The notes: generated by a model from the letters alone, not told the origin. 64,000 nucleotides of DNA from Promethearchaeota archaeon (GCA_048938855.1 JBHLLT010000010.1:43263-107262), one strand, 5' to 3'. Shown: positions 1 to 64,000, counted from the stretch's first letter. Made by a program: numbers and translations.

Positions 1-195
1 GATGATACATATGACAAAGCAATTTTAGTCAGTGGAGACTCAGATTTTTTAGATATAGTCCGAAAATTAAAAGAACTAAAAAAGGAAATTGAAATTTGGA
101 GTTTTAAGAAATCAATCTCTCGATTATTAATAGAAGAAGCTGGTAAAAAAAATGTGTACTTTATTGATGATATCATAGACAAAATAAAATATTAA
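1..195 (+). CDS. NYN (LabA/DUF88, PIN-like) domain protein, C-terminal fragment cut by the window edge
   Basis: Frame +1 reads DDTYDKAILVSGDSDFLDIVRKLKELKKEIEIWSF...YFIDDI to TAA at 193-195; the SGDSDF motif is typical of NYN domains. Confidence 0.85.
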   Translation, partial: DDTYDKAILVSGDSDFLDIVRKLKELKKEIEIWSFKKSISRLLIEEAGKKNVYFIDDIIDKIKY

Positions 196-475
196 GAAAA
201 AAAGGTAGTAGTTTAAAAAGAATGCTAAAGAATAAAAGTTGTTTTTCTAAACAAACTTCTCCTTTATGAGAGAATGTGAGAAGAATTTCTAATTAAATCA
301 TTCGCTAATCTCTTTTCCCTTCGAAAAAAATCTTCTCAAAAGTTCTCTCTTTTTAGAGGAAGTTTTTATTTTTCTCTCTTCAAAAATTGGACTATTTAAA
401 AAATAATAACAAAGAATTTTTATTTCTAAATATAATAAATTCTATTATCAAAATTTTAAAATTAATGGAAAAAAA

Positions 476-1045
476 ATGAGTGAAAACGATAAATATAGGC
501 ACCGCTATTATTATAAGGAGTCATATGAAGCGGCTATCGGAACGTTAGCTACAGGATGTGTTTTTCTTTTTGTTGCAATTGTATCACTTGTTCTTAGAGC
601 TATCCCTATAGACTTTATTGGACTTTCTGCATGGGGATATTGGCTTTTTATACCCGCATTTTTCATTTTTATAGGAGGATTTAACCAGCTTTACAGGAAT
701 GCAAAATATAAAAGAATTGTGAAGAATGCTCTTATCCAAAGAAATTTTCAAGGCACATACAAGCTAGAACATATTGCATTGGAAATTGGCATGAAACCAA
801 GTATCCTACTACGTGTACTATTAGATCTAAGAAATCAGGGAGTAGTGAAATATAGTTTTGATCCTGAAACAGGACAAATTATCTTAGGCCAGCCAATCAC
901 ATATACCCAAGCATCTGAATATGTTCCACCTCCTAAAAAAATTGAGGAGCCTTTAGAAACTGAAGGAAAAAATTATTGTGTTTATTGTGGTCATAAATTA
1001 GAGTCAACTGGAAATTTTTGTCCAAATTGTGGGTCTAAACTGTAA
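476..1045 (+). CDS. Membrane protein with 2 TM helices, a PCI-like winged helix and a C-terminal double zinc ribbon
   Basis: Two hydrophobic helices; LEHIALEIGM...LRNQGVVKYSFDPETGQI resembles the winged-helix end of PCI domains; CVYC/CPNC at the C-terminus. Confidence 0.65.
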   Translation: MSENDKYRHRYYYKESYEAAIGTLATGCVFLFVAIVSLVLRAIPIDFIGLSAWGYWLFIPAFFIFIGGFNQLYRNAKYKRIVKNALIQRNFQGTYKLEHIALEIGMKPSILLRVLLDLRNQGVVKYSFDPETGQIILGQPITYTQASEYVPPPKKIEEPLETEGKNYCVYCGHKLESTGNFCPNCGSKL

Positions 1046-1244
1046 TTATTTGTTTAGGTTAACTATAATTTTCTTTTTTTTTTTAAATTACTCCTTGTTA
1101 AAAATAAAATCGGCATTAATCTTGTTATTTATTCTCTCTCTCTAGCAAATATATTTGGAAATATTTATCAATTCAAAAGCAGATAATCTCAATGAAAGTT
1201 ATCATCACATTAAAAAAGAAATAAAAATAAAATTATATTTAAAT

Positions 1245-2669
1245 TTAGGATACCAGTTTTGCCTTTTTCTCAGAGTGTAGTTTCTTAGCATCTTCAGTTA
1301 ATTGAGTATATCTTTCTTTATTGATTGGGAAATAACTCATTGCTATTATTCCAATAATTAAAAATATTATTGGAAATATAACCATGAGACTTCGAAGACC
1401 AAATTCTACCCCATATGTTGCTGTGCTAAGATCGAAGATATTCCAATCAGTACCAATGAATACTAGTCCTATTGAGAGAAATACAACTACATTGGAAAAT
1501 TTTACAATGAAACCGTTTATTCCATAAAAATTACCCTCTCTTCTTGCTCCCGTTTTTAATTCATCCTCATCAATAATAGCCGCAATTGTAATGTCTCTTA
1601 CAATTAATACTCCAGCTAACCCTATTCCTAATAAGAAGAAGAATATAAAACCTAAGAGTACTCCTCTAATAAACATGAGAGGTATAAGTGTTGCTATAAA
1701 CACTATTAAAGATAATAGATAAGATCCTTTAGCACCAAGTTTATTTACTAATATACGCCATGGAAATACAAATATAGCAGCCGAAACAAAACCAGTACCA
1801 AGTATTAAAGATAATATTAAAGCATCTTGAACACCTAAACAAATAGCTCCATAAATTGGCATTAGAGTAGGTATCATATTAAATGCATACCATAATGCAA
1901 AATTCCCACAAACATATAGTCTGAACGACTTATATCCAAAAGTATATTTTAATGATTGTTTAAATGATGGAACTCTTTCATAATCTTTAGAAAACTCAAT
2001 TCTTTCTTTTAGTCCAAATTTAATAAAAATAAACCCCCCTATTGCGCAAATCACTGAAATTGCCACTGCAGCGAATATATACTGTAAATGTGTAGTTCCA
2101 ATAGGTACACCTTCACTGGTGTAATTATCAATGAACAATCCAGGCAATAAAAAAGCAATCAATAATGCTATCACTTGAAAAAATTGGATTGAATTATTAG
2201 CTTTTGACCTTTGATCCAAATCACGAAACATCTCTGGAAATAAACTAGTTTGGTTTAATGAATACATTGTATAGAAAAGCTCCCAAATTACAATTATTAT
2301 TAAGAAGTATATAAAAGATACAATATCAGATCCTCTAGGTGCAGTAAATAGTAGTATATTTATAACTAATAGGGGAATTATACCCATTATGATGAATGGT
2401 TTTCTACGACCCATTTTAAAGTGTGATCTATCAGAAATAGCACCGAGCATGGGATCATTAAAAGCATTCCATATTGACCATATTATGAAACCAAGAGATA
2501 TGAATACTGCTGGCAATTCTATTATAGAATAATAGAATGTAAATATCAGGAAAGTAAAAAATTGTAAAATTATTACATCTGTAAAGCCAGCAAAACTATA
2601 AAAAACAGCTTTTTTTAAGGTATATTCTTCTTCCACCTTGTTTTGTTTTTGAGACATAATTTTTTCCAA
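1245..2669 (-). CDS. MFS transporter, GPH/MelB (MFS_2) family
   Basis: About 12 TM segments; NDPMLGAISDR..GRRKPF and DE..TG.RREG motifs. Confidence 0.9.
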   Translation of the reverse strand: MEKIMSQKQNKVEEEYTLKKAVFYSFAGFTDVIILQFFTFLIFTFYYSIIELPAVFISLGFIIWSIWNAFNDPMLGAISDRSHFKMGRRKPFIIMGIIPLLVINILLFTAPRGSDIVSFIYFLIIIVIWELFYTMYSLNQTSLFPEMFRDLDQRSKANNSIQFFQVIALLIAFLLPGLFIDNYTSEGVPIGTTHLQYIFAAVAISVICAIGGFIFIKFGLKERIEFSKDYERVPSFKQSLKYTFGYKSFRLYVCGNFALWYAFNMIPTLMPIYGAICLGVQDALILSLILGTGFVSAAIFVFPWRILVNKLGAKGSYLLSLIVFIATLIPLMFIRGVLLGFIFFFLLGIGLAGVLIVRDITIAAIIDEDELKTGARREGNFYGINGFIVKFSNVVVFLSIGLVFIGTDWNIFDLSTATYGVEFGLRSLMVIFPIIFLIIGIIAMSYFPINKERYTQLTEDAKKLHSEKKAKLVS

Positions 2670-2888
2670 TCTGTTTATAATTTTTAGAAAGATGAATGCA
2701 AATAATTAATATTATTTTGTTCTTATCATTTATAAAAATTCAATCTACTGAATATTTTATTATAAATTTTCAATAATATACTGGGCTACAACCAGCTATT
2801 CATATTTCCACTAAATTCAGAGAGGCTTTTTTTTTAAATACCATATCGGTTTTAAATATATCAAATTGAATTTTCTCTGAGATGAAAT

Positions 2889-3359
2889 ATAATTTCTAAA
2901 GGCTTTATCAATAAAGATTCCATTGATATATCTATTGAAAATACTTCTACACAGGCTGATCCTAATAACTTCAACCCTAATGAAATTCAACAATTTGAAA
3001 AAAATAAAATATCTAAATTACTCTCAGAGTTATTTAACGAAGTAAAGTCCAAAGAGGATTTAAACTACATATCAAATATTTTGGCAAATATTCTTAACGA
3101 GAATAATATAAAATGTCAAAGTGAGACTGAGAAAAACAGATCCCCTTTTAATATAATTAGTATTGATGAATTCAAAAAGACAAAATCTATTATCTCAAGC
3201 GCAGAAAACGAATACCTTTCCATTTTGAATGATCTTCATGCAATTTTATTAAACTGCTCTGAATTTTCAAATTCCCAAAAACTAGATTTTTGTACAAACC
3301 AACGGTATTTTATGAAAAAATATTTGAAAGAAATCTTATTTAAGCTGAAATTGGTTTAA
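2889..3359 (+). CDS. Hypothetical protein, probably longer than the track ORF (3081 TTG)
   Basis: Frame is open from 2886 (after TGA 2883-2885): IISKGFINKDSIDISIENTSTQADPNNFNPNEIQQFEK...; only ATA/ATT/ATC are available as upstream starts. Confidence 0.45.
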   Translation: MISKGFINKDSIDISIENTSTQADPNNFNPNEIQQFEKNKISKLLSELFNEVKSKEDLNYISNILANILNENNIKCQSETEKNRSPFNIISIDEFKKTKSIISSAENEYLSILNDLHAILLNCSEFSNSQKLDFCTNQRYFMKKYLKEILFKLKLV

Positions 3360-3409
3360 TTCTTGAGATTCTAATTACAGAAAAAAGGAAAAAGAAAAAT
3401 TAAAATTTA

Positions 3410-4117
3410 TTAAGTCTTTAAACCTAGATACATCCAGATGGCAAATGTAGCCATAAGAACTCTAACCACACCAATAGCGAGAGGGATAATGAGAATTGAG
3501 TCTAATGCCCCACATACTACGAAAATTATAAAACCAATTGATAGAAATGTAAACTTTTTCCTCAAAGTACCTGTTGCTTGTTTTGCTTTTATTGCCATTC
3601 CTATTCCTAAAAAAACTAACGCTGATACTAAAAATACGGCTACTAAAATAAAGGTTGGATGAGCTCTATTAAAATCTGCATCGATAATACCATTAGGGAA
3701 CCTAAGTCCTATAAATTCAAATGATTGAAGAGGTTGAGTCCATAGAAAATATTCAAATATAACCCCTAAGACTACAAATATTCCTACAAGTATCCATTTT
3801 CTTTTAGGCATTATTAGTTCACCCCCTAAATACATAGCAAAAAACAGAGCTGGTGCAACCCAAGTATAACTTAAAAATACATAAATAACTGGTGGAGTGC
3901 CTGGGAGATTAGTATCCGTAATCAATTTCAAGAAAAAGTCAACAGTTGGGCCCAACCATAAAAAACCTACGAAAATCATAACCAAACCTGCTATCGAAAG
4001 CAGTTTTGCCTTCAATTTTATCGATTTAAAGAGAGAAAGGAAGCCGAATATTACTGACGAAGAAACTATAAGTGAAGCAGTTATTCCATCTAATAAGCCT
4101 TCAAAACCAATTGCCAT
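3410..4117 (-). CDS. Polytopic (6-7 TM) membrane protein of unknown function
   Basis: Alternating hydrophobic helices across 235 aa. Confidence 0.7.
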   Translation of the reverse strand: MAIGFEGLLDGITASLIVSSSVIFGFLSLFKSIKLKAKLLSIAGLVMIFVGFLWLGPTVDFFLKLITDTNLPGTPPVIYVFLSYTWVAPALFFAMYLGGELIMPKRKWILVGIFVVLGVIFEYFLWTQPLQSFEFIGLRFPNGIIDADFNRAHPTFILVAVFLVSALVFLGIGMAIKAKQATGTLRKKFTFLSIGFIIFVVCGALDSILIIPLAIGVVRVLMATFAIWMYLGLKT

Positions 4118-4255
4118 TCTTATTCACATTTTTATACAATTTTAAAATTATATATTTATTTATTTTATTTTTATTTATAATTATATTTTTTTTGATAATA
4201 AAAAAATGTAATATTGTTGATTAAAAGATATATTTTTTCCACAATCTTGACTTTT

Positions 4256-4813
4256 TTATGCAAGTTTCTTATAGAAAAAGGATTTTAATTTCTTTTCACC
4301 AATCTCATGCTCTAATCTATATTCAATCTTCAATAAAGAATCGAATCCTTCTAGTGGATATTTATGCGATATGAAAATCGTTCCAATTTTTGCGGTACTA
4401 AATACATGTTTAAGATATTTCTGCATTGAAGGTAACAGATAGATGTAAATATAGTCATATTTCTTTAAATTTAGTAAATAAAAATCTCCTAATTTTAATT
4501 TAATATTTCTAAATAACCTTTTACTATAGGTTCCTTCTTTTTTTAACGATCTTATTCTACTATTTGCCTCATTGATTAATTTATGATTAATTTCAATTCC
4601 ATAAGATTTGATCCGATGATTTAAAGCAGTAAAAATTATAACAGAGCCATTTCCTGCTCCTAAATCAATCAACTTTTGTTTTGAGTTATTCACCAGTCCA
4701 AATTTATGTTTTAAAGTCCAGATAATTTCATCTATATATTTATAATCTGTTTCTAAAAAAGGTAAATCTAATTGCGAATGAAATTTCTCAAAATTCATTT
4801 GTTTCTTCTTCAA
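4256..4813 (-). CDS. Class I SAM-dependent methyltransferase, probably FAM173/aKMT-like protein-lysine methyltransferase
   Basis: LPFLET, DLGAGNG motif I, GIEIN post-I, GDF, YIYLLP. Confidence 0.75.
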   Translation of the reverse strand: MKKKQMNFEKFHSQLDLPFLETDYKYIDEIIWTLKHKFGLVNNSKQKLIDLGAGNGSVIIFTALNHRIKSYGIEINHKLINEANSRIRSLKKEGTYSKRLFRNIKLKLGDFYLLNLKKYDYIYIYLLPSMQKYLKHVFSTAKIGTIFISHKYPLEGFDSLLKIEYRLEHEIGEKKLKSFFYKKLA

Positions 4814-5039
4814 TTTACACTCATTGGTTTTTTAGATAAAATCTTGGGAGATCTAAAATATTATAATTGAAATTGTTTAATAAATAGCTTTTTTATTTAT
4901 AAAAAAAAGACGTTATATTAATTCCGAGTTTTCCTAATATTAAAAGGTGTAAAAACTAAATAGTTCCAAGGTCTGACTTTAATACAATGTAACCTTTTAA
5001 TATTTTAAAATTTCTTTTTATTATATTAGCATTCTAGTC

Positions 5040-6044
5040 ATGGCAAATATATTAATAACTGGGGGTACTGGTTTTATTGGAGTTCCTTTAGTAAAAAATC
5101 TCTATAATTTAGGACATAACCTAAAGTTATTAATTAGAAAGACAAGCAATACAGAGGCCTTTCAAGATTTGAATAACATTGAATATGTTATCGGTGATAT
5201 TCGAGATCTTGATAGTTTAAGTCAAATCGCAAATAAAATTGATATAATTTATCATTTAGCAGCAAACACCCAAATTTGGTCAAAAGATAAATCAATATAT
5301 GAAGAAATAAATATTAGTGGTTCTGAAAACATCGCTAAAGTAGCATTAGAAAAAAATATCCTCTTAATTTTTATTAGTTCATTCTTTGCTATTGGTCCGT
5401 ATAATTGTGGCGAAGAACCTCCTAATTTTGAAACACATGAGAGAGACTTAGATTATTTTATGGATTATGAAAAATCTAAATGTGATAGCACCAAATTAAT
5501 TCAAGACTATAAAGAAAAGGGATTAAAATGCATTATTTTCTATCCAGGTTTTGTATATGGACCAGGAGATCTTAATTTTTATGGAAAATTAACAATAGAC
5601 CTTATTTTAGGAAAACTTCTTGGAGTTCCTAAAACTTCTGTTTCCAACTTTAGTATGGCTTACCTTTATGACATTGTAGAGCCTATGATAAATGTGATTG
5701 GTAGAAATGAATTAATAGGGAATGAATATTTTTTAGGTGGTGAAACAGTCTCAACAATCGATTACTTTGACTCAGTAGCCAAAATTGCTGGAGTGAAAAA
5801 GCCAAGAAAATTCCCCTTATCGATTGCTTTGTTGTATGGAAGATTGTGTGAACTTAGAGCTAAGATTTCAAAAAATAGAACTCCTTATATTACATGCGCC
5901 TTGATGAAAATGGCGACATACGATTGGGCATATTCATCTCAAAAAGCTATTGAAGATCTAGGATATGCAATAACTCCTTTTAAAGAGGGTTTAGAAAAAA
6001 CAGTTGAATGGTATATGGATTATATAGAGAAAGGAACAAAATAA
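5040..6044 (+). CDS. NAD-dependent epimerase/dehydratase (extended SDR, DFR/3-beta-HSD-like)
   Basis: TGGTGFIG, HLAA, YEKSK (YxxxK), VYGPGD. Confidence 0.9.
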   Translation: MANILITGGTGFIGVPLVKNLYNLGHNLKLLIRKTSNTEAFQDLNNIEYVIGDIRDLDSLSQIANKIDIIYHLAANTQIWSKDKSIYEEINISGSENIAKVALEKNILLIFISSFFAIGPYNCGEEPPNFETHERDLDYFMDYEKSKCDSTKLIQDYKEKGLKCIIFYPGFVYGPGDLNFYGKLTIDLILGKLLGVPKTSVSNFSMAYLYDIVEPMINVIGRNELIGNEYFLGGETVSTIDYFDSVAKIAGVKKPRKFPLSIALLYGRLCELRAKISKNRTPYITCALMKMATYDWAYSSQKAIEDLGYAITPFKEGLEKTVEWYMDYIEKGTK

Positions 6045-6059
6045 AGAGTAGGATAAAAA

Positions 6060-6539
6060 TTGTTAGAAGATGAGATGACGAGTCAAATTATAGATAAAAA
6101 AGCTTATAAGACAGAATTAGCCAGAAAATATACGCTTTTTCTTTCAAAATATCCTGAGATTTTTTCTGATTTGATTAATGGGTCAAACTTTGATTTTGCA
6201 CTTTATAATTCATTTGAAGCATATGATGATGAGTCTCCGGCTGATATATTTAATGTATATCGAAATGAAAATGGAATTGAAATAAAACCCGGGAGAGCTA
6301 TCGAGTCAGATTTGGAATTAGCACTTTCTGTAAATGCTGTTGAAAAATTAATCCAAACAAAAACGAAAGCAGAATATGCACAACTTTTAGGATCTTTTTA
6401 TAATAATCCAGATGAGCAAAAAGGGTGGATTGACTTTACATTACATAAAAGAACGCAAACTATAATTGAGATGGGCTACGGAAGATTTGCTCAAACTGCT
6501 GGTATCCTTGAAAATGATGGTAGTATAATAAAACTTTAA
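6060..6539 (+). CDS. Hypothetical protein, possible SCP2-like lipid-binding fold
   Basis: IEIKPGRAIESDLELALSVNAVEKLI resembles the SCP2 strand-D-strand-helix signature; similar to 8093..8500. Confidence 0.45.
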   Translation: MLEDEMTSQIIDKKAYKTELARKYTLFLSKYPEIFSDLINGSNFDFALYNSFEAYDDESPADIFNVYRNENGIEIKPGRAIESDLELALSVNAVEKLIQTKTKAEYAQLLGSFYNNPDEQKGWIDFTLHKRTQTIIEMGYGRFAQTAGILENDGSIIKL

Positions 6540-6575
6540 AAATCTTTGTTTTGAATTTAAAAAATTAAAAATTTC

Positions 6576-8081
6576 TTGTTTATAAAAATGTCAAAATCAC
6601 AAGAGTTAAGTATTAGAAATAAATACACTGGTGAACTTATAGGAACTGTTCCTGCAGATACACCGGAAACAGTTCGAAAAAAAATAAAAAAAGTATATAA
6701 TAAGCAAAACCTCCTAAATAAAATGGATTTTTTTGAACGGGCTCAACTTCTTTCGAAATTTGCCAGTAAATTACGTTTTAAGAAAAAAAAATTGAAAGAT
6801 ATGATTGTAGCAGAAGGAGGATTGCCAATAAAGTATTCTGAATGGGAGCTTAATGTAGTAACTAATGGTTTTAAATTTTGTGATTGGTATTATCAGTTTT
6901 TAAAAGAAAAACCTTTAACTAGTATTGAAGGAGAACAACTCGTTAGAATAAGATATCTTCCTCATGGTCTAGCAGCATGCATTTCTCCTCGTAATACTCC
7001 CATAAGTTTACCACTCTATCAATTAGGAGCAAACTATTTAGTCGGCAATGGAGCTATTGTTAAGCCATCCACAGCTTGCCCTTTAACTATGATAGAGGCA
7101 TATTCTATGATGGAAGAAATGGATTTACCTGCCCTTGAGGCTTTAGATTTGGTGATAGCTCCTGGTGAATGGGCGGTGGATGAATTTATCAAATCTCCTT
7201 TAATTAAAACTTTAATGACGATTACAGCTTCTCATACAGCAAAAGATATATTAGTTCGTTATGGAAGATTTTTGAAGAAAACTGTTGATAAATCAATGGG
7301 AGTTCCCATGTACACTCAACCGTTTAAACATTTCTTTTTTGAATGTGCGGGAAACGATGCAGGGATAGTCATGGATGATGTAAATTTAGAACAGGTGGCT
7401 AAATGGAATGCCATGGCTAGTTATACTAATTCAGGACAACAATGTTTTTCGATGAAAAGAATTATCGTACATAAAGATATATATGACGATTATATCGAAT
7501 GTCTTATCAAAGAAATTGAAGGGTTAAAATATGGAGATCCCACTGACCCTGATGTAGATATTGGCCCATTGGGAAGCAGGAAAATCTTAATGATGATGGA
7601 AGTAATGGTAGCTGACGCTAAAAAATACGGGGCTAAAATATACACAGGTGGCGATAAGATAGATACTGGAGAAGAATATGGGCTATTTTATAAACCAACT
7701 TTAATAGAAATAAAACCTGAATTATGTGAAGATTTAACTAAAGCTCCATTCCTATGGCGAGAAGAAGCCTTTGGTCCTGTTCGTTCCATTACTAAAGCTA
7801 ATGATATGAAAGATGCCATAAGGTTAGCAAATACTAGCAATTATGGTATGAGAGCGGTAACATACACTTCAAATCTTAAAAATATAGAGATTTTTAAGAA
7901 TGAATTAGAAGCCGCAAATATTTACATAAACGCCAGACCTATGCTCGTTGATATAACAGTTTCTCTTGGAGGTATTAAAGATTCTGCTTACCCTGCTGGT
8001 TGTAAGTATTATCCACAAGAATTAGTATATGGAAAATACATTTATGACGGTACCTCAATTAACTTGGAGAAAATAAAATAG
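6576..8081 (+). CDS. Aldehyde dehydrogenase family protein (likely start ATG 6588)
   Basis: SPRNTP, VKPS, ECAGND (catalytic Glu), SGQQC (catalytic Cys), EEAFGP, GGIKDS. Confidence 0.92.
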   Translation: MFIKMSKSQELSIRNKYTGELIGTVPADTPETVRKKIKKVYNKQNLLNKMDFFERAQLLSKFASKLRFKKKKLKDMIVAEGGLPIKYSEWELNVVTNGFKFCDWYYQFLKEKPLTSIEGEQLVRIRYLPHGLAACISPRNTPISLPLYQLGANYLVGNGAIVKPSTACPLTMIEAYSMMEEMDLPALEALDLVIAPGEWAVDEFIKSPLIKTLMTITASHTAKDILVRYGRFLKKTVDKSMGVPMYTQPFKHFFFECAGNDAGIVMDDVNLEQVAKWNAMASYTNSGQQCFSMKRIIVHKDIYDDYIECLIKEIEGLKYGDPTDPDVDIGPLGSRKILMMMEVMVADAKKYGAKIYTGGDKIDTGEEYGLFYKPTLIEIKPELCEDLTKAPFLWREEAFGPVRSITKANDMKDAIRLANTSNYGMRAVTYTSNLKNIEIFKNELEAANIYINARPMLVDITVSLGGIKDSAYPAGCKYYPQELVYGKYIYDGTSINLEKIK

Positions 8082-8092
8082 CTGTACGACTC

Positions 8093-8500
8093 ATGGATTC
8101 TAAAGAATTATTTTCTAAATTAAAATCTTATTTTCCTCACAACACTGATTTAATGAGACATTTAAGTGTAAATGCATGTTGGGAATACATTATTACAGAA
8201 AATTCATTAAACGAAAAAATTCCTAAACTACAATATTATTTATACAAAAAAAATGAAGAACAATTAGAGATGGTTAAAAAAAATCCGGGGATTAAACCGG
8301 ATTTAATTCTATATTTTACTGAGAATGCTATTTTGAAACTAATAACAAACAATCCTATAGCTGAGGATTATTATCTTCATTATCACAAAATGATGTATAA
8401 TCCTCATTCTGAAAAACAAGTGGATAATAAAATCAATAAACCTAGGTTAAAACTTCTTAAACTAGGCTATCAGAAATGGCAAAAAGACTTTAAATTCTGA
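8093..8500 (+). CDS. Hypothetical protein, possible SCP2-like fold, paralogue of 6060..6539
   Basis: KPDLILYFTENAILKLI...EDY...LKLGYQKW parallels SDLELALSVNAVEKLI...AEY...IEMGYGRF. Confidence 0.45.
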   Translation: MDSKELFSKLKSYFPHNTDLMRHLSVNACWEYIITENSLNEKIPKLQYYLYKKNEEQLEMVKKNPGIKPDLILYFTENAILKLITNNPIAEDYYLHYHKMMYNPHSEKQVDNKINKPRLKLLKLGYQKWQKDFKF

Positions 8501-8597
8501 AAAAAACAGATTCAATATACACTTTCACTTTTTTATAAAGTAATTCTTATATTATTTTGAGACTTAATAATTTCTATTAAAACTAATATAATGAGAA

Positions 8598-10022
8598 TTG
8601 AAAATGAATAAAGAAGAAATTTGTTATCTGGCTGCGTTTGAGCTATTAGAAAAAATTAAAACTCAAGAAATATCATCCCAAGAGATAACAGAAATTGTTA
8701 TAGAAAGAATTGAAAAAATCAATCCTGTAATTAATGCTTATTGTACACCTACATTTGATATGGCAAGAGAAGCTGCCAAAAAAGCAGATGATGCTGTTAA
8801 AAAGGGTGAGAAATTAGGATTATTACATGGAATCCCCACTTCAATCAAAGATGAAATGCCAATTAAAGGAGTAAGAACAACTTTTGGATCAAGATTATAC
8901 GAGAATAATATCCCCAATGAGGATGATGCATGTGTAGAAAGACTAAAAGACGCAGGAAGTGTAATTCTAGGAAAAACCAATATGAGCCCCTTTGGTTTTT
9001 TACACATAACTGATAATTTAATCTTTGGAGAAACTCGAAACCCATGGGATTTAGAACGAACTCCTGGTGGATCAAGCGGTGGGGCGGGAGCAGCTATAGC
9101 TTCTGGTTTAGGATATCTAGCATTGGCAGCTGATGGAGGTGGTTCAATTCGAGTTCCCTCTTGTTTATGTGGAGTTTATGGGATTAAACCAAGTTTCGGA
9201 AGAGTTCCTGTATATCCAACACATGGAGTACATTTTGAATCATTAATTCATTATGGTCCGATTGTAAGGTATGTAAAGGATGCTGCTTTAATGTTGGATG
9301 CAATAAAGGGCCCACATTATGGAGATATGTATTCTTTACCAGATCAATATATTAGTTATTCTGAAAAACTCGATGAAAAACCAAAAGAATTGAAGATAGG
9401 ATATTCTCTAGATTTAGGATTTGCAAAAGTTCTTGATTCAAAAATTAAAGAAAATTTCTTAAATATTATTCAAAAATTTGAAGAATTTGGTTGGAATGTT
9501 GATTCAGCAAAAATTAAGATTAGAAATCCTGAAAGAATTCTTATAACATATCATTCTGTTTTATTTGGTTATGATTTAATGACTAAATTGAGGGATTCCC
9601 GGGAACTGATACATCCAGGTCTTATTAAAGCTGCTGAAGCGGGATTAACGGCTACCGTGGGTGATTTTGCAAGATCGATGTCTCGACGCAAAGCGATATT
9701 TGAGAAATTTTATCAATTTTTTAACAATTATGACCTTTTATTAACACCTACAACTGGTTTGCCTGCATTTGAACTAGGAATACTATTTCCAACTCAAATT
9801 GATGGAAAAATGGTATCACCCACAGCATGGGCTCCTCTTGTGTCAGTGTTTAATATGACTGGTAACCCCGCCGCTTCTATCCCATGTGGTTGGTCTAATG
9901 AAGGTTTACCAATTGGTATGCAAATAGTTGGAAAACGCTTTGATGATTTAACAGTACTTCAAGTATCAAAAGCTTTTGAGGAGATAGCTCCTTGGCAAGA
10001 CAAAAGACCAAAATTTGCATAA
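8598..10022 (+). CDS. Amidase-signature family enzyme
   Basis: SIKD (Lys), GGSSGG, DGGGSIR (Ser-cisSer-Lys triad). Confidence 0.93.
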   Translation: MKMNKEEICYLAAFELLEKIKTQEISSQEITEIVIERIEKINPVINAYCTPTFDMAREAAKKADDAVKKGEKLGLLHGIPTSIKDEMPIKGVRTTFGSRLYENNIPNEDDACVERLKDAGSVILGKTNMSPFGFLHITDNLIFGETRNPWDLERTPGGSSGGAGAAIASGLGYLALAADGGGSIRVPSCLCGVYGIKPSFGRVPVYPTHGVHFESLIHYGPIVRYVKDAALMLDAIKGPHYGDMYSLPDQYISYSEKLDEKPKELKIGYSLDLGFAKVLDSKIKENFLNIIQKFEEFGWNVDSAKIKIRNPERILITYHSVLFGYDLMTKLRDSRELIHPGLIKAAEAGLTATVGDFARSMSRRKAIFEKFYQFFNNYDLLLTPTTGLPAFELGILFPTQIDGKMVSPTAWAPLVSVFNMTGNPAASIPCGWSNEGLPIGMQIVGKRFDDLTVLQVSKAFEEIAPWQDKRPKFA

Positions 10023-10062
10023 CCTTTATTTTTTTTTATTTTATTCTTTGTTTTTTCAAAGG

Positions 10063-11151
10063 TTAAAATGATTTCATGTTAGAAGTCGTAATATATGAGG
10101 AATCTCCGATTGTAATACTCTTCTTTATTAAATCCTCTAAAATGGTAAAATCTCCCACAATACTTTCTGAAGATATTATTTTTTTCAAATTGGCTCCATC
10201 CCCAATAACAGATTCAGATAAAATACATTTTTCTAAAACCACATTATCTCCAATAGATAGATTTGGACCTATAACTGAGTCTTTTATTTTACAATTTTCA
10301 CCAATATAGACCGGAGGAACAATTTTTGAGTCGATAATATTACCAGAACGAAATAATTTCTCATATGTGGGATCATGGATTTTTACTTCTTCTAATAATA
10401 AACGATTTCCTGCTATTAGACTCTCAGGTCGACCAAAATCTAAAATATACTTTTTCATTTCATTGACTTTTAATTTAAAGCCTTCTTCAATTAATTGTTG
10501 AATAACAGGTGTAATGCTATGTTCTTGTCCGTTTTCTAATGGTATTTTACTCTGTTCTTCTAATAATTCAAATAATCGTGGTGTAATACTCATTCCAAAC
10601 AAATAAGCACCTGATACAGCTAGATTGGATTTAGGCTTTTCTGGTTTTTCTACAATATTTTTAACACTTCCTGCTCCGTTTAATTCAATCACACCATAAT
10701 ATTGTGGATTCTCTACTTGTTTAACATTTATCACACCATCACAAATATCTTGATGAAAATTTAATAATATCTGTGAATAATCCTCAATAGGAAGTCTATC
10801 GCTCAAAAAGACAAAACAATCGTCATTTTGAGCAAGATCTTTAGCCAATAAAATTGCATCTCCAAGACCACTAAAGAATGGTGTATCTGCTTCATAACCC
10901 AGTGGTTCTTGCTCTCTGAAGTGGAGTTCAAAATAATCTGAATGATTATTTTTAAGATACTCCATAATTTGCCTTTTTTTATAACCAACGATAAAACAGA
11001 TTTTAGTTCCTTTAGGGAAGGAATTTTTCAATTTATTAAGTATATGATCAATTAACCTTTTTCCAGCAATCTTCAAGAAAGCTTTTGGCTTAGAATATGT
11101 AAACGGCTGAAGTCTTTTACCCACTCCAGCTAGTGGTGCAATAAGAATCAT
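10063..11151 (-). CDS. Sugar-phosphate nucleotidyltransferase (glucose-1-phosphate thymidylyltransferase-like) with C-terminal left-handed beta-helix
   Basis: LAGVGKRLQPFT.SKPK, VEKP, hexapeptide repeats IGENC/IGPN/IGDN. Confidence 0.9.
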   Translation of the reverse strand: MILIAPLAGVGKRLQPFTYSKPKAFLKIAGKRLIDHILNKLKNSFPKGTKICFIVGYKKRQIMEYLKNNHSDYFELHFREQEPLGYEADTPFFSGLGDAILLAKDLAQNDDCFVFLSDRLPIEDYSQILLNFHQDICDGVINVKQVENPQYYGVIELNGAGSVKNIVEKPEKPKSNLAVSGAYLFGMSITPRLFELLEEQSKIPLENGQEHSITPVIQQLIEEGFKLKVNEMKKYILDFGRPESLIAGNRLLLEEVKIHDPTYEKLFRSGNIIDSKIVPPVYIGENCKIKDSVIGPNLSIGDNVVLEKCILSESVIGDGANLKKIISSESIVGDFTILEDLIKKSITIGDSSYITTSNMKSF

Positions 11152-11238
11152 TCTTTTAATTCTAAAGATGTCTAATTTGTAATATAAAAATTATAAAAAT
11201 TGATAAAATAAAAAGTATTTTGAAACAATTTTATAGTT

Positions 11239-11772
11239 TCACAATATTTTAATTAGTTTATCTAAAGTATCATAATATTCCGCTTCTTTTAGCTTTTCCT
11301 TAAGGCTGCTTTTTAGCTTTCTTAAATAATAATTATCTGAATTTGTTCTATTTGCACCATGTATCAATTTATTCATAGCAATTCTTACTTTCTCATCTAG
11401 AATTTTTGGTGGAATTTCTTTGTATTTGTTAATTAAATCTATTTTCTCGTCATGTAGTGTAGACTTTTCCCTATTTTCTGATAATCTGGTTAATATTGAA
11501 TTCAAATTTCTTATCCACATTTCAATTTTATCAATATCGCCTTTTAGATAAGTTCTTTGGTTTAACCAATCTTTAAATTCTAGAGTTTCTTTTAGAAATT
11601 TATCGATTTCAGAATTTTCACTCGTCTTTTCTGTCTCTTTTTTTACTATATCTCGGATCTTTTTTTTCTTTAATTCTTGAACTTCCTCTTTTGAGAGTTG
11701 CTTAAAGGCTTTTTCTCTTTTAATTTTTTGCTCCTCTGAATCCTTTTCATTAAGCCATTTATCTATTGACAT
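11239..11772 (-). CDS. Hypothetical charged helical protein
   Basis: 177-aa ORF rich in K/E, no recognisable motif. Confidence 0.6.
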   Translation of the reverse strand: MSIDKWLNEKDSEEQKIKREKAFKQLSKEEVQELKKKKIRDIVKKETEKTSENSEIDKFLKETLEFKDWLNQRTYLKGDIDKIEMWIRNLNSILTRLSENREKSTLHDEKIDLINKYKEIPPKILDEKVRIAMNKLIHGANRTNSDNYYLRKLKSSLKEKLKEAEYYDTLDKLIKIL

Positions 11773-11910
11773 CTTTAGTCTCAGTTACATTAAATATATT
11801 TATCATTATTTTGTTTATTATTAAGTATTTAACAGAAACGAATGTAGCTTTCTTATATTATATTTCGGATAAATTAAAATTAAGAATTAGTTTATTTAAT
11901 TATTGACAAG

Positions 11911-12681
11911 ATGAATATTAAAGGCATTATTTTTGATTTTGGTTTTACGTTATTTTATTTTGATAATCCTTCAGTTGAAAGATATTATGAATGTTTTAAA
12001 AAAGGATTAATGAAATCCATTGATATTTTGAAAGAAAAGAAAGTTTGGAGTGAGAAATTATCAAATGATTCGTTTGAAAAAAAGTTTGCTAAAAGCAGAC
12101 AACATTTTTTTAGAAAGAGTATAAAAACCAAAACTGAATTTCCAACATCGTTGATTTTTCAGAGAGTTTTAGAAACTTTAAAAGAAGAAAACATTATAAA
12201 TGATATTGAGCATATTGATGAAAAAACTTATAATAAATTAGCTGAGACTTATCATTCCTGTGAAGAAGATGAGTGGGAACCCTTTGAAAAATCAAGAGAA
12301 ACACTAGAATTATTAATAAAAAAGCACATAAAACTCGCTTTAATTTCTAATCATCCGCATCACCAAACAATTGAAAATATGCTAAAAAAACATGATTTTG
12401 TAAAATATTTTGATTGTATTTTAACATCTGCTAAATACGGAAGAAGAAAGCCAGATCCCAATATCTTTCTCTACACTCTCGAGCAGATAGGATTAAAGGA
12501 CCATGCTAATTCTGTAGTAATGTGTGGAGATGAATATGCTGATATAATTGGAGCCCAAAGAGCTAATTTACAATTTATATTGCTTGAAAGAAAATATAAA
12601 TTTCCTTTTGAAAAAGAAATTAATATATCAAATTTAAGAAAAATCAGTAATATTTCAGAAATTTTAAACTACATTTGTTAA
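11911..12681 (+). CDS. HAD-superfamily hydrolase (IA)
   Basis: FDFGFTL, ISN, KPDP.IF, GD...DI.GA. Confidence 0.88.
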   Translation: MNIKGIIFDFGFTLFYFDNPSVERYYECFKKGLMKSIDILKEKKVWSEKLSNDSFEKKFAKSRQHFFRKSIKTKTEFPTSLIFQRVLETLKEENIINDIEHIDEKTYNKLAETYHSCEEDEWEPFEKSRETLELLIKKHIKLALISNHPHHQTIENMLKKHDFVKYFDCILTSAKYGRRKPDPNIFLYTLEQIGLKDHANSVVMCGDEYADIIGAQRANLQFILLERKYKFPFEKEINISNLRKISNISEILNYIC

Positions 12682-12698
12682 TAAAAGGTAAATTTTAA

Positions 12699-12828
12699 TG
12701 GCCCGGGGGGGATTTGAACCCTCGATATCTGGCTCCGTTAGCCCAGAAATAATAATTTATTGCTGTCAAGCCAGCGCCGTAGATAAAAGCCCTGGGGGCT
12801 AATTCTATCCATACTAGACTACCGGGCC
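12699..12828 (-). tRNA. tRNA-Arg(GCG) with two introns: 26 nt at position 22/23 (12779-12804) and 29 nt at 34/35 inside the anticodon (12738-12766)
   Basis: Reverse complement folds with acceptor GGCCCGG/CCGGGCC-A, T-loop TTCAAAT and anticodon stem CTGGC/GCCAG; removing the BHB-bounded inserts gives a 75-nt tRNA with loop TT-GCG-GA and the Arg identity base A20. Confidence 0.85.
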
Positions 12829-12893
12829 ATGTAATCCTTAAAATGTATTACTATATTATAATTATTATCTAATGGTACCTAATAGTTAAAAGT

Positions 12894-13556
12894 ATGTCTG
12901 ATCAGTATTGCGTTATATTTGATATGGATGGTGTTTTAGCAGACACTGGACCTATTCATTTTGAAAGTTGGGTTAAAATGGCAGCAGAAATTGGTGTGAA
13001 ATTTACAAGAGATTTATTTGAAGAAACTTTTGGTCAACAGTCGCCTACCATTACACGTAAATTAGTAGGGGCAGATGTGGATGAAGATCTTGTGGAAAAA
13101 TGGGCTAGTCTTAAAGAGAAATACTATCGAGAGATGGTAAAAGAAAAACTAGAGCCTTTACCCGGCGTAGTAAGAATTATTAAAGAATTAAAAACAGAAG
13201 GCTTTAAATTGGCTATAGGTTCTAGTGGTCCACTTGAAAATGTGGAATTACTATTATCTCGACTAAATATTAAGCCATTTTTTGATGTGATAATTACTGC
13301 AGCAGATATTAAGAAGGGCAAACCTGAACCAGATGTATTTCTTACTGCTGCAAAAAAATTAGATATCATACCAAAAAATTGTATTGTCATTGAAGATGCA
13401 CCAGTTGGTTTAGAAGCTGCCAAAAGAGCAGGTATGATTTCAATAGCTCTTACAACGACCCATAATAAAGCAGAACTCATTGGTGCTAACTTAATAATTA
13501 AGGATCCAACTGAGATTAGCATTAGGGATATTAAAAATCTATTTGAATTGAGTTAA
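12894..13556 (+). CDS. HAD phosphatase, beta-phosphoglucomutase-like family
   Basis: FDMDGVL.D, GSS, KPEPDVF, EDAP.G..AA..AGM. Confidence 0.9.
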   Translation: MSDQYCVIFDMDGVLADTGPIHFESWVKMAAEIGVKFTRDLFEETFGQQSPTITRKLVGADVDEDLVEKWASLKEKYYREMVKEKLEPLPGVVRIIKELKTEGFKLAIGSSGPLENVELLLSRLNIKPFFDVIITAADIKKGKPEPDVFLTAAKKLDIIPKNCIVIEDAPVGLEAAKRAGMISIALTTTHNKAELIGANLIIKDPTEISIRDIKNLFELS

Positions 13557-13648
13557 AATATCAAATAAAATGAAATTTTATATTTTTTACAATAATACTT
13601 CAATTATATTAAATTCTTAAAACTACAATCAAAAAAAGGTTTAATTTT

Positions 13649-14614
13649 ATGGTAAAAACAAAAGTAACAGAAATGCTGGGTATAAAATATCCTATTTTCT
13701 GTGGAAATATGATGAATATTAGTTATCCCTCATTTGCCGCTGCATGTTCAAATGCGGGTGCTCTTGGAATTATGGCTTCTGTAATGTACAGAAAACCAGA
13801 AGAATTACGGGAGGCACTCATAGAACTTAAATCTTTAACAGACAAACCAATTGCTGTAAATGTAAATTTATTTCCCATGTTAAAGCCAATTAAACAGATA
13901 GATCACGTAAAGGTGATGTTAGATGAAGGAATTAAGATTATCGAGACTTCTGGTCATCAAGCGCCTGATAAATATATTCCCCTGTTTAAAGAGCACCAAG
14001 TCACTTGGATCCATAAATGTGCTGGAGTTCGCTATGCACAAAAGGCAGCTTCATTAGGTGCGGACATTGTCGAAGTAGTTGGTTGGGAAAATGGTGGTGC
14101 AACAGGACGTTATGATATTGGAACATTAGTATTGACTCCTGCTACTATTGATGCTATAGATATACCTGTTGTAGCTGGAGGTGGTATTTCAGATGGCAGG
14201 GGTGTAGCTGCAGTATTAGCATTAGGCGCAGAAGCGGCGCTTATGGGCACTCGTATCATGGCTACTCAAGAATGTCCTATACACGATAATTTAAAACAAG
14301 CTTTTATAAATGCTTCAGTCTATGATACTATGCTTATTATGCGATCTCTTAATGCTACTCATCGAGTATGGAATAATCAAGCAGCACAAAAAGTTATTGA
14401 GTTAGAGAAATCTAAAAGTAATCAAATGGACATATTTAATGCTGCTGCCGGTGCTAAATCTAAGATGATGTATGAAGAAGGCAATTTAGATGTGGGTGTA
14501 GTTTCACTTGGTCAAGGTGTAGGGCTTATTCACGATATTCCCACAGTAAAAGATTTAATTGAACGGATTATGAACGAAACCAATAAAATCATTCAAAATC
14601 TTTCTAAATTATAA
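13649..14614 (+). CDS. Nitronate monooxygenase / FabK-like FMN oxidoreductase
   Basis: LGIKYPI, G.E.GG, IPVVAGGGISDGRG, MGTR, GQGVGLI. Confidence 0.88.
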   Translation: MVKTKVTEMLGIKYPIFCGNMMNISYPSFAAACSNAGALGIMASVMYRKPEELREALIELKSLTDKPIAVNVNLFPMLKPIKQIDHVKVMLDEGIKIIETSGHQAPDKYIPLFKEHQVTWIHKCAGVRYAQKAASLGADIVEVVGWENGGATGRYDIGTLVLTPATIDAIDIPVVAGGGISDGRGVAAVLALGAEAALMGTRIMATQECPIHDNLKQAFINASVYDTMLIMRSLNATHRVWNNQAAQKVIELEKSKSNQMDIFNAAAGAKSKMMYEEGNLDVGVVSLGQGVGLIHDIPTVKDLIERIMNETNKIIQNLSKL

Positions 14615-14682
14615 CTTTAAATTTAAATTTGTTTTTTATTTTAAATATTCATTGATGATCCAAAATTAACAGAATAGAATTT

Positions 14683-16443
14683 ATGTCTGATAAAGATATT
14701 AAACAATTACTTTGGTTATATGGCCTGAAAAATGCGGTCAAATTTAATGGGCATCCAAATAAAAAAGCAATAATGGGAAAGTTAATGGCTTCTAAACCTG
14801 ACTTAAGAACCCAAACTAAAGTCATAATTCCTATGTTAGATCAAGTCATAAATATAATTTTAAAGTTAGATTTAGAACAGCAAAAGAAAAAGCTATTGGA
14901 ATTGGATCCTCATGCTTTAGATAAACAAGAAAAAATTGAAGAAATTAAAGAATTGCCTGAATTACCGAACCTCTCTGAATATAAAAAAATTGTTATGCGT
15001 TTAGCTCCCTATCCAAGTGGGGCATTACACATAGGAAACGCTAGAATGATTATATTAAACCATGAGTATACTAAGAAATATAATGGTGAACTTATTCTTT
15101 TTTATGATGATACAATTGGGAGTCCTAAGTCCTTGCGAGACAGTCCTAAAGCAAAATATGTATTACCAGAAGCTTATGATTTAATAAGGGAGGGTTTAGA
15201 ATGGTTAGGGGTAAAATATAACAAAGTGTATTATAAAAGTGATAGATTAGAGATTTTTTATGATTATTGTGAGAAATTAATTAAAGATAATATTGCTTAT
15301 GTTTGTTTTTGTTCTGCTGGTGATTTCCGTGAAAAATACAAGAAAAACCAATCAAATTGTCCTCATAGAGATCAGCCTATCGAAAAAAATTTAGAAGAAT
15401 GGAATGCTATGCTTAGTAGAAAATATTCTGAAGGCGAAGTTGTTGTTAGATTAAAAACTGGTATGGATCAAAAAGATCCAGCTTTAAGAGATCAGATTAT
15501 AATGAGAATTTCAGAAGCAGAACACCCAAGAGTGGGTAATAAATATATGGTTTGGCCTATGCTTGAATATTCCTGGGCAATTGACGATTATTTAATTGGT
15601 GCAACTCATATACTAAGAGGGAATGACTTAGTTAAAGAAGGAAAAATAGAAGAATTTATCTGGGATCATTTTGGTTGGAGAAAGGCTGAATTAATATATT
15701 ATGGAAGAATTAATTTTGCTGATATGAAATTGAGTAAGACTGAATCTAGAAATAACATTCAGAGTGGAAAATATGAAGGATGGGAAGATCCTAGAACATG
15801 GAGTTTACAATCTCTCAGAAAAAGAGGGATAAAACCGGAAGCATTAAGAGAAGCATTATTAGAACTGGGTTTATCGCAATCAGGAATAACATTTTCAGTA
15901 AATTGGTTGTACTCGAAAAATCAAGATATTATAGATGAGATCTCAAATAGATATTTTTATGTTGAAAATCCGATATCAATGATTATTGACAATATTACTG
16001 AAAATGAGTATATTGCAAAGCCCCTATTACATCCGACAGAACCGAAAAAAGGAAAGAGAATTATAAAATGCAAAACAAGAGATAACCAATTAAATCTATT
16101 AATTTCTTTATCAGATGCAAAGAAAATTAAGAAGGATCAAGTTGTTCGGTTAAAAGATTTAATAAATATAAAGATTAATTCTATTGATTTGAATAAAAAT
16201 ATAATTTTTGCTTCATACCATAGTAAAGAATTAGATAGAGAATTATCAATTATTCATTGGGTTCCTCAGGATGAAAATATTGAGGTCTCCATCCTAAATC
16301 CTAATGGTGCTTTATCAAAAGGCAAGGGTGAGTTGAACCTTTTAGAAATTCCTATGAATCAAACAATCCAATTTGAACGTTTTGGATTTGTTAATCCTAT
16401 AAAATGTGAAGATAATCATCTCTATTGTTATTTTACGCATTAG
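14683..16443 (+). CDS. gltX: Glutamate--tRNA ligase (archaeal type)
   Basis: RLAPYPSGALHIGN (HIGH), THILRG, KLSK (KMSKS), QFERFGF. Confidence 0.95.
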   Translation: MSDKDIKQLLWLYGLKNAVKFNGHPNKKAIMGKLMASKPDLRTQTKVIIPMLDQVINIILKLDLEQQKKKLLELDPHALDKQEKIEEIKELPELPNLSEYKKIVMRLAPYPSGALHIGNARMIILNHEYTKKYNGELILFYDDTIGSPKSLRDSPKAKYVLPEAYDLIREGLEWLGVKYNKVYYKSDRLEIFYDYCEKLIKDNIAYVCFCSAGDFREKYKKNQSNCPHRDQPIEKNLEEWNAMLSRKYSEGEVVVRLKTGMDQKDPALRDQIIMRISEAEHPRVGNKYMVWPMLEYSWAIDDYLIGATHILRGNDLVKEGKIEEFIWDHFGWRKAELIYYGRINFADMKLSKTESRNNIQSGKYEGWEDPRTWSLQSLRKRGIKPEALREALLELGLSQSGITFSVNWLYSKNQDIIDEISNRYFYVENPISMIIDNITENEYIAKPLLHPTEPKKGKRIIKCKTRDNQLNLLISLSDAKKIKKDQVVRLKDLINIKINSIDLNKNIIFASYHSKELDRELSIIHWVPQDENIEVSILNPNGALSKGKGELNLLEIPMNQTIQFERFGFVNPIKCEDNHLYCYFTH

Positions 16444-16632
16444 ATAATACTGATTATAAGAAACCAAAACATGATTTTAGCCCTTAATTTATCAAAATTT
16501 GTCGACAAATTATTTCTATAAAAACACATCAGAATATTGTGTAATTATAGATTAAGAGGATAAAATTTTAATAAATAAATAGCAATTTGTAACTCTATAT
16601 AAATATTAAATTTAGTTGGGATAATATTTTTC

Positions 16633-18546
16633 ATGCGGTATTTGCCTTGTAAAAAATGTGGTTCTGGTTTGGCGATCGTGAAAGGATCTGTAGGCCAATG
16701 TCCTTATTGCGGAGCAAAAACCCTTTATATGGAGGCAATTTACTCTTTTAAGTATTATCTATCAGAAATTTTAAATCTCACGTTGTATAAAACTGAAAAA
16801 CCTGCTAAAGTCTCAGAACTCGAGAGAAGAAGAACTCTAATTGAAAATTTTTACTATAATCTTAAAGCTGATTTTGACGAATATAGACATTTAATAATTA
16901 CTAAATTAGATATGATAAGCATCGATCCTTTGAAACTGTTCCACACAATTCGTACTGCTGGTAATTTTGGGATCATAATTGAGGAGATCATTTTACCTGA
17001 TATAGATGATGAGGTAAATAGAAAGAAGTATAAAGAGTTCAAAGATAACTCTTTTATTATCCATAAATCATTAATCGCCTTATATTATAGTTATTTAGCT
17101 AAAAATTCATTATCTATTGAACATTGTAAGAAATATTATAAACTTGCAGAAAATAACTATCGAAATATTGTAGATTTCTGTAATATTAGTAAACTTGAAT
17201 ATATAAAGTCTAATATTTATAAGAATAAAGAGATTTATGTTATTCTTTCAGAATTTACTGCTATACTAAGAGGTCTTCTAAATAATAATCCAAAGTTTTA
17301 TTCTGATAAATTGGAAGATTTACTTGATAGATTAATTAAAACTAAAGTAGATGAATTTCGAAAGTATAATTTATATAATCAAATCGAAAATATTTATCAG
17401 TTAGAACGTGAAACAAGTGTTGTTTTAGAAAAAGTAAAAATTGATTGTCCATTGCTGTCGACTGATAATTTAGAAGAAAACCTTATATTTAATAATGAAG
17501 AAAATATGGAGAAGCTTAATAGTGTTCGGAATTGGATTGAGACGGTTTCTGAGAGATACCAAAGATATCAAAGGAACCTTTTAAAACTACATTCTGGAAA
17601 ATTAGTTAAGTACTTGGAATCTTATCGTACAGAATTTATCAGTTATAAAGACAAAAATATTCAAAAATTCAATACTTTGTTAGAAGTTATGATATTAAAA
17701 GCTCTTGAGGGGTATAACACTGAAACTGCTGAACTTTTGAATAATCTTAGTGATTTTTTACAAGAAGATAAGTTAAATGAAAAAATTATTGATAAATTTG
17801 AAATTGAGTATAACGATTTAATCCAATTAGATGATCTCTTAAAAAATTTTATCAAAAGTCTTTTCAAGAAACCTTTACTTCGAAACCTCGAAGCAGAATA
17901 TTACAAGAAATTAATGTCGTTAATCTTAACCAAACATACAGAATTTGATAATTATATCTTGAAATATATTAATTATATGTTTCAACGGTTTGAAGAAGCA
18001 AGAGGTAAAAAAATTCTCACTTTAGAAGAACAAAAAAGCCAATTTAATTCAAATGTAAAGCCCAATCTTAAAAAACTTATTAAAATGAGTTTTAATCTAA
18101 ATGATAAAGCTATACCATACCCTCTTTTCATAGATCTCAAAGTACAAAATAAAAAACTTAAATTAAATCACCCAGAAATTATCACAGTCTCAATTGAGAA
18201 TCCTAATTTAAGTGAAATTAAAGATATAAAAATTTACTTCTTTATGTCTCATTCATTTGAATCTAAATTAGAGTTTACTAGCATTAAAAGATTAAAGTCT
18301 AATGAAATTTCAAAAATCAAGACTAAAATTATTCCAAAAAAAATTGGTAGTTTTCTTTTTATGGTAATGATAGAATATCAGCATATTAATAAAACATTTT
18401 GGATGCCTTCATTAAAGCTCGAATTAGAAGTTGAAAGAGATGAAGAACTCGCTAAATATGTTCAATATCAATTATCTAAATCAGGATTTTTACAAAGCGA
18501 TATTGAAATAAATAGGATCAATAGGTTTATGAGAATTAGTATTTAA
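16633..18546 (+). CDS. Hypothetical protein: N-terminal zinc ribbon, long helical region, C-terminal Ig-like beta-sandwich
   Basis: CKKCG...CPYCG; helical E/K/L-rich core; ITVSIENP....IKDIKIYF ... IKTKIIPKKIGSFLF.VMIEY. Confidence 0.65.
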   Translation: MRYLPCKKCGSGLAIVKGSVGQCPYCGAKTLYMEAIYSFKYYLSEILNLTLYKTEKPAKVSELERRRTLIENFYYNLKADFDEYRHLIITKLDMISIDPLKLFHTIRTAGNFGIIIEEIILPDIDDEVNRKKYKEFKDNSFIIHKSLIALYYSYLAKNSLSIEHCKKYYKLAENNYRNIVDFCNISKLEYIKSNIYKNKEIYVILSEFTAILRGLLNNNPKFYSDKLEDLLDRLIKTKVDEFRKYNLYNQIENIYQLERETSVVLEKVKIDCPLLSTDNLEENLIFNNEENMEKLNSVRNWIETVSERYQRYQRNLLKLHSGKLVKYLESYRTEFISYKDKNIQKFNTLLEVMILKALEGYNTETAELLNNLSDFLQEDKLNEKIIDKFEIEYNDLIQLDDLLKNFIKSLFKKPLLRNLEAEYYKKLMSLILTKHTEFDNYILKYINYMFQRFEEARGKKILTLEEQKSQFNSNVKPNLKKLIKMSFNLNDKAIPYPLFIDLKVQNKKLKLNHPEIITVSIENPNLSEIKDIKIYFFMSHSFESKLEFTSIKRLKSNEISKIKTKIIPKKIGSFLFMVMIEYQHINKTFWMPSLKLELEVERDEELAKYVQYQLSKSGFLQSDIEINRINRFMRISI

Positions 18547-18631
18547 AATTAGCTTTCTACCACTTATTTTAACGATTTTAAATTTGAAACATAAAGCTTT
18601 TAGTAATTAACTTTCTTACTCTAAATAGATA

Positions 18632-19768
18632 ATGACGGATAAAGAAATTCAAGATTCTGAACAAGAGTCAAAAATCTCAAATTCTGAGGATACAAAAGAT
18701 ATTAGTGATAGTTCTTGGACTTTTTGCCCTGTTTGTGGTAATGAAATACCCAAAATTCAGAAGCTTAAATTTTGTTTTAAATGCGGAACGGATCTTAAAT
18801 ATCTCAAGGAACATAAACAGTTAAAACCAACTGACGCAAATAGTCCTTATATTCAAACAAGGAACTACCCCCAACATGAGATTCCACTAATTTCTTATGG
18901 TCCTCTAAAAATTGAAGATGATGAGATTATTAACACAAAAAATCATGAATTATGGGGAACAGGAGCTTCTATAGGAATCTCCCTTGGTGCCTTTTTTGCT
19001 ATGAATTTTGCTACGGCAGGAATTCTTGTAATAATGGTCTTCATGTCTTTTGATTTAGAGGCATTAGTCGAAATTGTCGCAAATCCATATTTCGTTGCCA
19101 TTAGTTCCTTATTTGAATTGATCTTTGTATTATTTCCGGTATTATATGTAGGGAAATATCTCAGAAATCCTTCTTTAAAAAATAGGTTGGGATTACTAGG
19201 TTTTACCTCAAAAGGGTTGGATAGGAAAGGAATAGTCAAAGAGATATACATAGGTTTAGGATTTGCTGTTGCTGCATATTTCTTAGTTTTTGGAGTTTCA
19301 TTTTTGACTGAGATAATCCTTGAATTTATTTTTGGAATTCAGATTATACAGGATATAAATTCTGGTGCAGGTGGCGCGGGAATTGTTTTTATACAAGGTG
19401 ATATTTTAAGTATAGTTCTCTTATCTGTGGTAATGATATTAATAATTGGAACATCTGAGGAAATTTTATTCAGAGGATTTATGCAAAAAGGATTGACACG
19501 GAGTCTAGGAAGTAAAGGAGGTATAATACTAACAGCATTCATTTTTGCTATGATTCATGTATTAGGAGTAGTGCTCTTGTTTATAGATGCACCAATATAT
19601 CTTCTTATTTCATTTCTTCTATCGTTTTTTCCTTATTTTGCAGTTTCAATTTTATTAGGTTTAATTTATTATTGGAGAAAAGAGAATCTGATAGCGGTCA
19701 TAATAACTCATGGCGTTTATGATGCATTGACAATAATAGTAGCATATATTTCTCTTTATGGTTTCTAA
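18632..19768 (+). CDS. CPBP (Abi/Rce1-like) intramembrane metalloprotease with N-terminal double zinc ribbon
   Basis: CPVC/CFKC; EEILFRG, FAMIH, HGVYD. Confidence 0.9.
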   Translation: MTDKEIQDSEQESKISNSEDTKDISDSSWTFCPVCGNEIPKIQKLKFCFKCGTDLKYLKEHKQLKPTDANSPYIQTRNYPQHEIPLISYGPLKIEDDEIINTKNHELWGTGASIGISLGAFFAMNFATAGILVIMVFMSFDLEALVEIVANPYFVAISSLFELIFVLFPVLYVGKYLRNPSLKNRLGLLGFTSKGLDRKGIVKEIYIGLGFAVAAYFLVFGVSFLTEIILEFIFGIQIIQDINSGAGGAGIVFIQGDILSIVLLSVVMILIIGTSEEILFRGFMQKGLTRSLGSKGGIILTAFIFAMIHVLGVVLLFIDAPIYLLISFLLSFFPYFAVSILLGLIYYWRKENLIAVIITHGVYDALTIIVAYISLYGF

Positions 19769-19786
19769 AACATAAAACTACTGAAT

Positions 19787-20650
19787 ATGAATATACTACA
19801 AAAATATGAAATAAAGGCAAAAAATAATCCACCCATAACTATTGGAATGGGATTTGGAAATTTTACATTTCATAGCCAGAAAATCATAGCTGCAAGTATA
19901 GATTTTCTAAAAAATTTTAACTCTAATATTTCTATTTATGGAAAAAAAGAAATTCTCCCAAAAAGCTTAAAGCAAATTTCAGAACGGACAGAGGTTTCAA
20001 GATTAAAATTTATTGAAAGCCAAGATCCCGAAAGAGCTGCAATTGAATCTTTAAAACAAAATTCTATTCAAGCTTTAATTAGAGGGTCCTTTAGTTCAAG
20101 CAAATTTTTAAAAAGTCTTAAAGATACTCTAAATATTACTGTAATCAATAGGCTAGCAATTTTAGAAACAGTAAAAGAGGATCAATTTTTCTACGGACCA
20201 GTTGGGATTGATGAATGTAATAATGTAGAAAATAAAATTACCTATATAGAAAATGCTCTTAAGGAATTTCAAGAAATTGAGATCGTACCTAAAATAAGTA
20301 TTTTGAGTGGTGGTAGGTTAAGTGATATTGGGCGAGATACTAAAGTTAACCAAACTATAAAAGATGCGATTAAAATCATTGATTCCTTGAAGAAAAAATA
20401 CCCCGAGTTAATGATCTCTCACAATGAAATATTAATTGAAGAAGCTCTTGAAAATGACTCAAACCTGATTATTGCCCCTGATGGAATATCTGGAAATTTA
20501 GTTTATCGTACGTTAGTTCATTTAGGCGGAGGAAAAGCTTATGGAGCGATTTACATGGGCATTGGAAAGCCTATAATTGATACATCACGAGTAGGAGATT
20601 ATTCTGAATTTTATGGCGCCCTAGTGTTAGCACTTGCTCTAAGTAACTAA
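19787..20650 (+). CDS. MtxX / methanogenesis marker 4 family (phosphotransacetylase-like fold)
   Basis: IRGS.SSS, PVGIDE, LSGGR..D.GR, IAPDGISGNL.YR.L.HLG.G, DTSR. Confidence 0.8.
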   Translation: MNILQKYEIKAKNNPPITIGMGFGNFTFHSQKIIAASIDFLKNFNSNISIYGKKEILPKSLKQISERTEVSRLKFIESQDPERAAIESLKQNSIQALIRGSFSSSKFLKSLKDTLNITVINRLAILETVKEDQFFYGPVGIDECNNVENKITYIENALKEFQEIEIVPKISILSGGRLSDIGRDTKVNQTIKDAIKIIDSLKKKYPELMISHNEILIEEALENDSNLIIAPDGISGNLVYRTLVHLGGGKAYGAIYMGIGKPIIDTSRVGDYSEFYGALVLALALSN

Positions 20651-20677
20651 TTTATCCTTAAATAATTAAATACTCAT

Positions 20678-21541
20678 TTAAAATTCATTAATTAACGTTG
20701 AATAATCTTTTTCTTCTTCCGATGCATGTAAGTACATAAGCAGTTCAGCTAATTCATTATCATTTTTCACTCCTGGAACCACAGTAGAGATTGCATTTTG
20801 AGAAAGTGTATAATTTAAACATTTAATTGGTGTTATGTCCGATGGAATTTTTTTTTTTAAACTAATGCCTCCAGATTGATATTTTGCTATAGTGACTGTA
20901 CGATTTCTTTGTAATAGTTTACCGCCAGCAAAAGGTTTTATCGCAACTAGACCAATATTTTTTTTATTACAAATAGCCAATAATTCACTTCTTTCCTTAA
21001 TATGGTGATTAACCATATTTATTTGTGTCATTATTATATCAAAATGACCACTCAATGCTGCTTTCTTACCTATAGCAGCATTATGAGTGCTCATCCCTAA
21101 ATATCTTACTTTTCCCTCTTTCTGTAATTTTTTAGCTAAATCTAATAATCCTCCAGAAGATATTATTGATTCATATTCTTTTTCTTTAACAAACTGTAAA
21201 TTAATAATATCAATATAATCCTTTCCAAATTTCGACAAATTTTTCACAAATATTTGTTCGCAATCTTTAATATTTCGTGATCTTTGCACTTTTCCATTTT
21301 CTTCAACTGAACCTAAATGGCAAGTGATAATTATATTATCTTTAAAATCTTTAATAGCAGAACAGATATTATCAATATACTCTGACACATTGAAAACAAT
21401 ATCAAAATAATTAATTCCATCCTCAATAGCTTTTTGTAATACAGAAACAACTGTTTTCTTAGGTTGTCTAAATAAATACTCAGTCCCTAGGCCAATCTCA
21501 CTAACTTTTAAATTTGTTCTTCCTAATGTACGAAATTTCAT
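20678..21541 (-). CDS. Aldo/keto reductase
   Basis: LGRTNLKVSEIGLG, GINYFD, GKVRYLG.STH, KPFAGG. Confidence 0.88.
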   Translation of the reverse strand: MKFRTLGRTNLKVSEIGLGTEYLFRQPKKTVVSVLQKAIEDGINYFDIVFNVSEYIDNICSAIKDFKDNIIITCHLGSVEENGKVQRSRNIKDCEQIFVKNLSKFGKDYIDIINLQFVKEKEYESIISSGGLLDLAKKLQKEGKVRYLGMSTHNAAIGKKAALSGHFDIIMTQINMVNHHIKERSELLAICNKKNIGLVAIKPFAGGKLLQRNRTVTIAKYQSGGISLKKKIPSDITPIKCLNYTLSQNAISTVVPGVKNDNELAELLMYLHASEEEKDYSTLINEF

Positions 21542-21616
21542 GCTAAATTTAGTATAAAATTAATAATCTCTGAAAATTTTTGAATAAGTGGAAAAAAAAG
21601 AAAATAATTTAGATAT

Positions 21617-21919
21617 TTAAGTAATTGCTCCAACAATTCCAGCAAGAAGCACAACTATGCCACCAATAAATACTGAAAATATTATTAAAAGAAGTCCTAT
21701 GATCCCCAGAACTGTAGGAGTATACTGAATTGGCTTTATACCCAATAAAATAGGCAGAATTGAGAGTAGAATTGCAATTAACTCAATTACCCATCCAAAA
21801 GACCAAAATTCGAAAATATTAATTGCATGTAATATAGATTCTATTAAAGCAATAACTCCCCCCGCAATTGCTACAATTCTCATGAATGTATCAGTTGCCT
21901 CCAACTTACTCCATACCAT
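21617..21919 (-). CDS. Small membrane protein
   Basis: 100 aa with 3-4 hydrophobic helices. Confidence 0.7.
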   Translation of the reverse strand: MVWSKLEATDTFMRIVAIAGGVIALIESILHAINIFEFWSFGWVIELIAILLSILPILLGIKPIQYTPTVLGIIGLLLIIFSVFIGGIVVLLAGIVGAIT

Positions 21920-22048
21920 TTTTTAATCAGCTTTATTTTTTATGTATTTTTAATCAAAAAGAAGATTAGATCTACTTATAAATTTTAACAAAATAATTAC
22001 GATTGCATTAATATACTAAAGAACATGATCTCTGTTAATATAAGAACT

Positions 22049-22261
22049 TTATTGAGAATATTTTTCTATAATATAATTTTGTAGAGAACATATATACTTC
22101 TCAAGATTTAAGCTCAAAATCCTCTGTTCCACTTCACGTAGGTATGTGACATCTAAGCAATTAAACAACTCTTTCAGCTTTTTAACTGTGTCAAATAATT
22201 CAACAATTGTATTCCAATCATGTGCCCATTCATAATCTTGAATATCTTCAACTTCTATGAT
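22049..22261 (-). CDS. Unannotated ~70-aa protein with a probable ATC/ATA start
   Basis: Reads (M)IEVEDIQDYEWAHDWNTIVELFDTVKKLKELFNCLDVTYLREVEQRILSLNLEKYICSLQNYIIEKYSQ*; GAGGT SD-like site at 22270-22274; in-frame TAA just upstream. Confidence 0.65.
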   Translation of the reverse strand: MIEVEDIQDYEWAHDWNTIVELFDTVKKLKELFNCLDVTYLREVEQRILSLNLEKYICSLQNYIIEKYSQ

Positions 22262-22398
22262 TTTTAATTACCTCTTTATCCTTTTTTGTTAATTATTGAG
22301 AGAATATGATAATTTATCATAAAAAGTATTTAGATACTCTTGGAAAAGTAATTTATTGTATTTTTAAGATTAGAGATAAAATCTACAATAAAATTATA

Positions 22399-22472
22399 TG
22401 GGAGAGGGGGGAATTGAACCCCCGACCACTCGGCCCCCAGCCGAGTATCATACCAAGCTAGACTACCCTCCC
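22399..22472 (-). tRNA. tRNA-Pro(GGG), no intron, CCA not encoded
   Basis: GGGAGGGTAGTCTAGCTTGGTATGATA-CTCGG-CT-GGG-GG-CCGAG-TGGTC-GGGGG-TTCAATT-CCCCC-CTCTCCC-A cloverleaf. Confidence 0.95.
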
Positions 22473-22682
22473 TTTATTGAATGGGTATCTCTCCTTAATG
22501 TCCTCATCAAAAGCCCTTTTTTAAAAAGAGATTTTTTTAATATAGTATGTAAAGAATAGTGAAAACTGGTAATTAAATCTTTTTTGAACATAATATTATA
22601 TTTAAAACCAATAATTTTTAAATTGCTTAAATAGTTTTATTTCTTATTATTCTCATCAAAAACTTATTTATTTGTAGACCTA

Positions 22683-22979
22683 ATGAGAACTAGAAAACCT
22701 TTTTTAATTTTTTGGCCTCAATATTTTGATGCTAAAAAAAGTCGGAGTGATGGACGACGACTTCCAAGGAAATTTGCAATAGATAAAGTAAATCTTGAAG
22801 AAATAGTGAAAGCCGCTAAAAATTTAGGTTATCATGCAGAAATCGAAAGAAATTATAAATATCCTAGAACATGGTGGGAAGATCCTGGAAGAGTAATAGT
22901 AGATGCGCAAGGGAAGAAAAAAAATAAGATAATGCTCGAAATTGCTAAAGAACTAAGAAAAATACAATTAAAAACTTAG
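22683..22979 (+). CDS. srp19: Signal recognition particle protein SRP19
   Basis: WPQYFDAKKSRSDGRRLP, YPRTWW..PGRV.V. Confidence 0.95.
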   Translation: MRTRKPFLIFWPQYFDAKKSRSDGRRLPRKFAIDKVNLEEIVKAAKNLGYHAEIERNYKYPRTWWEDPGRVIVDAQGKKKNKIMLEIAKELRKIQLKT

Positions 22980-22989
22980 AGATCCTACA

Positions 22990-23361
22990 ATGCACGAATT
23001 TGCCTTTGCTTATAATATTTTCAAAGTAGCTGAAGCTACAGCTATTAAATATAATGCGAAAAAAATTACTGAGGTTTTATTAGAAATTGGAGAATTAACT
23101 CTTATTGTTCCTGAACTTCTTCAACGTTCTTTTGAGATGGCCACCAAAGGTTCAATAGCAGAGGGTGCCATTTTGAGTATTAAAATTACTCCGGGTAAAA
23201 TAAAATGTCGAGATTGTAATCAAATCTCAGAAGTAAAGATAACTCGGGAATCAGAACTAACAGGGCTTCAATTATTTAAATGCTCTCATTGTGAAAGTAG
23301 TAATACGGAGATTATTGATGGTAAAAAGGCAAATGTGAAAAATATCAAAATTCAAGATTAG
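22990..23361 (+). CDS. hypA: Hydrogenase nickel metallochaperone HypA
   Basis: N-terminal MHE, IGELT, CRDC...CSHC. Confidence 0.93.
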   Translation: MHEFAFAYNIFKVAEATAIKYNAKKITEVLLEIGELTLIVPELLQRSFEMATKGSIAEGAILSIKITPGKIKCRDCNQISEVKITRESELTGLQLFKCSHCESSNTEIIDGKKANVKNIKIQD

Positions 23362-23393
23362 CTAATATAAAGTCTGGAATAATTACAGAAATT

Positions 23394-24122
23394 ATGCAAA
23401 ATATTAATATACTCTGGGAGGGGGAATTACTATTAGAATCTATCAAATGGAATAAAAAAAAACTCTATGAGTTCCGATTAACTTCTGAATATGATTCTAA
23501 AATACAATCATGTTGGGAGACCCACATTAAAGAGAAACCTAATGATTATGATGGAAAATTGCTTTTTCTAGATAGTTTTCATTTCAAGAACAAAAATCTT
23601 TATTTAAATACTAGTTGTATTAGGTTTTCTACCATTACATTCATGGAAAAAAATAAAATGAGAGTACAAAAAGGAATCGGTGTCCTTGGAACTCAGTATC
23701 TCATATATTCTCCTGATGGAAATTACTTTTTAGCAGGTGAACGTGCATTAAATTTATCGTATTTCCCAGGTGCGACAACTATTCCCGGAGGGATATTAGA
23801 AATTGAAGATTTAAATAGTCCACCAAACGAGTCACTTATAAGGGAACTTTATGAAGAGGTTTCCTTACCTTTTCAAGAAGATAAAATCCTTATTGCAATA
23901 TTAGAAGGCTGGAATGGAATTTCAGTCACATTTTTACTTAAAATAAAAATACATAATTCTTACAATTTTAAGCCCTATGAATCTTTATCTGCTGATAAGG
24001 ATGAATGGAATAATGGTTTAAGTTGGATGTCTGTTGCTGAATTAAAAAAAAAGACACAAACTCAATTTCTTGATGGATTAATCTATTATAAATCGAAAGT
24101 AATGGAAAATTCAATGAAATAA
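23394..24122 (+). CDS. NUDIX hydrolase family protein
   Basis: PGG....D......SLIRELYEEV Nudix-like box. Confidence 0.75.
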   Translation: MQNINILWEGELLLESIKWNKKKLYEFRLTSEYDSKIQSCWETHIKEKPNDYDGKLLFLDSFHFKNKNLYLNTSCIRFSTITFMEKNKMRVQKGIGVLGTQYLIYSPDGNYFLAGERALNLSYFPGATTIPGGILEIEDLNSPPNESLIRELYEEVSLPFQEDKILIAILEGWNGISVTFLLKIKIHNSYNFKPYESLSADKDEWNNGLSWMSVAELKKKTQTQFLDGLIYYKSKVMENSMK

Positions 24123-24141
24123 GAAAAAGTAGAATACTTAC

Positions 24142-24519
24142 CTAAACTAAGACACCATTAAGAACTCCATGTTGTCCAGGGCGGCTAGTAATTCTTGCAT
24201 TTCCCAGTTCTGTTTCAACAATAGCTCCTTTTGTTAAAACATGCCTTCGATTCAAATCCTTCGAAGCAATATTCTCTTCAAATCCTAAAATTCTAACTTT
24301 TTTAGTTTTATTGGTGCCTGGATCTGTGATATTGATATATTGTGTAGCAAATAATTTAAGTTTGAAATTGCCTCCCATTACCCTTTGTTTTTTCTTCTTT
24401 TCTTGACCAATTTCTGTATCAATACGTGGGCGTTCTAATTCTCGTTTTCGCTTCTTTCTGAAATGCCTGTATTTCTTCCCAGTGTATTTTCTTTTTGACC
24501 TTGCTTGAGATCGAGCCAT
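24142..24519 (-). CDS. rps8e: 30S ribosomal protein S8e
   Basis: RKKRKRELER, RVMGGN.K, LTKGAIVET, TSRPGQHG. Confidence 0.97.
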   Translation of the reverse strand: MARSQARSKRKYTGKKYRHFRKKRKRELERPRIDTEIGQEKKKKQRVMGGNFKLKLFATQYINITDPGTNKTKKVRILGFEENIASKDLNRRHVLTKGAIVETELGNARITSRPGQHGVLNGVLV

Positions 24520-24694
24520 TTTCGTTTACGCTATTCGAATTTAATAATTATCATAAGGAAGGATATCTTTAAAATTTTTTTAAAATTCATCTCAATTATG
24601 ATTTATTAAAGCAAAATAAATATAGACAAAATTTTTATTTAACATATAACATTAACATAGCTATATTCAATAAAATATTCTACTTTTACGCAAA

Positions 24695-25333
24695 ATGATG
24701 GAAAATAACAATAATCTTAGGCGTTTAGATCAAGAACAGATTGAAAAAATAATTCAAACTGGCACTACAACTGTGGGAATTATTATAAAAGATGGTGTAA
24801 TAATCGCAACTGATTCTCAGGCAACTGCAGGTACTTTTGTAGCTTCAAAACAAGCTCAGAAGTTATTTGAAATTAATAAATATACTGCTGCTACAATAGC
24901 TGGTGGAGTAGCAGATTGTCAATATGTTGTTAATCAGTTACAAGCCTTATCGAGGTTAAAAGAAGTTGAACAAGAACTTGTACCTGAACCAAAATATATA
25001 GCTAGGATTTGCCGTAATATATTATTCAGTGGACGTTCTTATTTTCTTGCTATGATGATAGTAGGTGGGTATTCCCAAAAAGAAAGTTCTGGGATGCTCT
25101 ATGGAATTGACTTATTAGGTACACTTTATGAAGAATCAGACTATTTATCTTTTGGTTCTGGTAGTCCTTTTAGTCTTGGTGTGTTGGAGTCAGACTGGAA
25201 ACCAAATTTAACAAAAGCAAAGGGAATTGAGCTTATGAAAACAGCTATAAGTGCATCTCGTGAGAGAGACGCTGGATCGGGATATGAACTCCAAATGTGT
25301 ACTATAGACAAAGATGGTTATAAACAAATATAA
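24695..25333 (+). CDS. psmB: Proteasome subunit beta
   Basis: Propeptide ending TG|TTTVG, DSQAT, AGGVAD, GSGS, RDAGSG. Confidence 0.95.
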   Translation: MMENNNNLRRLDQEQIEKIIQTGTTTVGIIIKDGVIIATDSQATAGTFVASKQAQKLFEINKYTAATIAGGVADCQYVVNQLQALSRLKEVEQELVPEPKYIARICRNILFSGRSYFLAMMIVGGYSQKESSGMLYGIDLLGTLYEESDYLSFGSGSPFSLGVLESDWKPNLTKAKGIELMKTAISASRERDAGSGYELQMCTIDKDGYKQI

Positions 25334-25353
25334 GAACTAAGAATAAGATAATA

Positions 25354-25845
25354 TCATTTCTCTCCAACTTTTACTGCAACTTTATATAGTTCTTTATTAA
25401 TAAAAATAAAACCATTTAGCTCTTTACTTTTAGCATTCATAATTGTCCAGATTATATGCTTAAATGTTGTTCTTTCACTGTTATAATAACCTTCTATATA
25501 AGGTAAATCAATACCACTTGGATAGGCACTCCCCGGATGAGAATGAAAAATACTAAACATCTGATAATTATAATTTTTAGCATATGAATAGGAGATATTA
25601 AATATCCTCTCATAATCATCCATTAAGAAAGCGACTGGATTTTTGTGAGAAGATTCAATACATTCGAACTTATATGCGTTGTAATGATAAGAAAATTCAT
25701 TCTCTCTGTTGGGTATTTTTCTTTCTTCTATTTTTCCAAAAATTAAACCACATGCCTCATTAGGAGTAGCTTTCTTAACACATTGTATAATTTCTACAAC
25801 AATTTTATCATCAATATATAGAATGATATCCTTTTCATACTTCAA
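25354..25845 (-). CDS. JAMM/MPN+ metalloisopeptidase
   Basis: PNEACGL.FG and FHSHPGSAYPSGID (E-xn-HxH-x7-S-x2-D). Confidence 0.9.
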   Translation of the reverse strand: MKYEKDIILYIDDKIVVEIIQCVKKATPNEACGLIFGKIEERKIPNRENEFSYHYNAYKFECIESSHKNPVAFLMDDYERIFNISYSYAKNYNYQMFSIFHSHPGSAYPSGIDLPYIEGYYNSERTTFKHIIWTIMNAKSKELNGFIFINKELYKVAVKVGEK

Positions 25846-25865
25846 TTAATGAGATCACCCCATTA

Positions 25866-26537
25866 TTATAATAATGTTAGAGCAGCATTTAAAGCAGCTA
25901 ATCTAGCACTTTCAGGATTATCTCCTAATCCTATAATTATGACATCATTTTTCTTAAGGTGAATTCCTTTATTATGGATAATCGAGGTAATATACTCAAA
26001 AACCTTATCTGAAACTACCTCTTCTTCTTTGGTATCAGAAAGGGAGTATGAGGGAAATATTAAGTCTTCCCCATTATAGAGTAAACAAGTAGCTCCATCA
26101 CCTCCAATTTTAACAGCAGCATCTCTTTGTTCAATTCCATATGTTATTTTGTCAGTTGCATTTCTTACAAAACAAAAGTAAGAATTTTTACCTTCTGATT
26201 TAATAACAATATCCTTAATAATTGTAGAATCTCCTTTCTCTATTATAGGAAATTTCGCTCTAATTTTTTTAACAAATTCTAGGCCAATATTAGTAAGAAT
26301 ATGCCCTTTTATTATATTATCTTCTGTCAAAACTTTTATAAAATTTAAGTCCTCGTTCAATTTTCTGATAAGAGATTTTGCCGTCCCAGAACCAAGTGAT
26401 AATTCTTTTTGCAAACGATATCTACCAATCCCATCTTTATTTTCCTCAAATAGGAAAAGAGCTAAAATAACATGGACTAACTCAAAAGATGGTTTAATTG
26501 TTGGTGAATGCCATAAAGGGTCTAATTCTTCAAACAT
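25866..26537 (-). CDS. Winged-helix plus DUF4443-like archaeal protein
   Basis: IGRYRL..EL.LG.GT, GH.LT..G, GIEQRDAAVK.G..GAT. Confidence 0.75.
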   Translation of the reverse strand: MFEELDPLWHSPTIKPSFELVHVILALFLFEENKDGIGRYRLQKELSLGSGTAKSLIRKLNEDLNFIKVLTEDNIIKGHILTNIGLEFVKKIRAKFPIIEKGDSTIIKDIVIKSEGKNSYFCFVRNATDKITYGIEQRDAAVKIGGDGATCLLYNGEDLIFPSYSLSDTKEEEVVSDKVFEYITSIIHNKGIHLKKNDVIIIGLGDNPESARLAALNAALTLL

Positions 26538-26662
26538 ATTACAATCAAGTATAATTAATATAAGTTTATAAAAAAATATAAATCAGAATACAATTTAATT
26601 AAATATCAATATTCCGAAATTTCAATTTCGACTTCAAAAAAAAGATATAATTATCTAATAAA

Positions 26663-27652
26663 ATGGCGAAAAAAGAGATTAACAAAAGCCCGCTTAAAGC
26701 GCATGATTTAGTTCTTTTTAAAACTGAAGAGACGCCTAAAACAAAAGAAGTCGATACATATTCTTTTGAGAAAGTTAATCAAGAAGATAAAATCAAATTA
26801 ACAACAGACTTTAGACCTTTTAGTAATCATATCCAATACTCCATTTTTATTGATAACCAAAGTTTAGCACCAATTAGTGAAGTGAAAATTAAAATAAAAT
26901 TCCCTGAATTTTTCACGTTTTTAAGATATTATCCATCTACAATAAATACTCCAAATATAAAGATTGAGAGAAATGTTAAACAAATTAATTTTGAATTTGA
27001 TGAATTAAATGAAAATAGCAATAAACAAATTCATTTTCATTTCACTCCAACTTCCCTAGATAATACTGGAGAAATAAGAACAATAATAACCTATGTGAAT
27101 AACAAAGACACTGTTAGAGTGCTTGATTCAAGACCTACAGAAATAAAAGTTGATGGCGTAATAATTGAACCTAAAGTAGTGCCTTCAAGTTTCATCAGAG
27201 AGTTCTTTCAACAACCAGGAATTAAAAAAGCTATAAAAAGTATCGGTATCGGAACTGTACATCCAATTGATCACGAATTAATTTTTGAGATATTAGCACA
27301 TCTTTTTTATATTAGAAATTTTCAGTTAGTAGCAAAAGATCCTCAAAAAAAGATATTGTGGTTTTTTGGAACAGAATCACTCATTAGGGAGGACGTATTA
27401 GTAATTGGTCAGATTATATCGAATAAAATTGAGTTTATTGCATCATCCCTAAATCATTACCTATTAATCTCACTTTTAACGCAGATTTCAATTGATTTTA
27501 AAGATCTTCTAATTTCAAATGAAATTATAACATCTAATGATGATATTTATGATTTAGAATGTAGAAATTGTGGCTCGATTTTTCCTTATTTTCCACGAAA
27601 GAATGAATCAGTTGTGTGTAAAAACTGTAATTATGAACAAGTTATATGGTAG
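26663..27652 (+). CDS. Hypothetical protein: Ig-like sandwich plus alpha/beta platform (adaptin-appendage-like) plus zinc ribbon
   Basis: YSIFIDNQS.APISEVKIKIKFP...IHFHFTP...IITYVN followed by an alpha/beta segment; CRNC/CKNC. Confidence 0.55.
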   Translation: MAKKEINKSPLKAHDLVLFKTEETPKTKEVDTYSFEKVNQEDKIKLTTDFRPFSNHIQYSIFIDNQSLAPISEVKIKIKFPEFFTFLRYYPSTINTPNIKIERNVKQINFEFDELNENSNKQIHFHFTPTSLDNTGEIRTIITYVNNKDTVRVLDSRPTEIKVDGVIIEPKVVPSSFIREFFQQPGIKKAIKSIGIGTVHPIDHELIFEILAHLFYIRNFQLVAKDPQKKILWFFGTESLIREDVLVIGQIISNKIEFIASSLNHYLLISLLTQISIDFKDLLISNEIITSNDDIYDLECRNCGSIFPYFPRKNESVVCKNCNYEQVIW

Positions 27653-27720
27653 ATTTATGAATAAGGGATATATAAAAAACTTAAAATATAGATATTCGTG
27701 GTCTTAATCGTATTTTTTTA

Positions 27721-28341
27721 TTAGGGTACAGGTAAGACAATTGGACCTATCCAATAGTTCCAAAACAAGTACCCCAAAATACCACCAGTAATTCCTCCAA
27801 TTAAGATGATATATCTTTGAAATCGGGGTATATAATAAAGAGCAATTATAATAAAAGCCAAAGCAACAACTGCACTTCCATACATTAATAAATCAGGATT
27901 TATATGTAAATAATCACGAGCAATTTTAGCCTCATCCGCACTACTTGAGTTGCCCAGAAGTGTTGTATTAATAAAATACCATCCAGCATTAAAAATAAAC
28001 CGGATACAAAAAGATGTAGCAGTAATGGAAAGAATCTGACCGATTCCTATAGTCTTTTCGTCTTCACTATGCATATGCCTATATTTTATAAGAATAACGG
28101 TAATACCTACAATTGATACTAACCATGAACTTATTGGACCACCCATTAAAAACCAAAATCTTTGAACTGCTGTTAAAGGACCATAATAAAAAGTGTATGC
28201 ATATGCTATTCGAGCAGGAACTCCATAAATAACCGCTACGATATAGTGCCCAAATTCGTGCACAAGAGTCCCAATAATAAGAACAATAAAAAATATCCCC
28301 AGATATGTGAAAAACCAGTTTATATGTTTATGTCTATTCAT
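27721..28341 (-). CDS. M50-like membrane zinc metalloprotease
   Basis: HEFGH within a TM segment, MGGP, downstream Asp (SADE). Confidence 0.75.
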   Translation of the reverse strand: MNRHKHINWFFTYLGIFFIVLIIGTLVHEFGHYIVAVIYGVPARIAYAYTFYYGPLTAVQRFWFLMGGPISSWLVSIVGITVILIKYRHMHSEDEKTIGIGQILSITATSFCIRFIFNAGWYFINTTLLGNSSSADEAKIARDYLHINPDLLMYGSAVVALAFIIIALYYIPRFQRYIILIGGITGGILGYLFWNYWIGPIVLPVP

Positions 28342-28960
28342 TATTTCTCTAGTTAAGTAATCTTTGCATTTAGTTTGAATTTAAATTTAGATAGAATTTG
28401 AATATTGAATTATCCTATTAAAAGTTTAATGATTTACCAAATCATTTTTCATATTTCATTGAAAAAATAGATAAGAAAATTGGTGTTTAGTTTTATTTTA
28501 AGAGTTATCTAAGTTATGACTTAATCAATTAATTAAATCTTTTATTTTGATGAAATAGTCTATATATTTAACTTCAGAAACCCTAAACTCCCAAATTTTT
28601 TAAAAGGGTCAAATAGTATATTATCAAAAATTTCTTAATATAGCGTTTCAAAATTTGAATATTTTCGCCCAATCTTTTTCAATTTCGATAATATTTATTA
28701 ATATGAGAAAATTTATGAAGATATTACGTGTTATATTTCTAAAATTCAACATAAATTCAATAACCGCAAAAAAGTATTAACTTTCACGAGATTGATCATC
28801 TTCTTGATTCTGAATTTTGTCGTTCAACTTTTTCTAGTTTATTCTCCATAAAATTAAGTATGAACAAAAATCTTTAAATATATAAAAGCTATATATCTAT
28901 ATAACAAACTCTTAAAAAATACTAAATTTCAACAAAAATTTAAAAAATTAATAATATAGT

Positions 28961-28965
28961 GGAGG
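28961..28965 (+). promoter_or_regulatory. Shine-Dalgarno site of the histone gene
   Basis: GGAGG 8 nt upstream of ATG 28974. Confidence 0.7.
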
Positions 28966-28973
28966 AATAACAA

Positions 28974-29183
28974 ATGTCTGAATATATTAGTTGGAGTCCC
29001 ATTAGAAGATTAATGAAACATAATGGTGCTATAATTGTTGCTCGAGATGCAGTAGATGAATTAGTTGATTGGATGGGTCAATCAGCAACTAAAATCACAA
29101 AAACTGCATTATCATTAACAAAACACGCCAAAAGGAAGAAAGTTACTCGGGATGACATCTTATTAGCCATTAAATACTTCTAA
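28974..29183 (+). CDS. Archaeal histone (HMf-fold)
   Basis: PIRRLMK..GA..V..DA ... HAKRKKV...DI.LA histone-fold signature, 69 aa. Confidence 0.93.
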   Translation: MSEYISWSPIRRLMKHNGAIIVARDAVDELVDWMGQSATKITKTALSLTKHAKRKKVTRDDILLAIKYF

Positions 29184-29342
29184 ATTCTTTAGAACTTAAT
29201 TTACTAACTTATCTTTTCTTTTTTTTTTAATTACTTTTTCCTAACAAAATCTGAAATTTTTTTTTTTAAAAATTAATTTAAACACAAACATTAAAAAATT
29301 ATACAATAAACATAATCTACAATAGTTTAATTGTGATTTGAA

Positions 29343-30071
29343 TTGGATATCGAAGAAAAAATTGATCAATACTTAAAAATCAGACGTGCATTGCAACCAG
29401 CAATTATTCCCAATGAATCTGCACTCATAATTATTGATATGCAAAATTATCAAGTCAAAGAAACATCACCCATTATAGAATGGGCTGAAAAAACGGTCCC
29501 TGGTCTATTTGATTATTTTGTTAAACAAATTGATGAAGTAGTAAATCCAAATATAAATCGATTAGTAGAATTCTTTCGAGCAAACAAAATCCCTATATTC
29601 TATACAAAGTTTGCAAGCTTTAGAAATGATCGAACAGATTATTCCAATAATATACGAGCTATTAATGAAATGTCCGAAAATATGATCGGTAAATATATAT
29701 TTCCATCTGTTCAAGATCCTCTTGCTGATATTATCCCTGAGTTAAAACCAGAAGAAAATGATATAATAGTAATAAAGACAACTAATGGAACATTTAGCTC
29801 AACAGATCTCGAGCATCAATTGAGGAATATAGGGATGAATACTGCAATAATTGTTGGGGTGGTTTCTCATATTTGTGTCGAGAATACTGCAAGAATAGCG
29901 TTTGATTTAGGATTTAACGTTTATTTAGTTGATGATGCATGTGCGGGATGGTCTCCAACTCTACATAATGCTGCTTTAAGAGGGATGGAATTATTCTTTG
30001 TAAGTATCATCTCTACAGAAGAACTTCTCAGAAGCCTAAATAAACAATTGAAAAAAAAGAATGAAAAATAA
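29343..30071 (+). CDS. Isochorismatase/cysteine hydrolase family
   Basis: IIDMQN, K, GVVSHICVENTAR (D-K-C triad). Confidence 0.9.
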   Translation: MDIEEKIDQYLKIRRALQPAIIPNESALIIIDMQNYQVKETSPIIEWAEKTVPGLFDYFVKQIDEVVNPNINRLVEFFRANKIPIFYTKFASFRNDRTDYSNNIRAINEMSENMIGKYIFPSVQDPLADIIPELKPEENDIIVIKTTNGTFSSTDLEHQLRNIGMNTAIIVGVVSHICVENTARIAFDLGFNVYLVDDACAGWSPTLHNAALRGMELFFVSIISTEELLRSLNKQLKKKNEK

Positions 30072-30120
30072 ATTACCTTCTAAAATTCTATTTTATCTAT
30101 TTTATATTAATAACATTATC

Positions 30121-30669
30121 TTATCCTTTAAGAGGATAGTCTAACCAAAAATCAATCAATAATGGTTCTCGTTCAAAATTAACAAGTGAAATTGATGTAG
30201 CTTGGATGAAAAATGGATTTTCTTCTGTAATCACAATTTTTTCTTTTATTATATCAAAAGCTTTATTAATTTCCTCCTTTTGGAGATACATTCCAAGTGT
30301 ACAATGTGGAACCCAGGTTAAAGGAGATATTCCACCTTCAAAATCCTTAAAAAGACTAAATATTTTCTGTTGAATATTTAAAAGTTCATTAGATGCTTTC
30401 GGATTTAAGAAGATTACGCTATTTTCAACGGGAAAATATCCAATACTACTTATTTGGATTTTGAGGGGTTTATTCTCAATAGAGAACAAAGTCAATCTTT
30501 CTTTCGCAGATTGAGAATTAATATTTTCATATATACTTAAAGTAATATGCGGTTTGTATTTGGGGTCATAATGCATAGACCCTATTTTTTTATCTTTAAA
30601 TTTTTTAAAAATTTGATGTATCGGAAACGAACTTTCATCATCAAAAGAAAGTACAATTGCATATGGCAT
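30121..30669 (-). CDS. 2H phosphoesterase (2'-5' RNA ligase family)
   Basis: PHITL and PHCTL motifs; start moved to ATG of MPYAIV (30667-30669) to avoid overlap with the divergent MBL gene. Confidence 0.85.
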   Translation of the reverse strand: MPYAIVLSFDDESSFPIHQIFKKFKDKKIGSMHYDPKYKPHITLSIYENINSQSAKERLTLFSIENKPLKIQISSIGYFPVENSVIFLNPKASNELLNIQQKIFSLFKDFEGGISPLTWVPHCTLGMYLQKEEINKAFDIIKEKIVITEENPFFIQATSISLVNFEREPLLIDFWLDYPLKG

Positions 30670-30725
30670 AATACCTAGTTTAATAAGACCAACTAATAAA
30701 TATTTTGGAGATTTACAAAAGTTGA

Positions 30726-31742
30726 ATGAAAGAAGTTTATCCTGATATTTTTTTAATAAAGCAAAAAGGGAGATTTGGAGCAATCAAACCCCCTGAAAAT
30801 TTATATGTTTTGGCTGGACCAGATGGAATTATATATGATGCGGGCTATGGAACCAAAAGAGCAGTTAAACAATTGGTTAAAGAACTAAAGGAAATTGAAA
30901 ATTATTACAGAAAACAAAAAAAAGAGTTCAATATTACACGAATTCTTGTTTCCCATTGTCATCCAGATCATTTTAGTGGATTAAAGCGAATAAGAAAGAA
31001 TCTTGGACTAAAAATTGTTTTAACAAAAAGAAGCAGTGAAATAATTAAAGATAAAAAAAGTTTTATTGAAACCTTTAGAACAGATGCTTATGAAGATTAT
31101 TTAAGAATCAGAAAAAGAGTCACCCGGAGAATTATTAATTCTTTAAGAAATGTGGGTTCAAGATTATTTTATCATGGGATATATGGAACCTCGTATATAG
31201 AATATCCAGATGAAATTATTGAAATTAACACCAATGTCATAATAAACGGAGAGAATTGGAAAATTTTTCCATCTCCCGGACACGCTATAGACCACATCTC
31301 TCTTTACAATCAAGAGAAAGGTATTCTATTCTCGGGTGATAATATCTTAAGGACTATAACTACGTGGTTAGGCCCTCCTAATTCTGATATTGCAGAGTAC
31401 ATGAGTACAATCAAAAATATTGAGAAATTGCCTAATCTTAAATTAATTCTATCTGCTCATGGGAGTCCTATAGAAAATCCACAGGAAAGAATAACAGAAA
31501 TTTTGACACATAGAGAAATTAGAGAGAAGAAAGTATTGGAAATAATATACAGCAAATCAACGAATGGTATTTCTCCAAAAGAACTTATTAGAGTTATTTA
31601 TCCTAATAATAGCAGGTTTCTCCATCAGGTAGCAAGAGGGTGGGTTGTATTAACTTTAAAAATGCTTGAAAATAAAAAGTTGATAAAAAGAGTAGATACA
31701 AAAAAGAAAGTACTATTTTTTCCAGAAGGAACAGAAAATTAA
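30726..31742 (+). CDS. Metallo-beta-lactamase-fold hydrolase with C-terminal winged helix
   Basis: SHCHPDHF, PGHA.DH, FSGD, SAHG. Confidence 0.9.
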   Translation: MKEVYPDIFLIKQKGRFGAIKPPENLYVLAGPDGIIYDAGYGTKRAVKQLVKELKEIENYYRKQKKEFNITRILVSHCHPDHFSGLKRIRKNLGLKIVLTKRSSEIIKDKKSFIETFRTDAYEDYLRIRKRVTRRIINSLRNVGSRLFYHGIYGTSYIEYPDEIIEINTNVIINGENWKIFPSPGHAIDHISLYNQEKGILFSGDNILRTITTWLGPPNSDIAEYMSTIKNIEKLPNLKLILSAHGSPIENPQERITEILTHREIREKKVLEIIYSKSTNGISPKELIRVIYPNNSRFLHQVARGWVVLTLKMLENKKLIKRVDTKKKVLFFPEGTEN

Positions 31743-31883
31743 GATTTTCTACAGGTTCAAGGAATTTATAAACTTATTTCTGAATTAATAATAAGTTTCT
31801 ATTTGAAAAAAGTAATTTTAATATTATATTAATCTTACAGCGATATTATTTTTAAAAGTACTTAATCTTGAGTAATTTTAAAT

Positions 31884-34037
31884 ATGAATGAAGAACACAG
31901 AGGATGTTTAAATGGGCCATTCTTGAAGGATAACCAAATCTTATATAGAGAGTATCAAAAAAATATTGCAAATAGTTGTAAAAATAAAAATTCATTAGTA
32001 ATTCTTCCAACCGGATTAGGAAAAACTATAATTGGCATTCTGTTAATAGCAAATCGGCTAATAAAATATTCAAATGCGAAAATAATTATTCTTGCTCCTA
32101 CACGACCACTAGTATCACAGCACAGAGATTCATGTGAGAAATTTCTTGATATTGATGTTAATGAAATTGCCTTATTTACCGGAAAAATACCTCCTGAAAA
32201 AAGAATTCTATTATTTCAAAATTCTAAAATTATTATTTCTACTCCTCAAGTAATAAAAAATGATTTAATGAGAGGTAGATATGACTTAACAAAAGTTTCA
32301 TTAATAATTTTTGATGAAGCCCATAAAACCAAAGGAAATTACGCCTATAACATAATTTCAGAAGAATATATTAACACTTGCACAGATCCATTAATATTAG
32401 GACTTACAGCTTCCCCTGGAAAGAATTATGAACGAATTCAGGAAATTTGTGATAATCTCTTCATCGAAAATATTGTCTTTAAAAATTATGAAGATAAAGA
32501 TGTAAAAGACTATATTCATGACATTGACACTTTCATTAATTTCATAGATTTACCTGTCAAAATACGAGAATTAAGCTCAGTTTGGTATAATTTATTTGAA
32601 ACCTTTTTAAAATGGTTTATCAAAAACAAACTAATTGCCCCCAATAAGCCATATTACTCTAAATTGGATTTCTTAGGAATTGCCCGAGATTTAACTTTAT
32701 CTATACAATATGAAAAGGGAGAAGGTATAGAACTATCAGAAGATGAATACTTAGAGGCATTGTATTATAACTCGCCTCGGATCATTGATATTGTTAAGGA
32801 ATACCAACTTGATATCCCCACTATATATTCATATTGTTCAAGTTGTATATCTATACTCCATGCCAAAGATTTATTAGAAACACAGGACATTTCTCTTTTT
32901 AAATCGTTTTTAGACAAAATTCTTTATAAAGCGAATAAAGATATCTTATCTGCTAAAAGAATTACAAATTCAGAGCATTTTGCCTATGTAAATTCCGTAA
33001 TAGAAAGCGAAGAAAATATAAATTTATCTCATCCTAAATTGAAAAAGACAATATCAATAATCAAAGACGAACTTGAAGAATTTAACAATAAAAAAATACT
33101 TGTTTTCACACAATTTCGAGAAATGGCAGAACTTCTAAAGAATTTATTACAAACTGAATTTGAGGGACAACTTAAAATTGAAAAATTCATTGGCCAAGCA
33201 ACTAAGATGGATGATAATGGATTTCCCCAAAATTTACAGATAGAACTTTTAAAACAGTTCAGAGAAGGATTGATTAATATATTGGTCGCAACAAGTGTGG
33301 CTGAAGAAGGGTTAGATATTCCCAATGTAGATGCCATTATTTTTTTTGAACCTGTTCCTTCAGAAATCAGATTAATTCAAAGGAGAGGAAGAACAGGTAG
33401 ATACGCCCCAGGTAGATGTTATATACTTGTAACTGAAGACTCCGTTGATATTCCTTTTTATATTGTAGCTAGAAGGAAAGAGAAAACAATGAACATAGTT
33501 CTTTCTAATCCTAAACAATTGAGCCTAATTAAAGAATTAAACCGGAAAAATATTAAATTTGCTAATGAAAAACTACATTGCTCAGAAGTAGAAATAATTA
33601 AAAATTTCAGAGAAAGAAAAGAACAGGAGAAAGAAAAATTAGCTAATCGATCTATAGAAGAAATTATCTCTCAATTAGATGAATTCTGTGAGAGTAAAGA
33701 ATATAGCTCTTTTAAACAATGCGGTGTGACATTTTACTCAGATTTAGTAAAATTTAACGAATTTGACCTGAGAAAAAAAATAATTAAAATGAAATCACTT
33801 AAAACCAAGAAATCTACAGTACAAAAAAAAAATTTAAATAAAAATTTAAAAGCTTTAATAAATATAGTTAAAATTTATGGCAGAAATGGACTCTTAGATT
33901 ATGATAAATTTCAAGAATTAGCTCGTGATGAAGATATTATTGATCATAAATTTCATATCCATTTTAATCAAGCGTGTTTTTTAGGATATCTTAAGAAATC
34001 TGAGAATCGTGTGCAATTCATAATGGATTATGACTGA
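31884..34037 (+). CDS. Hef/FANCM/Mph1-like SF2 DNA helicase (no ERCC4 nuclease domain seen)
   Basis: REYQ, PTGLGKT, PTRPLV.QH, DEAH, TASPG, ATSVAEEGLDIP, IQRRGRTGR. Confidence 0.9.
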   Translation: MNEEHRGCLNGPFLKDNQILYREYQKNIANSCKNKNSLVILPTGLGKTIIGILLIANRLIKYSNAKIIILAPTRPLVSQHRDSCEKFLDIDVNEIALFTGKIPPEKRILLFQNSKIIISTPQVIKNDLMRGRYDLTKVSLIIFDEAHKTKGNYAYNIISEEYINTCTDPLILGLTASPGKNYERIQEICDNLFIENIVFKNYEDKDVKDYIHDIDTFINFIDLPVKIRELSSVWYNLFETFLKWFIKNKLIAPNKPYYSKLDFLGIARDLTLSIQYEKGEGIELSEDEYLEALYYNSPRIIDIVKEYQLDIPTIYSYCSSCISILHAKDLLETQDISLFKSFLDKILYKANKDILSAKRITNSEHFAYVNSVIESEENINLSHPKLKKTISIIKDELEEFNNKKILVFTQFREMAELLKNLLQTEFEGQLKIEKFIGQATKMDDNGFPQNLQIELLKQFREGLINILVATSVAEEGLDIPNVDAIIFFEPVPSEIRLIQRRGRTGRYAPGRCYILVTEDSVDIPFYIVARRKEKTMNIVLSNPKQLSLIKELNRKNIKFANEKLHCSEVEIIKNFRERKEQEKEKLANRSIEEIISQLDEFCESKEYSSFKQCGVTFYSDLVKFNEFDLRKKIIKMKSLKTKKSTVQKKNLNKNLKALINIVKIYGRNGLLDYDKFQELARDEDIIDHKFHIHFNQACFLGYLKKSENRVQFIMDYD

Positions 34038-34069
34038 AGAGTATAATAAAATAATGAAATAATACTCAA

Positions 34070-37000
34070 TTATTTTATCTTTTCTTCCTTTGTTCTTCTT
34101 AAATAATAAACTAAAACAAAAGCAGTAACCAAAATTGGAAATGCAAAAACAGTAGGGTTACCTCCACTAAATATAAATAAATAATATGTAATTGCGATAA
34201 TTGAGGAAAAGAAAGCTATTATTCCGCCATATTGACTCGCAAAATTTCTTAAATTCCGTTTTAACATTTGAAGTTTATAATTACTACTTTTAATTACTTC
34301 TATTTCAGTTTCATCTAATTCATCTAATATTTCTGGATTTTCGAAATAGATCGAAAATCTTGGATCGAACTTACCTTTTAATTCTCCTTCACTGATAAGA
34401 TATAACAAATGATCTTGAACGTTTTGCTTTTTAATTTTTAATTCATTATTTAGAAATCCTAATGTTAAATATCCATTCGCAACTGCCTTAATTGTCATAT
34501 CTATATATGATTTTAATATTAAACGTTCAAGATTTCTAACTTTTTCAGCTAAAATCTCTGAATAATCATCAATAAACTTATTAAAGTCATCTAGTATAAA
34601 TTTTGATGTTTGATTAAAATTCTTTGATAGTTTAGTAAATTCCTTAATTTTATTATCAACAATTTTGAGGATATCCTTAATCTCTAATTCAATGCTCTTT
34701 GCTCTTTTTTGAATTAAAACATTACATTTCTTGAATTCTTTGATTTCTATATTATCTTCTACTTTTCTTTCTAAATTACCAAGCAATTGACTCAAATGAA
34801 TCTTCTTTTTATTAATAAGGTTTACCAATTGCTCTCTAAATGACTCATTTTTCATCAAGTTTAAATAATCATTAATCTTCTGTGTTTTATTATTAAAAAG
34901 GTTAATAAATTCATTTTTTGATTTTACATATAATTCTCTTATCTCTGGTACTAATTTGCTTGAATCACCAGATTTATTAAGTAGTATATTTATTTTTTCT
35001 TCGATTTTATTTTGAGATTTTTTCAATTCTTCATTAATTTTTTGTTGATTACTTTCAAAATTTTCTTGAATTTTTAGGTAGTTATCATAGCCTTCCGTTT
35101 CTTTGAAGACTTTATCAAAATGTGCTTTTAATTCGATGGTGAGTGAATTGAATTGTTGATTAATGAAGCTTTGCATTTCATTATGCATCTTTAGACTCTT
35201 TTTTATTTTATTTATAGCAGCTCTTTCATTTTCTAAAATTGATTCAAAATTATTTTTGGTTTCAACGAACTCGTCTCTCTCTTGATTAATTTTAAGTTCC
35301 TGTACTTTTTGATGGAACTGTTTGGGGAGCACATCTTCAAAAATTCTTAAATCATTAATTCTATTTTGAAGTTCTAGCATATTGATGTTCAAAGTCAGGT
35401 TTCTAATGCTTGAATCGTACAAGGTTAAAATTTTACCCACTTTCTCTCTATTAAATTTTAGTAAATTATTATCGATATAATTCTTGAGTTCTTTATTTAG
35501 ATAATAATCATCAGTATATACTAAGATGGATTTGTCTTCTTCATTAAGTTCTGCATTGATTTTCGAAACATCAATCATATCCTTTAATCTACTTATAAGA
35601 ACTTTGCAAGATAATTCTACTTCATCCTTTAAGTCGACTAATTTAATGTTATTTGTTTTTTTCTCAATAGCCATTATAATCAATTTTGATGAAATAATTC
35701 GATTGATATACTCATCTTTTAAAATAGAGATTTCATTAAGAAAGAAATCACTAAATTTCTCCCATTGAATTATGCTAAGTTCTGATTTTTCCTTAAAATT
35801 ATCAATATTCTTATTACAATCATTTAATTTTTTCACGTAGATTTTGTCTATTCTATTATAATCACTTTTTAACTGGTCAAATTTCTTTATAGCATCGTCT
35901 ATTGTTAAATTGTGAGATAAATTTAAATTATTTTTTGTATCTTTCAATTGAGATTTGAGATTAGATATATTTTGAGAAGTAAAATTATCAAAATCTTCTA
36001 ATTTACTTCGATTTCTTTCTTCAATGATCTTATTTTTTAAAACTTTTACCTGGTTAGCAAATAATTCAATCGCATTGGACTCTAATAGGTCCAACTTATC
36101 TTGTAAATGCCGATGAAGAACGTAGAGTTTTTGTTTTTTCTTAATTTCTTGTTTAACTGCTGATTGAAGTTCTTTAATTTCACTTAATCTCTTATTTAAT
36201 AATAGATCAGTCTCTTTTTTAGTAATATTAAAAGCTTCGTGAAAGGCAGTTTCTAAAATCTTGCTTTTTGCTTTATTATTGATTTCTATTATATCAAGTT
36301 TAATCTGTTCATTTATTTCTTCAATTTTTTGTATATTAGTGTTGAAAAATTGAAAACCATCAATATAATAATTGAATTCGATATTGAAATGCTCCTTGAC
36401 CCTTACCCAATTATCTATAATCTTCTTATGTTTCCTAACTATTTTCTTTTCCTTAGTGGTGACTTTTTGGGAAACATTGTAAATGATATTATCATATTTT
36501 TTTACGTTTTGAGAAATGTTGTCTAATTCCTGTATAATAAGGTTCAATTGGGCATTATCAAATTCTTTTTCAAAAGTTTCACTAAAAATCTTTCTGAAAG
36601 AATCCAGTCTTTTTTGTAAATCTTCTTCAATAATCCCAACTTTTTCTTTTAAATTTTCTAACAAGTCATTTAAATTTCTTAAATCTTCTTTTTCTTGTAT
36701 TTTACTTTGAAGATATGCTCCAACATCTGATAATTTCTTCTGCAAAACAGAATATAATTTGTTCCATTGAGCAATCTCAGCCCCTAAACTTGCTTGGATG
36801 TTGATATATTTAAGAATTTCATTAAAAGAACTTTCGATATTTTCATTTAAAAAATCCGCTTCCATTAATGCGTCTCTTAATATAAATTTTAATCTGTCTT
36901 TAGCATATTCAATTTCATTAATCAAAAGATAACTTTCAATTTCTTCTTTTATTTGGGAAATAACTCCGTTTAGTTTTAAAGTCAAATTATATATGTCGTT

Positions 37001-38476
37001 CCTAATATCTTCAAGTTTCTCTTTTTCTTCATATAATTTTTCTGTATTTAAGTTCATATCAGAGATAATAATTCTCTTTAAAAGATAGTTCAAATAAAAC
37101 AAGTATTTTGTTTTAAAGCCTAAAAAAACTTTTTTTGTTCTAATATTTCCAATAAAAAACCTTTTCTCAACCATATCTTTGATGATTGGAAAGATTTCTT
37201 CTCTTAATCTTATTGGTTCATTATTAATAAGTCTATATCTCCTAGAAAGATCTGTTAAAGAAATTATACTATTATTTTTGAGTTTCTCATAGAAAATTTC
37301 CAAAAATTTTTTTTTCCCTTGGCTAAGAGTATTTATATAATTCTTAAATTCAACTTCATTGTCTACAATCTGCAAATTAAAGGTATAGTTAAGGTTAATG
37401 TAAGATAAAATATCTCCAATATATTCTGTAAACCCAAAAGTAGTCTTTAATTGATTAACATCTATATAATTTTCTTTCTCTATTTGTTTAAATATTACTC
37501 TCTCAATTTCATCAATGAATTTTCTCCAAATTAAGGATAAAAGAGCAACTAGTTTAGAAACTTCTTTTAGTTTAAGAGTCTCCCGATTCTCTTGAAGACT
37601 TAATATTTCTCCTAATTTCTGATTGATATATGAATATATTCCAGTAGGATTATAGCTTAATAGCCATGAATACACTTCAAGCGTATAACCCATCCAGAAG
37701 GTTGTGTCAATCTTATCATCTTGATTAAAACTAAATCCTCCACTTTCATTTTGTTGTTGTTGGAGGAATTGTAATTCTTTGTCTTTTACTTCATATTCAA
37801 GATCTAAGTATTTAAGACATAAAAGTCTAAAAACTAATGCAGAATCTTTTTTTCTATCATTAAGAAATGAACGAAACTGGTCTCTATAATTACGGACATC
37901 AATTCCTAAGAGCGAAAAGATTTCCAACACGTAATACAAAATTTTCGCAGGATGGCAATTTTTACAGATTTCACACTCCTTTTTCAAACAATGTAGAAAT
38001 TTATTACCTTGCTTATGTGCTAAAACAAAATTTTTAATTTCTAATTTAATTTGGGTTTGTTTCTCAGAAAAAAGATACTCTTTTAGAAGACCAAGGATAT
38101 TAAGGCAAGATAATGCTAAATAAGTAGAATAAATATCAGGAAGCTCATCAGAATAAGGAGACAATTTGAAACCCACGCTTTCATATTGAGAAACTTCACA
38201 ATTCTTTATAAATTTAAATATTTCTTCTCTATTAGCTATTTTATCTTCTTTAAGATATTTTCGAAGCAAAAGAAACCAAAAAATTGTTTCTAAATTTAAT
38301 TGAGATGTAGTTAATAGATTTTCATTAAAGTATTGATAGTAATTAATTAATTCATTATAATTTTTAAAGTAAAAACTTTTGATTTCTTTTCTTTTTAAAG
38401 TTATGAATGATTTAAAAGGCTCTTTTTTAAATTGCGTAATATAAGGATAAGCAAATTTATCATCCATAGAAGTCAA
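34070..38476 (-). CDS. 1468-aa protein: prenyltransferase/terpene-cyclase-like alpha-alpha barrel, long coiled coil, PCI-like winged helices, two C-terminal TM helices
   Basis: GF..SP....PDIYSTYLALSCL and QQNESGGF......DTTFW repeats; heptad-rich middle; LISEGELKGKFDP; hydrophobic C-terminal hairpin. Confidence 0.7.
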   Translation of the reverse strand: MTSMDDKFAYPYITQFKKEPFKSFITLKRKEIKSFYFKNYNELINYYQYFNENLLTTSQLNLETIFWFLLLRKYLKEDKIANREEIFKFIKNCEVSQYESVGFKLSPYSDELPDIYSTYLALSCLNILGLLKEYLFSEKQTQIKLEIKNFVLAHKQGNKFLHCLKKECEICKNCHPAKILYYVLEIFSLLGIDVRNYRDQFRSFLNDRKKDSALVFRLLCLKYLDLEYEVKDKELQFLQQQQNESGGFSFNQDDKIDTTFWMGYTLEVYSWLLSYNPTGIYSYINQKLGEILSLQENRETLKLKEVSKLVALLSLIWRKFIDEIERVIFKQIEKENYIDVNQLKTTFGFTEYIGDILSYINLNYTFNLQIVDNEVEFKNYINTLSQGKKKFLEIFYEKLKNNSIISLTDLSRRYRLINNEPIRLREEIFPIIKDMVEKRFFIGNIRTKKVFLGFKTKYLFYLNYLLKRIIISDMNLNTEKLYEEKEKLEDIRNDIYNLTLKLNGVISQIKEEIESYLLINEIEYAKDRLKFILRDALMEADFLNENIESSFNEILKYINIQASLGAEIAQWNKLYSVLQKKLSDVGAYLQSKIQEKEDLRNLNDLLENLKEKVGIIEEDLQKRLDSFRKIFSETFEKEFDNAQLNLIIQELDNISQNVKKYDNIIYNVSQKVTTKEKKIVRKHKKIIDNWVRVKEHFNIEFNYYIDGFQFFNTNIQKIEEINEQIKLDIIEINNKAKSKILETAFHEAFNITKKETDLLLNKRLSEIKELQSAVKQEIKKKQKLYVLHRHLQDKLDLLESNAIELFANQVKVLKNKIIEERNRSKLEDFDNFTSQNISNLKSQLKDTKNNLNLSHNLTIDDAIKKFDQLKSDYNRIDKIYVKKLNDCNKNIDNFKEKSELSIIQWEKFSDFFLNEISILKDEYINRIISSKLIIMAIEKKTNNIKLVDLKDEVELSCKVLISRLKDMIDVSKINAELNEEDKSILVYTDDYYLNKELKNYIDNNLLKFNREKVGKILTLYDSSIRNLTLNINMLELQNRINDLRIFEDVLPKQFHQKVQELKINQERDEFVETKNNFESILENERAAINKIKKSLKMHNEMQSFINQQFNSLTIELKAHFDKVFKETEGYDNYLKIQENFESNQQKINEELKKSQNKIEEKINILLNKSGDSSKLVPEIRELYVKSKNEFINLFNNKTQKINDYLNLMKNESFREQLVNLINKKKIHLSQLLGNLERKVEDNIEIKEFKKCNVLIQKRAKSIELEIKDILKIVDNKIKEFTKLSKNFNQTSKFILDDFNKFIDDYSEILAEKVRNLERLILKSYIDMTIKAVANGYLTLGFLNNELKIKKQNVQDHLLYLISEGELKGKFDPRFSIYFENPEILDELDETEIEVIKSSNYKLQMLKRNLRNFASQYGGIIAFFSSIIAITYYLFIFSGGNPTVFAFPILVTAFVLVYYLRRTKEEKIK

Positions 38477-38680
38477 TATCTAAATTACTCCTAAAACGTA
38501 ATTTTATGTTTTGTTATTAATGAAAATTTTGACATTTATTCTTTTGGAATTAATAATAGCTTATTTAATAACATTTGTAAATAAAGAGTTTTGAGAAATC
38601 TCTTATATTTTTGGTAACTCAAAAACTAATTATTATTTAATATACCATGTAAAAAGGAATTTTGTTTAATATTCATAAGT

Positions 38681-39322
38681 TCATTTATTATCTTTTAACT
38701 CTTTACCTGCTACTTTCCGAAATATTTTTCTATTTAAATAAACTATTATTCCAGCAAACAACAAGCATACTATTATAAGATAGAGAAAAATATTTAAAAT
38801 GCCTGGAGACTCTCCTGGCACATTTAAATAAATGTAAATTTCTCCACTCATTCCAAGGTTATAATTTGATGAAGAATCTATAGCTATAATTTGGAGGATA
38901 TAAACGGTATAGAATTTATTTGGATATAAACTAATATTATCCCAATTAAAATTCCATTGGTTTCCTCCCATAAAACTCATTGAAGCATTAAATAAAAAAG
39001 TAGAGAAATTTGAGAGTTGAAAGGTTACATTTCCAAAAAGAGGGGGATTCTCATCTGTGATATTTATAATTATTGTATAAGATTTTATCCTAATTATGGT
39101 ATTATTTATTTCTGGTTGAATAAATGTTATTACAGGTGCTGTAGTATCATTACTAGGACCTTGGGAAATATATAATATATGGTTATTTCTAATGTGGTCA
39201 AAATTATCTTCCTGATTATTAAAAGCAGCGTATATTTGATAATTAATTGTAGTAAATAATATTATAAAAAATATTAATTTAAAAAGTAGCACTTGATTTT
39301 GCTTTTTATGTGGTACGACCAT
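38681..39322 (-). CDS. Membrane-anchored extracellular Ig-like domain protein
   Basis: N-terminal hydrophobic segment, DTTAPVITFI.P, W.F.WD, Y.LQI.A.D, C-terminal TM plus basic tail; many N-x-S/T sequons. Confidence 0.75.
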   Translation of the reverse strand: MVVPHKKQNQVLLFKLIFFIILFTTINYQIYAAFNNQEDNFDHIRNNHILYISQGPSNDTTAPVITFIQPEINNTIIRIKSYTIIINITDENPPLFGNVTFQLSNFSTFLFNASMSFMGGNQWNFNWDNISLYPNKFYTVYILQIIAIDSSSNYNLGMSGEIYIYLNVPGESPGILNIFLYLIIVCLLFAGIIVYLNRKIFRKVAGKELKDNK

Positions 39323-39468
39323 AATTACCCACTATTTACACTTACTATTTTAGAATAAATTCTAATTAAAATATAAATTTAAGTGAAGAATTTAGCACGT
39401 TATTAGAATTCAATGAAGTTTCGAAGAATTATTTGTACATTTTATTATAAAATTAAAAAAAGAAATTT

Positions 39469-40998
39469 TTATAATTGAGGAGTATTGTTAAAACTCCAAG
39501 TACCTTTAATGCCTAAATTATCTTGAATTAGAGGTGATTGAATGGAATTTATAGACTGGATTTGACCTGAGGGAATGATATTTATAGAATAGTTAAAGGC
39601 ATCTCCAATTGTTTGATTTTGATTCAACTGATTCCAGAAGTGGTGGAAAAATATAGAACCCGCAAAACCATCAGCATTAGTATTATCTCGCCAATACCAA
39701 GAAAGAATATCAGTAGTCGATGTTATCAATATTGAATTGGGTATATTATACCAACTTGAACCTATATTAGAGTTTTGATTTAGGAAATTTCCACTAAAAC
39801 AAAAGTCTAAATTTATCATTATCCGTTTACAATTAATTTGTGAAATCAGATTAAAAAACTCAATTTCAGTAATATAGCTGTTATCTGCTTCAAAATGAAA
39901 AGTTGCATTCCCGTTTGCTTCAATTTTATTTGAACCATGATCTACCATATATATTATCAGTTGATCTTTTGCTCTTATACTTGAAGCGAAAGATCCTGAT
40001 ATAGAAACATTTAATTCACTTTTAAACCTACTGGAATTTACATCATTATTCTCCACATCCACCACTGCTTCTATTCCTGACCTATTTAAATCATTTGGAA
40101 TTCCATCAGAAGCATCAATATCAATGATATCATCTCCAGTATGGTAAAGCATTAAAAAAATATCATCGTCATTGTATCCATGATCCTTTAAAATCCAGTA
40201 AACTTGGAGTGCTTGGGCTGGAAAGCCATCTGTATCTTGATTACTAGGAGGGGGGCTTGGTATTGGAGGTGGAAACCAATATTCAACCTTAATATCGTCA
40301 AAAAGGACCATATCTGTACCAGTCATATTACCCTCAACTGCTAAAACTAAATGTAATTGAGTTATCTCTGTTTTATTTGAAGCAGCGATTCCCGTTACGT
40401 TTAAAAAATTCCATCCTGGAAAGGGTCCAAATAATCCTGTTGACCAATCTGTTCTTATTATGTCATTACTAGAATTTAACCATCGTAATCCTATTCTGGC
40501 CCCAGCGCCTGGAGGGGTTATTACAGCGGGGAATATAGGGGGTGTATTTATGTTAGTTGTAATATTAACCCATGCAGAAAGATTATATGCGGCATATTTA
40601 AGTAACGGATGATATTTTGTCCAATTGTATACAAACTCAGTATTAACAGCTTTGGAGGTAGGTGGACTTGTTACAATTAATTGGATAACTCCTGGAGTAT
40701 CATGACCTGGTATCGAGCTGTCAATTCCCCCATATTCGTTGGGGCCAAAATTTTCTGCCCATTTGGAAGGAAAAGGTTCACTATTAAACTTACCATCTTC
40801 TCCGTTATTAAAATCAGGTTCTCCATCCTTTCTATAGAAATCATTTGCACTACTAAGAATAATTGCCTTTCTCCCTCCTGGAGGCTTTGGCAATCGCATG
40901 ATTGGAAGATATAATATCCATCCGGAAATAATTAATACTATAATTATAATAAATGCTACTATAGGGGTATATTTCCTTAAAATCCGTTTTAAATCCAT
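39469..40998 (-). CDS. Membrane-anchored C13 (legumain/GPI8-like) cysteine peptidase with an inserted beta-sandwich domain
   Basis: N-terminal TM; Y..LKDHGY.DDDIFL; IYMVDHG (His) and LDFCFSG (Cys) dyad; Q.P near the C-terminus. Confidence 0.8.
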   Translation of the reverse strand: MDLKRILRKYTPIVAFIIIIVLIISGWILYLPIMRLPKPPGGRKAIILSSANDFYRKDGEPDFNNGEDGKFNSEPFPSKWAENFGPNEYGGIDSSIPGHDTPGVIQLIVTSPPTSKAVNTEFVYNWTKYHPLLKYAAYNLSAWVNITTNINTPPIFPAVITPPGAGARIGLRWLNSSNDIIRTDWSTGLFGPFPGWNFLNVTGIAASNKTEITQLHLVLAVEGNMTGTDMVLFDDIKVEYWFPPPIPSPPPSNQDTDGFPAQALQVYWILKDHGYNDDDIFLMLYHTGDDIIDIDASDGIPNDLNRSGIEAVVDVENNDVNSSRFKSELNVSISGSFASSIRAKDQLIIYMVDHGSNKIEANGNATFHFEADNSYITEIEFFNLISQINCKRIMINLDFCFSGNFLNQNSNIGSSWYNIPNSILITSTTDILSWYWRDNTNADGFAGSIFFHHFWNQLNQNQTIGDAFNYSINIIPSGQIQSINSIQSPLIQDNLGIKGTWSFNNTPQL

Positions 40999-41409
40999 AT
41001 AAGGTCACTTATGTTTTTATTTTCTATGTAAAATGATACTAATTTCTTTAATACCTATAAAATACAATTACACGAGATTCCATTTTAAATCTTACTCTTC
41101 TCAGTTAAAAGAATTAAGTTGTTTTGAATTTTATAATTTTCTAAAAAGGTTTTTAAAAATAAATATAAAAAAAAAATAGAGAACAATACCCTCATTCTTT
41201 CATTTTCAGGATTTCTTAAAATGAAAGCTTTTTTCTTACTCCCTCACCAGCTCCGCGACAGAAACTATTAAGCTTAAAACGATTCTAAGTACATTATATC
41301 ATGTTTCTCATAATTAATTTACTTCACGACTTTGATAAAAATTACTTTAATCAGAAATTAAAATCCTACAAGAAAAAAATAAAAAAAAAGTCAAGAATAA
41401 AGATTAAAA

Positions 41410-42831
41410 TTATTTCTTAGGTTTGTCTTCCATTGTTTCCCTAATGGAAGGAATTACGAAATCTTTAGTAGTTGGCTTTTCTATAATCTCTAAAAGATCA
41501 TATTCTGTGATCATTTGAAGAACTCCCATAACTTTCATGCCGTGATTATACGTTTCATTGGCATCTGAGAGATTCCTCCAACAAAACGGACATTCGGTGG
41601 TTAAGATATCTGCTCCAACAGCATTCGCTTCATCACATCGAAGACTTGCTGTTTTTATTGAAAATTCAGGATATCCAGCCCTTACACCGCCACCTGCTCC
41701 ACAACACATGCTATTTAGTTTTATTCGATACATCTCTTTGAACTTTATTCCAACGTCTTCTTCAAGTTTTCTAAGAATAATCCGTGGGACTTCATACCAC
41801 GCATCAATTGCTTCTTTAATTTTTCGACTATCCATCATAAGATTAGTCGATTTCTCAATCATATCTTGTTCCATATCAACTGCGAAATGCCTTCCTGTAT
41901 GACAAGGATCATGATAGGTGACTACTTTTCCCTTCAATTCTTTATTGGTTTTAAATTTAATTTTCCCCTGTTCTACTAATCTTGCTACAAGTTCAAAAGC
42001 GTGTTGTGTTTTAAAAGGAAGTTTTTCACCTTCAGACATCCATTTTGGATAATCAATAGTAAATGTTCTATAACACCCAGCACAACTGAAATACACCATT
42101 TCAACATTTTTAAATGCTTCAAGATTTTTCTTCATTAATTCTTGTGCAGTATCAACAGCTCCCACCCTAAAGAATGGGCTTCCACAACAAACTTCATCAG
42201 CAACCAATGTAAAATTCATTCCTAATTGTTCAAATAATTTGGCTGTTGCTATTGCTACCTCTACTTGTCGATAACTAGCGGTACATCCTACATAGTAAGC
42301 AATTTTTGCTTCTTTATTATTAATAAACTTTTCTAAACCCGCATCTTTAGCCCATTTTAGTCGCTCGTCAGCAGCACCCCCATAGGGATTATTTCGTTCT
42401 TTTACTAATTTATCTACTAGTTCATGCTTGTCTATCATTGGTACGCCAGATTCCATGCATGCGGCTCTTAATGCTTCGATAATATCAACTGTTCTAACCT
42501 TATTTTCACATTGAGCCGAACATTGACCGCATGTAATACAAGGTAAAATAACATCTCGAACTTCTTCTGTAAATTCTAAATCACCACTTAAAATAGAGCG
42601 AGCAATCCATATTTTTCCTGCATTCCAGTAAGCTTCCCAGCCATATTCGATCCCTGCTGGACAAGCGTCGACCATTCCTTCATAGAGCACAGTTCCTTGT
42701 TTTCCAGTATATTCCCCAATTCCTTCTTTATCAGGTTCACCAGAATAGGCAAATCTACATGCTTTACAATGAATACATTTATAAATATCCTTTTTTAATT
42801 CTTGTAATCTTTCCATTCCTGTTTTAGCCAT
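41410..42831 (-). CDS. Fe-S oxidoreductase with CCG domains (GlcF/HdrD-like)
   Basis: CIHCKAC..CP, CITCGQC..QC, CCG, CAGC, YHDPCH, CCGAGGG, CPFC. Confidence 0.9.
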   Translation of the reverse strand: MAKTGMERLQELKKDIYKCIHCKACRFAYSGEPDKEGIGEYTGKQGTVLYEGMVDACPAGIEYGWEAYWNAGKIWIARSILSGDLEFTEEVRDVILPCITCGQCSAQCENKVRTVDIIEALRAACMESGVPMIDKHELVDKLVKERNNPYGGAADERLKWAKDAGLEKFINNKEAKIAYYVGCTASYRQVEVAIATAKLFEQLGMNFTLVADEVCCGSPFFRVGAVDTAQELMKKNLEAFKNVEMVYFSCAGCYRTFTIDYPKWMSEGEKLPFKTQHAFELVARLVEQGKIKFKTNKELKGKVVTYHDPCHTGRHFAVDMEQDMIEKSTNLMMDSRKIKEAIDAWYEVPRIILRKLEEDVGIKFKEMYRIKLNSMCCGAGGGVRAGYPEFSIKTASLRCDEANAVGADILTTECPFCWRNLSDANETYNHGMKVMGVLQMITEYDLLEIIEKPTTKDFVIPSIRETMEDKPKK

Positions 42832-42852
42832 TATTTTATCAACCTCCTTATT

Positions 42853-44343
42853 TTATGGAAGAGCTAGTCTTCCTGGATGCATTATCATATTTGGATCAAC
42901 AAGCTTCTTGAATGCTCTTAAATATTTCCAATACATACCAGCTTGATAATAAGCTTGTACGTGAATATAAGGATCAGGGCGGTAATTCAACCAGCCTTGT
43001 TTAAGTGCATATTCAGTTGTATCCTGATTCAACTCTTGAACCTTTTCCAAGTCGGATTGTTTAGTAGAATCAAAGCACACGATTGGCATACAGATTGCTT
43101 GTCTACATCGTTCAATACTTGCAATCCATATTACTGGGGGGAATCCATAATCTTCCATTTTTTTCGTATACATGTCAGCAAAATGCCCACATTCCGGCCA
43201 TGGAGTATACCAAGTAATGAAAAGAAAGCCTGCTTCCCAAAAGCTATAAGGAATAGCGATTTTATTTGGCTTTTTCATTCGACTTGCGATCTGTTTAGGA
43301 TGTAGTTCCTGTTTGACAATAGCATCAGGGCTTTTTGCTCTTTTTTTAAAATCTTCAGCCATTTTATCAATTTTACTAGTTGCATAATCAAGTTCTTCTT
43401 GAGTTTGTGCCCATGTTTCCCAATTCATCCACCACTGAGAAATACCAATTTCTTTATAGAAGGCATAATCGTGAGGGATTTTATCCTTGGGCCATCGAGC
43501 CATTACAAGGGGGTAGTTTCCTCCTTGAACCATAACAGTATGATGGCTAATTCCAAATTCTTGTTTAGCAACTTCAAGAGTCAAATCCTGCATATCGTAA
43601 GGATTGTCCATACCCCAAACAACAACAGTTTTAAATTTAGGGTGGGGATATATTTTCACAGCAGCTTTTGTAACTACGCCAAATGCCCCCTGGCTCCCCA
43701 TAAGAAAAGACCACATATCAGGTCCTATCCCATACTTATAAAAAGGTTTAGCAAAAGGGAGAGCCCACGAACCAGTTCGTACTACATCTCCATTAGGGAA
43801 TACAATCTCACCACACATAAAGTTATCTCCTTGCGGACCTACTGAAGATGTGTATAGAGAGAATCCTCGATCGATTGCATCACCCATAACTGTTGCTGCG
43901 GGTGGAGCCCCATCAGGAATTGGAGGTGCCCAATCTGGATGGTATTTATGCATATAACTCCAAAGCTGCCCATTTGTGACCCCTGGTTCTATTACACAAT
44001 AGCGGTTATCCTCATCTATTTCAATAATCCTATTCATTCTGCCTAAATCAAGCAATACTCCACCTGGTTTAATAGTTGGGCATGCAAAACCACCTGATAG
44101 ACCAGCAGATACAGGACTTACAGCAATCTTCTCTGCAGAACAGTATATCAAGATTTTACGTATTTCTTCAACATATTTTGGTCTAACGACAATATCGGGA
44201 ATTTGTGATTCTAAACCCATTACCGATTTTGCCAGATAACCTGCAGTAATCGCTTTATTATTTGTTGCATACTCTTTACCGACAATACCAATCATAGCTT
44301 CCAAATCTTTTTCATCCGGTAATTTATAGCTCATAATTTCCAA
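42853..44343 (-). CDS. FAD-binding oxidoreductase (VAO/GlcD family)
   Basis: PDIVVRP, LDLGRMNRI.EID, EPGVT, GSQGAFGVVT, DPNMIMHPG. Confidence 0.9.
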   Translation of the reverse strand: MEIMSYKLPDEKDLEAMIGIVGKEYATNNKAITAGYLAKSVMGLESQIPDIVVRPKYVEEIRKILIYCSAEKIAVSPVSAGLSGGFACPTIKPGGVLLDLGRMNRIIEIDEDNRYCVIEPGVTNGQLWSYMHKYHPDWAPPIPDGAPPAATVMGDAIDRGFSLYTSSVGPQGDNFMCGEIVFPNGDVVRTGSWALPFAKPFYKYGIGPDMWSFLMGSQGAFGVVTKAAVKIYPHPKFKTVVVWGMDNPYDMQDLTLEVAKQEFGISHHTVMVQGGNYPLVMARWPKDKIPHDYAFYKEIGISQWWMNWETWAQTQEELDYATSKIDKMAEDFKKRAKSPDAIVKQELHPKQIASRMKKPNKIAIPYSFWEAGFLFITWYTPWPECGHFADMYTKKMEDYGFPPVIWIASIERCRQAICMPIVCFDSTKQSDLEKVQELNQDTTEYALKQGWLNYRPDPYIHVQAYYQAGMYWKYLRAFKKLVDPNMIMHPGRLALP

Positions 44344-44560
44344 CCCATTAACTAATCTTCAACTTTTAGATTTTATTTAATTAAAATTATTATTTTGGAA
44401 AATTAAGTACTGAATTTTAAATTTTCTTATATCTTTTTCATACAAACAATGATATTTTCTTATAGAAGTAATGTTTCATTTCTATAAGTTAAAAATTATT
44501 TTAAGTAAAGAAGTAAAAATCTATAAAATAACGAGAATTCATGAAACTCCTATTCTTATT

Positions 44561-45106
44561 CTAATTTTCAATCGTTATAAATTTACCAATTTTAGAATTA
44601 ATTTGATGTGTTGTTCTTCTCTTATCATTTGCTTTGTAATCAAGAAAAAGTTCATTGTAATCATCAATAAATTCCCAAAATTCTTCATAAATTTCTTTTG
44701 AACTCATCTTTTTTCTTTCTATTTTGTGATTTTGTGTTAAAACTTTTGGTTTGATTTCTTTTTGTTTAGCTATAGGCTTAAATTCAACTTTATCTCCATT
44801 AAAAATTAGCTTTTGGAAATAATTACCATATTTCTCCTTAGACACATTAAAAGCTTTTACACCATTCCTTAAGATCTTAGAGTTATCCTGGGGTAATTCC
44901 AAATCTACTTTTTGATAACCTCGAATTTGAAAATTCTTATCGATAAAAAACTGAAAGTGATGCGGACAAATTAAACCTTTATGAACTGAAACTGTAGTTA
45001 ATTGGGTTTCTTTATTTAATCTTGAAGGTGGTATACCCACAGCATCCCGTGTTTTACAAATTGGGCATATAACTTGAATTTTATTTGTCTTGCCGAGGAT
45101 AACCAT
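44561..45106 (-). CDS. Hypothetical zinc-binding protein
   Basis: CPIC ... CPHHF..FIDKNF.IRGYQKVD. Confidence 0.65.
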   Translation of the reverse strand: MVILGKTNKIQVICPICKTRDAVGIPPSRLNKETQLTTVSVHKGLICPHHFQFFIDKNFQIRGYQKVDLELPQDNSKILRNGVKAFNVSKEKYGNYFQKLIFNGDKVEFKPIAKQKEIKPKVLTQNHKIERKKMSSKEIYEEFWEFIDDYNELFLDYKANDKRRTTHQINSKIGKFITIEN

Positions 45107-45269
45107 TAATTCTCACATTAATAAAATAAATCTATACCTTTCAAAAATCTCTTAAACATAATATTTAAACTAAGCATTTTTATTGGTTATGACCGAATCT
45201 TTAAGTTCAAAAAAAAATTTTTCCAATTATATCACTATTTGTAATTCTATTCTGGAAAGAGTTGATATC

Positions 45270-46679
45270 ATGTCAGAATTGGATGTTTTTTTTCACCCAA
45301 AATCAATCGCGATAATTGGAGCGTCAGATAGTTTTAAATTTGGATATAATACAACGAAATATTTATTGGAATCAGAGTTTAAAACATATCCAGTTAATAT
45401 AAAAAAAAAAGAAATACATGGTCATAAAGCGTTTAAAAGTGTAAAAGATATTCCTGAAGAAATCGATTTAGCAATAATACTTGTTGGAAATGAATTCGTT
45501 CTTCAAACAGTAAAGGATTGTATCGAAAAAGGTGTGAAGGGTATAGTAATTGAATCGGCTGGTTTTGCAGAGACTGGTGTTGAAAGATTTATAAAAATTC
45601 AGAAAGAAATTGAAAATATTGCTAAAAAGTCGAAAGTACGAATTATAGGTCCAAATTGCGTAGGAGTAACAGATTTTAATAATCAATTTACAACTGCAGA
45701 TATGAGTTTTGATGAAGCAATTAATGGAAAAGTAGCAGTTATAGCACAATCTGGAGTTCTTGGCAACATATTTATAGATTGGGCGACTGACAAAGGAATT
45801 GGCTTTTCTAAAACTATCACAATCGGAAACAAGGTAGATGTTGATGAGGTCGATCTATTAAAATATTTAAACAAAGATCCTGAAACTAAAGTCATTACTC
45901 TTTACTTAGAAGGCACCAAACGAGGAAAAGAATTATTAGAAACGTTTAAAAATATGGTAAAACCGGTTCTAATTTTAAAAAACGGGAAAAGCGATATAGG
46001 GTCAAAAGCAATTACCAGTCATACTGGTTCAATGGCGGGGAATAATAGAATATATGATGTCGTTATAAAGCAAAATCCACGAATTTTTAGAGTAAACAAT
46101 TTTTATGAAATGTTTAATATAGCACACGTATTTGCCACTCAACCCTTGCCCGTTGGAAAAAATGTGTCTATTATTACAGGTTCTGGAAGTTTGGGAGCCT
46201 TGGCCTGTGATGAAATTGAAGAACAAGGCTTAAGCTTAGCAAATTTAAGCGAACATACTATAGCTATTATTAACTCAGTAATCCCTAATTGGGTATCAAT
46301 TAAGGGTACTATTGATTTAGGGCCTTCCATATTTCAAACATTTATTCCTGTTATAAATGCGATTTTCGAAGATAAGAATGTGGATTGCGTTTTATATATT
46401 TTTTCAGTTCCTCGATGGCCACTTCAAATAATGGGTTCGATGGCCACAAATTGGGCAATCGAGCAATTTAGAGCTATTAAATTATTAATACAAAAATTTA
46501 ATAAGCCATGTATCTGCGTATGCTTTGGTTCTGGATGGACATTTGATTTTCTTAGAAAATCAGAGTCTAAATCTAATTCAGAAGTAACAATTCCAATAAT
46601 GAGTAGGATAAAGCATGCTGTAATAGCGTTTAGAATGATGAATGAATTCAATAAAAATCAATTTGACAGCTCTAACTAA
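45270..46679 (+). CDS. ADP-forming acyl-CoA synthetase alpha subunit (CoA-binding protein)
   Basis: FF.PKSIAIIGAS, SAGFAE, RIIGPNC.G, QSG, GNK.D, SHTGS (phospho-His); start set at MSELD. Confidence 0.9.
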   Translation: MSELDVFFHPKSIAIIGASDSFKFGYNTTKYLLESEFKTYPVNIKKKEIHGHKAFKSVKDIPEEIDLAIILVGNEFVLQTVKDCIEKGVKGIVIESAGFAETGVERFIKIQKEIENIAKKSKVRIIGPNCVGVTDFNNQFTTADMSFDEAINGKVAVIAQSGVLGNIFIDWATDKGIGFSKTITIGNKVDVDEVDLLKYLNKDPETKVITLYLEGTKRGKELLETFKNMVKPVLILKNGKSDIGSKAITSHTGSMAGNNRIYDVVIKQNPRIFRVNNFYEMFNIAHVFATQPLPVGKNVSIITGSGSLGALACDEIEEQGLSLANLSEHTIAIINSVIPNWVSIKGTIDLGPSIFQTFIPVINAIFEDKNVDCVLYIFSVPRWPLQIMGSMATNWAIEQFRAIKLLIQKFNKPCICVCFGSGWTFDFLRKSESKSNSEVTIPIMSRIKHAVIAFRMMNEFNKNQFDSSN

Positions 46680-46795
46680 TTTAAAAAAAAAATTTACTTT
46701 TAAACTAATTTTAAAAACTGGACTCCAAATTTTTTTAATTTGACTAAGATCTACCCATAATTAAGTAAAAACAAATTAAATGAAGTGATAAAATA

Positions 46796-47329
46796 GTGTT
46801 CGATTTTAGTAATATTGCTACTGCTTGGCAAGAAATTGTAAACTGGTTTTTAGCCCAACCACTCTTTGCACAAGTACTTGTAATTATTGGAGTTGTTGCA
46901 GTTTTAGTGCTTGCGGTAATTCTAGTTTATTATGTCTTGAAAGGAATTGGCTATTTAATTTACTATTTGTTTAAAGGTATTTATTATCTATTTAAAGGAA
47001 TAGGTCTACTGATTTATAAGATTTTTGAAGGGTTATATTACGCAATTTCGGGGAAACCTAAGCCAAAGAAATGCTGTGAGGTTCCCAATGAACAACAACC
47101 AACGCAGCAACAATCGACTCAACCTGCTCAGGTAAAGGAAGAAGAGCCAATTGTACCCATACAAAAAACTCCTCAGGTAGTTCACTCCGAAATAACTTTT
47201 TGTAGTGAATGTGGAAATAAGTTCACTGATACAATGCTTCAATCCTTATCAGAAACAGGAGTTGCATATTGTATTCATTGTGGAAGCAAGAAAACTCAAG
47301 AATACCAAATGAGTATTGAAAGTCAATAA
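46796..47329 (+). CDS. Membrane protein with YY-xx-KG repeats, Q/P-rich linker and zinc ribbon
   Basis: TM helix, repeats YYVLKG/YYLFKG/YYLFKG/YKIFEG, CSEC...CIHC. Confidence 0.7.
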   Translation: MFDFSNIATAWQEIVNWFLAQPLFAQVLVIIGVVAVLVLAVILVYYVLKGIGYLIYYLFKGIYYLFKGIGLLIYKIFEGLYYAISGKPKPKKCCEVPNEQQPTQQQSTQPAQVKEEEPIVPIQKTPQVVHSEITFCSECGNKFTDTMLQSLSETGVAYCIHCGSKKTQEYQMSIESQ

Positions 47330-47345
47330 ATTTTTTTATTCTTTT

Positions 47346-48215
47346 TTATTTTTTTAAAGCTTTTTCAAATAACAAGACACCAAATCGTTTATCTTCATGA
47401 TATTGAAATCCTATCTTCTTGATCAGATCTACTACATCATGTTTACAAAATACCTCAAAAATTTTTGTTCCTTTAGTTTCAAGCTCCTTTTGAATTGTAT
47501 ATTGAATTAAATCACATGCCCCTTTTGGATTTCCATAAACTATCATCCATACTTCTTGTTCTAATGGAAGCTCATAATCATGAGGGTTTTCGAATTCAAT
47601 TTTTTGCAAAATAGCCTCTTTATTATAAATCCATGAACCAAGTTCAGTATTAATATATTTTAATGGAATGAAAGACCAACCAATACAAATCTCATCTCCA
47701 GGACCAATGTTAAATTCCTTATAAATCTGTTTTGCATCATCATCAGTAAGTACATCAATGTTAGGATTAATTTTGCCGGATAATTTAACATCATCAGAAT
47801 TTACCATTACTAGATCCATACATTTTTTTTGTTCAAATCCATAAAACTTTGCTAATTTTATTGATGCATAATTATCAGAAGCAGTATCATATTGAGCTAC
47901 CTTTACTCCTGATTTAGCTGCATATTTTACAGCATAACCTAATTGCATTTTACCAATTCCTTGACCTTGATATGAAACTTTTATTCTTCCTCCTTCTAAC
48001 CATGCTACATCATTATTATATAGCTTTACACGTCCAAATCCTATTAAATTTGTTTTATCTTTATCCTCAAATGTACCATAATTCATACTTCTCTTATCTT
48101 GGAGCCATTTTTCTATAACATGAGGGACATAATCATCTCCCTCCCAAATATCTTTACTAATATCTTTTATTGCTGGAATATCAGCGATGGTTAGTTCTCG
48201 GAAATAGACTTTCAT
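47346..48215 (-). CDS. GNAT family N-acetyltransferase
   Basis: WEGDDY, WLEGGRI...YQGQGIG, N..S..LA..YGF. Confidence 0.85.
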   Translation of the reverse strand: MKVYFRELTIADIPAIKDISKDIWEGDDYVPHVIEKWLQDKRSMNYGTFEDKDKTNLIGFGRVKLYNNDVAWLEGGRIKVSYQGQGIGKMQLGYAVKYAAKSGVKVAQYDTASDNYASIKLAKFYGFEQKKCMDLVMVNSDDVKLSGKINPNIDVLTDDDAKQIYKEFNIGPGDEICIGWSFIPLKYINTELGSWIYNKEAILQKIEFENPHDYELPLEQEVWMIVYGNPKGACDLIQYTIQKELETKGTKIFEVFCKHDVVDLIKKIGFQYHEDKRFGVLLFEKALKK

Positions 48216-48289
48216 AAAAATTCCTTTATTACATCTGAATATTGAAAATTAATAATATAAAATCTGGAAAAAATAAATTCTTTATTGTT

Positions 48290-48877
48290 TTAGGCTTTAA
48301 AATACCTTCTGTATAGACTATAATACAGAAAAAATGCCAGAATATAATGGATTAATATGCAGGGTAAAATACCTACGTTTAAGAATATATAACCAATGTA
48401 TAGTCCCATTAAGAATGTATATGCCAAGTTTATCAATAAAATAGTTAAATTCTTAAATGCAAACCATGTATGAATATGATATAAAGAGAAAACTACACTC
48501 GAAATAAGAATTACAGAAATTTCGCTAAAATTTAGTGAAATACTCAAGAAGCCGATTAAATAATATCTAAAAATTAATTCTTCCATAATTATTGTAAGAG
48601 GAAAGAACAAATATAATACAAATCTGTTGTTTTTAGTAATTAATGCGCTCATAACGTCGTGGTTTCGCATCAATTCAATATTCTCATTATTAAAAATAAA
48701 TATTTCAATAAACTTCCCAAGAATTATAAGTACAACTAAACCTAATAAAAATGCTAGAATAAAGAACGGATCTAATACAGTAATAAAAGTATATTGAATA
48801 TAAACTCCAAAAATCATTGGGATAAATAAGAAAAAAGAAATGACTACAATTATAGCATATTTACCTGAATATTCCAA
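48290..48877 (-). CDS. CPBP (Abi/Rce1-like) intramembrane metalloprotease
   Basis: EELIFR, FSLYH, LIH motifs in TM segments. Confidence 0.85.
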   Translation of the reverse strand: MEYSGKYAIIVVISFFLFIPMIFGVYIQYTFITVLDPFFILAFLLGLVVLIILGKFIEIFIFNNENIELMRNHDVMSALITKNNRFVLYLFFPLTIIMEELIFRYYLIGFLSISLNFSEISVILISSVVFSLYHIHTWFAFKNLTILLINLAYTFLMGLYIGYIFLNVGILPCILIHYILAFFLYYSLYRRYFKA

Positions 48878-48957
48878 TCAATACCAACCTAATTTCCTAT
48901 ATTATTTAAAAAGAAAACCTTGAATTTAATTTAATCAAATTAGATGTATAAGAAAAT

Positions 48958-49242
48958 TTAGCTAGGGTAATCATTTTTAGAACCCATAAGCGTGGTGGTT
49001 TCTTCGATCCATTGAGATAAGTCTTTATCAACTCTACAAAATGTGACAATTTTATCTATATCTCTTAATTTAGAAAAGGAACACTCTACAATTACATCCC
49101 AACCACCATATATTGGTGTAGCATAAGTAATTTTCCAATCTTCATCTGGTTCTGTTGATTTTAAATTAGTCAATTTCTCAACAACCCTCCATTCTGTCCC
49201 AATTGCTTTTAGCCGTATTAAGATATAACCCCTATAATAAAT
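48958..49242 (-). CDS. Stand-alone Lrp/AsnC ligand-binding (RAM)-like domain protein, probable ATT start
   Basis: Frame extends 23 codons above the track TTG to (M)YYRGYILIRLKAIGTEWRVVEKL; IYGGWDVIVE...IEETTTL is RAM-like; GGTG at 49249-49252. Confidence 0.7.
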   Translation of the reverse strand: MYYRGYILIRLKAIGTEWRVVEKLTNLKSTEPDEDWKITYATPIYGGWDVIVECSFSKLRDIDKIVTFCRVDKDLSQWIEETTTLMGSKNDYPS

Positions 49243-49370
49243 TTCTTACACCTGTAGCTTCAAAATTATTCAAATTATTATTTTTTCTAATAATTATAAC
49301 CTTACTTTAAATTGGAATATATTTAAGTACTTCAATGTTTCTAATATAAATTGTTTTAATTAAAATTTAT

Positions 49371-50903
49371 TTGGATATTACAAAAATGTCAGAAATATAT
49401 AATAAATTAGAGAAAATTGTATCAAATAAATACATATCTAACGACATTTATGTACGCCATGCATATTCACGGAATGTAGATATTGTTTTACAAGGAGTTC
49501 CTGATATCGTTATAAGGCCTAAGGATGCTCAAGAAATTTCAGAGATTCTTAAAGTTGCAAATGAAGAAAACATTACCGTAGTTCCAAGAGGTGCTGGAAT
49601 TTGTGAGTTTGGAGGGAGTAAACCCATTGGAGATACTGGAATTGTCTTAGATATGAAAAGAATGGATAATATCCTAAATTTGGACCAAGAAAATCTAATT
49701 GTTACTGTTGAGGCTGGAATTTCATGGGCGAAATTAAATGAATACCTCTGTAATTTTGGATTATATACGGGATGTATGGGTCCAGGATCAGGAATGTCTG
49801 CTTCAATTGGGGGTGGTATTTCACATCACTCTGTTGGTGGAGGTGGTTGCGCGAAATATGGGGCGTGTACTAATCAATTAGTTTCACTTGAAGTTGTTTT
49901 ACCCACTGGTGAAATCATTGAGACCGGTTCTCAAGCAAATAAATTCTCAGGATTTCCTTTCAACAGATTTGGAAATGGCCCAGACTTAGCGGGATTATTT
50001 TGTGGTGACAATGGAATTTTCGGAGTAAAATCAAAAGTTTCATTACAAGTATTCCCAAAGCCCGAATATGCCGAATATAAAACGTTTCAACTTCCCCGTA
50101 AAGAGAGAGAAGTATCAGCTAAGATCTTGAATGAAATACGACAAAGAGGAATTGATGTTTATGATGCGATGTATATCATGGATCTAATTGTAAGAATAAC
50201 TACGCAAGAAGGAACTATGCCACTCTGGAATCACTTAAAAAAGAAAAGAGGGATGATATTTTACACAATAGAAGCAAACTCAGAGATAGAATTGGAAGAG
50301 AAAGTTAAAACTTTAGATATAATAATGCAAGAAAATAAAGCGGAATACTTAGGTCCAGAAATTGTAGATGGAAATATTGCTAAATGGCATTATGTCGAAC
50401 AAGGGCATTGGCAATTCTACCATAATTTATGGGGAATATTTCCTACAATGCAGCCATTAACTGCAGAATGCTTTTGTCCCATTAATACATATCCAAAAAT
50501 TATGAACGATATTGATCAGTGGGATATGGAACATGATGAGGATATGCGAAAAATATTAGATGTCGCTGGTAATCGTCCTATATCTGGAAGTGGACCTATA
50601 TTGCTTATAGATGGAAACAATGTGGAAATTACATGTGGCTTTACCAGTTTTTGGAGTTATTTTGATGGTGTAGTCCATGAATTTATTGATGACTTGAATC
50701 TTGCGTTGTGGAAATCGTTATTAGAAAGAGTCACTAAATATGGGGTACAGTGGTATATGATGGGAGAATTTATGTCTCAATTAATGGTGGAAATTGGTGC
50801 TTACCCAGAGGAATATTATAGTTTAATGAAATCAATCAAAAAAACATTGGATCCACAAATGATTTTAAGTAGAGGAAAATTCAATTTATGGGGTGATAAG
50901 TAA
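49371..50903 (+). CDS. FAD-binding oxidoreductase (VAO/GlcD family)
   Basis: PDIVIRP, VPRGAG, LDMKRMD.IL, VEAG, SIGG, G.NGIFGV, LDPQMIL. Confidence 0.9.
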   Translation: MDITKMSEIYNKLEKIVSNKYISNDIYVRHAYSRNVDIVLQGVPDIVIRPKDAQEISEILKVANEENITVVPRGAGICEFGGSKPIGDTGIVLDMKRMDNILNLDQENLIVTVEAGISWAKLNEYLCNFGLYTGCMGPGSGMSASIGGGISHHSVGGGGCAKYGACTNQLVSLEVVLPTGEIIETGSQANKFSGFPFNRFGNGPDLAGLFCGDNGIFGVKSKVSLQVFPKPEYAEYKTFQLPRKEREVSAKILNEIRQRGIDVYDAMYIMDLIVRITTQEGTMPLWNHLKKKRGMIFYTIEANSEIELEEKVKTLDIIMQENKAEYLGPEIVDGNIAKWHYVEQGHWQFYHNLWGIFPTMQPLTAECFCPINTYPKIMNDIDQWDMEHDEDMRKILDVAGNRPISGSGPILLIDGNNVEITCGFTSFWSYFDGVVHEFIDDLNLALWKSLLERVTKYGVQWYMMGEFMSQLMVEIGAYPEEYYSLMKSIKKTLDPQMILSRGKFNLWGDK

Positions 50904-52140
50904 AATGAGTGAGTTAAACCATTTGAAAAAGGAATGGAAAGCTATTTTTTCTTGTATGGGGTGTGGAGATTGCGGGTTTGCCATTCGACCTGCTGTTGGC
51001 AGGTATTTAACATGTCCAGTTAAAGAAGCAAAAGGAGAAGAAGGGTTTGAGATCTATTTTTCAAGAGGACGGATGAATGTACTTAAAAGTCTATTAGAAG
51101 GGAAAATCCCTCTTAGTAAAGAGCTTGCTAATTGGGTATATCAATGTTCAGAATGTGGTAATTGTACTGAAGTCTGCCATATGACACAAAATGAGAATAT
51201 TATTCTTCCAACATGTAATTGGATCGATCATATCAAAGTTTGGGAGGCATTGAGAAAAGATTTAATCGAAGCGGGTTTTGCTCCTCTTGATTCTCATGAA
51301 AATATCATTAGTTATATGAATAATGATACAATGAAAAATCCCTATGGTGAACAAAAAGCCAAAAAATTTGAATGGACGGAACAGTTCTCTGAGATAAGGG
51401 ATAAAGCCGAAACAATGTTCTTTGGAGGTTGTACAATGCCTCTGAGACAGGTTGATACTTTAAAGAATATGATGAAAATTTTAAAAATAGGAGGGCTAGA
51501 TTTTGCAATTTCTAAGGATGAGTGGTGTTGCGGCTCCATAGGATTAAGAATTGGGGATATTTCATCCTTTACCGATACTATGAGGCATAATATTGATGTC
51601 TATAAAAATTTGGGTGTAAATACAATTTTTACTGCATGTGCAGGATGCTATAGAACATGGAAAAAAGATTATCCAGAATTACTTGGAGAAGATTTACCAT
51701 TTGAAGTAAAACATATAACAGAAATAATAGTAAATCTCATAATCAATAATAAAATTAAATTCAAACCACAACAAGAGGAAAAATTAAAAGTTACATTCCA
51801 CGATCCATGCCATCTTGGGCGTCATATGGATTTTTTTGAAATCCCTCGTGGAGTCATATCAAATATACCTGGTGTTGAACTAATTGAAATGAAAAGGAAC
51901 CGAAAAAACGCATGGTGTTGTGGAGCAGGAGGGGGTGTTAAAAGTCAATTTCCGGATTTAGCACTAGAAATTTCAAAAGAAAGAATAATTCAGGCTATAG
52001 ACTCTGGAGCAGATATCTTAACAACCAGTTGTCCTTTTTGTATAGGAAATTTAAAGGATGCTTATGATCAATTGGAATCAGAATTCCAAGAAAAAATAAA
52101 AGTTATTGACATTATTGATTTAATAGCTTCTAAAATTTGA
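50893..52140 (+). CDS. Fe-S oxidoreductase with CCG domains (GlcF/HdrD-like)
   Basis: CMGCGDC..CP, CSECGNC..VC, CCG, CAGC, FHDPCHLGR, CCGAGGG, CPFC. Confidence 0.9.
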   Translation: MISKMSELNHLKKEWKAIFSCMGCGDCGFAIRPAVGRYLTCPVKEAKGEEGFEIYFSRGRMNVLKSLLEGKIPLSKELANWVYQCSECGNCTEVCHMTQNENIILPTCNWIDHIKVWEALRKDLIEAGFAPLDSHENIISYMNNDTMKNPYGEQKAKKFEWTEQFSEIRDKAETMFFGGCTMPLRQVDTLKNMMKILKIGGLDFAISKDEWCCGSIGLRIGDISSFTDTMRHNIDVYKNLGVNTIFTACAGCYRTWKKDYPELLGEDLPFEVKHITEIIVNLIINNKIKFKPQQEEKLKVTFHDPCHLGRHMDFFEIPRGVISNIPGVELIEMKRNRKNAWCCGAGGGVKSQFPDLALEISKERIIQAIDSGADILTTSCPFCIGNLKDAYDQLESEFQEKIKVIDIIDLIASKI

Positions 52141-52260
52141 TCGATAAAAATAATTAAGTTTAGGGCTTTTGTCTTTTCTTTCACTCAAGTTTAAATATTT
52201 TTTCTATTATTGTTTTATAAAAAGAACTCTTTAATTGAATAGAAGAAAAGAGGTTAGACT

Positions 52261-53175
52261 ATGGCAACTAAAATATCCATGATTGGACCTCCAGCGGTTG
52301 GAAAAACAACAATAAAAAGAGTAATATTTGATGGAGAAGACCCAAATGAATTAATAATATTTCCCCTTGAAGCTACCATAGGAATTAAGTATACTGTACA
52401 TGATTTTATGGATTTAAAAATTAGTTTATTAGATTCACCTGGTCAATCGCTCCCAACATTATTGGAGGATAAACAAAAACAACTTATAACATTTGGAGAT
52501 ACCAGTGCTATCATATATGTATTTGACTATCCAACCTGGATTAAAAATTCACAAGATATTCTTGATGATGTTAAAAAGCTTTATGAAATTAAGAAAAAAC
52601 ATGGATTTGAAGCAAAAATTATCTTATTCCTTCATAAAATTGATCTTCTAATTACAAAAAAAATAGGTACAATGCTTGCCTTGATAAGACGACAAATTAT
52701 AAAGCAATTAGATCTTCCCGAGGAACTACCAATTTATTTCACAAGTTTGCATCCTAATTTGATTTACACGACTTACAATGCTATCTCAGATACTATAAGT
52801 AATTTTTCTAAAGATACGTCTAACTTAAAAGAAATTGTAAAGAATACTATAAGTGGATTATCTAAAACAAGTTGTTTTGTATCTAATCATGATGATAACT
52901 TAATTATACAAGAAATGTCAAATGATTTTGATACCAGTACACTGTTTTATTTATATGAGAAATTGTATCATTTAAGTAAGTCAACTGAATTTACCACAAC
53001 TAAGACTAGTATTATAAGCCCTGGTGCTAAAATTTTAAATATGGTAATAGAAGATATAAATAATTATCATCCTAATTTTAAGTATATAATTTTGTTATCT
53101 GAAACTGTAAAACAAGATAATATGATTAAGATATTAGATGATTTAAAGAAAAAATTGAATCAATATTATCAATAA
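52261..53175 (+). CDS. Rag/Gtr-like small GTPase with a C-terminal roadblock-like domain
   Basis: G1 GPPAVGKTT, switch I LEAT, G3 DSPGQ, IIYVFD, G4 HKID (Rag-type), G5 FTSL; about 120-aa alpha/beta C-terminal domain. Confidence 0.85.
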   Translation: MATKISMIGPPAVGKTTIKRVIFDGEDPNELIIFPLEATIGIKYTVHDFMDLKISLLDSPGQSLPTLLEDKQKQLITFGDTSAIIYVFDYPTWIKNSQDILDDVKKLYEIKKKHGFEAKIILFLHKIDLLITKKIGTMLALIRRQIIKQLDLPEELPIYFTSLHPNLIYTTYNAISDTISNFSKDTSNLKEIVKNTISGLSKTSCFVSNHDDNLIIQEMSNDFDTSTLFYLYEKLYHLSKSTEFTTTKTSIISPGAKILNMVIEDINNYHPNFKYIILLSETVKQDNMIKILDDLKKKLNQYYQ

Positions 53176-53202
53176 AAATTAATAGTTTTCAAATCAAGTC
53201 CC

Positions 53203-54258
53203 ATGCTACGACAAGTCTATATAATTTTAAATGATAATATTATATACCAACGAAATTATGCTAAAGGTATAGATGATTCCCTCTTTACCAATGTCTATTT
53301 AAACATCAAAAAGCCAGCATTTTCAAAATTCGCAGAGGAAACAGCATCTTATGAGTTTTTTAAATATAGATTATCCTATATTACCGATAAAGATTTAGAT
53401 TTATTATTTCTTTTTGTAACTGGATTAGGAGACGATTTTATAAATATTGAGCCGCAATTAAAAAGCTTTAAAAAAGAATTTTTGGATATATATGCTGATA
53501 ATCTCAAGGACGACACCATTAATATAATATCTGATGTTTTTAATCCTATTGTTGACACAATTCATAGAAATTTAAAAGCAAAAATATCTATTGTAGGATT
53601 TTCTGGTGTTGGGAAAACTACAACAACAAAACTCATAAAATCAGAAGAAATTCCCATGCAACATATTCCTACTATTACAGGTGAAGTTGCAACTATAAAA
53701 ATTGGTAAATTACATTTCTACTTATGGGATTTTGCTGGACAAGATCAATTCGATTTTCTTTGGGAGAAATTTATACGAGGAAGTGATGCAGTTTTGTTGA
53801 TGACAGACTCAACATTAGAAAACCTCGAAAAAAGTAGATATTTTTTTGAATTAGTAAATAAGGTAGTTCCTTATGCTCGTTTGGCAGTTATTGCAAACAA
53901 ACAAGATTTATCCAGTGCTATGAAAATAGAGGACATCGAACGATTAATGGGACAAAAAACTTACTCCTTCATTGCTATTGATCCAAATAATAGACCTAAA
54001 ATGATCCGGATTATAGCTGATCTTTTAGATATGGATACGGAAGTATCCCCATTATTAAAACCTATATTTGATAGAGATGTTTTAATGGATAAAGCTCAGA
54101 ATGCATTAGAACAGGGTAATTTTAATGAAGCAATTAATTTATTCATGAATATAAGTAATATTTGTCTTGAATTGGGAGATGATTCTCTTTCACTCGAATT
54201 ACAAGAGAAAGCTGAAAAACTGCGATCGATTTTAAGTAAATTACCAAGTTCTAGTTAA
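53203..54258 (+). CDS. Longin-domain / Arf-like small GTPase fusion with a C-terminal helical (TPR-like) hairpin
   Basis: N-terminal ~125 aa MLRQVYII...IIYQRNY...LLFLFVT (longin-like); GFSGVGKTT, PTI, WDFAGQ, NKQD. Confidence 0.85.
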   Translation: MLRQVYIILNDNIIYQRNYAKGIDDSLFTNVYLNIKKPAFSKFAEETASYEFFKYRLSYITDKDLDLLFLFVTGLGDDFINIEPQLKSFKKEFLDIYADNLKDDTINIISDVFNPIVDTIHRNLKAKISIVGFSGVGKTTTTKLIKSEEIPMQHIPTITGEVATIKIGKLHFYLWDFAGQDQFDFLWEKFIRGSDAVLLMTDSTLENLEKSRYFFELVNKVVPYARLAVIANKQDLSSAMKIEDIERLMGQKTYSFIAIDPNNRPKMIRIIADLLDMDTEVSPLLKPIFDRDVLMDKAQNALEQGNFNEAINLFMNISNICLELGDDSLSLELQEKAEKLRSILSKLPSSS

Positions 54259-55899
54259 ATTTTGTAGAAAGATTAATACCTCATTTTTCCCAATTGGAAT
54301 AATATCTGAACGAAATATAATCTGACTATCTTGATATGGGATATTAAATTTCATAACTACTGCTCTTTGAGTTTCAAGAGCTTTTTCTATGTTTTTTAAA
54401 GCGTCTGCTGCAATTGAATCTGGTAATATATTATTTATACTTTTTCCAATGAGATTTTGTGAATTTGTACTTATCTCAAGAATTTTTTCGATTTTTTTAT
54501 CCAATTTAATATCTTGGAAAATACCATTTAACGAAATCCTAAAAATTGAAAAGGGAATATGGTTAAGTAATATTGCATTTTTTGCTTCACTAAGTATTAA
54601 ATTTTCTTGATTTTGCATTTTTTCTATGGCTGTGCCTATCTCTAGGCCAATTGTAATTATTAATTCCATTTCTTCAACAGTTATATTGGTTTTCTCATTT
54701 AAAATCATATTAATTGATCCAATAATTTCAAATTTTGAAAATAAAGGGATTACTGCTCCATTAATAGAATTATCACCTTTAAAAAATTTTTTGGTTATAT
54801 CAGGAAAATTTTCATTAAATAACGCTACACCCTGTGCAAATACGATATCATAAGGAGACTCCAATGAATTTATATTGTCATTTTGTTCAAAGAAGAATTG
54901 TGGGAGATTTCTGTGTGCCTTGATTTTAGCAATCTGTTGTTTTTTATCAACTAAATATATACAACACCCATTTAAATTTAAAAAGTCTGAGAAATAATCT
55001 ACAGTTTTTTTCAGTAAATCATTAAGATCACTTGCTTGATTTGTTATACTAATAAATTTATTCAACGTATCAATTTTATCTGCATGTCCTTTAAGTTTCT
55101 CTTCTACCATATGGATGTCTGATAAATCATGAAAAAGATATTGGATAAAATATTCATCCCCCAACTCAATCTCATTTACGTTTACTTCTAAATATAATTG
55201 CTTCTTACTTGATTTTTTTATCCTTGAAATTATGGGGGGTGGCTGCTTTATTAAATGTTGAACCATAGTAGGATCTACTAATCCCTCATCAAATAATTCA
55301 AGATCTAATGCATTATTACCTATAATTTCTTCTTTTGTTTTTTCCACTAATCTTTCTCCTTCTAAATTTACATCAACTATAACGCCAGTATCGCGGTTTA
55401 CTATGAAAATGGCATCTCGGGCTGCTTGAAATAAAGTTTGGTATCTTTGCTCTGCTATTTCTAAAGTTTTAAGTACTGGTTTAATAGATTCAAAATAGGA
55501 AAAAAAGAAGTTCTCAATCATTTTCAATTTAACAGGATCTGCTTTATGTTCTTTAGGTTCATAATCAAATGCAAGATATGCATCTTCAAGATTTATAAGG
55601 TAATTCGCAAAACCTTCAAGAAGCTTATTTGCAAGCATTAAACTAATTTGAGTTTTAATATCGGTAATAATAGTAATTAGGAAGCTTTCATAACCTCCTC
55701 TAGCAAACTTATTTGGTTGTTTAAAAAACAAATTTGCGGTTTTAATTTTTTTAAATATATGAATAAACACTCCTTTTGTTGGAAGTTCTATTAATGAAGG
55801 GATATCTTTAATAAGATCATTATCTAAAGATTCTGGTGCTTTTAAAAATATTTTTGGCCCAAAGAGGGGATCAAAACGCACAAGGAGTAAACCAATCAA
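54241..55899 (-). CDS. Longin (uDENN/FLCN/NPRL2-like) domain fused to PAS-GAF-PAS; no kinase or HTH output
   Basis: RFDPLFGPKI...FFKQPNKFARGG; RYQTLFQAARDAIF.VN (PAS); AVIPL....IIGSI...E.ELI..IG.EIG.AIE (GAF); LLNHIP..IF (PAS). Confidence 0.8.
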   Translation of the reverse strand: MIGLLLVRFDPLFGPKIFLKAPESLDNDLIKDIPSLIELPTKGVFIHIFKKIKTANLFFKQPNKFARGGYESFLITIITDIKTQISLMLANKLLEGFANYLINLEDAYLAFDYEPKEHKADPVKLKMIENFFFSYFESIKPVLKTLEIAEQRYQTLFQAARDAIFIVNRDTGVIVDVNLEGERLVEKTKEEIIGNNALDLELFDEGLVDPTMVQHLIKQPPPIISRIKKSSKKQLYLEVNVNEIELGDEYFIQYLFHDLSDIHMVEEKLKGHADKIDTLNKFISITNQASDLNDLLKKTVDYFSDFLNLNGCCIYLVDKKQQIAKIKAHRNLPQFFFEQNDNINSLESPYDIVFAQGVALFNENFPDITKKFFKGDNSINGAVIPLFSKFEIIGSINMILNEKTNITVEEMELIITIGLEIGTAIEKMQNQENLILSEAKNAILLNHIPFSIFRISLNGIFQDIKLDKKIEKILEISTNSQNLIGKSINNILPDSIAADALKNIEKALETQRAVVMKFNIPYQDSQIIFRSDIIPIGKNEVLIFLQNLTRTW

Positions 55900-56085
55900 T
55901 AACTTTCACTAAACTGATATAAATAATCTCATTTTTTACGTAGTAATAGAATTATAAAAATTTAATGATATAAATTTATTTTTAAAATCAATCTAATTTC
56001 ATTCCTTTTAAGAGATAAATTGATTATACATTTATTTATAGATCCAAAAAGAAATATTCTAAAATGATTAATTTTTTTCTTAATC

Positions 56086-56772
56086 ATGGAAGATTTGAGT
56101 ATTTATCTACAACCAACGGAATTCTTTGATTTTCATAAGAAACGTGTAAAAGAAAAGGCTATTGAAATAACAAAAGGTTTAAAGGAAGATAAAGAAAAAG
56201 CTGTTGCTTTATTTTACTGGGTTCAAAATAAGATTAAATATAATATGTTTACTTATTATCCAAAGATTAAAGCAAATCTTAAAGCATCAGTGACTCTTCG
56301 CCGAATGAACGGTTTTTGTATGTCAAAAGCTACACTTTTATCTACGTTTGCTCGCGCTGTTAATATTCCTGCGCGAATTCATATGGTTGATATTATTAAC
56401 CATAAGATCTCTAAGAAAGTAGTAGATTTAATGGGTACAAATGCATTCCATTGTCATGCATATAGTGAATTATTTTTAAATGGGAAATGGGTAAAAGCAA
56501 CTCCAGTTTTTGACAGAGAAACTTCAATAAAAGGAGGTTTCCTTCCAATTATTGAATTTGATGGAGAAAATGACGCTTTATTTGAACCTATTGGTGAAGA
56601 TGGAAATATATTTGTGGAATATATTGGTGATTATGGTTCATATGCTGATGTTCCTATAGAGAAAATCGATCAAATCTTTAGTAAAAAATATTCACAGTGG
56701 TATAATGGTGATATTAGTCTTTTTCAAGAACAATTCAGATTGAAAAGAGAACCATTAACTCTAAAAAAGTAA
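56086..56772 (+). CDS. Transglutaminase-like cysteine protease family protein
   Basis: GFCMSKA.L....R...IPAR, HAY.E.FLNGKWVKATP. Confidence 0.88.
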   Translation: MEDLSIYLQPTEFFDFHKKRVKEKAIEITKGLKEDKEKAVALFYWVQNKIKYNMFTYYPKIKANLKASVTLRRMNGFCMSKATLLSTFARAVNIPARIHMVDIINHKISKKVVDLMGTNAFHCHAYSELFLNGKWVKATPVFDRETSIKGGFLPIIEFDGENDALFEPIGEDGNIFVEYIGDYGSYADVPIEKIDQIFSKKYSQWYNGDISLFQEQFRLKREPLTLKK

Positions 56773-56802
56773 ACCATTTAGGGGTATACACTTATCCTAT
56801 TT

Positions 56803-56825
56803 ACTTATTAAGACTTATTAAGTCT
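56803..56825. repeat. Tandem 10-mer ACTTATTAAG x2 overlapping the near-palindrome AGACTT-ATT-AAGTCT; possible operator upstream of 56874
   Basis: Directly visible in the intergenic sequence. Confidence 0.4.
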
Positions 56826-56873
56826 AAAAAATATAATTAATCACTAATAAAATATTATCAAAGATTTAATAAA

Positions 56874-57797
56874 ATGCCACGAGCAATAATTTTATATGAA
56901 ATTGATCCATCGTTTGGACCCAATGTTGTCGCGGAATACTATTTGAAACAGGGAGATAAATTATCACCAAGTATTTTAAAGGATTTCTCAGAAGGACATG
57001 ATAAAAAACACTTGTTAGAAATAACAAAATGGGAGGGTGATAATAGATATTTCTCAAAAAAAATCACATCTGAATCACTAGAAAAAGAAAACCTCTATTT
57101 GAGTTTTATATTACAAGAGGAAGAAGACTTGGTTTCTGTAAAAAGTTTATCTGCTAACGTTGAAGAAATTATTAGTCAAAACTATACAGATGATAAAAAT
57201 AAAATGACTCAAATCTTGAACAATGCGATTAACTCAATTTTGAGTTTAATGGAGAAGTTAAAAGAGCCAAAAATTATTAAAGAAACCATAAATGATAGAA
57301 CTAAAAAAATGCTTGACGATGGAAAGTTATCTGAAGCACGTGAACTGATTAATCTTGGAGAACAAATCCCTGAAAAACTTGCAGCTGAAGTAAAAATTGC
57401 TGAAGATTTATTAAACCAAGAATTTTATCGAAAGGCTAAGAAGAATTTTATAAAAGCTGCAGAATTGGCAAAACTTATACAAGAAGAAGAAATTGCATCG
57501 TTTTTGTTGAATAAAGGGGAACAGGTAGGCCTTTTTCCTGATCTACTAAAGGAACGCGAAAATCTATACAAAGAGATCGATAAAATATTGATTAATCTAG
57601 AAGTCAATCAATTCCAAATTTATGATAATTTCAGTGAACCAATTGAAAGATTAATTGATATTTCACTCACTTTTGAAGAACATGAGCTTGTTGATATGTT
57701 GACAAAATTAAGAAACTATACTCAAAGGGCTTCTAAATTAGCAAAAGAATTAGATAGTATTGATGAAAACGTAAGAGATCTTATAAAAAAAATTTAA
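56874..57797 (+). CDS. Longin/uDENN-like domain plus helical repeat protein
   Basis: AIILYEIDPSFGPNVV start (same D-P-x-x-G-P hairpin as 54241..55899); helical TPR/MIT-like C-terminal half. Confidence 0.65.
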   Translation: MPRAIILYEIDPSFGPNVVAEYYLKQGDKLSPSILKDFSEGHDKKHLLEITKWEGDNRYFSKKITSESLEKENLYLSFILQEEEDLVSVKSLSANVEEIISQNYTDDKNKMTQILNNAINSILSLMEKLKEPKIIKETINDRTKKMLDDGKLSEARELINLGEQIPEKLAAEVKIAEDLLNQEFYRKAKKNFIKAAELAKLIQEEEIASFLLNKGEQVGLFPDLLKERENLYKEIDKILINLEVNQFQIYDNFSEPIERLIDISLTFEEHELVDMLTKLRNYTQRASKLAKELDSIDENVRDLIKKI

Positions 57798-57808
57798 AAA
57801 AGATAAAA

Positions 57809-59602
57809 TTATTTGATATTTTCTTCATTAGATGGAGGCTCTTCAGCTACAGGAGGTTGATATTCTCCAATATCCTTGAAAATAACTTTACATATCTCCC
57901 ATCCTTTTTCTGTTGGATATTTTAATGCATTAGCAATCAATTTCTCTCCCATATCATTGTTCAATTCTACTTTATGGAGATTTGGATTATCTTTGAGTAT
58001 CATTTCATATTTAGCGCCCCCAGTTCCTTGAGGAACAATTAGCAATCCATAGTCAATTTGCTTTTCTGCGATTGCATCTTTTAAACGTTTCGCAGCATAA
58101 TATCCTGCTACTCCAGCACTTCTGTCGAAAGTTTTAATTGAAGGAATTTCTAAACCCCATTTTTTACCTTCAGCTTCGATTAAAGCTGCTAATGTCTGTG
58201 TTTTCTTTCCAAGCTTGAATTTATACTCCAATTGTGTCTTAAACTTTTTCTTTTTTTCTTCTCCAACCATGTTTATATACTTCAACGTAGCTCCAGCAAC
58301 TGATTGTGGATTCACCTCAATGGAATATTCTTCTTCTGCTAAAATATCCTCAATCGTTTTTTTAATAACTTCTCTTGGTTTGGAAAAATCAATAACTTCC
58401 TCCGCTTCCAATTCGGTTTTAGGTCTAGCAGTGGCTACTATCTCTGCTCCAGCTTTTAATAATTCATCTACTGACATTTCCTCCATAACTATTTTATCTA
58501 TGAACCTTCTACAGAGTTTAATTGAATTTCTCGGATTACCCTTTGTTTTATCATAAATCATTTCAATCAATTTTTCATTTAATGGAAATAATGGATATAA
58601 GGGAGGATTTAGGTTATTATTTTCCCAAAATGCTTCCATAGATTTTGAAAAATAGATTTTTAGGTCATTTAAACTAAATGGTTTTAATTCCTGTTCAGGT
58701 TCCATTCGTGATCTCAAGGGAGCATCTGCGATTTCAATAATTCTTGGCCAAATTTCTTTCAACACTGCTATAGTTATAACTAGGCCTTTAACTTCATTAT
58801 ATAATCGTTTTAAAATTTCAAGGAATTTCATCTCAGCAGCTTCCCCTAACATCCTATACGGACTCTCTAATTCGTCAAAGTAAAGGATAAGAACTTTATC
58901 CAAATTTTCTGTGATAATTTTAATCATTGCAAGGCATACATCATCTTCTTCGAGTACAGAATTAATTCCTAATTCATTTAATTCCTCATCTTCTAAATCT
59001 TCTCCAAGCAGCCACCTTTCAGCAAGTGGTTTTTTATTCTTGTCTAATTGATAAGTAACAAGTGCTTTTACACAATCAGCAAATACACCAGGAAATTCTC
59101 TTATTCCTAACTGAATCACTTCATCTAATTTAGGTTTTTGGAATATTCCCTTTTTACTTCCTCCCCATTTCTTAATTAATCTATCAGATACAATATCTAT
59201 TAATTCAGCTCCAAGTTCTTCAATTATACAGGTATAAACATGAAGTAAGACTCGAATACTTGCCGGAGGACTTGGAACATAGACAATCGTCCAATCTGCA
59301 GAGGTTCCAATCTTACTAGCATCTACTTCTTCTACCTCTTGATCTCCTTCTAACTTTTTCCTGTTTTCACGTTCCTTATCCTTGAATGAATGATAAGCAT
59401 GAGTTTTTCCAGTTCCAGCTGAACCTAGAATTGGGATTAGTCTACTAGCTTTATCTCTAGACGTTTGTTGTACAAGTCTATATAATTCTCTATCTATGAA
59501 ACCACGAGGACGTGCGATATCGATCGGATCAGCAATATCTCCTCGAGACACAAAATTAGAAAAAGGCATTATTGGGGCTTCTTGTAAGACTGAGATATAC
59601 AT
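57809..59602 (-). CDS. AAA+ P-loop ATPase (DUF2791/BrxD-like features) with an uncharacterised C-terminal alpha/beta domain
   Basis: GSAGTGKT, ERWLLGE, ILYFDELE, LRSR, GNPR; frame open 13 further codons to ATT/CTG (59633-59641). Confidence 0.75.
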   Translation of the reverse strand: MYISVLQEAPIMPFSNFVSRGDIADPIDIARPRGFIDRELYRLVQQTSRDKASRLIPILGSAGTGKTHAYHSFKDKERENRKKLEGDQEVEEVDASKIGTSADWTIVYVPSPPASIRVLLHVYTCIIEELGAELIDIVSDRLIKKWGGSKKGIFQKPKLDEVIQLGIREFPGVFADCVKALVTYQLDKNKKPLAERWLLGEDLEDEELNELGINSVLEEDDVCLAMIKIITENLDKVLILYFDELESPYRMLGEAAEMKFLEILKRLYNEVKGLVITIAVLKEIWPRIIEIADAPLRSRMEPEQELKPFSLNDLKIYFSKSMEAFWENNNLNPPLYPLFPLNEKLIEMIYDKTKGNPRNSIKLCRRFIDKIVMEEMSVDELLKAGAEIVATARPKTELEAEEVIDFSKPREVIKKTIEDILAEEEYSIEVNPQSVAGATLKYINMVGEEKKKKFKTQLEYKFKLGKKTQTLAALIEAEGKKWGLEIPSIKTFDRSAGVAGYYAAKRLKDAIAEKQIDYGLLIVPQGTGGAKYEMILKDNPNLHKVELNNDMGEKLIANALKYPTEKGWEICKVIFKDIGEYQPPVAEEPPSNEENIK

Positions 59603-59819
59603 CTCCTTTTCATCATCCGAAATTTCAGAATACAGTTTAATCTACTCTCCAATTTTTATTTTTTAATAACTTAATTTATATGTAGAATAAATTTATTAAT
59701 CCAAACAATTTTTTCTAGATTATAAACTAATTAGTTTTTAGCTACTATAATATTTAATTAAAAATTTTGCTTATTAAATTTAATTAATAATTTTTAATAT
59801 GATTTATTCATAAAGAGGG

Positions 59820-60497
59820 ATGAGCTTGCCAAAAAAGAATAGAGATGATGATGAAGATGAGGATGAGGATGAAGAAAAAAAAGAACCAATTGATTTTTCC
59901 AAATTTTTTGAAGACCCAAACAAATTTTTTAGTGATCCCAATAAATTTTTAATAGATCCAACAAAACTATTCAGATCTAAAGATTTTCAAAGGCTTTTTA
60001 GAGATATTTTTGAAAAAGTAAAGGACAATTTGCCACCAGAGTTTCAGAATCTTTCACCAGAAGATATTATGAGAGAATTTACTAAGCATAAAGGTAAATT
60101 TGGATTTCCAATAACGTATGGATTTAACATTAACATTAGTCCTGATGGCAAACCAATTATTGATTCTTTTGGCAATCTCAAAGCCAAACCATATTCAGGA
60201 GAACCAGAAGTTAAAAAAGTAAGAGAACCTTTGACAGAAGTTAATGAACAAGGTGATCAAATTATAGTTATTTGTGAAATGCCAGGGGTCACAAAAGAGG
60301 AAATTGAATTAAAAGCTACTAGTGATTCATTAACTATTTCAACTAAATCTAACATTAAAGGTAGAGCTTATTATAAAGAAATTAAATTACCATCAACTAT
60401 TAATTCAGATTATGCAAGAGCACGATATACAAATGGTATTTTAGAAGTAAAACTTAAAAAAATTGATAAAAAACAGACTGATATTAAAATAGATTAG
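59820..60497 (+). CDS. Archaeal small heat-shock protein (Hsp20)
   Basis: YGFNI.I.PDGKP.I..FGN, REPL, EMPGV.KE.I, ARYTNGILEV, C-terminal IxI. Confidence 0.93.
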   Translation: MSLPKKNRDDDEDEDEDEEKKEPIDFSKFFEDPNKFFSDPNKFLIDPTKLFRSKDFQRLFRDIFEKVKDNLPPEFQNLSPEDIMREFTKHKGKFGFPITYGFNINISPDGKPIIDSFGNLKAKPYSGEPEVKKVREPLTEVNEQGDQIIVICEMPGVTKEEIELKATSDSLTISTKSNIKGRAYYKEIKLPSTINSDYARARYTNGILEVKLKKIDKKQTDIKID

Positions 60498-60622
60498 ATA
60501 AACCTCTTTTTACATATTTTTTATCAGTAATTTCTGATTTTTATTGGTAAATTTTGTACAAAGCTTTATTAATATTCACAACACATACAATTTTAATCAA
60601 TTCTAAATTGGTTAAAAAAAAA

Positions 60623-61642
60623 ATGTCTGAAAAAAGAGAATATTTGTCAAAAAGGGCTTTAATGATTATCGGACTTACCGCTTTAGTGGTATTAGTAATC
60701 GGATTGATTCTATATTACACTGGACTTAATGAAGCTTTTTATAGTTCGAGTTCTACTATCCAAGCTATTTTCAAAGCTATTACCTATCTCGGGGAGCCTA
60801 TTGTTTTTATAATTATCATAGCTATATTATATTTAGGGTATAATAAGAATTACGCTAAAAATCTAGCTGTAGTTTTACTAATCTCTCAATATCTTAATCA
60901 ATTGTTGAAATCTATTGGTCAAGATACTAGACCAGCCACAAATGTTGATGCTGGTGAAGAATATGGTTTTGTAGAGCCTTCTTATGGATTTCCCTCCGGT
61001 CATACACAAAATTCTACAGCTTTTTGGGGCTATCTTGCAAATAAATTTAAAGATAAATTTAAAAAGAATAATCTGCCCATTGTTCCAATAATTATTTCTG
61101 TTATAATATTCCTTGTTTCAATATCAAGAATGATTGTTGGAGTACACGATCTTCAAGATGTGGTAGGGGGATTTTTAATAGGTCTTGGAGTTTTACTATT
61201 AATAATATATGCTGAACCTTTTTTCTCGGAACAATTCAACAAATTAAATTTTGTTGCTAAAATAATATTAATAGCTGCGATTGCTATAATTTTATTCCTT
61301 GTTGGGACTCTTTTATTTCCAAATGCAGGTTTAGGATTAGTTACACCACCTGTTCTTTATGCTGATCATGGAGGATTTGCTCAAGTAGGAGGAGCGATAT
61401 TAGGGTTTGGCATTGGTTATCTATTGGAGCAAGAATATGTTAAATATGATCCCTCTCAATTAACTAGCAAACAGAAGATATTAAACATTATTATAATGAT
61501 AGTTGTTTTACTTGTCGTCTTTGTACCATTTGAATATTTTATATCAATTCCTAGTGTTTATTATCGATTTGCTAGATATGCATTAGCTACATTTGTATTA
61601 GGTTATGTAGTTCCCTTAATCTGTAAAAAAATCAATAAATAA
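60623..61642 (+). CDS. PAP2-family membrane phosphatase
   Basis: K......RP, FPSGH, SRM.VGVH...DV; start set at MSEKRE. Confidence 0.9.
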   Translation: MSEKREYLSKRALMIIGLTALVVLVIGLILYYTGLNEAFYSSSSTIQAIFKAITYLGEPIVFIIIIAILYLGYNKNYAKNLAVVLLISQYLNQLLKSIGQDTRPATNVDAGEEYGFVEPSYGFPSGHTQNSTAFWGYLANKFKDKFKKNNLPIVPIIISVIIFLVSISRMIVGVHDLQDVVGGFLIGLGVLLLIIYAEPFFSEQFNKLNFVAKIILIAAIAIILFLVGTLLFPNAGLGLVTPPVLYADHGGFAQVGGAILGFGIGYLLEQEYVKYDPSQLTSKQKILNIIIMIVVLLVVFVPFEYFISIPSVYYRFARYALATFVLGYVVPLICKKINK

Positions 61643-61696
61643 TTTATATTCTAAAATTTTTTTTTAATTTTTAAAATTTAAACAAGTAGATCAAAT

Positions 61697-61855
61697 TTAA
61701 ACTGATATTTCTACCTCTCTTCTTGCGACTTCTTCTAAAAGGAGGCGATTTACCATTTGTTTATCGCTTTCGGTCACCTTATTATGAGGAGTTATTATTT
61801 CATTAATATAAATATCGTCCCGATAAGGATGAGGTAAAACTTTTTCAAGGATCAT
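61697..61855 (-). CDS. Unannotated 52-aa small protein
   Basis: MILEKVLPHPYRDDIYINEIITPHNKVTESDKQMVNRLLLEEVARREVEISV*; less AT-rich than its flanks and followed by a T-tract. Confidence 0.55.
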   Translation of the reverse strand: MILEKVLPHPYRDDIYINEIITPHNKVTESDKQMVNRLLLEEVARREVEISV

Positions 61856-61921
61856 TATCAGTAAATAAAAAAAATGGTAATATATAAAATTTCCCTTTCT
61901 TCAAGGGAGAAATATGAACTT

Positions 61922-62377
61922 TCAGAAATATTCTAAAAATGGTTTTGCTTTCTTTTTTCCTTCAAGATCCTTAATAGATTCCAATATTATTTTAGACAAT
62001 TCCTTCTTTTTTTGAAAGTATATAGTCATTATTTTATCTAAAGTCATATTTGGATACCTTTCAAATAATGCATAATCTCTTTTTGGACAACCATTTCGCC
62101 TCATACAACAATACGAGAGAGAACCAAAACACACTAATTCGGAATCCCAATTGTTTTCTCTCGAAAAAGCTTCTTTAATTTTGATAAATTCTTCTGGATC
62201 AAGCCCCAACTCCTCCAATTTTTCGTCTCTTCTGCATTTAAATCCAAATGTCAGTGAATACCCCGGTTTACAACAAAATGTTAATGCACGATAGTCTCCT
62301 CCCATGCATAAAGGAACTGGAGCATTTTTTTCCCATCCGGGAAGGTCTCTAAGTTTATCTGGATCTAATTCTGTCAA
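61922..62377 (-). CDS. Methanogenesis marker 9 domain-containing Cys-rich protein
   Basis: W..AP...C.GGD.R.L.FCC, CFGSL..CC....C..RD. Confidence 0.8.
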   Translation of the reverse strand: MTELDPDKLRDLPGWEKNAPVPLCMGGDYRALTFCCKPGYSLTFGFKCRRDEKLEELGLDPEEFIKIKEAFSRENNWDSELVCFGSLSYCCMRRNGCPKRDYALFERYPNMTLDKIMTIYFQKKKELSKIILESIKDLEGKKKAKPFLEYF

Positions 62378-62416
62378 AGTTTTACCCCATTTCCCATAGT
62401 GTAAAAAAAAAAGGAG

Positions 62417-62549
62417 GGCTCGGTACGGGAATTGTTCCGAAAAGAATAAGATTCTTTTCGTTTGAACCCGTCTTTCCCCAGTAGCAAGAATTATCTTACA
62501 CTTCTAGGGATTCACAGTCCCCAATACTAACCACTATACAAACCGAGCC
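62417..62549 (-). tRNA. tRNA-His(GTG) with encoded G-1 and two 30-nt introns (variable loop 45/46: 62474-62503; T-loop 58/59: 62432-62461)
   Basis: G-GCTCGGT/ACCGAGC-C acceptor; anticodon arm GGGGA-CT-GTG-AA-TCCCT; both inserts bounded by BHB motifs. Confidence 0.92.
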
Positions 62550-63024
62550 ATAGTTCTTTTTATTTTTCAAATGATAAAAAGAATAATTCTAGATATTAAA
62601 AAAATTTTATCTATAATCTACTATTTTTTAACTGAATTTTAATATTTTTAAGTAAATTGATAAATTCATTTGGATAACTAAAAGGAACAGATAAATTTTA
62701 CTATTATTAATTCTCTAAAACTTTAAATCAAACAATTTTTTTCCTATTATTATCTTCATATCATTTTCTAATCTAAATTATTTCCACATTTTGCACAATA
62801 TATCACTTTCCTTATTAGTGGAATGCCATTTTGAGAATAATATTTCAAATCTTTTTCTATTAGAAGGATTATATTCCAATAGATTTACTCATTTTTAGAT
62901 ATTAGTAAGTAGGTCTTCATTTAGAAGATCAAGAAATAAGAGTTAAATTTAAGAGTCACCAGTATCATTTCACGCTTATTTATATAGAAAAAACCTATTA
63001 TTTACATAAAATAAATTTGAAAAC

Positions 63025-63537
63025 GTGAGACATATTATGTCAAGTGGAAAAGGATTAGCTCTTTTAGCTCTTTTAGTTGGAATATCGGGTTTAGGCTTAG
63101 GAGTTTATACAGTAGTGTTCCCCAAAGTGGAGACTATTTTTGGTATTCAAAACACATGGTTTAACTATGATTCAACTGGACTTGGATATGCAACCTCCCC
63201 CCCTGGGGCTGATATTGTTATAGATGCACTTACAATTAATTTTACCGTAAATTCAGGAGAATCAGTCTACTTTCTTTTCAATACCTTTGCTATCATAACT
63301 GTAGGATCACCTGGAATAATTCAGATTAACTTCTTTTTAGACGGGGTAAAAAAGGAACCTCCTACTTATCCTGAAATGATATTTGGTTCTGATGGAACTC
63401 AATATGGTTCAGTTACTCTTCAAGTTGCTAAAGTAATATCTGCTGGGTTTCATAATTTAACAGTTGTAATAGCAGGGACAGATGCGAGTAATGGGATTAA
63501 GGATTGTACTCTATTAGTTCAAACATTTATTCCCTAA
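63025..63537 (+). CDS. Signal-anchored beta-rich extracellular protein
   Basis: KGLALLALLVGISGLGLG anchor followed by a beta-strand-rich domain. Confidence 0.7.
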   Translation: MRHIMSSGKGLALLALLVGISGLGLGVYTVVFPKVETIFGIQNTWFNYDSTGLGYATSPPGADIVIDALTINFTVNSGESVYFLFNTFAIITVGSPGIIQINFFLDGVKKEPPTYPEMIFGSDGTQYGSVTLQVAKVISAGFHNLTVVIAGTDASNGIKDCTLLVQTFIP

Positions 63538-63551
63538 TAATAAAATTTCAA

Positions 63552-63584
63552 TCTGATTATAAATCAGAATTTTACTTTTTTTTT
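63552..63584 (+). terminator. Hairpin plus oligo-T tract after 63025..63537
   Basis: TCTGATT..AATCAGA followed by TTTTACTTTTTTTTT. Confidence 0.45.
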
Positions 63585-63866
63585 AGATTTTTTAACTTAT
63601 AATTGATTTATATTGGAATAGCTAGTTTTACAGATATTATCTTATCCTGGTACAAACCATATCTTATCTGTTATTAATATTGATCATTTTATTCTCAGCA
63701 CTATATTTTATTGACTTTATTATGGTTATTTAGACCTCTGGATTTCTGATTCGGCTTAGATTGAACTCCATGTAATTTAAATGGATTCATATAAACACAA
63801 ACATAATTTTAAATAGCTGCAGTTTCTTATTTGTACTAAAATAATATATTAAAGAGTTGAGATTTT

Positions 63867-64000
63867 ATGGGAAAAGAAAAAGAAAAGGACAAAGACAAAG
63901 ATAAAGAGAAGGAAAAGAAAGACAAAGATAAAGAGAAAGACAAAGATAAAGATAAAGAGAAAGAAAAAGAGAAGGAGAAAAAGGAGAAAAAAGAGAAAGA
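63867..64000 (+). CDS. Start of an ORF made of (K-D/E)n low-complexity repeats, cut by the window edge
   Basis: MGKEKEKDKDKDKEKEKKDKDKEKDKDKDKEKEKEKEKKEKKEK... Confidence 0.6.
   Translation, partial: MGKEKEKDKDKDKEKEKKDKDKEKDKDKDKEKEKEKEKKEKKEK

Follow-up and report, generated by a model that had tools for sequence, protein, structure and literature searches.

A Rag-like GTPase, an Arf-like GTPase and a longin-PAS-GAF-PAS protein inherited together in a Lokiarchaeial family: a candidate sensor-gated GAP and its possible targets

The longin GTPase-activating proteins (GAPs) of eukaryotes are FLCN-FNIP, NPRL2-NPRL3 and SMCR8-C9orf72, with RagC/D, RagA/B and Arf1 as their respective GTPases. 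They have in common with the archaeal sensor protein described here a longin fold, a GP motif and an arginine in what appears to be the corresponding loop. The eukaryotic proteins continue into DENN or NPRL2 C-terminal domains, whereas the archaeal protein continues into PAS-GAF-PAS and thus carries its sensor in cis. The module to which it belongs also differs from the eukaryotic systems in having no dedicated partner subunit, a single Rag-like gene and no match to them at the sequence level. Because of the different C-terminal domains and the lack of a co-inherited partner subunit, the sensor protein is not a member of the FLCN, GATOR1 or SMCR8 groups, though by hypothesis it works like them.

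Related proteins have been reported from the Asgard archaea. A GP motif paired with an arginine is described as characteristic of GAP longins; it occurs in Asgard proteins, and the same source raises the question of whether these longins have ArfR or Rag/Gtr GTPases as partners (PMC12290439, as far as the sections drawn on here go). As in the sensor protein, the motif and the arginine lie in a longin of the FLCN/SMCR8 type; those sections mention neither a sensor fusion nor a gene neighbourhood, whereas the locus in the window offers candidate partners. Asgard archaea lack mTOR, and Asgard NPRL2-like longins fused to two-component-type domains have been published with the proposal of signalling without mTOR (Liu et al., 10.1101/2020.10.19.343400, Fig. 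5c). The protein encoded at 54241-55899 is a member of this group of fusions, sharing its domain class, its kind of fusion and the mTOR-free idea, and the original prediction that the sensor-longin arrangement was undescribed is therefore not correct. Unlike the two-component-type fusions of Liu et al., the protein in the window has neither kinase nor receiver. The text of Liu et al. names no GTPase partner or arginine finger, whereas here a pair of Rag-like and Arf-like GTPases is co-inherited with the longin.

The GTPase-roadblock and longin-GTPase architectures of Lokiarchaeia have likewise been described (PMC10933270; PDB 9m28 LokiRagM, 8yl2 LokiRagO, 8yqg). The GTPases of MK-D1 were found hard to pair with GAPs or GEFs by gene order (PMC10933270), whereas gene order at the trio in the window does give a match. 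In the MglA-MglB system of Myxococcus, as here, the gene for a roadblock/longin-fold regulator lies close to that of a prokaryotic small GTPase. MglB is a roadblock homodimer that has no sensor domains, and MglA provides its own arginine, whereas that of the sensor-longin would act in trans. A fixed pair of Rag-like and Arf-like genes beside a longin sensor was not found in the literature searched.

The window, which is the whole 64,000-nucleotide stretch of DNA analysed, comes from a Lokiarchaeial genome, and homologues of its genes carry the labels Promethearchaeota or Lokiarchaeia. The features of the locus are as follows, with the evidence for each in brackets.

52261-53175, + strand: Rag/Gtr-like GTPase with a C-terminal roadblock-like part, 304 aa, trio member (Pfam Gtr1_RagA, profile, G1-G5 motifs)
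53203-54258, + strand: putative longin, Arf-like GTPase and TPR-like helices, 351 aa, trio member (Pfam Arf, PDB Arf matches, motifs)
54241-55899, - strand: FLCN/NPRL2-type longin and PAS-GAF-PAS, 552 aa, candidate sensor-gated GAP (Pfam, fold, motifs)
55456-55899, - strand: longin domain of the sensor protein, residues 1-148 (AF2, VIA, Foldseek)
55699-55701, - strand: Arg67 codon, candidate arginine finger (ARG invariance in homologues, loop position in the model)
55120-55446, - strand: first PAS domain, residues 152-260 (Pfam PAS E 8e-9, PAS_9; TIGR00229)
54622-55032, - strand: GAF domain, residues 290-426 (Pfam GAF_2 E 2e-8)
54244-54582, - strand: probable second PAS domain, about residues 440-552 (weak second PAS_9 stretch, conservation profile)
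56086-56772, + strand: transglutaminase-like backbone gene, outside the trio (Pfam Transglut_core E 6e-17; occurs with and without the trio)
56874-57797, + strand: longin and helical protein, 307 aa, backbone gene, judged a bystander (fold, copy count, synteny)
57809-59602: AAA ATPase, tail-to-tail with the 56874 gene

Four genes had been predicted within 5.5 kb, and all four ORFs were found at the predicted coordinates; a fifth, the transglutaminase-like gene between the sensor gene and 56874, had been omitted. The spacings are also as predicted, with the co-oriented Arf-like gene 27 nt downstream of the Rag-like gene and the convergent sensor gene overlapping the Arf-like gene by 18 nt. The two GTPase genes, which are paired at this short distance and are found as a pair in several genera, are probably co-transcribed; the sensor gene, being convergent with them, is not part of that transcript. 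A scan of the locus for promoters and terminators, using a bacterial model on an archaeal host, gave no excess over chance, and the locus has no listed RNA holder.

The first gene encodes a Rag/Gtr-like GTPase, as had been proposed. It matches Pfam Gtr1_RagA (E 4.8e-19), its G1-G5 motifs are intact (G1 GPPAVGKT, switch-I T39, G3 DSPGQ and a Rag-type G4, HKID), and Gln62 is invariant. The best solved matches of the family profile are RagA and Gtr1 (E 2e-22), with an alignment to human RagA residues 6-263 that reaches into the roadblock part and is weak at its end. Eukaryotic Rags are obligate heterodimers that are anchored by Ragulator and have mTORC1 as their effector. There is one Rag-like gene at the locus in the window and there are two in four relatives. 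For the second gene, the prediction of a longin followed by an Arf-like GTPase stands for the G domain (Pfam Arf E 1.1e-18 over residues 121-253; motifs GFSGVGKT, PTITG, WDFAGQ and NKQD; Arf matches in the PDB), which is followed by a TPR-like tail. The longin is less secure: family members match SRP-alpha_N, Fuz_longin_1 (E 0.001) and Longin (E 0.003), and the N-terminus aligns with the AP-2 mu longin at E 0.23 over residues 5-118. Arf proteins are defined by an amphipathic helix at the start of the chain, whereas this product has a domain of about 120 residues before the G domain and no such helix there. The label 'Arf-like', where drawn from similarity alone, can mislead.

The third gene was predicted to join a longin of the GAP-catalytic type to PAS-GAF-PAS, and both parts of this description hold. 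Residues 1-148 are modelled by AF2 as a longin fold (pLDDT 90.6). The closest folds in the VIA comparison are FLCN (6nzd_H; Z 13.7, rmsd 2.4, 136 aligned) and NPRL2 (8fw5_B; Z 12.5, rmsd 2.7, 130 aligned), with GEF and coat longins below these at Z <10, and the nearest in Foldseek are GATOR1 chains (E 7.6e-7). Gly14-Pro15 stands at the start of strand 2 (E14-21) of the model, and A66-R67-G68, the ARG motif, sits in the loop linking strand 4 to strand 5, which we take to be the place of the eukaryotic arginine finger. We infer from this position that Arg67 may be the equivalent of FLCN Arg164, whose counterparts are NPRL2 R78 and SMCR8 R147. G14, P15, A66, R67 and G68 are invariant across 33 out of 33 full-length, non-redundant homologues, the most divergent at 59% identity, and the GP and ARG motifs persist in most of the distant paralogues. 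It is on these 33 homologues that the claim of invariance rests, since the invariance of G14, P15, R67 and G68 in alignment A5 is partly the result of selection, two fusion longins that do not have the motifs having been left out of it. Searches of PDB sequences and Pfam with the sensor-longin profile did not reach NPRL2, FLCN or SMCR8, the best being Folliculin at E 0.13 for one member. The link to the eukaryotic GAP longins therefore rests on fold and motifs.

The longin is followed by the PAS domain at 152-260, the GAF domain at 290-426 and a final PAS with a weak score. This final domain is the least conserved part of the protein and is missing from short forms of the gene in two genomes (G017 and G032). 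Pfam finds no kinase or DNA-binding output domain in the protein. As read from its sequence, the product is a putative cytoplasmic sensor with the GAP-type longin as its only output.

The locus is framed by a backbone present across the family, with a CCG oxidoreductase on one flank and the transglutaminase, 56874, AAA ATPase and Hsp20 genes on the other. Between the flanks is a variable slot in which many unrelated genes are found. Thirteen species genomes have the trio of Rag-like, Arf-like and sensor genes in this slot; 12 belong to the genus of the window and one to another (g2). The trio is likewise at the slot in 6 out of 6 further records consulted, with identities as low as 59%. Eight genomes from six genera have an assembled slot from which all three trio genes are absent and where 56874 is kept. 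In three genomes of the same genus that are 99% complete, none of the trio genes was found to have an orthologue elsewhere. Among the loci read, the GTPase pair was never found at the slot without the sensor gene.

Most copies of the trio are kin at one inherited slot and hence are not independent. Two further loci are more independent than these. At G049:C19 a convergent trio lies outside the slot in other surroundings, its sensor gene being truncated by the end of the contig. At G089:C398 there is a diverged paralogous trio, of 39-49% identity, in which all of the genes are co-oriented and the GP/ARG longin is fused to different sensor domains. In gene trees that include this trio, for which long branches were flagged, the longin branches as sister of the slot longins (support 100/98), the Rag-like gene groups in one clade with the slot Rag-like genes (100/99) and the Arf-like gene is likewise in the slot clade, with lower support (87/90). 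The Rag-like, Arf-like and sensor-longin genes are inherited together as a three-gene module. Of the four-gene synteny that had been put forward, this is the part that stands; 56874 is not co-inherited with the trio.

The Rag-like clade shared by G089:C398 and the slot trios has lost the Arg that follows the switch-I Thr, which is kept in 27 out of 27 other Rag-like paralogues aligned. This loss is one change on one branch. In Ras/Arf geometry the residue after the switch-I Thr faces partners rather than the nucleotide, and this Arg was accordingly rejected as a cis finger of the other Rag-like paralogues.

The neighbourhoods of related longins are less uniform. The own genome, of 3.95 Mb, has about 77 small GTPase genes, so that a GTPase neighbour by itself carries little weight; five of its six GAP-type longins are fused to a small GTPase or lie within 2 kb of one, as against about 11% of its genes. 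The nearest paralogues are single chains in which an Arg-longin is followed by an Arf-like GTPase, by a second longin bearing WD and RGG motifs, and by PAS-PAS-GAF. The 54241-55899 protein aligns with the first longin of these chains and then with the PAS beyond the second. The short sensor forms in G017 and G032, with ARG intact, occupy the slot in the absence of the GTPase pair, and no close Rag-like homologue was found in G017. In five other genomes, the flanks read around longin-PAS relatives contain no small GTPase. Rag-like/Arf-like pairs that do not adjoin a sensor-longin are found in G009, G013 and G037, and in G056, where the sensor gene is at a contig end, no close GTPase pair was found.

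These last cases allow for a sensor-longin that is a GAP for some other small GTPase, its adjacency to the pair being inherited gene order. The number of GTPases available, the short forms, the stand-alone longin-PAS paralogues and the readiness of the slot to accept unrelated genes all speak for this. The recurrence of the trio at other loci and in another orientation, with trees that agree, and the absence of the pair from the slot wherever the sensor gene is missing, among the loci read, argue the other way, and we consider a target elsewhere in the genome rather unlikely.

A structure prediction took in the longin, both GTPases and GTP. It scored 0.34 (runs 0.00, 0.34 and 0.45) against 0.00 for the best control, with contact agreement of at least 88% and partner pLDDT of at least 78; no interface was given. 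The mark is reached by 58 of 80 solved pairs and 2 of 110 mismatched pairs, and at or below 0.60 by only 7 of the 80 solved pairs and by both mismatches. Like complexes have already been solved, so the score of 0.34 may reflect likeness to them. The prediction thus lends weak support to a longin-GTPase complex. Replacement of the Arf-like chain, with the Rag-like chain kept, brought the score to 0.00, which is a faint hint that the Arf-like GTPase may be the target.

Proximity to a GTPase cannot tell a GAP from a GEF or a scaffold. The trio could work together with the longin as a nucleotide-state-dependent scaffold, GEF or effector, in which case Arg67 and GP would form a non-catalytic binding surface. 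The majority of longin platforms are GEFs or adaptors (PMC10933270), co-inheritance demonstrates linkage and not chemistry, and some of the fusion paralogues persist after losing GP and ARG from their first longin. However, the combination of GP and Arg is reported to be specific to GAP longins, and GAP-type folds outrank GEF-type folds among the matches of this longin. A non-catalytic role is judged improbable on this balance.

The gene at 56874-57797 had been described as a second longin-helical protein, and its product does have a longin at residues 1-130 followed by helices. It has an invariant GP and no ARG motif. Its longin is nearest to the VAMP7/adaptin longins (Z 13.1, rmsd 2.0, 107 aligned), with GATOR1 and C9orf72-complex chains at Z 9.1-9.7, and profile comparison with the sensor-longin gives 9.5% over 19 columns. 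Of 61 family genomes, 52 have a single match to 56874, and most of these lack the trio. Neither of the trio loci G049:C19 and G089:C398 has the gene, which is missing next to the short forms as well; in record L163 a truncated copy is still in place. It is judged to be a bystander tied to the AAA and Hsp20 genes. A four-gene model, in which 56874 would supply the non-catalytic subunit of a heterodimeric GAP resembling NPRL2-NPRL3, could draw on its C9orf72-like combination of longin fold, invariant GP and no arginine, and on its presence in every well-assembled slot-trio genome, from where it could act in trans, but is very improbable given its distribution, its ties to the AAA ATPase and Hsp20 genes, its VAMP7/adaptin-like fold and the negligible profile match. 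The prediction of this gene as a second GAP subunit is accordingly not supported.

The explanation that we prefer, tentatively and at somewhat less than an even chance, is that the sensor protein is a ligand-gated arginine-finger GAP, with the Arf-like GTPase its more likely target. If the protein is a GAP, then the Arf-like GTPase is slightly favoured as its substrate; the Rag-like GTPase is a lesser possibility and action on both is doubtful. A small molecule or redox cue would be bound by the PAS/GAF domains, and the signal would be relayed through the helix between the longin and the first PAS, so that the longin is repositioned. Arg67 would then enter the nucleotide pocket of one of the GTPases, where it would complete the active site together with the GTPase's own conserved glutamine and speed the hydrolysis of GTP. 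The second longin of the GAP platform would come from another sensor copy or from the N-terminus of the Arf-like GTPase, rather than from 56874.

A more far-reaching form of this reading, which we regard as unlikely, has a one-component ligand-gated GAP, as a homodimer or with the longin of the GTPase, acting on the Rag-like/Arf-like pair, with catalysis of the FLCN/GATOR1 type on Rag-type GTPases arising before the eukaryotes. If so, this would be the first longin GAP of an archaeon to combine a built-in sensor with a matched substrate. The original proposal of a precursor of Rag signalling is too strong in either case: the trio is found in few genera of one Lokiarchaeial family, and this restriction makes it an analogue rather than a precursor. 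As the trio occurs in only part of that family, even true GAP activity would be no proof of ancestry to the mTORC1 pathway.

The trio names a candidate regulator, its candidate targets and one residue, R67, in the form of three soluble proteins suitable for direct assay. It addresses two published questions, namely whether longins of the GP/arginine type in Asgard archaea act as GAPs, and on which GTPases (PMC12290439, in the sections drawn on here), and how Asgard GTPases are to be matched with their regulators, given that gene order is seldom of help (PMC10933270). If the GAP activity is true, then arginine-finger catalysis by longins would predate the eukaryotes and would, in these archaea, be gated by a prokaryotic sensor.

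The Rag-like GTPases in the clade co-inherited with the sensor-longin lack the Arg after the switch-I Thr (codon 40, positions 52378-52380 of the window), a residue retained by 27 other Rag-like paralogues. The loss counts as one change, at a position which we take to be likely to face partners. At loci L113, L157, L159, L191, L192, L196 and L197 the slot, the variable position between conserved backbone genes, contains the Rag-like gene, the Arf-like gene or the two of them in tandem duplication, and three duplicate Rag-like copies there have Ser in place of the switch-I Thr. Some relatives have a signalling or sensor-grouped gene directly upstream of the Rag-like gene:

L161, 10827-12492: response regulator and GAF-HATPase gene
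L111, 12100-13380: 426-aa protein that similarity places in a group with the sensor

In the window, the longin-helical gene and a 597-aa P-loop ATPase lie tail-to-tail beside Hsp20 (56874-59602), an arrangement kept across the family. The ATPase has a weak BrxC/D match and no NCBIfam family was found for it; the two genes are possibly a separate module. Positions 61922-62377 encode a methanogenesis marker 9-like domain (TIGR03277, 78.9 bits, below the cut-off of 96.2), and the backbone of many relatives includes an FTR gene. An ORF without an NCBIfam match is located next to a Hef-like helicase:

34070-38476: 1468-aa ORF
31884-34037: Hef-like helicase

Longins and GTPases are also joined in single chains in the window's own genome (G000):

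G000:C54:56591-59974, part in L152 (relatives L139-L143): 1127-aa protein
G000:C62:59169-60215 (L156): 348-aa protein in which a GP/ARG longin is fused to a divergent small GTPase

The 1127-aa chain is ordered longin, Arf-like GTPase, second longin (with WD and RGG motifs), PAS, PAS, GAF and one more domain; two GAP-type longins flank the GTPase within one polypeptide. The G000 copy has lost both GP and ARG in its first longin and has Lys for the G3 Gln. Two Rag-like genes follow the fusion gene in L143.

Related genes are clustered at other loci:

G000:C74:23018-40022, also L146 and L147: longin-Arf-like paralogue amid repeated gene pairs
L122 (G026:C234): longin-Arf-like, Rag-like and small GP/ARG longin genes
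L120 (G009:C2), L121 (G037:C4), L126 (G011:C87): larger clusters with several Rag-like GTPases

In each repeated pair, one gene encodes 1200-1500 aa and has a hydrophobic N-terminus, and the other is longin-like, encodes 370 aa and has a WD-type start. The L122 genes are all co-oriented, in an order that differs from the window trio. The larger clusters also contain a CheY-like gene and PAS-containing genes, one of their Rag-like GTPases has a longin-like N-terminal part with a WD motif, and L121 and L126 encode a 225-aa GP/ARG longin. These larger clusters are the logic of the window trio in fuller form.
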